From the NCBI RefSeq assembly GCF_001194135.2, contig NC_068983.1, positions 153,895,264 to 153,948,401 on the forward strand: 53,138 nucleotides of DNA, written 5' to 3'. Below, piece after piece: positions 1 to 53,138 of this stretch. Every line of letters starts with the position of its first letter. The stretch's first letter is position 1. The position numbers and the translations under genes are program-made. The notes below the pieces were generated by a model, which saw only the letters and a list, made by a program, of their open reading frames with translations, did not search any database and was not told the origin of the DNA. This DNA is from Octopus bimaculoides. Taxonomy: Eukaryota.

Positions 1-37
<37 letters not shown>

Positions 38-1900
38 TGTGTATATATAAATGAATATACACACACAGTTATATACATATATGCATACATATATATGTCT
101 GAGTGTGCTTGTGCACTCATATGAGATGATATTTCTGTGTATTTGAAGATATGTGTAATGTTTGTGTGTATGTGTGTGTATACAGGTATAAATATTGTGT
201 AGAACTAAAATCCATTTGAAAAATTACATGGCAGGAAGTGTTAACGCGACAAATTATAGATAATGAAATATATATGTGTTTCTCCTAGACAGGAGTCAAG
301 TCTTAAAATTCGATGTTCGATAGCAAAACACCATCGATAAAATTGACAGTTATAATAGAAATAATTTTTCACACTAACATAATTATATATATTCAATACC
401 ACATTTCAATTTTAAGACTTAATTTTATGCATATTCACTTTTTATGGTGCTTTTTTATAGTAGCATTTTTTGTATGAATTTTATTACTTGAGATATATTT
501 CAATTTATTAGATATTTCTATTTTCTTTAAATATTTTTTAAAAGTTCAGCATTAAAATAACATGGTTTCATTTAAGAATAAGTGTATGTGTGTGTAAATG
601 TAAATGCGACTTATGTGTGCGTTTTGATTAATAATATTTCTGTGGATCAATATTAATAATTCATAATTTAATGTCCATAAAGAAAACTTATCACAGTTCC
701 AAGTCAGAAATTCATATAAGTATGTATATACAGGAACATTCACACGCGCGTGCGCGCACTAATACTTGCACATATATTTGAATGGTTGTATAGGTATGTG
801 TGTATTTGTGCAAGCGAGCGATTCCGCATTAATAAACACAATTTAGTTTGGTCGTTGTATGTATGACTAACATTGAAAAATAGGAAAATATGCCTTAAAA
901 CGAAATGAATATTTATTTATAAATAGAAAAGAATGGATTTTCATTTGCATGGAACAATTGAGATGGTAAAAGCTGTAAAACGATAACAAAAGAATCAAAA
1001 ACAACTACACACACACACACACAGATACACATGAATCTATGTGAACTTAATCGTTACGATGATAAAAAACATACATATAAAACTAGTGTATGAAGAAATA
1101 TTCTTAAGTACTCAACAATAAAATAATATATTATATAAGACACAGGTTACTTCGATAATATAAGTGGGATTGAAAGTTACCTGTTGGGGATGATTTTATG
1201 TTACTAATTTTTATATATTATTTTGTCAAAAACAATAAGAAAATCATATAATCATGATATTTCAGAAAAATCACAAAAACTAATAATTTTACGATAAGAT
1301 GTCTAAAAAAGTGTAATATTCATGTTTTTTAATTTTTTTTTTTATTTTCAATAGAGTAATTTTCTAAAAGATATGAGATTTCTGAAAATCGAAGTCCCCA
1401 TGCTCCGTTCCAGTATCCAATAATATTCAGTTTAAAATAGATATGAAATCCAATGGAAGTAACGAAGTTCATCGAAAGATTGCGTTTTCTGAAAAAAGGA
1501 GAAAAATAAATCCCCTACGGGTCTATAATCCTTTGTTAATGCAATGGTAATTTTATTGCGTTCTTTGTTTTATTACTTTCGTAAGTTTTTTTTTATAAGT
1601 TCTAACTTCATCCATTAAATATGGGTCTTGGTGCAAAATTAAGCACACTGGTTATCCAACTTCACGTTTGGAAGTCTATATCCAAGAATTATATTATTTG
1701 AATCCTCCTTAAGATAACTGCGTATTTGACCTATTAAAATACATTTCAGATGGGATATCTTGTTGACATTCGCACAACAATGCTCTATCTCCCTCCCTCC
1801 CCTTCTCTCTCTCTCTCACTGTCTCTCAGTATATATATAAATATATATACATGTGTGTGTATATATACATATATATAGTGTATATATATGTGTATATATA

Positions 1901-2040
1901 GGTGCAGGCGTGGTTGTGCGGTAAGAAGAGTGTTTCTCAATCTTATCGTACGGGGTTCAGTCCCGAGGCGTGTCACCTCGGGCTGACCAAAGTTTTGTGA
2001 TTGGATTTGGTATAGGGAAACTGAAAGAATCTCGTCGTAT
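1901..2040 (+). mobile_element. tRNA-derived SINE (third family), partially deleted
   Basis: GGTGCAGGCGTGGTTGTGCGGTAAG head, GGTTCAGTCCC B box, ...GACCAAAG...GAAACTGAAAGAATCTCGTCGTATA tail. Related copy at 9478-9615 (-). Confidence 0.7.
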
Positions 2041-2149
2041 ATGTGTATACATATACATGTATATATACATATATTATTTAAAAGAGTTCCAACTCTGTCT
2101 GTTTTTTATGTTTTATTTATGCTTTTTCGATTTATTTGCGGAACATGAG

Positions 2150-2370
2150 GAACAATTTGTCGACATCTTGTGTGTCTTCCACAAGTTGAAAATAACATGT
2201 CAGTCTTCACTTTTCGGAGGTGTAGCATCAATCCCTTAAATATTGCCAAAATGAAGTAGATTGAGATGTTCATATTGAACTTGTCGAAAAAAGACAAGAT
2301 GTCGAAATATTGTTCATTCTATAACAGTCGCACTCTTCGTATTGTTTCTTTACTTTCTGGAGGAGTAACG
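2150..2370. repeat. Old direct/inverted repeat unit (period 143 bp) that received the SINE+E1 insertion
   Basis: 2228-2336 vs 4567-4675: 91/109 identical, ungapped. 2150-2198 is an inverted copy of 2266-2315. Confidence 0.75.
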
Positions 2371-2387
2371 TCAATCATTTAAATATT

Positions 2388-2535
2388 CATTTCTTCTATA
2401 GGCATGAAATTTTGTTGGAAGAGGAAAGCCGATTAGATCGCAACTCGTGCTTAATTTATCGAGCCTGAAAGGATGAAAGGTAAAATCGGCCTCGGTGGAA
2501 TTTTAACTCAGAATGTAAAGACAGACGAAATACCG
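2388..2535 (-). mobile_element. 3' part of host tRNA-derived SINE split by E1 (tail type 'GCCTATAG..GAA')
   Basis: CGGTATTTCGTCTGTCTTTACATTCTGAGTTAAAATTCC...CTTTCATCCTTTCAGGCTCGATAAATTAAG matches the intact SINE at 31473-31704 from nt 47 on. The whole host SINE has a 17-bp TSD: TCAATC[A/C]TTTAAATATT at 2371-2387 and 4567-4583. Confidence 0.85.
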
Positions 2536-2757
2536 ATTTCTTTATTATCCATAAAGGGCTATACAAAGAATGTTTTAAGACATCACAAAACATAAAGACA
2601 GTACAAAACGCAAACATAAAATTGGGGTAATTAAAATTAAAATGATAATATGCAAGAATGAAAAAAAAAATGAGGTGCAATGTTCACTCGATCCCCGAAA
2701 TCGGGTGGTTACATTTATCCAGTTTTTTACTTTTACGTTCAACGTCATGTAAATATT

Positions 2758-4354
2758 TTAACGGTTTTGTAACTCAAAAAATTCAAACGATCGCGTTACC
2801 TTTCTTCCATTAATCATTGTTACTTCCGTCCTTAACAACTGCAAATAATCAGTTCTCGCGGGTGGTGTCTCCACCAACCATATCCTTTTCGTTATTATAT
2901 TTTCACCAAGTTCTTCTATGCACTCCCAGCAGCTTTCCTCACGTATCAAAATGCATTTTTCAGCACATTTCTCTGGCATTTTCACTCTTATTATTTCTCC
3001 CAACCTCTCGAATTTTCTCTCCATCTGCTCGCAATTCTCGTACTTAATCAAAAGCCCCTTGTATTTCACATCTTTATCCGTTTTCTCTTCTTCTTCTTGT
3101 ACATTATTAGTTTCTGTCTTTTTTTTTTATCTCTTTCTTGTTTTCTGTTGACCGTCACTTTGACTTCTTTTTCCTTCGTTTTTAGGGTTAGTAGCTCCAT
3201 TTTCGTTCTTCTCCTTTGTTTTCTCTGTTTCATATTTCTGTCTCTCTTTTATTTCCTCAGCGTGGTCTACAATTCTTTCATCCTCTGTTTGGGCTTTCTC
3301 TTGCTGTGACTGTGTGAACTCATATAGGGGGCATTTGGTCTTCTTATGACCTCATTCCCTGCTTATGTAGCAATTTGGTTTCCTTCCCTCGACTACAACA
3401 TTTAACGTTCTCTCATCCTCCATTTCTATCTGGTAGGGAATTCTTTCTATGTCCTCGAATATGGCAAAGAGCCACACTGGTCTCAATTTCGGCTCCTCCT
3501 TAGTTGCAGCCAGCACTGTTGCAACCAACCACTCTGGCTTTATTTCTGATGTAACTCTGGGAATACGTATTTTCACACTCCTTCTTCCTCTATATCTTGG
3601 TTGTAATGCTATTTTTTCAATTCTTAAAATGTCGGTTGCATGCTTGGTTGCCTCTTCTATGTGGAGGCGCATTGGTCTAGTGGTTAGGGCAGCGGACTCG
3701 CGGTCATAGGATCGCGGTTTCGATTCCCAGACCGTGCTAAAACACCTAAAGCTCCACGAGGCTCCGGCAGGGGGTGGTGGCGAACGCTGCTGTATTCTTT
3801 CACCACAACTTTCTCTCAATCTTTCTTCCTATTTCGTTGTGCCTGTAATTCAAATCCTGTGTCACGCTGAATATCCCCGAGAACTACGTGTCTGTGGCGT
3901 GCTCAGCCACTTGCACGTTTATTTCACGAGCAGGCTGTTCCGTTGATCGGATCAACTGGAACCCTCGACGTCGTAAGCGACGGAGTGCCAACAATGCCTC
4001 TTTTATAGTGGCGAGCCTCACCTCAACCGTACCGAACTTTCTTCCTCTGTTGATGTACGTGGCTTCATTGACAATTTCACCCAGGCACTCCTCGATTTCC
4101 TCTTCCGTCACCATTTCAATTTTACAGGTTTCGACAGCCTGTGTACGATACACAACTGTCCTCAGAATTTTTTCCTCTTTAGTTTCTTTTGGGGGACACA
4201 ATTTGTATGAGTCTCCCTCAACTTCTATCAAATTCCTGCTTCTGGTCACCTCCTCCATATCCAACTTGATTAACTTGATTTCTAGCGGTACTGGCTTCCT
4301 CACCGCAGTGGCCTTGACATAGCTCTCCATACTGGAGACACTACCACTTGCCAT
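2758..4354 (-). pseudogene. E1 ORF1 (Gag-like, CCHC zinc knuckle), about 416 aa when reconstructed
   Basis: Removing 3649-3994 fuses ORF 3884-4408 (from MASGS at 4354) in frame with ORFs 3352-3819 and 2758-3069. A single stop remains, inside a degenerate knuckle: VVVEGRKPNCYISRE*GHKKTKCP (CX2[S]X4HX4C). Confidence 0.85.
3661..3994 (+). mobile_element. tRNA(Arg-like)-derived SINE with RTE-type 3' tail, nested in E1 ORF1
   Basis: A box TGGTCTAGTGG, B-box-like GGTTTCGATTCCC, tail ACCCTCGACGTCGTAAGCGACGGAGTGCCAACAA. 12-bp TSD TGCCTCTT[C/T]TAT at 3649-3660 and 3995-4006. Second copy at 11289-11661. Confidence 0.9.
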
Positions 4355-4513
4355 AGCTGGGAAAAATTGCAGCAGCTCGCGTGAAACGTAACCGTAATAC
4401 TTCCACAAAAATCACAATTATTCACCGAGACAGTTTTCACAAAGTAACACAACAGTATTCACAAAGTAACACAACAGAATTCACAATAATTCACAATAAT
4501 TCACGGAGCCGTT

Positions 4514-4566
4514 ATACCACGAAGCAGTTCGACCGGCGTGCTAACTTTTCTGCCGGCTCGGCGCCT
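4514..4566 (-). mobile_element. 5' head of host SINE split by E1
   Basis: GGCGCCGAGCCGGCAGAAAAGTTAGCACGCCGGTCGAACTGCTTCGTGGTAT has 43/52 identity to the first 52 nt of the SINE at 31474. Confidence 0.85.
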
Positions 4567-4675
4567 TCAATCCTTTAAATATTACCAAGATGAAGTAGAT
4601 TTATATGTTTATTTTGAACTTGCGGAAGACACACGAGATATCGAAATAGTGTTCCTTCGATAACAGTCACACTCT

Positions 4676-4752
4676 ATAATAATAATAATAAGAATAATAA
4701 TAACAATAACAACAACAACAACAACAACAAAAACAACAACAACAATAATAAT
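4676..4752 (+). repeat. (AAT)n/(AAC)n microsatellite
   Basis: Read directly. Confidence 0.9.
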
Positions 4753-4761
4753 TATAGTGAG

Positions 4762-4860
4762 AACCATTTCTACTATAAGCACAAAACCTGAAATTTGAGG
4801 AGGGAGATAATTGATTATATCAACACCAGTATTTCACTGGTACTTAACTTATTGACTCCA
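4762..4860 (-). mobile_element. 5'-truncated SINE 3' half (AAGTACCAG core plus GCTTATAGTAGAAA tail)
   Basis: Reverse complement AAGTTAAGTACCAGTG...AAATTTCAGGTTTTGTGCTTATAGTAGAAA resembles 13870-13960. Confidence 0.65.
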
Positions 4861-4861
4861 T

Positions 4862-5385
4862 GGCTGGGGCCATGCTGGAGTATCGTTTTCAGTGCGTTTA
4901 TGTGCCCTTTCTGTATGTTTCTTTTTGTGCGGAAGTGAGTTGGACAACGCCGTTCTTTCTACCTCCTGCCGCGATGTAGGTTCATCTGGGATTTCAGAAA
5001 TGTGTTAAGATGTTTATTGAAGGTCTCCACATTAACACCTCGCAAATCTTCGAGCTTGACTGGCATTTGTGGTCTCCTGAAACCCAAGATGTTGCAGTAC
5101 TCTCTCCTTATTCAAGATAGAGAAGACGAGATATTTGGTATTATATACTTTCGTCCAGTTCGGTGGTTGCTATAGCTTTTAATTCCAAAGTTGGGAGCTA
5201 GATCGTCTAGGATCCTCCATATGTATATTTTTTCTCGTCTTCTCTACAGGGAGTAGAGCATCAGTTCTTTTAGTCTCTCACTGTAGCTCTTCTGTTTCAC
5301 CGAATCAATCTTCATCATGTAGTGGCGCTGAATTGACTGAATTTCTGCTACCAGTTTGATGTTCAGCAAGGACCAAGCACGCATG
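4862..5385 (-). mobile_element. CR1-like LINE 3' fragment
   Basis: AWSLLNIKLVAEIQSIQRHYMMKIDSVKQKSYSERLKELMLYSL*RRRE matches the CR1 ORF2 C-terminal pattern SYEERLKELxLYSLERRR. The 3' end CTCCAGCATGGCC is shared with the SINEs at 6772 and 9148. Confidence 0.75.
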
Positions 5386-5388
5386 CAT

Positions 5389-5435
<47 letters not shown>

Positions 5436-6771
5436 TATATATATGCATGCTTTTGGTATTTATTTGTGCGCGTGTGATGGATGTACGCTTGGGTAGTTGC
5501 AACAGCATCATTGTGGGTGGGTGGCGTTGGACTAAGCATTGAAAATGTGGTTGGTCAGAGAGAAGTATACACCCATAAATGTGTGGATATGCTTCTGTAT
5601 CGTGTGTATGTACGTGTGTATAAAATATGTATCCCGCTNNNNNNNNNNNNNNNNNNNNNNNNNNNNNNNNNNNNNNNNNNNNNNNNNNNNNNNNNNNNNN
5701 NNNNNNNNNNNNNNNNNNNNNNNNNNNNNNNNNNNNNNNNNNNNNNNNNNNNNNNNNNNNNNNNNNNNNNNNNNNNNNNNNNNNNNNNNNNNNNNNNNNN
5801 NNNNNNNNNNNNNNNNNNNNNNNNNNNNNNNNNNNNNNNNNNNNNNNNNNNNNNNNNNNNNNNNNNNNNNNNNNNNNNNNNNNNNNNNNNNNNNNNNNNN
5901 NNNNNNNNNNNNNNNNNNNNNNNNNNNNNNNNNNNNNNNNNNNNNNNNNNNNNNNNNNNNNNNNNNNNNNNNNNNNNNNNNNNNNNNNNNNNNNNNNNNN
6001 NNNNNNNNNNNNNNNNNNNNNNNNNNNNNNNNNNNNNNNNNNNNNNNNNNNNNNNNNNNNNNNNNNNNNNNNNNNNNNNNNNNNNNNNNNNNNNNNNNNN
6101 NNNNNNNNNNNNNNNNNNNNNNNNNNNNNNNNNNNNNNNNNNNNNNNNNNNNNNNNNNNNNNNNNNNNNNNNNNNNNNNNNNNNNNNNNNNNNNNNNNNN
6201 NNNNNNNNNNNNNNNNNNNNNNNNNNNNNNNNNNNNNNNNNNNNNNNNNNNNNNNNNNNNNNNNNNNNNNNNNNNNNNNNNNNNNNNNNNNNNNNNNNNN
6301 NNNNNNNNNNNNNNNNNNNNNNNNNNNNNNNNNNNNNNNNNNNNNNNNNNNNNNNNNNNNNNNNNNNNNNNNNNNNNNNNNNNNNNNNNNNAACGAGAGG
6401 GGTAAAGCGAGATACGTAGTAGTAAAGGGGAAAACGAGAGGGGGAAAAATGATAGAGTAGCGTCGGAAAATATAAAGTTACGATAACTACTTACAAATTG
6501 GTGACGCTGCGTTCGGTCATGTAAAAACAAATAGTAAATGAGTATATGCATATATACGTACAGGTATGTGCATACCGACATCCACCTGTATGTATAGGTG
6601 CATATCTGGGTACAGGACATTGCAAACAAAACGTAGACGAGAAAACACACAAGCCACATAGAGAACATTCTTCTTCATCAGCTACCCCCGACACACACAC
6701 ACAGGGATACATATATGAACGTGTTTGCGTGTACGTAAGTATGTAGATTTTTGCGTTGGGGCATACATATA

Positions 6772-6990
6772 CTTTTATTCTTTTAGTCGCTTTGGTCATT
6801 TGACTACGGTCATGCTGGAACACCGCCTTTAGCCGAACAAATCGACCCCATGACTTATTCTTTTTAAGTCTAGTACTTACTTATTCTATCGGTATATTTT
6901 GCCGACCCACAAATTTACGGAGACGTAAACACACCATTATCGGTTGTCAAGCGATGATGGGGGACAAACACAGACACAAACACACACATA
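6772..6990 (-). mobile_element. SINE with CR1-type tail (GGTGTTCCAGCATGACC)
   Basis: Homologous to 9148-9395 and 42228-42365. Shares the GATAGAATAAG/AAGTAC...GGGGTCGAT central block with the other SINE family. Confidence 0.75.
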
Positions 6991-7859
6991 AATATATAAA
7001 TAAATAAATATATATATATATANNNNNNNNNNNNNNNNNNNNNNNNNNNNNNNNNNNNNNNNNNNNNNNNNNNNNNNNNNNNNNNNNNNNNNNNNNNNNN
7101 NNNNNNNNNNNNNNNNNNNNNNNNNNNNNNNNNNNNNNNNNNNNNNNNNNNNNNNNNNNNNNNNNNNNNNNNNNNNNNNNNNNNNNNNNNNNNNNNNNNN
7201 NNNNNNNNNNNNNNNNNNNNNNNNNNNNNNNNNNNNNNNNNNNNNNNNNNNNNNNNNNNNNNNNNNNNNNNNNNNNNNNNNNNNNNNNNNNNNNNNNNNN
7301 NNNNNNNNNNNNNNNNNNNNNNNNNNNNNNNNNNNNNNNNNNNNNNNNNNNNNNNNNNNNNNNNNNNNNNNNNNNNNNNNNNNNNNNNNNNNNNNNNNNN
7401 NNNNNNNNNNNNNNNNNNNNNNNNNNNNNNNNNNNNNNNNNNNNNNNNNNNNNNNNNNNNNNNNNNNNNNNNNNNNNNNNNNNNNNNNNNNNNNNNNNNN
7501 NNNNNNNNNNNNNNNNNNNNNNNNNNNNNNNNNNNNNNNNNNNNNNNNNNNNNNNNNNNNNNNNNNNNNNNNNNNNNNNNNNNNNNNNNNNNNNNNNNNN
7601 NNNNNNNNNNNNNNNNNNNNNNNNNNNNNNNNNNNNNNNNNNNNNNNNNNNNNNNNNNNNNNNNNNNNNNNNNNNNNNNNNNNNNNNNNNNNNNNNNNNN
7701 NNNNNNNNNNNNNNNNNNNNNNNNNNNNNNNNNNNNNNNNNNNNNNNNNNNNNNNNNNNNNNNNNNNNNNNNNNNNNNNNNNNNNNNNNNNNNNNNNNNN
7801 NNNNNNNNNNNNNNNNNNNNNNNNNNNNNNNNNNNNNNNNNNNNNNNNNNNNNNNNNNN

Positions 7860-7936
<77 letters not shown>

Positions 7937-8904
7937 CCACTCACATGTTTACATATTATTCTGTTTAATTCTAAGTATTATTTCACACAGTTTCCTCCCA
8001 AATTTAGTGGTATCCTATAAGGCAATCACATTTCATGTTCATCTACTTATTTATTACTTTGCTATTTTCCGTGTCCTTTTTTTACTAATTTAATTTTTAA
8101 CATCGAGATCTTAATTTAACAAAATCGCATTTTTATGCAAATTTATATCATTTACTACTAGTAGCAAGTATCTGAAATTGAATTAAGCTCTATATTTGTT
8201 CATTTAATTAAATTTCCTTATTTAAATATTTTATTAAATAAAATAGTTTTATCTGACAATTTACATTATTTATTTCAGTAGCTTCTTACGGCATTTTCTA
8301 TTTGAATAGCTATTACATCTAAACAAGCATATAACACAGTGTTCTTTTACATAGTATATCAACTAGTTTTGCATTTATGATCTTTTACTAATCCTGAATG
8401 TTAATCTCATGGAGAACATTAAACCTAGTAACTCATTGAAGATCTTTCCTCTTATCGACTAAAATATACACAACTATTTCTGCAGAAATCAACATACACA
8501 CATACATACTTAGAATAAAAGTGTGGGTTTTTCACTTTGTTTTTTTTGTTTTGTTTTGTTTTGCTTTCAAAATAATTCCCGCGATGCATCAATATTCAGT
8601 AATCATACATTCAGTCTTTTCCACCAACCAGTTTCCAAAAATATGCGCAAGAACTGTTTTGCTTTTGACTGAATACTGATCAATATTCAATTAAATATTT
8701 GGTCTATTTTTTTATTTTGATTTCTAATATCCACCCTCCACACACGTTCATAACTTTTTTGTTTACCTATCTGTCAGCTAACTTTTATACTTAATTTGTT
8801 TTCTGATTTGTGAGTCATATCTAGACTAGTATTTTAAAGAAAATAATAATCTTTCCCATAGATATTTTTATATAATATGTAAAACTGAAGGATGCACTTC
8901 AACA

Positions 8905-9115
8905 CTTGGTGGTTAAAATATATTGCCGAAGGGATATGATGCGACATTCAATAGCACTTTCGATCGATGTTAAGCCTATGCTGCCTCGTTTTCGTTTTAG
9001 GTAGACGAGGTCTACGTCACTGTTTATGTGGTGATTATGTGTGCTTCTTAGTACTTTTCGGGTTTTCACATTAATGGCTCGGATCTCATCACGCGTGACA
9101 TCAAGCAGCCCAAAT
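8905..9115 (-). mobile_element. R4/Dong-like non-LTR fragment (post-RT region)
   Basis: EIRAINVKTRKVLRSTHNHHINSDVDLVYLKRKRGSIGLTSIE matches the DxKTRK...HPxSDVDRLYxxRKxGGRGL motif. Confidence 0.8.
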
Positions 9116-9147
9116 GTTGTATGTATGTATATATATATATATATATA

Positions 9148-9394
9148 TTCTCTTTTATTTGTTTCAGTCATTTCAATGCGGCCATGCTGTAGCACCACTT
9201 TTAGTCAAAGAAATCGATCCTAAGATATTCTTTGTAAACCTAGGACTCATTCGACCCCAATCCTTTTGTTTTAAGCCTGGTGCTTATGCTAACGTTCTCT
9301 TTTGCCGAACTGCTAAATTACTACAACGTAAATATAACGATACAGGGTCACAAGCGGTGTTGAAGGACACACCTAGACAGAAAGACACACACAT

Positions 9395-9395
<1 letters not shown>
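9148..9395 (-). mobile_element. SINE with CR1-type tail
   Basis: GTTTCAGTCATTTCAATGCGGCCATGCTGTAGCACC...TTGCCGAACTGCTAAATTAC aligns with 6772-6990. Confidence 0.75.
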
Positions 9396-9477
<82 letters not shown>

Positions 9478-9478
<1 letters not shown>

Positions 9479-9615
9479 ACGGCGGACTTCTTTTAGTTTC
9501 TTTCTAGAAAATTCAGTCTTCAAGGCTTTGGTCGGCCCAACGTGCCACGTAGTGGGACTGAAACCATATGAATGTAATTAGAAAGCAAGGTTCTCACCAC
9601 ACGCTGACGCCTCAC
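9478..9615 (-). mobile_element. SINE, same family as 1901-2040
   Basis: Reverse complement contains GGTTTCAGTCCC...GGGCCGACCAAAGCCTTG...GAAACTAAAAGAAGTCCGCCGTA. Confidence 0.65.
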
Positions 9616-10668
9616 TGTGTGTGTGTGTGTGTGTGTCTAGAAGAAAATTGTTCGAATTTAAATGTGAATGCTATATTCATTGCAAGTAAGAAAGCTGAAC
9701 TTGAGACTTAATGTTTTTCTATCACACTCCGAGACAGGTATTTTCTTTTTATTGTACCGGATGCTCCTGAGGGTGGATTTATAACAAATATGTACAATTG
9801 TATACATTTTAACGGAGAACGTTCTCATATGTATTTTATTAAATACGTGTTGAGCAGGTAGTGGTTTGTCTATCGTTTACTTAACAATATATCAGTAGAT
9901 ACGACCACCGGGTTTGAAAATTTTCGTTTTACTCGTGTTTGAACATTTGTCAATTGTGTATGGAAATCATTCTGAAATTATGTATCTTGTTGCCCGAGTT
10001 TCATTTAGAAAAGAGAATTGTGTAACATTGTATTGTATAGTATATTACATACTTTCATGTCATTAAGCAAATCTAAACACGATAAAGGCATATATAAATC
10101 CATAGAATCTGAAGTATTCATAAGAAAACTGCTATACGATTAAATAGAATTTTCTCTCAAAAGAACTTCTGTGTTATCGCTTTCAAACCAATTCTTACCA
10201 GTATATCTTTAGACATTGAAATTTCTTCTATTCAACGAATCCAATGACTTAGAACTGAATATGTCGACTCGAAATTAATACAGCAGCAGCAATTTCAGAA
10301 ATCAGACAATGATTTTATTCCCAAATAGAGCAGATGGGGAGGGATTTTCCTTCTATGAATGGAGTGAATCGAACAGTTAGTATAGATACTTAAACATATT
10401 GTAATATGTTGCACCTTTAACGGATGGAGACATCAACTTGAAACGTGAAAATACTGACGTCAACGTAGCTCTACGTGAAATTATAGCTTAATGTGTTCTA
10501 TGCTAAATTATATGCTACGCCCACTGCCGTGTCTTTGTACTCTTCTACCGGAGATTAGAAGGCATGGCGCTAAAATCTTTGAAAGACTTCAATCCTAGTT
10601 AGTTCTTCACACACACAGGTACACCCACAAACACACACACACACACACGCAGCTTCTCTCTCCTCCTT

Positions 10669-10725
<57 letters not shown>

Positions 10726-11288
10726 TTCTGTCCATTTGTACTTCTCACTGACTTTTAATATTCAATAAAATCCTTTACGATAAAAGAAAGATGGAGCACA
10801 GAGTCAATGATACTACCGAAGATGACACCAAACGAAATATCCCTGACAAATTTGATAAAGAAATTGCACACATTCGATAAAGAATTATTTGAGCTCAGCT
10901 TAAAATAGAATCATGCCCCAAGGATGATTCCTACTCTTCAGGAAAGAAAAAAAAATGAAGAAAATATTAGTTACTGATTCAGTTTGATATTTCATCACAT
11001 TATAACTATCTCAAGTTAGTTGATAATGTTATCCGTTTTAAGTATATGAGGATTGGCTTTATTCCGCCCTTCTATGCAGTCTGTGTCACTATTTCCATTT
11101 TTTTTTGTTTGTTTGTTATTTTTTTCTCATTCAACCAGTGTCTTTCGTCATAATCTTTGTTGCTAATCTTAATTATATTTAATGACGCCACTCTGACGAA
11201 CATTGGAATTTTGTTCCTTTTACTAACATTTCAATAAGACTTGTTGACGTCACATGCGCATATCTGATTTACATATAAATTACGAGGT

Positions 11289-11661
11289 TTGTTGTTGGCA
11301 CTCCGTCGCTTACGACGTCGAGGGTTCCAGTTGATCCGATCAACGGAATAGCCTGCTCGTGAAATTAACGTGCAAGTGGCTGAGCACTCCACAGACACGT
11401 GTACCCTTAACGTAGTTCTCGGGGATATTCAGCGTGACACAGTGTGACAAGGCTGACTTTTGGAATTACTGGCACTACAGAAACAGGAAGTAAGAGTGAG
11501 AGAAAGTTGTGGTGGAAGAGTACAGCAGGGTTCGCCACCATCCCCTGCCGGAGCCTCGTGGAGCTTTAGGTGTTTTCGCTCAATAAACACTCACAACGCT
11601 CGGTCTGGGGAATCGAAACCGCACGTCCACTACCCTAACCACTGGGCCATTGCGCCTCCAC
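11289..11661 (-). mobile_element. tRNA-derived SINE with RTE-type tail (same family as 3661-3994)
   Basis: Reverse complement matches 3661-3994. Perfect 13-bp TSD TAAATTACGAGGT at 11276-11288 and 11662-11674. Confidence 0.92.
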
Positions 11662-11890
11662 TAAATTACGAGGTAAATGAGAGATAAATTGCAAGCTAAA
11701 TAATGAGAGGTATTGATACATTGGCTGAATGTGCAAGAAATAACAACCAAGACATTCTCCACTTAGGTTATACTGTTTTACGAAAGGAAGAACATAACAG
11801 ATAATTGGGTTCTCGAGACACTATGCTGAACAGAGAGAACTGGGGATAAATGTTGGAAAACTTGATATAGGCAATTGTGGGGGTAAGGGT

Positions 11891-11943
11891 GGAGGTCAAG
11901 CTAGCAGAAACGTAAGCACGCCGGGCGAAATGCTTAGCGGTAT
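11891..11943 (+). mobile_element. 5' head of host SINE split by E2
   Basis: GCTAGCAGAAACGTAAGCACGCCGGGCGAAATGCTTAGCGGTAT matches the head of the SINE at 31474. Confidence 0.85.
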
Positions 11944-13574
11944 CCCGTCTCTGTGAGTTGTACGAGCTTGTTTGTTTGGCTATATTGTGTATTTGTTTGT
12001 ACTACGTTTGCAGCGGTTTTTGAGTTGTGTGCCGTCAATCGGTAGTACTGAGAGATGGCAGGTGGAAGACGGGTATATTTTCACATGAGCAAGAATGAGT
12101 TGTCCTCTACGGAGGAGGAACTGGTTAAGGCAGCAAAGATGTTGGATGCATGTTTCAAAGAGAAAAGTTTTGCAGAGGCAAACGAGATGAGAAGGAAAAA
12201 ATATAAACCTGGAAAATAGGGATAGAGACAGTAGAATGGCTGAAAAGGTGAGGAACGACGTGAGGTTGTCCCTACCGCAGACAAGGATGGAGGAAATACA
12301 AAAGAAGATGGTAACTTATAACGTTTACTCAGTTGAGAAAAAGAGAATCGACCACATGGAGGAGAGAGAGATAGACAAGGCATTGAAAACAGTCTGGCCA
12401 GATATTACCTACCTGGCCAGAGGAAGAAAGTTCAGGACGATTGACGTGCATTATAAAACAGAGGAAAGAACGATAGCCCACGCTGCCAAAACGTTTCTCA
12501 ACAACACTAAGAGTAAGAGATGTTTTATATGATATATTCTACCAGTATCCGAAGTTTGAAAGTGTTTAGCTACAAAAAATGAATTTCTCAATGTGCTGTT
12601 CAAAGGGTAAAGCTCCAAGGGGGTGAAGGTGGTTCAAACAGAAGTGACGGAAGGTGCAACATGGAAGGGACAAATCGTCGAAATTACCGTCCAAGCTGAG
12701 ATGGAGGTCTACGACGTGCTACTCGAGAACCTGTGGATTGGAGATTTGCGCATGAAATTGTGGGTGGCGGGCAGGATTCCTCGCTATTTTAAATGTAGCC
12801 TGAAAGGCCACATTAGAGCGAACTGCCCTTCACTACCCAAAATGGCAAAAGAGCGACAGCCATCACCACAGGAGAGGATACAAGAAGTAGAAAAAGAAAC
12901 ACCAGTATTGGAAGATAGAGAATGGGAAAGAAAAAAAGAAAAAGAAATTAATTACTTGTGAACCCCAACCCACCCAGTGCCCACTCTCTCCCTTTTCACC
13001 ACACGCTCCCCATGCACAACCCATTCCCCTCTAACAACAAAACAGAAAAGAAATGCAAGAACGCATGATGTAGATATGGTTCCCCATCCCCCTGTTTGTT
13101 CTGTTTGGGTTCTGCATGCGGACGCGGAGGATGACATTGTAAACCGGGTGAGCGAGAGGGAGGATGTGGTTGAAGTGGATTTCTGGGGTGATGATGGTAA
13201 GACTATGATATGCCAATTGTTAAATATGGCACAAATGGAAATAGTTAAAAAGAATGATAAAGGTATTGAGTTGTGGAAGGTGATCGGAGATAGAGAGCAA
13301 TTGCCAAAACAGAATTGTAATACCAAACTAAAAAATGACTATGGTATTGAACTGCTGGATTTTAGACATATATGATTGAACGGCAAAACGGTTTCAAAGT
13401 AACCACTCGACTTCGGGGGTCGAGTGGGCATTTCGCCTCATTATATCATGTTTTTCATGATTCATTCGTTTCTTTTTATTTTGCTTCTTTCTTTATGTCT
13501 CCTTTTTATAAGTTTAGTTCCCCGATATAGTGTTTGTACCGTCTATGTTGGACCCTGGTGGGTAATAAAGAAAT
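11944..13574 (+). mobile_element. ORF1-only non-LTR retroelement 'E2' (same family as E1), inserted in a SINE
   Basis: Preceded by SINE head ...GCACGCCGGGCGAAATGCTTAGCGGTAT (to 11943) and followed by CGGTATTTCATCTGCCGTTACG (from 13575). 1631 bp, ends ...GGGTAATAAAGAAAT. No APE/RT coding. Confidence 0.85.
12055..13375 (+). pseudogene. E2 ORF1 (Gag-like, CCHC knuckle), one frameshift and four in-frame stops
   Basis: MAGGRR... start at 12055. ORFs 12236-12532, 12623-12961 and 12977-13375 share one frame. Motifs ITYLARGRKFRTIDV (E1: ATYINRGRKFGTVEV) and VAGRIPRYFKCSLKGHIRANCP. 25/74 identical, ungapped, to E1 over the RGRKF region. Confidence 0.85.
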
Positions 13575-13760
13575 CGGTATTTCATCTGCCGTTACGTTCT
13601 GAGTTCAAATTCCGCCGAGGTTGACTTTGCCTTTCATCCTTTCGGGGTCGATAAATTAAGTACCAGCTACGCACTGGGGTCGATGTAATCGACTTACTCG
13701 CTTTGTCTGTCCTTGTTTGCCCCCTCTGTGTTTAGTCCCTTGTGGGCAATAAAGAAATAA
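13575..13760 (+). mobile_element. 3' part of host SINE split by E2 (tail type 'CCCTTGTGGGCAATAAAGAAATA')
   Basis: Near-identical to 31520-31704, including B box GAGTTCAAATTC and the tail. Confidence 0.9.
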
Positions 13761-13960
13761 GAAACGTTAGCACGCCGGGCGAAATGCTTAGCGGTATTTT
13801 GTCTGCGGTTACGTTCTGAGTTCAAATTCCGCCGAGGTCGACTTTGCCTTTCATCCTTTCGGGGTCGATTAATTAAGTACCAGCTGCGTAGTGGGTCTAT
13901 CTATTCTACTGACCCCCTCCACCAAAATTTCGGGCATTGTGCCTAGTGTAGAAACGAATA
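13761..13960 (+). mobile_element. Second SINE copy in tandem (lacks first ~15 nt; alternative tail)
   Basis: GAAACGTTAGCACGCCGGGCGAAATGCTTAGCGGTAT... with an uninterrupted target site. Ends CCAAAATTTCGGGCATTGTGCCTAGTGTAGAAACGAATA, like 2388-2420. Confidence 0.85.
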
Positions 13961-16900
13961 TGAATACATCTTTCCTGATGTCGGGTGATGATTTTAAATT
14001 ACAAAAGATAAAATGAATATGTAATACATGAGGAAATGCTAAAGGTAAAGACGTTCCACTAACGTTTCTTGTTCATTTCTTTACTATTAATTTATTTTTC
14101 ATTTTCGGCTGGAGAGAAACCAGTGAAGGTTGGCAAAACTTAAATTTCTTGGTAAATGTTGTTTCGTTTGTAGATTCATGCGCATGCGATTGTCAAATCA
14201 TATTATATGCAATGAGATTAATAGCTATTCCTTTCAATGAGTGGTGAAAGAAATGTTGGCATTCGCTGTCATTGCTTCTGGCACTGAGATTGCAACTGTT
14301 TATCTAAAGATGTTCCTTTCCGCGAAACAATTGTGTATGCAATCTAAAGATAGCTTTACAGGCCGAAACATTGAAGCCACTCTCAATAATATTTTTCTTT
14401 AAGAAAAATAACTTCGTACGCTACATAAGTATAGACTAACACGTCAGATTAATTGAAAATTGTTTTTATTATACATGAAGATATATACATACATGCAGAA
14501 GTATAATCAGAAGTATGATACAGTTATCTACGAATTTGTTGTTACTGACATATTGCAACTAGTTTTGCTTAGAAAGAAAATGAAATCTCCGTATTTCTAA
14601 GGCAGACTTACTAATTTACATAATCTGTTTTTACTTTCAGCAATAAAGCTAAACGCGTTTAATACCTATTAAGAACGACTTATACACTTTTCTTAAAAAG
14701 ATTTTAATCGGTGACAAAAAGGAAATCTTCGTATATATGACGGAATTACGACTCCAGTACTTCATGCTTTTTTTGTATTCCTATGCATCCGTATCCAAGA
14801 TTCATTTTCATATAGAAGGACACGCTGCCATGAGAGAAAATCTGCATGTCCGTACAGGCTTCACGAAACAGCAGTCCATTCTCAATCAACTCACGCGCAA
14901 ATCTATTAAATCACGATAGCATATACCAAATTTGTGATGCTCATATTTGGCATGTCTCTGACCACACACCGGCTCCCTTAGGATTAAACTTACGTTTGGC
15001 AGTAACAACCAAACAAGATAAGCATGCAGCCCATCGTCTTATTTTTTCCATTGCGATATATTCGTAGCTTTACAAAACGGTACTTAGTCACCCACATATA
15101 GGCACCTACACATTGGCGCCCACGCATATAAACGCACATTCACTGAATCGATAAACTTTATTAATGTTGACCGCATTTTAATATAGCCTTCATTTCCCTT
15201 CTATAATTATGATTGCAAGAACAAATATACAATTAAAATATTGATTTTTAATTTTATTACAAGTCAATAATGTATACAAAATTTTGCACTCGATTACAAA
15301 ATTAGAATGGTACATATTTCATCAGCACCAAAATTCAAATTGATCCCGCTGAGATTTCAAATTACAATATTACATAATAGTTTTACTTTGGAACCCAGAT
15401 AATGCCAGATCAGACACTTATATCATCAACTGTATTTAAAACTACTTAATCCATATGTCCTTAATTTTTATGATGTAAGAATGTTATCTGGAGGAAAAGA
15501 GTTATAACATACGTGTTCCATTTCTGGTTCGTAAAAAGAACCTAGTCGAATGTTATAAAGAATTTTTCGTATGAGCTCATACAATTTAACACCCAACCAT
15601 ATAAAAGTAGAAAACGAGAAAGTAGAAAGAACAACATCTGTTATAAGCATATATGTCGCTTTACAATTAGAATAATATATATCATTTAACTTTGCTAGGA
15701 GATTAGGCATAATTGTATATAATCGCTGAAATTCGGAGAACTGATTGCAAGAACTTGAAAGTATATTCCTCGAAATACATTATGCATTAGCTATAAAACA
15801 AAATAGCGGAAGGGAACATGTAAAACAAATCAGCAAAGAACTATTAACAAATATGAGACACTCCCTTATACGTTATACGTTACCTAATGCATCAACACAC
15901 CATTGAAGGAATACACAAGTATACAGCATCTATCAGAATAGTCCATTTTGGTGGACAATCTATGAATGAAAAAATCCGCGCGAAATACACAAATTAAAAG
16001 TAACATACAACCAAAGATGTTTTTTAATTGCTTACTACCCTCAACTTTCACACCAAGAACATAAACCCAGTAGTCCAAAAACATAATCGCCCTAATTGCT
16101 GCACGTGCGTAAACGTCGTTGAGGCCTCAACTTATAAATACAAATCAGGACAAACCTTTATCTTAAAAATCATATTTGTGCATCCAGAAATCAAATTTAT
16201 TTTAGTAAATGCAATGGGTGTAATGAATTAACTCTCAGGAGGGGGAATGACAGTTATCAATCAACAATTACAAGATCGCAGTACCAGAAAAATGCTCGTC
16301 AGTTAACAAGTAGATCTTTGTACAGAAAAAGCTTACATCCCAAATTTTCCCTTTATGTCTATGTATTCTATACCTCAGTTTACTTCCGATTATATAAGGA
16401 AAATACATGAATTAAAACAACATAAACTAAAATTAAATAAGTTGTAACAACTCAATGCAATGACAACATGTAATAACTGAATAAACAACTGCAAGGAAAA
16501 CAATAAATATAAATCAAAATGTGAGGGAGTTTTTCCTTCTTTATGCGAAAGAGTATCTTCAGACCAGTACATAACTTCATTTTGTTCGGCGGTAGTCAAA
16601 ATTCTGAGAAAAAGGACGATGCTATTACCGAATGACCTGATTTTTTATAAACTAAGATTTATATAATCTTAACAGCACAACATCAATAAAGCTAAATGAT
16701 AAGAATCATTTACAATAAATTCAGAGATAGATATTACAACAACCATGAATATTTTGTAATATTGCAATACGACGAAGGGAAAGATTTACTATTATAATTT
16801 TCATTCACGGGCATGTTTCAGTATCATTGTATATATCGTCGCTTTTCTATAAAATATTAATCTGAACTCTTATCATCAATATTTTCCCATAGGTAAAGTT

Positions 16901-18372
16901 AATACGAATGATGTCTATGCGATTAGTTGCTTCAGAGATGAATAGTATTTTTTTTTCAATCTCTATGGCATTAGTAAGTATGATACATATGTACAGCCCT
17001 GAAATGAATATCTCCCTTGAACAAAGAGAGAAGATGCTATTATGTTAAATGTTGTAGATATATACGGAGCACCCCTATAAATTCAAAACAAAATCATTTT
17101 GAACCTAAGTTAAATAAAACATCGACCCTATATCGAAAAAGTTTATTTTAATTATTCCAAATAACCAAAACGGAAACATTTCAAGATATACTGAATATTT
17201 GTTTTCCGGATGACGTTGAGGTTTGTGATTAAATTGTCACGAAAGTCTCAACGAAAGTAATCAATCTGAGCAACGTGACTAAGAGGTAACTTATCAATAT
17301 ACTTTATACGAAATAAATTGGAGTAATAATTAGATTTTACTTTCTCTTACATACTACATTTTGCATTACTTCTCGATTCTTAACATGAATTACATACAGC
17401 CTATTCTGTTTCACTTAATACTGATGATTTCATTCTTATGCGTTATCTTCACGGTAGCTTTCAGATCAATTGATATAATTCGATTTCATATTTATTATTG
17501 TATTTATGATGTTTTCTTGTACAAATGTGAGTTGTTACCAATTTGTTTTCATTGATTTTTTTTTTTTTTTCAATAATGTAATACTTGAACCGAAACACTA
17601 GTAGTTGCTGATTGCTTTAATTGGAGTCGTATACATATATAAAGTAGTTAGGATATAGTCTGAAAATAGTTAAAAATGAATTAAAATAATTACAAACAGT
17701 AGCACCCACTTATAGTTCTTCCCCCACATGCACATATTAAGCAACCCAACTTTTAATTTAATTTGTTGATATCACAAATTAAGTACTTGAAGCAAATTTC
17801 CGGAATCAGAATCAGAAAAAAAAAAAAAAGAAAACGAAAATGAGAATTAGAAAAATAGTGAAACATAGCGAAATATTTTATATTGAATAAATATTTGGAG
17901 CGTTAAATATTAACGTTTTCTGTTTGGATGAACACCGATGTGATATATAATATATTCCATAACTGAAGGAACAGAAATTAACTAACTTTTCTGCGCAGCA
18001 AGTGCTGTAAAGCAAATAGAAAGTAAATTTCTGTGAATCGAGTTAATGATCAAATTTGTATTCTCGGTTGTAAAATACTTCTTTTCTATCTTTATAACGC
18101 TTACGACATACAGAAGAAGGTTGTGAACGTCACAATATGAATACCCTATAGAGATGAAATCCAATTCCTGTATTTACTTAATACACGTTGGGATCAAAAT
18201 AGTTTGTGTTAAAATGATTAGAAATTAATCCAAATGCCCTGTTACAATCTTTAAACCTTTTGGGTTTAAATCACGACGGAATCATAAAATTACATCTTTT
18301 TCTGGCAAATCTGTCGCCAAAGTTTGCACTAGTGAACAATCTGTATTATGATTTTCTAAACATTTCCACCTC

Positions 18373-18757
18373 TATATCATTACAGTTGTGACAATTTCTT
18401 ATAAAGAAGAATTTCTAAAGTTACTTTCATGTCAGAAAAAAAAAAAAAAAATTCATACGGAGACGCTTTTTTTCCCCACTTAATTACATGAGGTACTGTA
18501 TATTGTACTTTGATTTTCCAATACATATTTCGGACATTTTTGGAACAAGTCGCCTTATTAAAATTTGAAATTTTACATTTAAATCCTATGTGATTAGTCT
18601 TGGTGCAAATCGACTTATTAACACTTTCACTTAAATGTTTTGTCAATGTCAACATAATAACTAAGCAACCAGCTATTTACATACACACACGCGCATGTAT
18701 ATATCATTACAGTTGTGGCGATTTCAGGTAAAAAAGAATTTCTAAAGTGACTTTCAT
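18373..18757 (+). repeat. 58-bp direct repeat (18373-18430 and 18700-18757)
   Basis: TATATCATTACAGTTGTG...AAGAATTTCTAAAGT.ACTTTCAT occurs twice. Confidence 0.7.
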
Positions 18758-18930
18758 TCTTTATATTCTTCTCCGGCTTTCTGTTTGTGTAAGATATATA
18801 CCTATGAGACTGTGTGTGTGTGAGAGAAAATGTCATGTAATTTATCAATTCTCAACAGGGCATAACTACAGATTTCTGCACGCACACACCCCCACCGTTT
18901 TTAGATGGTCATAACCTTCAGAAAAACTAA

Positions 18931-20115
18931 TTTTTAATATGAATTTTCTACGAATATGCGTTATATCATGTACATTCCGAATATACAAAATTTGGTGGGG
19001 GGGGGGATGTGTTGGGAGGGTGAGGGAGGATTTTCGGAAAATTAAGCGGAGTTCACTTCAATTCACTTAATTTTCAGAAAAAATGGATATTTTTAACTGA
19101 AATTGTCTATAAATATACCCTGGACTATATGGATTCTTCGCATATAGGAATTTGGAGTGGAAAACAACTGGGGGTTATTTTTGAGAACTGTTTCCCACTC
19201 CAAAGTGTTTCGGAACAAATCGTCCGTATTTGTTACATTTTCTCTCTTTTGTGTGTTTGTGCATCCGTAGATTTCTACTGAAGCAACAAGCAATGAAGGC
19301 AAATAAAGCCCTTACCAGAAAACTCATGCTAAAAATAGCAGCTACATGTCTGGTACACAAATATATATTATTAAGACGACTTACCTGTTGCATACGATTT
19401 TTTTTCACTTTAAGTAAATTACCAAGTAAACGGTTCTAATAGAGTGGCAGAAGACACCAGAAGAAAAAATAAGGAATATACACGCACATTTAAATATAGA
19501 AGTATAAAGTATTATTTTGTTACATAATCTCTATAATAAACATGATATTGAATGGAATTCCCTGTTTGAACTTTTTTCATTATATATATATATGTGTGTG
19601 TGTGTGTGAGGACACTGAGAATAAGCATGTGTTTGTTTTTCTTATGTGTTTGTTTTTCTTCTACAGATTCTGATCATTTCTTCAGCGGAGATCATGAATA
19701 TGCAGGAAAAAATCAACTTTTAGACCTCTTAATACACCACCTCCTTAACTTTTCAATTTTTTCCCGAAGTTTTACGACTAGGGCTAGGGTTTATATACGG
19801 ATGCACAAACGTACAAAGCGGAGTAACTGAAACAAATATGGACGGCTTATTCCGCCCCCGCCCCTAGTGGGGAACAGTTCGCAAATATAACCCCTAATTG
19901 CTTTTCCCAAAAATCCTAAATCCTATCCGAGAAATATTTGTAGACAATTTCATTAAAAAATATCCATTTTCCCGAAAGTTAAGACGAATTGAAATCGACT
20001 CCGGTGAATTTTCCGAAAATCCTCCTCACCCCTCCTAAAACACTTACCCCGACAATATTGTATATTAGTAATCTACATAATATAACACATATTTGTGGAA
20101 AATTTCATTAGAAAA
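18931..20115. repeat. Long imperfect inverted repeat (~330-bp arms, ~525-bp spacer)
   Basis: 18931-19269 vs reverse complement of 19796-20115 share GAGGATTTTCGGAAAATT, AAAATGGATATTTTT, TGAAATTGTCTA and TTTGTGCATCCGTA. Confidence 0.8.
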
Positions 20116-20270
20116 TATTCAATGCTCTGAAAGTTATCATTATCCAAAGTCAGCAGTGGCAGAAAGCCTGTAGTGAGATCGTACCAAGTGTCAATGATCT
20201 CATAATGCATCTGCTCCCAAACATTGCACAAAACTTTAGCAACAGTTAATGGCTCTGTGAGCAAGCCATC

Positions 20271-20580
20271 GTAGCTGCACGTAATGACGCTATCAACAAA
20301 ACTAACTGGGAACTCTAGTAGCTCTTGCTCGGATAAGAACAGACTTTCAAATCCCTTGACATTGTCATTGATCAGGCCCAGGCTGTAGTTTTTCCAACTG
20401 AGTTCCTGAACTCTCTACAGCCATCTGGGATGCCATCTCACCACTTAACACATAACAAGGGGGCTTCAATCATGCTCCTCAGGAATCTGGATCCACGTCG
20501 TCTGTGCAACGACACCAGACTGGTGGTGAAAGCGATGCGACCCATATCCTAGAGGTGAAAATTATGACTGGGAACTATCT
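20271..20580 (+). mobile_element. Helitron Pif1-like helicase fragment
   Basis: VFPTEFLNSLQPSGMPSHHL...GASIMLLRNLDPRRLCNDTRLVV matches the FLNSLxPSGMPPHxLxLK...IMLLRNL...LCNGTRL signature. Confidence 0.85.
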
Positions 20581-20894
20581 TGTTAATTCCATATGATCTC
20601 CCCTTTGAATATAAACGGTTCCAGTTTTGGATATTTTTATTAACAGGAGGGGAGTGCCCGCATGCTGTTTCTTCTCAAATTTATGCATTTTCAGGTTCAA
20701 CATATTTCTAAGTACTAACAATTGAAGGTGATTGCAAAGCCAAAGAACTACTTGTTTTTTTTTTTAACAATTTTAACAGTGAGAACATAGGATAAAACAT
20801 GTTATTGATATTAATAGTTTCTAATTCAGGTAATTCATTTAGAGAATTCCTGTCGCTGTGGTATTACGCATCATAAGAACTGATATAAACACCA

Positions 20895-21190
20895 TCCAGA
20901 GCCAGTCACTGGGGGAGAGAATCTTACCATGGAATACATGCAAACAGGCAAATAAATAGTAACATACTAGACGTTGTCATAAAATACCTAAGAAAAAGAA
21001 CATGCCCGTTAATTGATATGACAGTGCCTACCGACAGAAACATCTTAGAAGAGGAATTTGAAAATCTGTTGAAATGTAAGGGACTTGAGATTGAGATATC
21101 TAGGATGTGGCAATTAAAAACCCATATCATCCCTATTGTTGTTCTCTGGGAATGATCAAGAAAGGTGTTGACAAGTTGTTTATGTAATCC
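20895..21190 (+). mobile_element. R4/Dong-like restriction-like endonuclease fragment
   Basis: LIDMTVPTDRNI.EEEFE.LLKCKGLEIEISRMWQLKTHIIPIVV (REL motif). Confidence 0.75.
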
Positions 21191-23194
21191 CCAAATCATT
21201 TCAATCTGTAAACAGTGTCAAATTGCTTTTAAATGTACGTAATAGCAATCACCTTTTACTGTCATTTTAACATCACACTATCATCATACAATGAACATTT
21301 TTTGAAAGCAAACTTCTAATTTAGGTATGTTTTGGCTGACAGTCTGTAGAACAATACACTGTGCAAAACCAAAAATATGACACAATAGTCATAACGCGAA
21401 CTTGAACTTACTTGTTATCTCTTGGGGTCTCTGTCTCTTGAGGTCTCTGGGCGATACTTGGAGTCAACTTGTGTAAATACAAAGCAAAATTCAAACAAAG
21501 ATGGGTAAAATGCCCGAAACTAGTACAACGCCAATACAAAAGACATCATGACAATGTGGCAAGAATGCAAGAATGATCTATTGAGGGCTCTGAGGAAATC
21601 AGAGCCTACAGTTATATCGACCCAATAGTGCATTTTATCAACATACAACAAACAGCGACGATATTGAAAAAATCGAGAAGGTTCAACTAAGAGATTAACT
21701 GGATATACGAAATCGGCAGGCCAGTTACGATTTGATTGTATTTGAATCTTTTGATTTAGAATTATCGATAAGTTACTTAAATACAGTAAATGGCAACAAC
21801 CCTATTTATCATCCAATTCTAAAACCTAAATGGCTAGTGTTGATGTTTCAAACATTTCTGGTATTATATAACAGCTACCAGTTATACAGCCCATAATCAT
21901 TTGGTCAATCACAGTTGGATGAAGATCAAAGTTGATCTTGCTTATTTTTTGTGTGATCAGAATGCAAAATCACACATTTATTTAACTAGTGATATTAGTT
22001 CTTCCCACATTAATTAGCAAATTTACATCACTCAGGTTACATTGTATTATCTATTATATAATTGACTCGAAATTATTTTGTTAAATTTACAAAGTTGAAT
22101 GTAAAACCAAACACGTTAGCATTTCAATTCAGAATGTAACGAGAAATAACTAAATACATCAGAGTGATTGCATGAACAATTAACCACTTGTGCCAATGTA
22201 CACCGTTCTATAACTATTTCTCAGATTCAGGTGAGGCAATGCATTTTCAAAATGTGCACATTATATATCGTCAACAATTGCTTTTGATTGGACTTTGTGC
22301 TAATATCTCACAGAAAGACAAACTACCTGACCAATATTTGCAGAATTCTCGCTCAAAATTTAGGTTTAGAACTAAATGCAGAAATGCATTTTCTACATTC
22401 TACAAGGAGTAACTTACCATTCCATAGCAAAGCGTCATGTATAAAAATCATAGTAATGAGATTTATCAGAGGCAAAACTGGCTCATTTATCAGAATTGTA
22501 ATTCCCAATTGACTGGTACATTACTGGTTTCCTTCCTTTACCATTCGTCAGCAGTAAACGAAACGTCTTGTTGTTTTTGCACTACGAATTTCGGGTTTAT
22601 AACTAAGTAGATATAATTTGTCTTCGTTACAGACGATTAGTTCCCAAATACAATCCTCCTGCAACTAGGAAAAGTAATATTTATATACTACAACCATCTC
22701 ATATTGGAAAGGGTTCAGTCGTTCATCTTGACTCAAGTATTTCAGAAATATTATATTAACGCCACCTCAACAATAAAGGCAAATTCAAACTCTGTGTGAT
22801 TAGAGTTAAGGTGACATAACGAGTTACCACATTGCAGGTGTTAGTTATAAAGAAAAAGATAATATTACAAATAATATCTTTTAAAAATGCGATAAAAACA
22901 ATAAGCTAAAATTGGAGGTCTCTCAATAACAGTTATATTTTTTCTGAACTATAGAATATTTTTTTCTACATTTTTGATATAATATTTTCCTTTTTACTAT
23001 TTTCCACAAACAATTTCAGGCGTTGTGAAATAAACAAATACATAAAAAATAAATTGAAATATTCCAACGAGAGGTAGAAAAAAACTAAACACTTCACCAA
23101 CATTTGTATTCTGGAATGTGTGTGAAGCAATAATAAAATGCGAAATAACAAATTACTTTCTTCCACTTAACTGAAGTTTCTTAATATATATAAC

Positions 23195-23225
<31 letters not shown>

Positions 23226-23474
23226 TACATATTTTTTTTTTACAGTACAAATTTTTCAGAGCGAATTTCAGGTTGTGTTGGTTTTATGCTTCTCAGAATG
23301 TATATATATATATATACACACTTATTTTTCATATAAACACTTGCTAACACAAAACTTAATATACTTTTCTGTTATATGTGTGTATATGTGCATCTCCACT
23401 GATATAGAAAATGAAAAAGTATATAAGTTTTGGTGAGTTAATCAGTTTCAGCTCATTCTAACGGATATGTACGA

Positions 23475-23475
23475 A

Positions 23476-23523
<48 letters not shown>

Positions 23524-23525
23524 AC

Positions 23526-23566
<41 letters not shown>

Positions 23567-23700
23567 ATATATATATATCTATCTACCTATTTATCTATCT
23601 ATCTATCTATCTATCAGTCTGTCTGCCTGTCTGTCCGTATGTCTGTCTGTCTGTCTGTCTGTATGTCTATCTATCTATCTATCTATCTATCTGTCTGTCG

Positions 23701-23752
<52 letters not shown>

Positions 23753-23790
23753 GTTTGTCTGTCTATCTATATCCATCTATCCATATGTGT
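23475..23790 (+). repeat. Compound (TCTA)n/(TCTG)n microsatellite
   Basis: Read directly. Confidence 0.95.
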
Positions 23791-23826
23791 ATATATACAT
23801 GCATATGTATAAATATAAATATATTT

Positions 23827-23874
<48 letters not shown>

Positions 23875-24708
23875 GAGAGAGAGAGAGAAACTGTGGTAGT
23901 AGTGAACGTGGAAAAGTGCTCAAAACCACCTTACAGCATGACAATTTGTTTCTCTGTTACGTAAATTTGTTAGTCTGTAGCTCCTTGGCGTAGTACCACT
24001 TCATCAAACAGGTAAATTGCAAGAAGGAGAATATTTCCTGGTCGTGACAGTGCATAGAATAAGGCATACCATTCGCTATATTGTGTGAATCTAGTTTGCA
24101 GATCTCCCATTGTACAACCGTACACACATACACGCACAAATATATAGAACTTCAGACGTGATCCATCAAAAATCAACACAGGGTGACGAAACGTGATTTT
24201 AACTATTTTGACTCTATATTTCTGAATAGTGGATACATTCAATTCATAAAAATTTAGTCATAGAATTGCATCATCAGAGCCGCTCGCTAACAGTGGAATG
24301 ATGAACTATTTGCACAGTGTGTTTCTCTCAGGCAAAAGAAAAAAAAAACAAAAGACTGCATCCTTTTGTCTGCATAGTTGACATGAAGTACTCCATCTCT
24401 TTCTCGTTATCCAGCTTCTGAAAGATATAGGCAAATCAGTAAATATAAAACGTCCGTTAGGTAATATAACAGTAGCTTTATAGAACATATAGACCTCGTC
24501 TCACTCGACGTGTTCGAGTGAGGAATATAAAGTAAACTATATAAAGTAAAGTATGGTGTCAACATAAGATAAGTTATTGTGTTAGAGCATTGAATACTGT
24601 GTTATATCGTTTGAGGGGATTTTTATATAGATGCATGATACATAAAATGACTCACATTTTTATCGGTGACAGACAAGAATCGTCCGCTACGGGTGCCAGA
24701 TCTTATGA

Positions 24709-24756
24709 TCTGCCACATGATATGATTTCGCCCTGCCCAGGCTCTTCAGTGGCAGA
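24709..24756 (-). ncRNA. Degenerate type I hammerhead-like motif
   Basis: TCTGCCA-CTGAAGA-GCCTGGGCAGGGC-GAA-ATCATATCAT-G-TGGCAGA: perfect 7-bp stem I and canonical CUGANGA/GAAA core, but N17=G and a mismatch in stem III. Confidence 0.5.
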
Positions 24757-24923
24757 CATCCGATAGCGACATAGCAGCCGAAACCGCGCGTTAAGGTGAA
24801 TATTAAGATTGCTTTTGTTATTAATACTGTTTCCGTCCCTATTAATTATTACTTATCACAACAAAAAGCGCAACAGATCATATCACACTGATATATCTAG
24901 ATATAAGCTACCGTCTAAACCTA

Positions 24924-24999
24924 AATTGCTACAGTTTCAATTTCAATTGCTACAGTTTCAATTTCAATTGCTACAGTTTCAATTTCAATTGCTACAGTT
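24924..24999 (+). repeat. 21-bp minisatellite (AATTGCTACAGTTTCAATTTC) x about 3.6
   Basis: Read directly. Confidence 0.9.
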
Positions 25000-25289
25000 G
25001 AAATTAATTTACAATACTATCAGCTAGAGAATCTGAAGATTAAAGCATTGTAAAGGTCAATGATAAACACCGATATATATCTAGGTATACACAAACTAAA
25101 AAATTACAAAAGGAGAAATAAAAAAAAAAGCAAGATCATAATTAATACAGGGAAATATACAAGACTGGCACGAGCAATATGCTCGTAATCATTGGAAATA
25201 TCAAATGTCAACATTTTATTTGGACAACCAAGTTACGTTTATAAAAAAAGAAAAATTAAGGCAATTAAAAGTCCAATTTTTAAAAAGAT

Positions 25290-26270
25290 AGTACAGCGCT
25301 GAAGGAAAATTCATTCCATCAGGTACCCACAGTACAGCGAAATTACACGTACAACTCACTATGAGTCAAAATATCTTAAACGTATCAATCTTTATTTAAA
25401 TTAATAAATAAACAGATAACATTATCAAAAAATACACACTAGGGTATAACAGTATATACTAACCAGAAGAATTTCTTAATGTTTTTTTAAAAGAAACAAA
25501 CGAAATGGGCCCCATTTTTATCCTAGATGTAGAAAGTCTATTCTTTAAAACTCCAGTAGCAGAAACGAGCGAATTATATCGGATATACAAACACATAAGC
25601 ATAAAGCAATCCCTTACACAAAATTATTTTAAACTACTATTTTTTTTAATTGTTTATGTGCCTACAAGTCAAGTATTGTTAACCAAAGTCTGGAGTACCA
25701 AAGACATTTTACCTACGATCCATATTCGTAGCATTCTACCAAGCTACAAGAAATGAAAACAATAATTAAACGGAGATAGAAATTTACTCTACGTAGGTAG
25801 AGGATATAGTCGTTGTAGTAGACACAAGAAAAGAAGCTGAAATATTAAAAGATGACATAGAGAACAACATAGTGCCAAATATCGACAGCCTTAGAATACT
25901 GAAGCACTCCATTTATAGAGAAAGAAATGTACAGAATAAAAAAAAAACAGTTATTGTCAATAGATATTGCAATACATTTATACCAAACTGCAGATGTATA
26001 TAGACAAAAAAATACAATTCAACAAATTCATCAAATATTACTCTAAATAGAACATTAAATGTATTAGATGCATGCCGGTACAGAACAGACGAACCCATAA
26101 TTAAAAGACTCATAACTTCAAACAAAATGTATCACAACAGACCATAAACTGGGGTTAAAGTAAGAAAACAAAAAAGAATAGAAATTCTTACTAGCAATAT
26201 ATCGCAGACATGTAAGAGGGTAATTATAAAACTGAGTTTCAAATTACTGGATTCCAATCTTTCATACGCA
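25290..26270 (+). mobile_element. Decayed Penelope-like element RT region
   Basis: IPSGTHSTAKLH (cf. PxGxxPAxLYGLPK), ILDVESLFFKTPVAET (cf. SLDVxSLFTNVP), *VEDIVVVV (cf. YVDD), in the correct order. Confidence 0.6.
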
Positions 26271-26434
26271 ACTTTCTCTTATAGTCTCGCCATAAATTTT
26301 GAAACATGTGTGTGTTTGTGCGTGTGAGTGCGTGTGTGTATGTGTGTATGTGTGCGCATGAGTTTGTGTATGTGTGTGTGTGTATGCATGTGTGCAAAAG
26401 TGAATATATCTATCTATATATATATATATATATA

Positions 26435-26760
26435 TATGTAAATATATAAAAACAAAAAGATAAAGAGAGCAAAGGTAAGGTTGAAGAATGTTATGGATAG
26501 AGTCTTACAGCTGTTTCTGGGAAGATCCAGTACTTCCCTTCATCGGAGACAGAACAAATAAAGTAATCTATTATCATATCCATAGGCGGATATTTTTAGT
26601 ATGAAGTAATAATAGATATAATAATAGATTACTTTATGTTTTCTGTCTCCGATGAAGGGAAGTACTGGATCTTCCCAGAAACAGCTGTAAGACTCTATCC
26701 ATAAAATTCTTCAACCTTACCTTTGCTCTCTTTATCTTTTTGTTTTTATATATTTACATA
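26435..26760. repeat. Near-perfect palindrome (140-bp arms, 46-bp spacer), probable inverted Penelope pLTR pair
   Basis: 26435-26574 is the reverse complement of 26621-26760 with 3 mismatches. Confidence 0.9.
26645..26693 (+). ncRNA. Minimal type I hammerhead-like ribozyme motif (mirror copy at 26502-26550, -)
   Basis: GTCT-CCGATGA-A-GGGAAG(tactggat)CTTCCC-A-GAA-ACAGCTGT-A-AGAC: 4-bp stem I, 6-bp stem II, palindromic stem III, GUA cleavage triplet. U4 is replaced by C. Confidence 0.65.
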
Positions 26761-27013
26761 TACACACGCTAATACACGACTTATAATACCCAATCCTGTT
26801 CATACAACGATTGGGGCAAACTAATCGGTATACAGCACTTACTCGGTATTACCTGTATCCTCCTGGGTTTGGTTNNNNNNNNNNNNNNNNNNNNNNNNNN
26901 NNNNNNNNNNNNNNNNNNNNNNNNNNNNNNNNNNNNNNNNNNNNNNNNNNNNNNNNNNNNNNNNNNNNNNNNNNNNNNNNNNNNNNNNNNNNNNNNNNNN
27001 NNNNNNNNNNNNN

Positions 27014-27045
<32 letters not shown>

Positions 27046-27607
27046 CCTGCAAATTAAGCGTACAAAATATGACGTTTTGAGCAGCATCATTCGGCAGATA
27101 TACAAGTAAAAGTCCAGGTAGAGGAATGGAGGAAATGAGGTGAGAGATCCAAGAAAGGTAGCCTGGAGTTTGTCTTCCGAACAAAATGCAACGAAGATTT
27201 TATTGTTACTTCAATATACTCAATTATGTCTTGTTTTTTCTTTTTTTGTTTGCTGTCCGGAAGACGTCTTCAAATGATAGGGTTTCATTTAACACTTTAT
27301 GTGTATACTGTTATTTTTGTCAAACATTATATCAACTGTGCACAATTTTTCTTTCTAAGTGAAATTTTCTCATTCTGCGCCGTTTGTTTATTTGAGAAAT
27401 TAATTTATTTTGTAAATGTTTACTTAGTGGTTGTATTTATATATTTATTGTTTATTATCTAGGAGATGTATCTGAAGAGAAAAGAAACCCAGTAAATGGA
27501 GAACCGTTCAGAATCAAGATTACTTCATTCAGCTACGCTTTCGAAGTTATCGAGAAGTACTGCAGCAAAAATTTACCATATCTGGAAATGTTAGCTGCAA
27601 ATGCTGA

Positions 27608-27609
27608 TG

Positions 27610-27687
<78 letters not shown>
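27608..27687 (+). repeat. (AAT)n microsatellite
   Basis: Read directly. Confidence 0.95.
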
Positions 27688-28065
27688 TTTCTAATTGATG
27701 TATCAATACCAGCAGATGACAACGTTTCTCTAAAAGAAATGGGAAAACTTTCAAAATACAAAGACCTGGAAATAGAGATAACTCGAATGTGGAATCTAAA
27801 AACAGAAACAATTCCTATCATAGTAGGTGCCTTAGGTATAATAAAAAAAAATATTCAGACAAATACATAACAAAAACACCAGGACTTACAAATATATATA
27901 ACATACAGAAAATTGCACTACTGGGTACTGCACACATTCTACGCAAAACACTTTCAATACAGTAAACATAAGAGCACCACAGCAGCCCACAGCACATACC
28001 CAAGGCGCACAGAGCTGCGCTCGGTAGTGAAGTGAATGCACGTTATAAAAATAAAACTACTGAAC
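27688..28065 (+). mobile_element. 5'-truncated R4/Dong-like element (REL C-terminus plus 3' UTR) inside (AAT)n
   Basis: FLIDVSIPADDNVSLKEMGKLSKYKDLEIEITRMWNLKTETIPIIVGALG...IQKIALLGTAHILRKTLSIQ*. (AAT)n lies directly on both sides. Confidence 0.9.
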
Positions 28066-28128
<63 letters not shown>

Positions 28129-28140
28129 TACGACAACAAC

Positions 28141-28698
28141 AAATGCCCTGATGCAGTAACAATAATGGCTCTCGTGGCTTCTGAACTTAACTAAACAGAA
28201 TTGTTATCATCTACATTGTTTTGTCTTAGTATAAAGGATTGGCTACAGCAAATATTCTGCTGAATACCACAGATTTGCTTGACAGTTGCTTAATTTTAAC
28301 CAGTTGAGCATGACCCTTAGTGGCTGACGATATGTGCATCTCTGATCACGAGCAATAGTAGTTGGGGAGCATCATAGTCATGTGTTGAGAGGAATTCTTT
28401 GGGGTTTGGATATTTTCACAACTGGAAACATGGGTGTTTCGTTCAATAACGTTTAACAACCCTCAGTCAGGGGCCTTTTGAGTGGGATTGGCTAGTTGAC
28501 CCGAAGAAACTTCTAACTGAGCCCCACTTACGAGTTCAAACGCTGTCTATCTTGATATGCGATCACCACGTCGCACACATATGGTTCTCATGCATGTATT
28601 TCGTGTACCCTTATCTGACGGATAGTCATGATAGGCATACGGGGCTTCATATATTTTACCCCAGTTTCAGTTTGATAGCACGGTCTGTTCTCTCACCC
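28141..28698. repeat. Unassigned ~560-bp non-coding block embedded between (AAT)n tracts
   Basis: More GC-rich than the background with sharp borders against (AAT)n at both ends. No convincing ORF. Confidence 0.45.
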
Positions 28699-28728
28699 AA
28701 TAATAATAATAATAATATTAATAATAAT

Positions 28729-28790
<62 letters not shown>

Positions 28791-28914
28791 TAATAATGAA
28801 ATTTACAATGATTGGCATGACATTCTTAATGAAAATGAAAATTAATTTCAATATAAGTATTATTATAGTTAATACAATACTTATGGATGCTGCATTTATT
28901 ATTATTATTATTAT

Positions 28915-28959
<45 letters not shown>

Positions 28960-28974
28960 CAGTAGTAGTAGTAC

Positions 28975-29013
<39 letters not shown>

Positions 29014-29025
29014 CTTCAATTGTAT

Positions 29026-29058
<33 letters not shown>

Positions 29059-29118
29059 TAGTAGTAGTAGTTGTAGTAGTATTAGTTGTAGTTGTAGTAG
29101 TAGTAGTAGTAGTTGTAG
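28699..29118 (+). repeat. Compound trinucleotide array (AAT)n...(TTA)n(TAG)n(CAT)(CAG)(TAG)n
   Basis: Read directly. Confidence 0.9.
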
Positions 29119-29804
29119 TATCGTTTCTCGTTATTTAATTGTAAAAGTTTGTGACATCTTAATACGAAAGCAGGAGATATGTCAGTTAATTAACTTTGCT
29201 ACCATGTTCATTTGCAGACACACGCAAACAATTTCCATACACAAGTGTATATATATATATATATATATATGGTTTTAAGTGTGTGTGTGTATGTATATAA
29301 GTAAGGAAAATATACATAAATGCATACATCAATATAAATGCAAAAATATAACTGCTATATTTTCTCATTAAATACATTAACTATTCAAGATCATATGGTA
29401 ATGTAAGTTATACATACTTTCATATCTGCCTGTCTGTCTATATGTATATATGTATGCATGTATTATGATATGAAACATACATACATACATACATANNNNN
29501 NNNNNNNNNNNNNNNNNNNNNNNNNNNNNNNNNNNNNNNNNNNNNNNNNNNNNNNNNNNNNNNNNNNNNNNNNNNNNNNNNNNNNNNNNNNNNNNNNNNN
29601 NNNNNNNNNNNNNNNATATATATATATATATATAAATATTAAACATACATATTATACATTTATACATATACACATATATACATATAACATATAACACATA
29701 CATTATGCAAATATAAAATTATATCCGTTATGTGTTTCCAATATGAATCTATAAAAATAATTCTCTTTAACGTTTATATGGAGTATATATTAACAGATGT
29801 ATAC

Positions 29805-29935
29805 CTAAATACATACATACAAATATAGCTACATACATACATACATACATACATACATACATACATACATACATACATACATACATACATACGTACGTAC
29901 GTACATATATACATACGTACACATACATACATACA
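29805..29935 (+). repeat. (TACA)n microsatellite
   Basis: Read directly. Confidence 0.95.
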
Positions 29936-30149
29936 TGTGAATGTAATTGTGTCTAGGCTGATAGCTTTAGTAAAGTTTATTGCATGTCATATCAACTGTT
30001 CCAATTTTGAAATAAATGCCACCAACTCGTGCAATTAATAATGATGGTAATGATATTAATAAGAATAATGAAAATAATAGAATAAAATTACATGTAGGGA
30101 GTATACAAGGGGAGCGAGGCAAATATGACAAACAAGGTTAAATTGAAGA

Positions 30150-30480
30150 AATGTTATTAAATCGATAAGTTTAAAGCAGTGCCTGTTATCAAACATGGAA
30201 CTGGAAGTGTGGGCTGGAGGAAAGGTGAAGTGCAGAAACAATGAAAGATTTTTCAGTTCCAGACCTCTCTCCGGAAAAAAACCGCAGCTTCGCCCCACTC
30301 GCGGTCGATAAGTAAACCTCGTATCTACCGAAGGTGTGTATGGAAATTCGTCGGTCGGAGAATGTGCTATCACTGATAACCAATACATCTAAACAAAGTA
30401 ACCTGAGGTCACTAAGTAGCTGTATATAGCTGTTTTCCAAGGCATTTATACTGCCTATTCTGAGCAAGGCCGTGTTTGTT
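30150..30480 (-). pseudogene. AP-endonuclease N-terminus of E3 ORF2 (frameshifted, truncated)
   Basis: LRIGSINA...LLSDLRLLCLDVLVISD...FGRYEVYLS, then in a second frame GRSCGFF.ERGLELKNLSLFL...CFKLI. These resemble the first APE motifs of L1/Tx1 ORF2. Confidence 0.7.
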
Positions 30481-31472
30481 AGTGAGAAGTAGAATAAAAT
30501 GAATCAGTTACCCTATTTTTATGGAGAGTACGATGTTCTGTCCTGGCTATATATGGGTGTCTCTACAAATTCTTTGTATGTCCCTTTTTTAATAGACCCA
30601 TGGAAAACCCATATCCCTTCGGGATATTTTGTTTCCAGTTTGTTATTTCTTGCGTTGATTTTATAATTTTTACGTGAATGAGGGTGAATAGAGGATGTAT
30701 TCATTCTGAGTGACGTCTGTGAATTTTTAATGATTTTATTGACATGTTTTTGCTTGTGCCTATGGCCGTGTAATTAAGGATGTTTTGTGGGTGCTGTTCA
30801 TGTTGCTGACCTGGATTTCTATGTGTTTTCGTTTGTTGAGGTGTTTGTGACATTGTTAGTATTCGTAACGTTAGAGATGTTTGTAGTTGCGCTGTTGTAG
30901 GGTGGATGGATGTCTGATGGTTTGTTGGTGTCTGTGTCTCCTCTTCTAATCTCTTTGTTTTTAGTCTTGTACCGCACTTTTTATTTTTTTTGTTTCCTCC
31001 TTTCTTTCAGCAGAATACTCTTTGCTGGGTTTCCAAGCTAGTTTACCTCGCTAGACGGATTTTCGCGATCGGAAAATTCGGTGGGACTAAAGCGTTGAAT
31101 GTTTGCACCGTCACGCACTTCTAAGTCGTTGGTCAGGTCGACTGGTGGGAGTGAGATTTCTGTCTGTTGCGTAAGTCTAAGTGTTGTTATTGTCTCTCTG
31201 AGGTGTGGTACGCGTTATGGCTGCTGAAATTGTTGAATGGATCTCTCCTACAGCACTTTCTTTTTCAGCTTTGAATACCGCTGTTCTTGACATTGACGAT
31301 GTCGGTTTTATTTTTGCTGGTGATACTGCAGTTGTTTTTGTTGCGTTAGAAGTGTCTGTAACAGCGCTACCTTTTTGTCTTCTTTGCATGCGGCACAAAA
31401 GCTTTAAATGGCTTCGTTATAAACGCGGATCTCAATTTTGTTGCTTCTACTTTCTTCAATTAGGGAGGTTTA

Positions 31473-31704
31473 AGGCGGCGAGCTGGCAGAACCGTTAGCA
31501 CGCCGGGCAAAATGCTTAGCGGTATTTCGTCCGCCGCTACGTTCTGAGTTCAAATTCTACCGAGGTCGACTTTGCCGTTCATCCTTTCGGGGTCGATAAA
31601 TTTAGTACCAGTTACGCACTGGGGTCGATGTAACCGACTTAATCCCTTTGTCTGTCCTTGTTTGTCCCCTCTATGTTTAGCCCCTTGTGGGCAATAAAGA
31701 AATA
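31473..31704 (+). mobile_element. Full-length tRNA-derived SINE (empty reference for the E1/E2 target), inserted in E3
   Basis: GGCGGCGAGCTGGCAG head, B box GAGTTCAAATTC, tail CCCCTTGTGGGCAATAAAGAAATA. Perfect 11-bp TSD AGGGAGGTTTA at 31462-31472 and 31705-31715. Confidence 0.92.
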
Positions 31705-32376
31705 AGGGAGGTTTATCAGATTAGGAATAACTTCGATAGTTATCAGATCGATCTCAAACTGCAATTCTATGCCCGTGCCTGACCAATTCTCCTTTCCCAT
31801 TGTATGAACTTGCAGATATTTTTGGTATTGTTTTCAATAGCGTATAATACGGCTATCGCTAGTAGAGAGATATCCACTTCCGGTGGCACCTTTATTTTGA
31901 CAATCCTCCAACCGAGGTATATCGGAATTAGTCATAATTCCTTACTTTTGAGGGTTGCTATGACATTTTCTTTGGCTTCATGTCTTGTTGCACTTCTTCT
32001 GGTGTCTTGTTAAGGAAGATTGTTCTGCCGTACTTTGTAAAATGCAGCTGAACGTCACTCAATAGTATGTTTTATCTCGACTTCTTTACCTTTTCCGATG
32101 AGCTTGTGCGAAATTGTTCCACATTCTACTTTTAAAAAGATTGTCAACCGTTGCCATTTTATGAATGTTTGTGGTAATCGTGGTGGTGGTGGTGGTGGTG
32201 GNNNNNNNNNNNNNNNNNNNNNNNNNNNNNNNNNNNNNNNNNNNNNNNNNNNNNNNNNNNNNNNNNNNNNNNNNNNNNNNNNNNNNNNNNNNNNNNNNNN
32301 NNNNNNNNNNNNNNNNNNNNNNNNNNNNNNNNNNNNNNNNNNNNNNNNNNNNNNNNNNNNNNNNNNNNNNNNNNNN

Positions 32377-33992
32377 AGAGAACTGTTTAAACAAATTGAA
32401 AAGGATGACTTCAAATAGCTTGGAATAGTTAAGTTCAACGAAATGATGGACAATTGAAGGACTAACTACGGATGGATTATTTCAGAAGACTAAGTTTGTG
32501 TTGCATTCAGAATTAACCGGATAGAATAAAATCCAGGCAGGTGATACATTGGCGATAATATCACTTCGGTATGGAGCTGGAATCATAAACTGGCAATAGA
32601 AAGAACTGATGAACAGGGATACGAAGACAAGAAAAATATTGACAGTGCACGGAAACTTTCAACATAAGAGTGACAGCGAAAGGCTGAACTTGTCCAGAAG
32701 AAAAGGTGGAAGAGGTTTGATCAGTTGCCAGGATGGTAACGAAGAAGAGAAGCACAGCTTAGTATGATATATAAAAGATACCGTAGAACCATTGTCGAAA
32801 AATGTAAAGAAGTTCGGTGTCATCAAAGTTGATAACTTCGTAAAGAAAGAAAAACTTAAACAGGAAAAGAACACCCCGCGCCAGAAGCAGAAACAGTATT
32901 GGAGGAGAAGATAATGTACGGTCAGTTTGCAAGAGATACGAACGCCAAGACAGATACAGAACACCGGTGGCCATGAATGAAGTGGAGTGACCTGAAAATA
33001 GAGACAAAAGCGCTTATATGTACAGTACATAAATATGTGAAGTGTAGAATCGACAACACTAACAGCAACAAATACAGAATGATGGGTGGTGAGAGGGGTG
33101 AAACGGTACGGCACATCGTTAGCGAATGCCTGGAATTGGCACAACGCGAATACAAAAGAGGATATTAAANNNNNNNNNNNNNNNNNNNNNNNNNNNNNNN
33201 NNNNNNNNNNNNNNNNNNNNNNNNNNNNNNNNNNNNNNNNNNNNNNNNNNNNNNNNNNNNNNNNNNNNNNNNNNNNNNNNNNNNNNNNNNNNNNNNNNNN
33301 NNNNNNNNNNNNNNNNNNNNNNNNNNNNNNNNNNNNNNNNNNNNNNNNNNNNNNNNNNNNNNNNCGTTAGCGAATGCCTGGAATTGGCACAACGCGAATA
33401 CAAAAGAGGATATTAAAAACAAAAGATAACAATGCGACAAGTATGATCCATTGGGAGCACTGTGGAAATCACGGCCTACAAAAAGCAAAGACGTGGTGGG
33501 AGCAAACCTCGCAAGGAATCAGCGAGAATTAAAATTGCAAAATCTTGCGGGATGTAATGATTCAGTGCGATCACCTGACCAGACATCAGTGACCTGACAT
33601 TGTTGTGAAAACTATAAGAAAAAATATGCATGATAATCGACATAACATGTCCCAGTAAGAACAGGATCAAAGATAAGGAAGAAAACTGAAAAACTACGAG
33701 GATTTGAAGTGGGAAATACGACGATCGTGGTCAATGAGGAGAGTAGACGTGATCCCAATTGCAACTGGTGCACTTGGAACTATCAGCACTCAACTAACAA
33801 CATTACTCAAAAAGTTTGGTGTAAATGTAAAGATAAACCACTTACGAAAATCAGCATTGCTTGGAACTGCCAGAATGATTAGCAGAGTTCTTGAAGCATG
33901 ACCAGTAAACAAAGTGTCATCTTTGACTGCTGGCTGTGGATAGCAGATACTTTTCATCATGCCTAGGAAAATAAGCTGAGAATTTTAATCAC
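32377..33992 (+). mobile_element. Decayed R4/Dong-like element 3' portion ending in (AAT)n
   Basis: EEKIMYGQFARD, WSDLKIETKALIC, GETVRHIVSECLELAQREYKR (CCHC region), and WEIRRSWSMRRVDVIPIATGALG...SALLGTARMISRVLEA* (REL). Confidence 0.85.

Positions 33993-34068
<76 letters not shown>
33993..34068 (+). repeat. (AAT)n microsatellite between two Dong-like fragments
   Basis: Read directly. Confidence 0.95.
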
Positions 34069-34069
<1 letters not shown>

Positions 34070-34505
34070 GCATGGACAATATTTACCTCGAAGCCGAAAT
34101 GCTGATGAAGACTGATGAAGCAACAACCTATCAGTGGCTGAGAGGCTCGGGACTTACAGCAGCGACTAAAGGTTTCATATTAGCGGCACAAGACCACCAA
34201 AAACTACCAGACTGACGTTCTTCAAAACAATTCTGTCTCTAAATGCAGATTCTGCGTTACGTTTGACGAAACAATAGAGTATATTGTCTCGGGATGTCTT
34301 GTGCTGACACCAAACGAACAAAGAAATCGCCACGATAGGGTGGGTCAGTATTTATATTCGAATTTCTGTAAACACTACAAATTCAAGACTCCTGCTTACT
34401 GGTATGAACATCATGCAGAGCCATTCGTTAAAGGTAAAAATGTCACTATCCTCCGGTATTTTCCACTCAACGCCGTCAGAACCATCCAAGCTAATCGGCC
34501 AGACA
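34069..34505 (+). mobile_element. R4/Dong-like fragment of a different subfamily
   Basis: TYQWLRGSGL...GFILAAQD; KCRFC..FDETIEYIVSGC.VLTPNEQRNRHDRVGQYLY...RTIQANRPDI. Confidence 0.85.
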
Positions 34506-36381
34506 TAGGAGAATGTCATGAGGCAGCTTAAGGTAGTGCAGTGTAAATAAAATGTAGCCAAAAATGACTTGCAAACATTAATCCAACATATATATATATA
34601 TCCAACATAAGCACACTCACGCGGATTATTAGCACTTCAAGCAATGCCTCTGTTTCTGATGGCGCAGCTGGTGATGTTGATCGTTATATATTGGCATTGG
34701 TTCGTCCGTGTTTGAAGTGATTGCCATCCCTTCTTGCACATTCCTCGGGTCAGAGTATATTAATTTCGTTTAGGACATCACTTAAGTCGGACCACGAAAT
34801 TATCACTCACTACAGAACAAGCTTGTTGTTCGAAAATACATGTCATGGCTTTGATTCCTCGCTGAAATTTTGTTATTCTGGGCTAGTGATTATTTTTATT
34901 TTACCTTTCAAATTTTAAGAATGGTTCTTTTTATCAGCAACAAGCAAAACATAATTGTTAGCCTCGTGACACATATTTCTGTAGGTACCTCAGCCCGGAA
35001 ACATTTTTTAAATTCGATATACGCTGGGCCTGACAAATTAATATTCAAATACAATCATCCTCCTTAGTTTTTTTTTATTTTGTCTACATTCTAATCTAAT
35101 ATCTACCGGGCTTTATTTATTGCTACAGACAATAAAAGCTTCCTTCAATTTTATATTGTTCCCACATTCGTTTTAGGTGTCTTTAAACTTTATGTGCGTC
35201 AGATTGTTTATTCTTTCTGGCTGTGTACTTATTATAACTGCAGGTGAACGATTGTCATATTGCTGCTGATGAATGTGACTTTGAATTTGCACATTAACTT
35301 AATGATATTCACGCTGTTATCGTTGATCATTTTGCTTGATATGTATCTTACATCTGGTTCAGCTGTTATTATGGTGAAAATAATGAAGAGATGGTGGTAG
35401 AAGAGAAAGACGGGAATAGCGAGAAAAGAAATGCAGTCATGATAATAATGAGAAAAATGATAATGAAGCAGCTGCTATTGTTGATTGTGATATACAACTT
35501 TGTGACACAATGGACGACGGTGCTGTTGATTATGGTGGTGCTTCTAATAACTGTGATATGACAGTGATGACGATGATTGTGATAAAATGCTGATGATGAC
35601 GATGATGGCAATTACGTCAGCCAGAATGAATACGTTACGACTATTGTTGCAAGTGAAGATGCTGATAATAATGATGGCCGTGTTGGTGGCGGTAGCAGCA
35701 GCGGGGTGGTGTTCGGTGATTATGACGACGATGGCAGCGACGTCAACGACAATGATGATGATGAAGATGATGATGACGATGACGATAACGACAACGACGA
35801 AGACTACGAGGATGATGGAGATGGTGAATGTAATGTTACTGATGATGATATCGCACAACGGCGAGGAATACGATTGAGGTCGACGTCTCTTAAATTTGTT
35901 TCAGAATATTATGTTGCGTCTGGCCCTGTGAAATTTGAAGGTAGATAAGAGACAGCTGCAGGCCAGACATATCGGTAAAAGACACTCACAACATTACTTG
36001 CAACACGTCTTCCTATCAATGAAAGTTATTGCGCCATGAGCACAATATCAACTATGGAAATTGTTGAGCCATGAGATAATCGTGGGGACATTGGTCAGAC
36101 AAAAGCATCGACGACCAACAGCTGACAAACTTTCATTCGATGTAATTAAAGTTTGAGTTCGTGGATTTCTTGGGTGTAAACAAATACACAATCGCACATA
36201 TGTACAGGCGCGTGCACGCACACGCACACATGTATTCATATATCTTTCTATATTCTTCGTCCATACAAACGCAGACTGTTACACACACAAGCACTCACAC
36301 ACGTGTATTGGTGTATATGTGTGAGCGTGTTATATTTGCGCGTGAGTGTTTGCGTCTGTGTATATATAAATATAAATATAT

Positions 36382-36434
<53 letters not shown>

Positions 36435-37125
36435 NNNNNNNNNNNNNNNNNNNNNNNNNNNNNNNNNNNNNNNNNNNNNNNNNNNNNNNNNNNNNNNNNN
36501 NNNNNNNNNNNNNNNNNNNNNNNNNNNNNNNNNNNNNNNNNNNNNNNNNNNNNNNNNNNNNNNNNNNNNNNNNNNNNNNNNNNNNNNNNNNNNNNNNNNN
36601 NNNNNNNNNNNNNNNNNNNNNNNNNNNNNNNNNNNNNNNNNNNNNNNNNNNNNNNNNNNNNNNNNNNNNNNNNNNNNNNNNNNNNNNNNNNNNNNNNNNN
36701 NNNNNNNNNNNNNNNNNNNNNNNNNNNNNNNNNNNNNNNNNNNNNNNNNNNNNNNNNNNNNNNNNNNNNNNNNNNNNNNNNNNNNNNNNNNNNNNNNNNN
36801 NNNNNNNNNNNNNNNNNNNNNNNNNNNNNNNNNNNNNNNNNNNNNNNNNNNNNNNNNNNNNNNNNNNNNNNNNNNNNNNNNNNNNNNNNNNNNNNNNNNN
36901 NNNNNNNNNNNNNNNNNNNNNNNNNNNNNNNNNNNNNNNNNNNNNNNNNNNNNNNNNNNNNNNNNNNNNNNNNNNNNNNNNNNNNNNNNNNNNNNNNNNN
37001 NNNNNNNNNNNNNNNNNNNNNNNNNNNNNNNNNNNNNNNNNNNNNNNNNNNNNNNNNNNNNNNNNNNNNNNNNNNNNNNNNNNNNNNNNNNNNNNNNNNN
37101 NNACGAATTCCTGCGGTATAACCAT

Positions 37126-37160
<35 letters not shown>

Positions 37161-38747
37161 GAGAGTGTGTGTGTTATGGCCAGTTCATTGGGTTACCCAG
37201 GGCTTCGCGTCCGTAAACCGGTTAACTTTACATACGTCTCGTCAGACCCTAATGGCCAGTGGCCTATAACCTCTCTTCAAAATGGAGGGAAAAAAGGAAC
37301 ACACAAAGAAGAAAAGTCAAGTGCAAAGGATTGTCTCTCTTAGAACACTATCCAGAATCGACTCTGCCAGCTTTCGGGTCCCAGGATTTCAGTAGGAATC
37401 GTCAGAAATGTAAGCAGTGTCCAAAAGACTTCTGTCATGGAATTTAAGATGTTCTCCGGCTCGAGGAAATAATTAAATATTCTCTCTCCCATTCGGTTAT
37501 GCACAGCTGGTAATGTTTGCTCTCGTTGATATAAGGGCCCAGTTTTTCTAAGATCACTTGTAAAGACCCTTCGCCCTTCAGCCGCCACACAAAGGAACTC
37601 CACACAGTATCACATTTCTAATTGTGGTCATCGCTTTTCCCAAGAGTGAAGCTTCATCGCAAAGTATGTGGAATAATTTTAGTGCATAATATAGAAAATA
37701 TTTAACAAAAATATGAATGGTAATACGCTATGAAAATATTTTTTAAATCAATTATTTGCATTATGGGTTAGAAATCCTACTACATTACAAAAATGAAGGA
37801 CAAATTGATAAATTTGAAGACAGAGAATGTAAAATTTTACACTGCGATAAAGAACAATAATGTAGAATTTTAAAAATATTAAGATTACACACCATAAATA
37901 AGATTCCATCATGTAGGTACTCCACTTTATTCTGAAATCTACTCTGCATTATCCCTGCGTACTATTTCCAAGTATCTTCTTGCAGTTCTCTCACCAATAC
38001 ATATTCCAGTAAAATAAATACATTTTCAGAATACTCAGCTGCATTTCCTAAAATTCAATGGAGCGCAGCATTTCCAGATTGATTTCTACATCACTTTTTA
38101 AAGTTTTCCATGAATAATTTAAATGGCTTGAGAAGAAAAGATTTGTTCTGAAACCTCTCGACGACGTTCAACGTAGAATTTCTTTTATAATAGTTAACAG
38201 GCAGGGGAGACTACTCAATTTCCCCTGTCATAAGAAAGTGGTGGATCGCTTCACAATAAACCCAATTGAAAGTCAGTTTCATGTTTAACATCTGTTTCAC
38301 ATGAACCCACAAATCAGTGATACACACTAACACAGACTAATTCTTGCATAATTATTTTGTTGCTTTTCGTGCAGGGTCAGTTCATTTGTATCCGGCTCTA
38401 ATATTAATACAATTGATGAATTTCTTTACATTTGAACCGGCAGCATCATGTCTCAAATATAAGATTCAGAGTAAAATACCAGCAACAATGAAATATACAA
38501 AAGTATATACTTACTGAAACGCAACGTGAACATTAATAACGTAAATCTAATAAACTATGATGTATCCACGGTAGTCATGAAGTGAAGTTGGCTCCATCTG
38601 TGTGCAAACCTTTAAGAAAAAATAGGTAGACTAGCGTAAACAAAAAGAATAACCAAATAAAGAAAAAAAACACGATTAAAGCGAAGGTCGCTCATGAAAT
38701 AAAGAAACGATGTGAGAAAAAGGAAAACCATAGATAGATAGATAAAT

Positions 38748-38796
<49 letters not shown>

Positions 38797-38879
38797 AAAA
38801 GTGTTCTCTTACGAGAAAAATTTTCAAAACAAAGTTATTATTTAAATGACAGTGCAAGGAAGAACATTGAGACTAATAG

Positions 38880-40470
38880 CTTTGGAGATAGACTTAACAA
38901 ACACCCAGATCTGACTTGGAAGTATTAATGCGGCAACCTTTTGCCTGAAATATGTATGAAGTACATACGGAGAGCAGGCAAAAATATTTAACAGAAACAA
39001 TTTTAAACTCTAAAGCTAATGAATCACCAAATATCACTAAACTACCAGCATTTAGTCCTTGTGCCTTCATACAATACAGAGTTCAACGCTCTGAGGAATA
39101 GAGATATTGTGCAGACTACGACAAACTTGTAAATATCCATTACTGATCTACAGAATGATAATATTTAATAGTTCAGCTAGGCGTGAGCAAAGAGTGGTTT
39201 TAATATCAGACGACATTTTTCTTTGCTATCTTCAAATCAGTGGATTCCGGAAACATTAGCTATTAGTTAGAACCAATGTCCAGATGGTACATCATTAAAA
39301 ATATTGTTTTGTAGACATGAAGAATAGGAGAAATTATCAACAAAACCCATACATACTTGAAGAGATTTATTATGCTCTTATATTAGTGTTAATGACTTCA
39401 TCAAACAGCCAGGACTATTATAAACGTGTATGGAGACCAACGACTATTCTTTGTGTATAGCTTGAATGAATAAAAATATTTCAATGATTGGATCAAGGAA
39501 GTGAAGAAAAATCCGCTTTAGGCATGGTGTTTGGAGGCCCGTCGAGCCGGGTAATGGCTTGCTACTGCAGATGAATAACAACTTGAAGGAAGCAAGTTTG
39601 CGTATATTGTACAAATTCATCAGTGTAATAACATGAAATACTGTTGAACAAAATGCTCCAAGGTAAGCTAGAACAGAGGAGAATAAATGGGGAAAACAAC
39701 TAATCTGTTATTAGATAAAGAAACGCACATAAAAAGTTATTAGAGCATTCACAATCTGACGAATATTTATAAATTAATGACTGACCAGAATATAATGCAT
39801 TCAAATGAAAGAGTTGCGGAGGGTCATTGTGTAGACATTTTATATTAATACTTAAAAAAGGGATTAATGCCAAATATAAGGTAATCGGTATGAATATTTT
39901 AGCGGTTTCAGTAACAACTTATAATTATGTTATTCTCAACTGAACGCTAAATATATTAGGAGACTAGACAGAAAACAATGAATACATTTAGAAGGTAATA
40001 TTGTAAAACCTAGTCAGAGAGATTATAGTTACTTCGAATACAGAGAGTGCCAGCTGCAAATAAACTCATAGCCATAAAACAACTATTGCAAAATTGTCAA
40101 AAAGAATATTTGAAATGCAATACAGAGAGCTACAATAGGTTCACAAAAGAAAAGTATTTTGTGATCAATAAATGCAACACATGAAAGGGAGGGTGCGATA
40201 AAAGTCTTCTGCTAAAAATAAATGGCTAAGCTGAAAATGGGACAATAAACACTCATAGAGTTTAGCAAAGCTACTCTACATGACAGATCCAGAACTATTC
40301 GAAGAAAACTTCAAAAATTGCTGAGATGCAGGAGATTCAAATTATGAGTGAAATAATTTTGCGGCAGAGGATCAAAGAATTTCAACCACACACTCTAAAA
40401 TTAATATAATTCATAAAGGTTCAAAAGGTAAATGCAGAATATGTGGATGTTGTGAAGAGGTAAAGTGAGG
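38880..40470 (+). mobile_element. Heavily decayed R4/Dong-like RT region
   Basis: Scattered motif remnants in the expected order (GD..LF.IA, GGxGL, QKLLRCRR..SE...AAEDQ, KCRICG) with many frameshifts. Confidence 0.45.
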
Positions 40471-41361
40471 TGTATAGATTCATTGGCTTTTCCGAATTTC
40501 TAATACAATACGTCGGTGAAAATCCTGACAAATATCTCACCATTTTTGACATCAGAAAGAACTGAACTAAAACAGATTACCTCAAGGCAGTCGGACATGG
40601 TAATAATTCATAAATTTTCTGTCTTGGATTGTAGATATTTTAACGCCTCCGAAAATATGAACTGCAAAATGGTAATCCTACAGGGTTAGAATTAAATGTA
40701 CTGTGAATAGGAAGAAATAACCCAAGGCGATCTACGTAACTCTATAACGTATTTATCCATCCGTTCGCCGCCTAAAGATTTGACGTAACGTCATGGATTC
40801 AAATTCTTGAAAGGGGGCAGCGAGTTCCTTCAAGAATTGAGACAGTTCATTTCCCGTTGCTACGCTCTAGTCGACTGAAATGAGTAACGGCTCAGTGTCT
40901 GCACAGCCATCTTCGTTTCCAGTTGTCCCCATCCTGTTTCGTCCCTAGTGTGAAAAATATAGGAATGCCAAGAATGTGTGATGTATTGTCCTGCAACTGT
41001 ATAGAGCACCTAAAACAATTACTGAATTCATGGTACAGGCTAACAGTTCATAGTCGCATGTGATTAGTGAAGATATATGCATACATTTGTGGAGGGTGCG
41101 TGCGGGTGCGCGTGTAAGCATGCGTATACACAGCAATTGAAGGCAAGCTACAGTCATGCTGTATTATAAGCCTGAATGATTGTCTGATAACGGCCGACTA
41201 TCTACAATAATATGCAAATTATAAAATAATTGTGAACGGATTACTACACAGAATTAAGAACTATGAAGTAACTGTCCTAATATTAAGACTTGTAAATTCA
41301 ATTTGAGAATTGAAAACAGAAACAACTAATTGTTTTGATGTATTATACAAAAAATCATGCA

Positions 41362-41869
41362 TATAAAATAGTCTAAATAGAAGGCTGCTCACGTAAAAAA
41401 AAATCAAACAAGTGAAACTATTGATGTTATTGACGTATTAATTAATAAGAGTCTAGGCAATACCAAAACAAAGAAGTACATGTCAGGTAAATAAGGCTCA
41501 AATAACTATGCAGTTAAGGCACTGCGTAGCAACTTTTTAAAGCGTATACATATATACACACATTTATTTATTTAGCTGCAAAGAAACGCCAGAGACTTAA
41601 GACCCGATTAGATTTAGTGCGTGAGATTTGTCAGTGATGGGTGACACACTCACATACATACACGTTACGCCTAACACTTTAAAATGCTGCTACGCAGTGC
41701 TTTAACTGCACAATTATTTGAGCCATATTTACCTGACATGTAGTTCTTTGTTTTCCTATTTTGTTTTGGTATTACAAAGGCTCTTCTTAACACGTTAATA
41801 ACGTCAATAATTTCACTTGTTCGATTCTTTTAAAGCGTGCAGCCTTTTATTTAGACTCTCTATTTTATA
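41362..41869. mobile_element. MITE/foldback with ~185-bp inverted arms
   Basis: 41362-41544 vs reverse complement of 41674-41869 share long blocks (TACATGTCAGGTAAAT, GCACTGCGTAGCA, AACAAGTGAAA). Ends are TATA. Confidence 0.75.
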
Positions 41870-42227
41870 AGGATCTATTTTTGTATAATACATAAAATTG
41901 GAACGATACAGAGTTTTGCGCAAGGACACTACGTAGATTGGAGAAGCGTATCATATTTTAATAGGCGAAGACGTGACTTCGAGGGTAACAATTTGCTTCA
42001 ACCCTTTATGTGGTCTTGGATTTAGATCTATTGTTTGGCAAATTGGACAAATGTCTAATAGTACTGTAATCACAGGTCCAGTAGTGTCTTGCGAGTAAAC
42101 TTGATAGAGAGAAACCGAAAGAACTTTGTCATGTACACAGGTATCTATGGTGTGTCTTAAGGTGTGCGTGTATATGTTTATATGGTTATCTTTGTGTTTG
42201 TCTTCTGTTCGTTTTGCACCATCACCA

Positions 42228-42365
42228 ATTGACAACCGGTGCTAGTCTGTTTACGTCCATGTGAATTAGCAGTTCCGAAAAGAGAATGAAACTATAAGCT
42301 CTGATCGCGACTTATTCGTCGAAATTTGCGATGGCAGCAGTGCACTTACTGAAGGAAGTAAAAAA
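42228..42365 (+). mobile_element. Degenerate copy of the CR1-tail SINE
   Basis: TTGACAACCGGTGCTAGTCTGTTTACGTCC...TTAGCAGTTCCGAAAAGAG is the reverse complement of the 6900-6950 motif. Confidence 0.5.
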
Positions 42366-42499
42366 AATACAAATAATAATGATATATAAGCAGAATCTTT
42401 TCGGTAAATTTGACAGTTTGCTTAAAAGGGAAATAAAGCACAAAATCCCATCCAAAAATGTTGGCAGCTTTTCAAACATCTAAATACATGTACTAGATT

Positions 42500-42955
42500 A
42501 TAACAATTGGGTTAAATTAGACGATACGAGGTTCCGCTGCAGTCGCAAGACGACTAATGACCGTAGCGAACGCGCTCCTCACTGTGTCCCTAGGAAAATC
42601 CTCGAACACCTACTTCATTTTGGCCACCAACCCGGTCTTCATCTTGCAAGCAAAGCGGTTGGTGATTTTCTCAACATAAACCCACATAAAGCAAACAGTA
42701 CGGTTAAAATCTGGGGAATTAGGTGACCAGAAATTGTGCTGCTGAAGTCGCAGAAATTCTCCGACAACCACTTCTGAGACTTTCCGGAGATATCGCAAGG
42801 AGTCGAGTTCTGCTGCCACACTTATGGTCTTCCAATAGTACTCATTTCCAGCCAGGGATTTACTGGTGTTCATCAGCTTCATATAACCGGCAGAATTATG
42901 GGAGAGAATCCCGGTGACGGGACACAATCTCCACGATTGTGAAGTCACCATATAT
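42500..42955 (-). mobile_element. Tc1/mariner-superfamily transposase C-terminal remnant
   Basis: WQQNSTPC..SGKSQKWLSENF and FWSPNSPDFN...MWVYVEKITN...LVAKMK (WPPNSPDLNPxDxxVW motif). Confidence 0.8.
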
Positions 42956-44375
42956 ANNNNNNNNNNNNNNNNNNNNNNNNNNNNNNNNNNNNNNNNNNNN
43001 NNNNNNNNNNNNNNNNNNNNNNNNNNNNNNNNNNNNNNNNNNNNNNNNNNNNNNNNNNNNNNNNNNNNNNNNNNNNNNNNNNNNNNNNNNNNNNNNNNNN
43101 NNNNNNNNNNNNNNNNNNNNNNNNNNNNNNNNNNNNNNNNNNNNNNNNNNNNNNNNNNNNNNNNNNNNNNNNNNNNNNNNNNNNNNNNNNNNNNNNNNNN
43201 NNNNNNNNNNNNNNNNNNNNNNNNNNNNNNNNNNNNNNNNNNNNNNNNNNNNNNNNNNNNNNNNNNNNNNNNNNNNNNNNNNNNNNNNNNNNNNNNNNNN
43301 NNNNNNNNNNNNNNNNNNNNNNNNNNNNNNNNNNNNNNNNNNNNNNNNNNNNNNNNNNNNNNNNNNNNNNNNNNNNNNNNNNNNNNNNNNNNNNNNNNNN
43401 NNNNNNNNNNNNNNNNNNNNNNNNNNNNNNNNNNNNNNNNNNNNNNNNNATATATATATATATATATATATATACGTGTGTAAGTGTGTGTATGCTTAAA
43501 TATATATGTATATGCAGTGCTAGATGTATAAATGTATGTACATGATGTACATACATGTATATATAAATGCATGTATGTATATGATATATATGAATTTATA
43601 TACACATTTATATGCGTGGGTGTGCGTATGTGAGTGTGTATGTGTGCGTATGTATGAAAATAAGAAAACAAAGCATTAAAAAGCTTCTAACTTGTGAGTG
43701 CATTCTTAGAAATATTCCACTATAAACAAGATCTCCTGACCTTCATTTATTAAGTGAAAGAAAAGCAACTGTGTAATGTGTCTACATCTGATACAGCAAA
43801 AACAGTAAACTATTATATACGGTACTCATGCACTTGGTTAAAGACTATAGTGTTGTAAATTTAGCGAAAACGCTTGTATCGAAAATTGAAACGAGGATGA
43901 CATTTCAGTACATGAATTATTTAATTTATTGCTCATAAGTCGCTTAACTTGCTTTCTAATCATTTATTCCAACTTTTTAATTTTCCCCAACGATTATATT
44001 TGAAACTGAGGCGTCAGTGAAAGTTATATGACGAATCAAACGAAAACAGAGAGAACAAAAAAAAAAAAGACAAGCAGAAACAAATGAATGCTCCCGACCA
44101 AGCTAACAAAGTCTTTATTCAGTGAGGCAAACAACAGACTTATTAGACGAGAAACATTTATATTTGTCGATAGGTTAATTTTAAGCATAGATCGTATAAG
44201 GTCAAATCACAAATTAACGCCTCACCGAATTCTGCGCAGTTATTTGATGGACAGAAATTTCCATGAGGTATAGGGTTGTGTGGGATAGATTCTTTCACAC
44301 AGGTTTGCTCTCCTCCTCCATACAGAAGAAGACTGCGTGTGTAGACGCTGCTGTGATCTTGTGTACGTGTGATAC

Positions 44376-44409
<34 letters not shown>

Positions 44410-45069
44410 CACGTAGCAGGACACGTACACAAGATCACNNNNNNNNNNGCATGTATGTTTGTATACGTTTATGTATACACACACACACGTGTACGCGCAT
44501 GAATATTATTGTGTGTGTGCGTGTGTGCGTGTAATATGTATATACATAAACTTATATATGTTTATACAAATATATACGCATGTATGTTTGTATACGTTTA
44601 TGTATACACACACACACGTGTACGCGCATGAATATTATTGTGTGTGTGCGTGCGTGTGTGTGTGTGAGTGAGTAGGTGCATATATTTCTATATACGTGGC
44701 ACGAGGTCAGTCTTGAAAATTAGAATCGAGTCGCTCACTCTATTTTTTCCCTTCCTCACTACCTGTCTGTTATTAAAATCTCTAAGCTCTCTTATTCCTC
44801 ATCAATGGTACTTGTAGAGTACAATAGACAGCGCAGACAAATGCATTTGAAGGCGTGCACTCGTATTAATTAAAAATTTCGAATGAAAACCGAAGGTCAG
44901 ATTACAACTGAGTTTGATCACTCATACAATGTATTGACTCCACTAATTTACGCTCCGTTTGTCAAATCTATATAATTGTGATTAATAACTACATCGCGAT
45001 GTCGAAATCTTATAAGCTTTCGTTTTATAACCATTACTTCAAATTTATGATATTGTCATTGTTATTGAT

Positions 45070-45208
45070 GCATTACTCATCATCATTGTCATCATCATCA
45101 TCATTATCATCACCATCATCATCATCATCATCATTATCATCATCATCATCATCATCATTATTATTATTATTATTATTATTATAATTATTATTATTATTAT
45201 TATTATTA
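45070..45208 (+). repeat. (CAT)n/(TAT)n microsatellite
   Basis: Read directly. Confidence 0.9.
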
Positions 45209-46105
45209 AATTCCTAAAGAATCACGAGAGAGTATGGTGTACTGGAGATTGTAAACTGCCCTAGTAATACTCGTCAATTGTTGCTTCTGTAACAAATTAT
45301 AGGAATCAAAGTCATCATCATCATCAGTAACATGGTAATGAGGTTGATATATTTTAATTGCACTGAAAGTTAGTAATCATACTCTCGAGAAGCAGCTGTT
45401 ACTATACTTTCTTGTGTGTATGTTAGCAGTAATTTGGAATATGAGAATATCCATGATAACGAAGGTAATGACATATTCGATATTGTTCTCAGTAATGTAG
45501 GTAGCTTTAATTTTTGATGAAATTCGTTGATGATGCCTTTGAAATTTCTCACAATCTTATATGTAAATTTTGTAAATTATTCTGTAATACTATGGTTACA
45601 TTAATCTATCTTGCAAGTACTTCTGTCAAATATTACGTTATGATGATTACGTTTTCGAACCTTCGTTTTTTTCTGGGGTTTTTTTTTTTTTTTAACTTAC
45701 ATCTTTTTAAATATTTACATTGTAGTTTTAACTGAATCTTAGTTACTTCTGTAAGAGAAATTGCAGTAGAAATTTGTTATTACTAAATGTAAAGAAATAA
45801 TACCTTGAGTTCTGTCTGCTACCATAATCTTTGTTAGGCCATTTTATAAACGATGTTCACTTCTGCATCAATATCTGTACAATTAATTGTCAAACGAGAT
45901 ACGGAAAGCTGAACGTACCTTTTATGATAAATAAGATGTCTATCTTCGATTTTTTGAAAAATCCCTTATAAACTTTAATATTTATGTAACTGAGATAACA
46001 TGAATTCTTAAATTCTGCACGTTGAGGGAGCGCTTTGTTTTTATCATTGTTGTATTCATTCCGAAGATTGTTACACTCTGTTTATTCATGTGTATTAAAC
46101 GATGC

Positions 46106-46702
46106 GGATCTGTTTTAAAACGGAGGCCACATTTTTCATTAACGAAACACTTTGAAACTTGGAACACTGGTAGAATGTGTCATATAAAACATCTTTTTCT
46201 CTTAGTCTTCTTTAAAAAATACAGAAATCCCTAAGTTATTCCATGTTAAAGTTGTCGTATTTCTGTAATTTCAACCAATCACTGACGTCCATTCAGCCGA
46301 TATATATTAAGTGCCGACTACATAAACAAACGATTCTGAAACAATTCTATCGGTGATAGGGTTAGGGTTAGGGTTAGGGTTAGGGTTAGGTTAAAACAGC
46401 AAATTTAAAAAGAAAAAAGCAAATAAAACGAAGAAAAAAAAAGAAAATGAAAAAAGCAAATAAAACGAAGCTATGGCATAATCAGCCAAAGGAGTAAATG
46501 TAAACAACTGAATACTTGTCAGTGATTGGTTGAAATTATCGAAATAAGACAGTTTTTTACATGAAATAAATTCGAATACAAACATATTTTTCTGTTCTAT
46601 AACACAAAATAGATAAGTATACGAAGTTTGAAAGTCTTTCGGTACCAAAAACACAACGTAAAATATTAATGAAGAATGTGGCCCCCGTTTTAAAAAAGAT
46701 CC
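46106..46702. mobile_element. MITE with 37-bp TIRs, 8-bp TSD and an internal (TTAGGG)n tract
   Basis: TIR GGATCT[G/T]TTTTAAAACGG[A/G]GGCCACATT[T/C]TTCATTAA (34/37 match). Perfect TSD AACGATGC at 46098-46105 and 46703-46710. Additional subterminal inverted similarity (TAATTTCAACCAATCACTGAC). Confidence 0.85.
46357..46390 (+). repeat. Interstitial telomeric-type repeat (TTAGGG) x about 5.7
   Basis: TAGGG(TTAGGG)4TTAGG read directly. Confidence 0.9.
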
Positions 46703-49629
46703 AACGATGCCCTTATCGGATTTGAATAGAAGGTACAAGCCATCATTTCCTAGATATATATATACTTAGTTATATATGATATGATGTTTCTAGTATGTAC
46801 ACAGAAATCTGTGCGACAAAAACTAAAGAATAGATAGCAGGGCCACATTCGAATATAGTTTTAAATTTTCCCAACTAGAGCTCATTAAGAGCAGATCAGC
46901 GTAGATCTATATTCAGATACGAAGCTATCATTCGAAAAGGTCTCGAAACCCTGGCCAGTCTTCTGTTGTAATCCGCTCTGGTTTTACTAAACAATATACA
47001 TAGAGAATTTTCCAGCATGTTCCTGTCACAATAATCAATCCCATTTTGTTAGATTTCACATATAGTTTTGTTTTCTTGCTTCCGTCCCTTTCTATTACTT
47101 TTTCTGAAGAGGAAACGATACAGAATTTCTTTTGTTGCGTGGAAAAAAATACCAATATTTCTTAAAGGAAATATTCCATCATATATAAATAGATACAGAG
47201 AAACACAGAAACACACGAATAAGTAAATACATAATATTGCATGGAACACACCCGCATATAAGTACGTACATGCATACAACACATACACACCCACCCACAC
47301 AACCCCCACCCACATGCACACACAAACACATGCGCGCACACACAAACACACACACTCACATATACGGAGAGAAGGAGGGAGAGAGCGGGATAAGTGCACA
47401 GCGGCGGATGAACAGATAGATAGATATATAGATGTATTTGCGAATCTCCAGATATTCCAAGAGAGAGTAAAACATGATATATATATATATGCATGTATAC
47501 ATATATNNNNNNNNNNNNNNNNNNNNNNNNNNNNNNNNNNNNNNNNNNNNNNNNNNNNNNNNNNNNNNNNNNNNNNNNNNNNNNNNNNNNNNNNNNNNNN
47601 NNNNNNNNNNNNNNNNNNNNNNNNNNNNNNNNNNNNNNNNNNNNNNNNNNNNNNNNNNNNNNNNNNNNNNNNNNNNNNNNNNNNNNNNNNNNNNNNNNNN
47701 NNNNNNNNNNNNNNNNNNNNNNNNNNNNNNNNNNNNNNNNNNNNNNNNNNNNNNNNNNNNNNNNNNNNNNNNNNNNNNNNNNNNNNNNNNNNNNNNNNNN
47801 NNNNNNNNNNNNNNNNNNNNNNNNNNNNNNNNNNNNNNNNNNNNNNNNNNNNNNNNNNNNNNNNNNNNNNNNNNNNNNNNNNNNNNNNNNNNNNNNNNNN
47901 NNNNNNNNNNNNNNNNNNNNNNNNNNNNNNNNNNNNNNNNNNNNNNNNNNNNNNNNNNNNNNNNNNNNNNNNNNNNNNNNNNNNNNNNNNNNNNNNNNNN
48001 NNNNNNNNNNNNNNNNNNNNNNNNNNNNNNNNNNNNNNNNNNNNNNNNNNNNNNNNNNNNNNNNNNNNNNNNNNNNNNNNNNNNNNNNNNNNNNNNNNNN
48101 NNNNNNNNNNNNNNNNNNNNNNNNNNNNNNNNNNNNNNNNNNNNNNNNNNNNNNNNNNNNNNNNNNNNNNNNNNNNNNNNNNNNNNNNNNNNNNNNNNNN
48201 NNNNNNNNNNNNNNNNNNNNNNNNNNNNNNNNNNNNNNNNNNNNNNNNNNNNNNNTATATGTTTTATCTTCAAATATTTTTACTGACCATTTCTTGTCAC
48301 CTGTTATGTTATAACTCTAATCGATAATTTATATGCACTGATTTAAATCTCAGCATTTTATCAACTGTTTATTGAACCCAAAGTCTTTGTTTCATACCTA
48401 CAAATCTATTAATACATATGATATAAATGATCCAGAATCGAAATGAGCAAAAAATTGCAATAAATTACTGTACTACGGTTGATAGCTTCTCGAAATGTCA
48501 CAGCAACCAATAAATTATCGCAGACCTGAGCGTGGAGTTAATTGGCTCAATTATAATCGTTGATATTAAGTTAGTGACTTCAAATTTTAAGGAACAATAT
48601 ATGGTTATTTATATTGATCTGATAACGGAAAGAAACTTAACTAAGTACCGCTAGTTATGTTTGTCCATGACCGTGTAGATTTTGTTATAGCTGTAATATG
48701 AAATATCGATAGACATCAAAATCACTATACGAATAGTGAGAAACAAAGAGGCCACAAACGGACATATGGTAAACTATATAGGAAATGCAACAAAGGCAAC
48801 TAGACCGGGTTTTGTTATCAAAGTCCATCAGAAAAAACATCTGACATTCTATAAAAGAATCTGTCCCTTTACCTCTGAAGGTAATGGAAATTTATCCTAA
48901 TATATACTCCTGCAAATTAACAAAATCAAACTGTAATGTTGAAAAGCAGAAATGATAATAATTGCCCTGGTAGTGACTGCAGCAAAAATGTAAAAAGAGG
49001 TGCACTCTCTTGTGCAGTATTTACAAACACTGAACAGGATATCTACCAATTTCTGCTTACAGGATTAATACCAATGTTACAAGGGGCATGATAAAATGGC
49101 TGACGATGTATATGAAGATGGTGATACAATAATGATGATGATGAAATAATGGAGGTAATGATGCAAATGATAACAAAAGTGACAATAGTGAATTTAGTGA
49201 AAATCATGGTAATAATGATGATGTGAAGATTAAAATAACCATCCGGTCATCATAAACAAAGACAACAAATTATAGCTATCATATTCGAGTAAATCGGCAT
49301 ACCCACAATGACTGCCACTTACGATTTTAAGAAACAATGTAAACTACCTTTATTTGAAATACTAGACATCTCGATTACATTTGAACAAATTCTTTCCTTT
49401 AATCTTTTTTATTCAGGAGAAAATGCAGTACCCATGGTCCGTTACATGGCTTCTGAAATTGATAGGAGGAAGGTATACTCAAGCCGGAACACTAACCTTC
49501 TTACTTATGACAGACTGGAATCCGTTAAGAGCAAGAAAGGTGACAAGCAGTGTTATTATAGGAGACGACGAGTTAACTCGACTAGTACAGTAGACCTTTA
49601 TGGTATTTCAACTGAGAGAACACGGACCT

Positions 49630-49830
49630 GGAAGCAATATATCAAGGCACCTAGCCCAATATTCTTTACATTTCGCCAATCAATGCTTTGTAATTTGCTT
49701 CATCTAAACTGAAATGATGAAATTCAAAGTTGAGCTTGGTGGAATTTTAAATCAAAGTGCAGCGAGTTAAAACAAATGCTAAAAAATAATCTGCCTAACA
49801 ATGTACCGAGTTCACCAATTCGCTGCCTTA
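49630..49830 (-). mobile_element. Degenerate copy of the E1/E2 host SINE family
   Basis: Reverse complement starts AAGGCAGCGAATTGG and contains TTTAAAATTCCACCAAGCTCAACTTTG. Confidence 0.4.
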
Positions 49831-49909
49831 AACTAAAAGTGTGGGAAAGTTATAAACGTACAAATATGTAGAATTGAAAGTAAGATTGTTTTGGAGATAA
49901 AACTGAATA

Positions 49910-49946
<37 letters not shown>

Positions 49947-51554
49947 NNNNNNNNNNNNNNNNNNNNNNNNNNNNNNNNNNNNNNNNNNNNNNNNNNNNTA
50001 TGTATGTATATGTATATATATATATATATATAACCAATTTGAACTATTACCAGTTTATATATTTTTAAACATAAAATAATAGTCTCAAAACAATGATAAA
50101 CACGTTTCTAAGTGAAATGCGTAAATACCTAAATGAGCAAACGTCTTTAGCATTAATAAGTTTGCTTCTTAATCACCAAGTACCGAAATTCATCAGACAA
50201 TGCCAATTTTTATACTATAGTTGACCCACTCATTCAGAGCTGATGGTTGTTTGGTCACGGGTCACGAATACTTGGAGGAAAGAATAAGTGGTCAGTTATG
50301 ATTTGAGAAAAATTTGGGTTGGTTTTTCTAGAAAATTAGTCCACAACGTGGAAACGCCTATGCGTCTTTTTTGTGGTTCCTCATTACCTTGCCAACCCTA
50401 AACTAGCACATAAATGCTGAAATACATATTTCATCCGTACTCATCTGACATTTATCCAATATTCATGGAATAGAAATTCTTGGGAGTTAGGATTTGTTTG
50501 AAATTTCTAACAGAACCCTGTTTAGGATAGTGAATTCTATAGTCAACGCTTATATAAATGCTGAATATGGCAATGGTCAGAATTCAGCATGAGGTAGAAA
50601 TTACTTGATATAGTTACAATAATTTAAAAAATCAATTTTACAAAAAGTTATTGACTATTGAAAAAATTTTCATTTAATAAGATGTCACTAACCTTCGTGC
50701 AAAAAATTTGTATATAATGTGTATTTTAGGCCTATCGTGTATTTTAGGCCTATCGTGTATTTTATGTGTAATTGCTTTTGTCTTTCAACTTCTAAACACA
50801 CGCAGTCAGGGATAATGCATAAAAAGGAAGGCATATTGTTTATTTTCTGTATGTTTTTTCTTGTTTTTGTTTTTGTAAAGGTGTTAATTATTTCCTGTTT
50901 AGTTTCAGATTTAAAAATTCAGAAAGAATTCTCGTTTTGCTTTCTGCAGTTTATCATTTTCATCTAATATTTTGTAAAAGGGCAAAATTTTAAATAGTCG
51001 ACTATTTTAAATATTGACAATTTCTGGTTCAGTTTTTGATTTTAAATTCCTATTAAGTATTCTTCTCTTACATAGTTGATTATTTTCATCTTTTATTTTG
51101 CAAAAGGAGAATATTTTACATATTCCACTTGCACATATGGGACATATCTAAGAGATGAATTTTTAATGTATGTTTACACGACTAATTAATGTTATCCTTG
51201 TTGCTGGTCCTGCAACATGTGTTCGTAATTTTAGACATATTCATGCACGTGTATTTCTGTATACATACGTATATCACTACCCATAGAGAATCGCTAAAAT
51301 GCTTGTTTGCAGATGAAACATTCGGAGATTTTATATGATTTAGAACAAATAGTTCCTCATACGACCAGAGTGAAAGTATGGAGTCTTAGATGTACTAACG
51401 AAATGAACGGAATTCTCCTGGCAAACAGAAATACTACATTCTTCAGCCAACAGTAAATTCTGCTTATGCGCAGCAGAAATGAAAGCATGTATTTTCTCAG
51501 AGCGCTTATTCGTTTTCTGACATGTTCTAAATATAGAATATGATAAAAAATATT

Positions 51555-51555
51555 A

Positions 51556-51636
<81 letters not shown>
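51555..51636 (+). repeat. (AAT)n microsatellite
   Basis: Read directly. Confidence 0.95.
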
Positions 51637-51637
<1 letters not shown>

Positions 51638-52442
51638 TATGGGTTATCTGCATCTCCCACCCTGTCCCTGTGTGATCTCTTTCTTCGTTTCTGTATGAGA
51701 GTTTGCGCCGGTGTGAGAGTGTGTAGACAGATAGATTTACAGATAGAAAAATAGATAGCTACATCCAAAGAGAGAGAGAGGGGGTGAAAGAAAGAGAGAG
51801 GTGTTTGTATAGAAGTTTTGAGTAAATATGTGTGTGTTTGTATGCATATGTTTGTAAGCAGGTTCGTGATGGGGGTAAGGAGAATTGGGTGGGTGGGGGT
51901 GGGGCTTATCAGGAGTTAAATATCAGCATCATTACATGTGACGAGTAAANNNNNNNNNNNNNNNNNNNNNNNNNNNNNNNNNNNNNNNNNNNNNNNNNNN
52001 NNNNNNNNNNNNNNNNNNNNNNNNNNNNNNNNNNNNNNNNNNNNNNNNNNNNNNNNNNNNNNNNNNNNNNNNNNNNNNNNNNNNNNNNNNNNNNNNNNNN
52101 NNNNNNNNNNNNNNNNNNNNNNNNNNNNNNNNNNNNNNNNNNNNNNNNNNNNNNNNNNNNNNNNNNNNNNNNNNNNNNNNNNNNNNNNNNNNNNNNNNNN
52201 NNNNNNNNNNNNNNNNNNNNNNNNNNNNNNNNNNNNNNNNNNNNNNNNNNNNNNNNNNNNNNNNNNNNNNNNNNNNNNNNNNNNNNNNNNNNNNNNNNNN
52301 NNNNNNNNNNNNNNNNNNNNNNNNNNNNNNNNNNNNNNNNNNNNNNNNNNNNNNNNNNNNNNNNNNNNNNNNNNNNNNNNNNNNNNNNNNNNNNNNNATA
52401 TATATATATCCACACAGATGTACAAATGTATACACACACACA

Positions 52443-52516
<74 letters not shown>

Positions 52517-53138
52517 GATGTAAAAATGTATATAAAAGTGCTTATACATTTGCGTGTATGTGTATATATAGTTACAGCTATATGTGTAAACACACATCGG
52601 TGTACGTGTATTTACATGTAAATATAAAAATATAAATATATACATATGCACACACACTCGCAAATATAAATACATTTCTACACACACACGCACACACACA
52701 TACACATTTGCTTATGTCTATATGCATATAGGTATTATTTTATATCTATATGTATGATTAAAAGTATGTACTTTGGACACATATGTCAGACAGAAAAATC
52801 TAATTCAGTTAGGAAAGAGTATTGAATTCTAACTATGAATGAAAACTAATGCAAAAAAATAAGATGTTCTCATTGCTCGTCTTTATATTTATAACTCGTG
52901 CTGTGCCACAGAGCATACATCATCATATGGCTATTAAATATTTAAATCCCCCTGAGAATTCGCATTTCTGACAGGTTAAATACAGTCCAGCCGAGCCGAA
53001 ACTTATTGTCAGAAACCAAATATTGTATGGCAGCGTATACCTCTTTGTATGTACGGTATACACACACACACCATATATATATATATATATATACATACAC
53101 ACGCGCACATGTGTGCGTGTGTGTGTGTTTGTGTGTAC

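What the first reader, a model, noticed from the sequence alone, without database searches (positions are those of the whole stretch)
2388..13760. SINE-targeting, ORF1-only (HAL1-like) retrotransposon family: two divergent copies at the same nucleotide of the same SINE
Seen: E1 (2536-4513, -) and E2 (11944-13574, +) each split a copy of the SINE family exemplified by 31473-31704 after ...TGCTTAGCGGTAT (SINE nt 47-52, between the A and B boxes). Each duplicates (C/T)GGTAT; the TSD may extend to about 13 bp with decay. After removing a nested SINE, the lengths are 1632 and 1631 bp. Each has a 5' UTR, a single Gag-like ORF with CCHC knuckle, a 3' UTR and an AATAAAGAAAT end, with no APE or RT. The proteins are only 25/74 identical in the best block, while the host SINE halves are about 83% or more like the intact SINE and carry different tails. 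That favours independent, sequence-specific insertions over amplification of one composite. Established: Tx1-clade elements are often target-specific (Xenopus Tx1L into Tx1D transposons, Keno into U2 snRNA genes), and HAL1 elements are ORF1-only non-autonomous L1 derivatives. Inference: this is an ORF1-only family mobilised in trans by a site-specific L1/Tx1-type enzyme that uses an abundant SINE as its safe-haven target. I know of no description of this combination but cannot check databases.
Basis: partly seen in the sequence, partly recalled or inferred. Interest (0 to 1): 0.92.

Follow-up and report, generated by a model that had tools for sequence, protein, structure and literature searches.

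The report
ORF1-only LINE relatives homing into SINEs
Two decayed copies of an octopus retrotransposon that keeps its RNA-binding protein gene but has lost its enzyme gene sit at the same base of two different SINE copies. Related copies in two other octopus genomes support homing of this L1/Tx1-type family to the SINE head, which is a recognisable variation on known target-specific LINEs.

Summary
E1 (2536-4513, -) and E2 (11944-13574, +) each split a SINE after ...GGTAT and duplicate (C/T)GGTAT. The assembly gaps lie between the two elements and touch neither.

The window is Octopus bimaculoides. E1 and E2 are dead copies of two deeply diverged ORF1-only families (23% amino-acid identity). 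Neither has an endonuclease or a reverse transcriptase.

A full-length relative in O. vulgaris has a homologous ORF1. Its ORF2 has apurinic-type endonuclease, RT and zf-RVT domains and is collinear with human L1 ORF2p. It carries the same ~45-nt 3' tail.

The SINE-A subfamily carries that tail too.

A third, partly ORF2-bearing element in O. sinensis sits at the same SINE position. SINE-A copies also abut that position. A second hot spot lies at SINE nt 15/16, where two elements are each flanked by 16-19-bp duplications.

The host SINEs belong to different subfamilies, so the insertions were independent. dN/dS of 0.1-0.2 shows the ORF1-only lineage was kept under protein-level selection.

Verdict: a new variant of a known kind, namely a Tx1-style target-specific LINE system with HAL1-like derivatives. 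The enzyme's specificity and mobilisation in trans are inferred, not shown.

The parts
2371..2387 (-). 3' copy of the 17-bp TSD of E1's host SINE (TCAATCATTTAAATATT on the + strand)
   Evidence: Local alignment of the flanks gives 16/17 matches with 4567-4583.
2388..2535 (-). 3' part of E1's host SINE (SINE nt 48 to end, SINE-B-type tail ...CCTATAGAAGAAATG). Its first 6 nt, 2530-2535, are the CGGTAT duplication.
   Evidence: blastn SINE 48-144 at 2535..2439. Subfamily alignment.
2536..4513 (-). E1: decayed ORF1-only non-autonomous LINE, 1978 bp including a nested SINE.
   Evidence: 76% identical at protein level to O. bimaculoides P0001.
2536..2569 (-). E1 3' tail, shared with the LINE family and SINE-A.
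   Evidence: blastn to SINE nt 198-231, 82%. Tail table.
2685..2708 (-). E1 copy of the conserved 3'-UTR hairpin (decayed).
2758..4354 (-). E1 reading frame. It runs from ATG 4354 to stop 2758-2760 and is interrupted by the nested SINE, a frame change across it, and in-frame stops.
   Evidence: Three-frame translation. Coordinates.
3331..3372 (-). E1 CCHC knuckle remnant, CYISRE*GHKKTKC. The family consensus is CYICGERGHMKTKC.
3664..3994 (+). Nested SINE of a different family inside E1, flanked by a ~15-bp TSD (3649-3663 / 3995-4010). A second copy lies at 11292-11661.
4514..4566 (-). 5' part of E1's host SINE (nt 1-53). Its last 6 nt, 4514-4519, are the TGGTAT duplication.
4567..4583 (-). 5' copy of the host-SINE TSD (TCAATCCTTTAAATATT on the + strand).
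11888..11943 (+). 5' part of E2's host SINE (SINE-A type, nt ~1-53). 11938-11943 is the CGGTAT duplication.
11944..13574 (+). E2: decayed ORF1-only non-autonomous LINE of a second, deeply diverged family, 1631 bp.
12055..13375 (+). E2 reading frame remnant. It starts at ATG 12055 or 12236 and ends at the stop at 13373-13375, with about five in-frame stops.
12494..12581 (+). Fragment of a MITE-like repeat nested in E2's ORF.
   Evidence: blastn to 46130-46218 (81%) and 46616-46651.
12785..12826 (+). E2 CCHC knuckle remnant, YFKCSLKGHIRANC (first Cys changed to Tyr).
13403..13427 (+). Conserved 3'-UTR hairpin CCACTCGAC-TTCGGGG-GTCGAGTGG.
   Evidence: Fold z = -3.8. One C-G to U-A compensatory change against the E1, O. 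vulgaris unit and L004 copies.
13531..13574 (+). E2 3' tail, shared with the LINE family and SINE-A.
   Evidence: blastn to SINE nt 187-231, 84%..
13575..13759 (+). 3' part of E2's host SINE (SINE-A, nt 48-232). 13575-13580 is the CGGTAT duplication.
   Evidence: 92% identical to the reference SINE.
13760..13959 (+). SINE-B copy starting at SINE nt 16, directly after the SINE-A tail. This is the 'site 1' junction AAAGAAAT|A|AGAAACG.
31473..31704 (+). Intact reference SINE-A with an 11-bp TSD, lying outside any SINE.

Best explanation
E1 and E2 are old, dead copies of two anciently separated families of ORF1-only non-autonomous retrotransposons. These families derive from an octopus L1/Tx1-group LINE.

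Structure. Each element keeps the LINE's 5' leader, its ORF1 (RNA-binding-type domains plus one CCHC knuckle, and a C-terminal extension that at least in E2 may be a remnant of the ORF2 C-terminus), a 3'-UTR hairpin, and the LINE's ~45-nt 3' tail ending AATAAAGAAAT. The endonuclease and reverse transcriptase are gone.

Proposed mechanism. Their RNA is bound by their own ORF1 protein. It is then copied by the ORF2 protein of an autonomous relative that recognises the shared tail (inferred). Integration is target-primed reverse transcription at a specific place in the head of an abundant SINE. The bottom strand is nicked between SINE nt 47 and 48, and the top strand 6 or more nt downstream. This gives the (C/T)GGTAT duplication, always in the SINE's orientation. 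A second site of the same kind lies at nt 15/16. The two sites share the short motif TRG|CRGWA.

Source of the specificity. Most likely it resides in the partner LINE's apurinic-type endonuclease, as shown for Xenopus Tx1L (inferred by analogy). The SINE-A subfamily has captured the same LINE tail and abuts the same two sites. The SINE head therefore serves this system as landing pad, and SINE-A also as passenger.
For: Shown:
- Two insertions in the window at the same nucleotide and orientation, each with a flanking duplication.
- The hosts are different SINE subfamilies. Each is as close to free copies of its own subfamily as those copies are to each other. Each host has its own outer TSD where one is detectable.
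- A third instance at the same position in O. sinensis L005, from an element with ORF1, the endonuclease part of ORF2 and the same tail: cgttat|ttcc ... aaagaaat|tggtatttcg.
- In O. vulgaris L004, one SINE holds two different ORF1-only elements at nt 15/16. This leaves three copies of SINE nt 16-31/34, that is, two DNA-level duplications.
- Junction tally, AAAGAAAT-type tails. All 5 E/LINE-type tails and 4 of 6 SINE-A tails are followed at once by SINE nt 15/16 or 48/49.
- Junction tally, SINE 5' starts. Among them, 5 fall at nt 48-49, 3 at nt 15-16 (plus one short nt 16-34 piece seen), 7 at nt 1-4 and only 3 elsewhere.
- These tallies come from ~180 kb, and the loci were retrieved by protein homology, not by their flanks.
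- An autonomous relative exists. L002 ORF2 (1132 aa) has Exo_endo_phos, RVT_1 and zf-RVT domains and is collinear with human L1 ORF2p residues 3-868, E = 2e-71. Its ORF1 is homologous and its tail is the same.
- The ORF1-only lineage evolved under purifying selection. dN/dS is 0.09-0.22 between sublineages and 0.4-0.8 between near-identical copies.
- The E1 family is multicopy in O. bimaculoides (P0001-P0006).

From the literature:
- The Tx1 clade is target-specific, including for other transposons, and its SINE passengers share the target (PMC4494074).
- ORF1-present non-autonomous LINEs are a known class (PMC5786205).
- RRM plus CCHC ORF1 proteins fit the Tx1 clade (PMC5203782).
Against: - The sample is small. 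There are 5 element insertions and 4 SINE-A junctions, and some SINE-A/SINE-B dimers may be copies of one event.
- No full-length autonomous copy was seen at the SINE site. The full-length LINEs found are in O. vulgaris head-to-tail arrays with a slightly different tail end (AATAATAAAAT or ...AAAAC) and a different left flank.
- 2 of 6 SINE-A copies lie outside SINEs, so the preference is not absolute for every RNA that uses this tail.
- One SINE-A/SINE-B dimer is 5'-truncated and has no SINE head upstream (L005 10130-10453). That fits movement as a unit or RT template switching better than insertion into a resident SINE.
- Mobilisation in trans, endonuclease specificity and a cis role for ORF1 protein are not shown.
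- Placement in the Tx1 clade rather than the wider L1 group rests on domain content and behaviour, not on an RT phylogeny.
- The ORF1 structural model is poor (pLDDT 52).
Confidence: 0.68

Rival explanations
1. Composite amplification. A SINE head, element and SINE remainder formed a unit once, or rarely. That whole composite was then retrotransposed, so the shared junction reflects common descent rather than targeting.
For: - The outer TSDs flank the whole composite: 17 bp around E1's host and 15 bp around the L005 host. The data cannot order the two events.
- SINE-A/SINE-B dimers with an identical junction base (A) occur twice in L005. One is 5'-truncated without a SINE head upstream, so composites of this kind can spread or arise as units.
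Against: - The three site-2 composites carry elements that are almost unalignable at the DNA level and 23-34% identical in protein.
- Their SINE halves are 80-92% identical to free copies of three different SINE subfamilies. Composite formation must therefore have happened at least three times at the same nucleotide.
- Each element keeps its own complete tail and its own short duplication.
- L004 shows two successive insertions in one SINE.
Confidence: 0.08
2. RNA-level chimeras. During a single integration event the reverse transcriptase copies a SINE RNA from its 3' end. It stops at a preferred point (nt 48 or nt 16, for example an RNA end or a structure) and jumps to the 3' tail of an E, LINE or SINE-A RNA. 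No sequence-specific DNA nick is needed.
For: - This explains tail|SINE(48-) and tail|SINE(16-) dimers flanked by a single TSD (L003 434-793, L005 9007-9407) and the 5'-truncated dimer.
- Template jumping by LINE reverse transcriptases, and U6-L1-type chimeras, are established (my own knowledge).
- It could also produce head-to-tail arrays.
Against: - It does not explain the SINE head found immediately upstream of E1, E2, the L005 element and the L004 elements.
- It does not explain the 6-19-nt overlap between that head and the downstream SINE part. That overlap is what staggered DNA nicks produce.
- L004 has three copies of SINE nt 16-31/34 within one TSD-flanked SINE.
Confidence: 0.12
3. Loose motif preference plus target abundance. 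The enzyme prefers a short motif (about TRG|CRGWA) that happens to occur twice in a SINE making up roughly a tenth of the genome. SINE hits are then frequent but not the result of true homing.
For: - The two sites share only a short degenerate motif.
- 2 of 6 SINE-A copies are elsewhere: 31473 in AATT|AGGGAGG, and L005 3190.
- SINEs are 11.6% of the O. vulgaris genome (PMC13282606).
Against: - An 8-bp degenerate motif would occur mostly outside SINEs. Yet 5 of 5 E/LINE-type AAAGAAAT tails and 4 of 6 SINE-A tails abut a SINE head, always in the sense orientation.
- The loci were chosen by protein homology, not by their flanks.
Confidence: 0.1

Closest known systems
Tx1-clade target-specific LINEs: Xenopus Tx1L into the Tx1D transposon, Keno into U2 snRNA genes, and crocodilian Tx1-Mar into Mariner-N4_AMi with its passenger SINEU-3 (Kojima 2015, PMC4494074; Kojima and Fujiwara 2004)
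   Same: - L1-group ORF2 with apurinic-type endonuclease, RT and a C-terminal zinc motif, and an ORF1 with a CCHC knuckle.
- Orientation- and position-specific insertion into a multicopy sequence, here another transposable element.
- A SINE that carries the LINE's tail shows the same target usage, as SINEU-3 does with Tx1-Mar.
   Different: - The target is the head of a SINE, including the LINE's own SINE partner. I found no description of that in the searched literature.
- Two sites in the same head are used.
- Related O. vulgaris lineages sit in head-to-tail arrays behind a different repeat.
- Clade membership by RT phylogeny was not tested.
ORF1-present 'bipartite' non-autonomous LINEs: HAL1 (L1 clade, mammals), HeT-A (Jockey clade, Drosophila) and Ag-Sponge (CR1 clade, mosquito) (Kojima 2018, PMC5786205; Bao and Jurka 2010)
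   Same: - They keep the 5' end, ORF1 and 3' end of an autonomous LINE and have lost the endonuclease and RT.
- They are multicopy.
- The ORF is kept under purifying selection, which implies the protein helps the element's own propagation.
   Different: - The ORF1 is a CCHC type and gives no Transposase_22 hit, so this is not a HAL1 family member.
- The host is a mollusc.
- At least three deep ORF1-only lineages exist.
- Insertion is site-specific, which is not a HAL1 property.
Stringent-type LINE-SINE pairs that share a 3' tail (Ohshima et al. 1996; review PMC3747384)
   Same: The last ~45 nt of SINE-A match the tail of the autonomous LINE and of E1/E2 at 82-93% in pairwise blastn. SINE-A equals SINE-B up to about nt 165 and then switches to this tail.
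   Different: Here the SINE is also the LINE family's insertion target.

Membership tests
L1 group / Tx1 clade of non-LTR retrotransposons | ORF2 with an N-terminal apurinic-type endonuclease, an RT and a C-terminal Cys-His motif | tested here: met
   The relative L002 ORF2 has Exo_endo_phos (1.9e-15), RVT_1 (8e-31) and zf-RVT (5e-9). It is collinear with human L1 ORF2p, E = 2e-71. E1 and E2 themselves lack these domains, by tblastn with the O. vulgaris ORF2 C-terminus, Pfam and three-frame reading. L005 keeps only the endonuclease part.
L1 group / Tx1 clade of non-LTR retrotransposons | RT phylogeny places the element inside the Tx1 clade rather than in other L1 lineages | not testable with these tools
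Indirect support: L1-Tx1 is the only L1-type superfamily listed among recently active O. vulgaris LINEs (PMC13282606).
L1 group / Tx1 clade of non-LTR retrotransposons | Type I ORF1 protein (RRM plus CCHC knuckle) | tested here: inconclusive
   The CX2CX4HX4C motif is present in family members, and PF00098 is recorded for P0016 and P0017. RRM folds are only suggested: the AF2 model has pLDDT 52 with beta-alpha-beta-beta-alpha-beta topology, and Foldseek gives weak matches to tandem RRM and ACT proteins with no E-value at or below 1e-3. Pfam finds no RRM.
L1 group / Tx1 clade of non-LTR retrotransposons | Target-sequence-specific insertion | tested here: met
   Same nucleotide and orientation in three independent site-2 insertions and two site-1 insertions. 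SINE-A junctions lie at the same sites.
ORF1-present non-autonomous LINE (works like HAL1, HeT-A or Ag-Sponge) | Retains an ORF1 homologous to that of an autonomous LINE and lacks the endonuclease and RT | tested here: met
   tblastn of the L002 LINE ORF1 against ORF1-only elements gives 31-45% identity. The profile search links all of them. There is no ORF2 homology in E1, E2 or the O. vulgaris units beyond a weak C-terminal match in E2.
ORF1-present non-autonomous LINE (works like HAL1, HeT-A or Ag-Sponge) | Shares its termini with the autonomous partner | tested here: met
   The ~45-nt 3' tail is shared. In O. vulgaris arrays the first 11-22 nt are shared between ORF1-only units and the adjacent LINE. 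The 5' ends of E1 and E2 could not be compared with a same-species autonomous copy.
ORF1-present non-autonomous LINE (works like HAL1, HeT-A or Ag-Sponge) | Amplified as a family with the coding capacity maintained | tested here: met
   There are six distinct O. bimaculoides proteins of the E1 family. dN/dS is 0.09-0.22 among O. vulgaris sublineages.
HAL1 proper (mammalian half-L1) | ORF1 of the L1 type II kind (Transposase_22: coiled coil, RRM, CTD) | tested here: not met
   No Transposase_22 hit at E <= 1 for either E1 or E2. The protein has a CCHC knuckle instead.
SINE (the host element) | Short, dispersed, TSD-flanked retroposon with a LINE-derived 3' tail | tested here: met
   232 nt with a perfect 11-bp TSD. 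There are many copies in the window and in three species. The SINE-A tail matches the LINE tail.
SINE (the host element) | tRNA-derived head with internal A and B boxes | tested here: inconclusive
   ARAGORN finds no tRNA in the window. Rfam gives no tRNA match at E <= 10. The fold z-score is about -0.5. Box-like motifs are visible only by eye.

The most novel reading that the evidence does not exclude
An L1/Tx1-type LINE system in octopuses homes to the head of an abundant SINE family whose SINE-A members carry the LINE's own 3' tail. The SINE head is then the landing pad, and SINE-A also a passenger, for the LINE and for at least three long-lived, protein-coding ORF1-only derivative lineages. 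Each insertion splits the SINE between its presumed promoter boxes and so inactivates that copy. This would be a LINE, HAL-like element and SINE triangle with built-in mutual targeting.
Probability: 0.45. Interest if true: 0.65.

Novelty: new variant of a known kind. Interest (0 to 1): 0.55.

Why it matters
Target-specific LINEs are studied as natural models for safe-site gene insertion. A family whose site lies in a SINE present in very many copies would be an unusually target-rich example. Its two related sites could help define what an apurinic-type endonuclease reads.

The ORF1-only lineages add a fourth, molluscan case to the short list of protein-coding non-autonomous LINEs (HeT-A, HAL1, Ag-Sponge). 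Here there is measurable purifying selection, which bears on what ORF1 proteins do in cis.

For octopus genomics, this explains a class of nested SINE/LINE composites, SINE dimers and head-to-tail arrays. Repeat annotators would otherwise split or mislabel them, and some are currently annotated as genes (for example 'EPM2A-interacting 1-like').

Tried and rejected
- Pfam on the reconstructed E1 and E2 proteins gave nothing meaningful.
- A protein search with E2's ORF gave no hits.
- Look-ups of P0001 and P0006 to obtain further O. bimaculoides loci found no record. No extra copy from the source genome could therefore be examined.
- Rfam at gathering threshold on the whole window gave no hits. 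Rfam at E <= 10 on the SINE gave only a chance sRNA match. ARAGORN found no tRNA. I therefore dropped an idea that the site corresponds to a tRNA anticodon-loop or intron position.
- AlphaFold2 of the LINE ORF1 (P0008) with a 13-sequence alignment gave pLDDT 52. The Foldseek matches were only weakly suggestive.
- The C-terminal parts of the E proteins show no significant similarity to each other or to the LINE ORF1 C-terminus. Only E2 shows a weak collinear match to the ORF2 C-terminus.
- A metagenome scan for the junction 20-mer gave 29 contigs. None has SINE, E or LINE context, so these are chance matches.
- I considered 3'-end microhomology between the tail and the target as the source of specificity and rejected it. 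At both sites the tail and the target sequence are each complete at the junction.
- I considered reading the O. vulgaris arrays as proof of repeated targeted insertion. I left this open, because three of the five arrays share an E+LINE block that looks segmentally duplicated.

Full report
**Source and gaps**

Protein hits identify the window as Octopus bimaculoides. The window has 12 assembly gaps. The two flagged gaps, 5639-6391 and 7023-7859, lie between the two elements. They are more than 1 kb from E1 with its host SINE (2371-4583) and more than 4 kb from E2 with its host (11888-13759). They interrupt no feature discussed here. Only the spacing and relative orientation of E1 and E2 depend on them, and nothing in the finding rests on that.

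**The observation**

The reference SINE at 31473-31704 is 232 nt long and is flanked by a perfect 11-bp TSD. blastn places SINE nt 1-53 and 48-144 on either side of E1 (minus strand). It places nt 9-59 and 48-232 on either side of E2. The junctions read:
- E1: ...TGGTAT|AACGGCTCCG ... AATAAAGAAAT|CGGTATTTCGTC
- E2: ...CGGTAT|CCCGTCTCTG ... AATAAAGAAAT|CGGTATTTCATC

The 3' junction 17-mer occurs twice in the window and never in 100 shuffles. Both elements lie in the SINE's orientation.
- The hexamer is SINE nt 48-53.
- The match of lengths (1632 and 1631) is a coincidence. E2 contains an ~88-bp fragment of a MITE-like repeat, and E1 lacks ~15 codons found in other copies of its family.
- Both ORFs are dead.
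- The duplication beyond 6 bp is ambiguous.

**What the elements are**

E1 and E2 each carry one long reading-frame remnant with a decayed CX2CX4HX4C knuckle. Neither has an endonuclease or RT. They are homologous but remote, at 23% identity over 254 aa with E = 2e-8. Their DNA aligns only over a 3'-UTR hairpin block, a 31-nt ORF block and the tail.

E1 belongs to a multicopy O. bimaculoides family (P0001-P0006, 48-81% identity). A profile search found only octopus proteins.

The locus of one hit, L002 in O. vulgaris, is a head-to-tail array of a 5279-bp unit. That unit has a homologous ORF1 followed by an intact 1132-aa ORF2. The ORF2 has Exo_endo_phos, RVT_1 and zf-RVT domains. It is collinear with human L1 ORF2p over residues 3-868, E = 2e-71. 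The unit ends in the same tail as E1 and E2. E1 and E2 are therefore ORF2-less derivatives of an L1-group LINE.

The CCHC-type ORF1, the zf-RVT domain and the target specificity fit the Tx1 clade (PMC5203782, PMC4494074). L1-Tx1 is the only L1-type superfamily listed among recently active O. vulgaris LINEs (PMC13282606). An RT phylogeny could not be run.

E2's region after the knuckle aligns weakly but collinearly with the last ~90 residues of ORF2 (27%, E = 0.017 in a tiny search space). That would fit an internal deletion.

ORF1-only units of 1.6-2.0 kb occur in at least three deep lineages: E1 with the O. vulgaris units, E2, and the L004 'E2-like' element.

Between O. vulgaris sublineages the ORF has dN/dS of 0.09-0.22, with dS of 0.3-1.9. 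Between near-identical copies dN/dS is 0.4-0.8. This is the pattern of a family whose protein matters for its own spread, followed by neutral decay after insertion.

A 3'-UTR hairpin is conserved, with one compensatory C-G to U-A change.

**The SINE shares the tail**

The last ~45 nt of the SINE-A subfamily match the tail of the autonomous LINE and of the ORF1-only elements at 82-93% in pairwise blastn. The consensus is ...TTGTCCCCTCTATGTTNGCCCCTTGTGGGYAATAAAGAAAT. A second subfamily, SINE-B, is the same up to about nt 165 and then has another tail...GTGCCTAGAGTAGAAAAGAAT. SINE-A is thus the classic tail-sharing partner of this LINE.

**Is the targeting real and general?**

The loci were fetched by protein identity, not by their flanks.

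1. O. sinensis L005. SINE nt 3-56, then an element with ORF1 plus the endonuclease part of ORF2 and the same tail, then SINE nt 48/49 onward. The junctions are cgttat|ttcc... and aaagaaat|tggtatttcg. A 15-bp TSD surrounds the whole SINE. This is a third lineage, in a second species, at the same nucleotide.
2. O. vulgaris L004. One SINE-B with an outer 15-bp TSD contains, in order: SINE 1-31, an almost intact 1632-bp ORF1-only element, SINE 16-34, a second ORF1-only element, and SINE 16 to the end. That is two insertions at nt 15/16, each with its own 16-19-bp duplication.
3. SINE-A tails. They abut SINE nt 48/49 twice (L005) and nt 16 twice (window 13758, L003 592). Two other SINE-A copies lie elsewhere.

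Across ~180 kb, SINE segments start at nt 1-4 seven times, at nt 48-49 five times, at nt 15-16 three times (plus one short nt 16-34 piece in L004), and elsewhere three times. Every start at 48-49 or 15-16 is directly preceded by an AAAGAAAT-type tail. The two sites share the motif TRG|CRGWA.

**Independent events or one composite?**

E2's host is SINE-A, at 90% identity to the reference. E1's host is SINE-B type, at 80% to SINE-B copies and 72% to SINE-A. The L005 host is a third variant. The hosts are as close to free copies of their subfamilies as those copies are to each other, whereas the elements inside are almost unalignable. At least three separate insertions at the same base are required.

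Whether a composite later moved as a unit cannot be excluded for any single locus, because the outer TSDs flank everything. SINE-A/SINE-B dimers clearly can spread or arise as units. One dimer is 5'-truncated with no SINE head upstream.

RNA-level template switching could make such dimers. It does not explain the SINE head upstream of each element, nor the 6-19-nt overlaps. Those overlaps are what staggered DNA nicks produce.

**Mechanism**

Steps that are shown:
- Position- and orientation-specific integration with target duplications.
- A 3' tail shared among the LINE, the ORF1-only elements and SINE-A.
- Selection on the ORF1.

Steps that are inferred:
- The autonomous LINE's ORF2 protein recognises the tail and mobilises the ORF1-only RNAs and SINE-A in trans.
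- Its apurinic-type endonuclease supplies the site specificity, as shown for Tx1L (Christensen et al. 2000, cited in PMC4494074).
- The element's own ORF1 protein acts in cis.
- The SINE serves as a harmless, abundant landing site.

**Comparison with known systems and novelty**

Target-specific Tx1-clade LINEs, including ones that home to other transposons and whose SINE passengers share the target, are known (PMC4494074). ORF1-present non-autonomous LINEs are also a known small class: HeT-A, HAL1 and Ag-Sponge (PMC5786205).

New here is the combination. A SINE head, including that of the LINE's own SINE partner, is the target. Two related sites are used. Several old ORF1-only lineages take part, in a mollusc. 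My literature searches found no description of this. Repbase and Dfam could not be consulted. I rate it a new variant of a known kind.

**Left open**

Five O. vulgaris arrays on five chromosomes (L001, L003, L006, L007, L008) all begin right after the same ~570-bp repeat, 'T-left'. Each unit in these arrays starts with a shared 11-22-nt sequence. This may be a second target of a sister lineage with repeated insertion. However, three of the arrays share an E+LINE block that looks segmentally duplicated, so I do not count them as evidence.

Noticed in passing
L001 1-13143, L003 2757-10780, L006 4296-11332, L007 2336-11221, L008 7390-15087 (O. vulgaris): Head-to-tail arrays of ORF1-only units, with or without a full LINE. 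All five, on five chromosomes, begin directly after the same ~570-bp repeat ('T-left'). Each unit starts with a shared 11-22-nt sequence (ATTCCAGTCT... or CACATCGGCGGAAATC...). It is unclear whether this is repeated targeted insertion, template jumping or segmental duplication.
   Followed up: partly
L002 1-11026 (O. vulgaris OX597840.1): Tandem array (period 5279 bp) of a full-length LINE with an intact 1132-aa ORF2, so it may still be active. Its ORF1 is annotated by NCBI as 'EPM2A-interacting 1-like', which looks like a transposon mis-annotated as a gene.
   Followed up: partly
window 13575-13959; L003 434-793; L005 9007-9407 and 10130-10453: SINE-A followed directly by a SINE-B that starts at nt 16 or nt 48/49, i.e. 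SINE dimers. Several are flanked by a single TSD and one is 5'-truncated. Either they are a dimeric SINE family or they are products of RT template switching.
   Followed up: partly
window 46100-46700: MITE-like element with ~100-bp inverted ends (46100-46218 and 46616-46700) enclosing a short telomere-type (TTAGGG)n run at about 46353-46392. A fragment of the same terminal repeat is nested in E2.
   Followed up: no
window 2200-2388 and 4567-4680: E1's host SINE sits inside a short tandem repeat of ~130-bp units (...TCAATCCCTTAAATATTGCCAAAATGAAGTAG...).
   Followed up: no
window 3664-3994 and 11292-11661: Two copies (78% identical) of another SINE family (~330 bp) that begins GGAGGCGCATTGGTCTAGTGGTTAGGG. 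One is nested in E1's ORF with a ~15-bp TSD.
   Followed up: no
window 31473-31704 compared with 13760-13959: SINE-A and SINE-B are the same for the first ~165 nt and then carry unrelated 3' ends. This points to tail exchange, with SINE-A having captured the Tx1-like LINE's tail. SINE-B's LINE partner is unknown.
   Followed up: partly
window 4686-4745 and 5385-5432: Microsatellites: (AAT/AAC)n and (CA)n.
   Followed up: no
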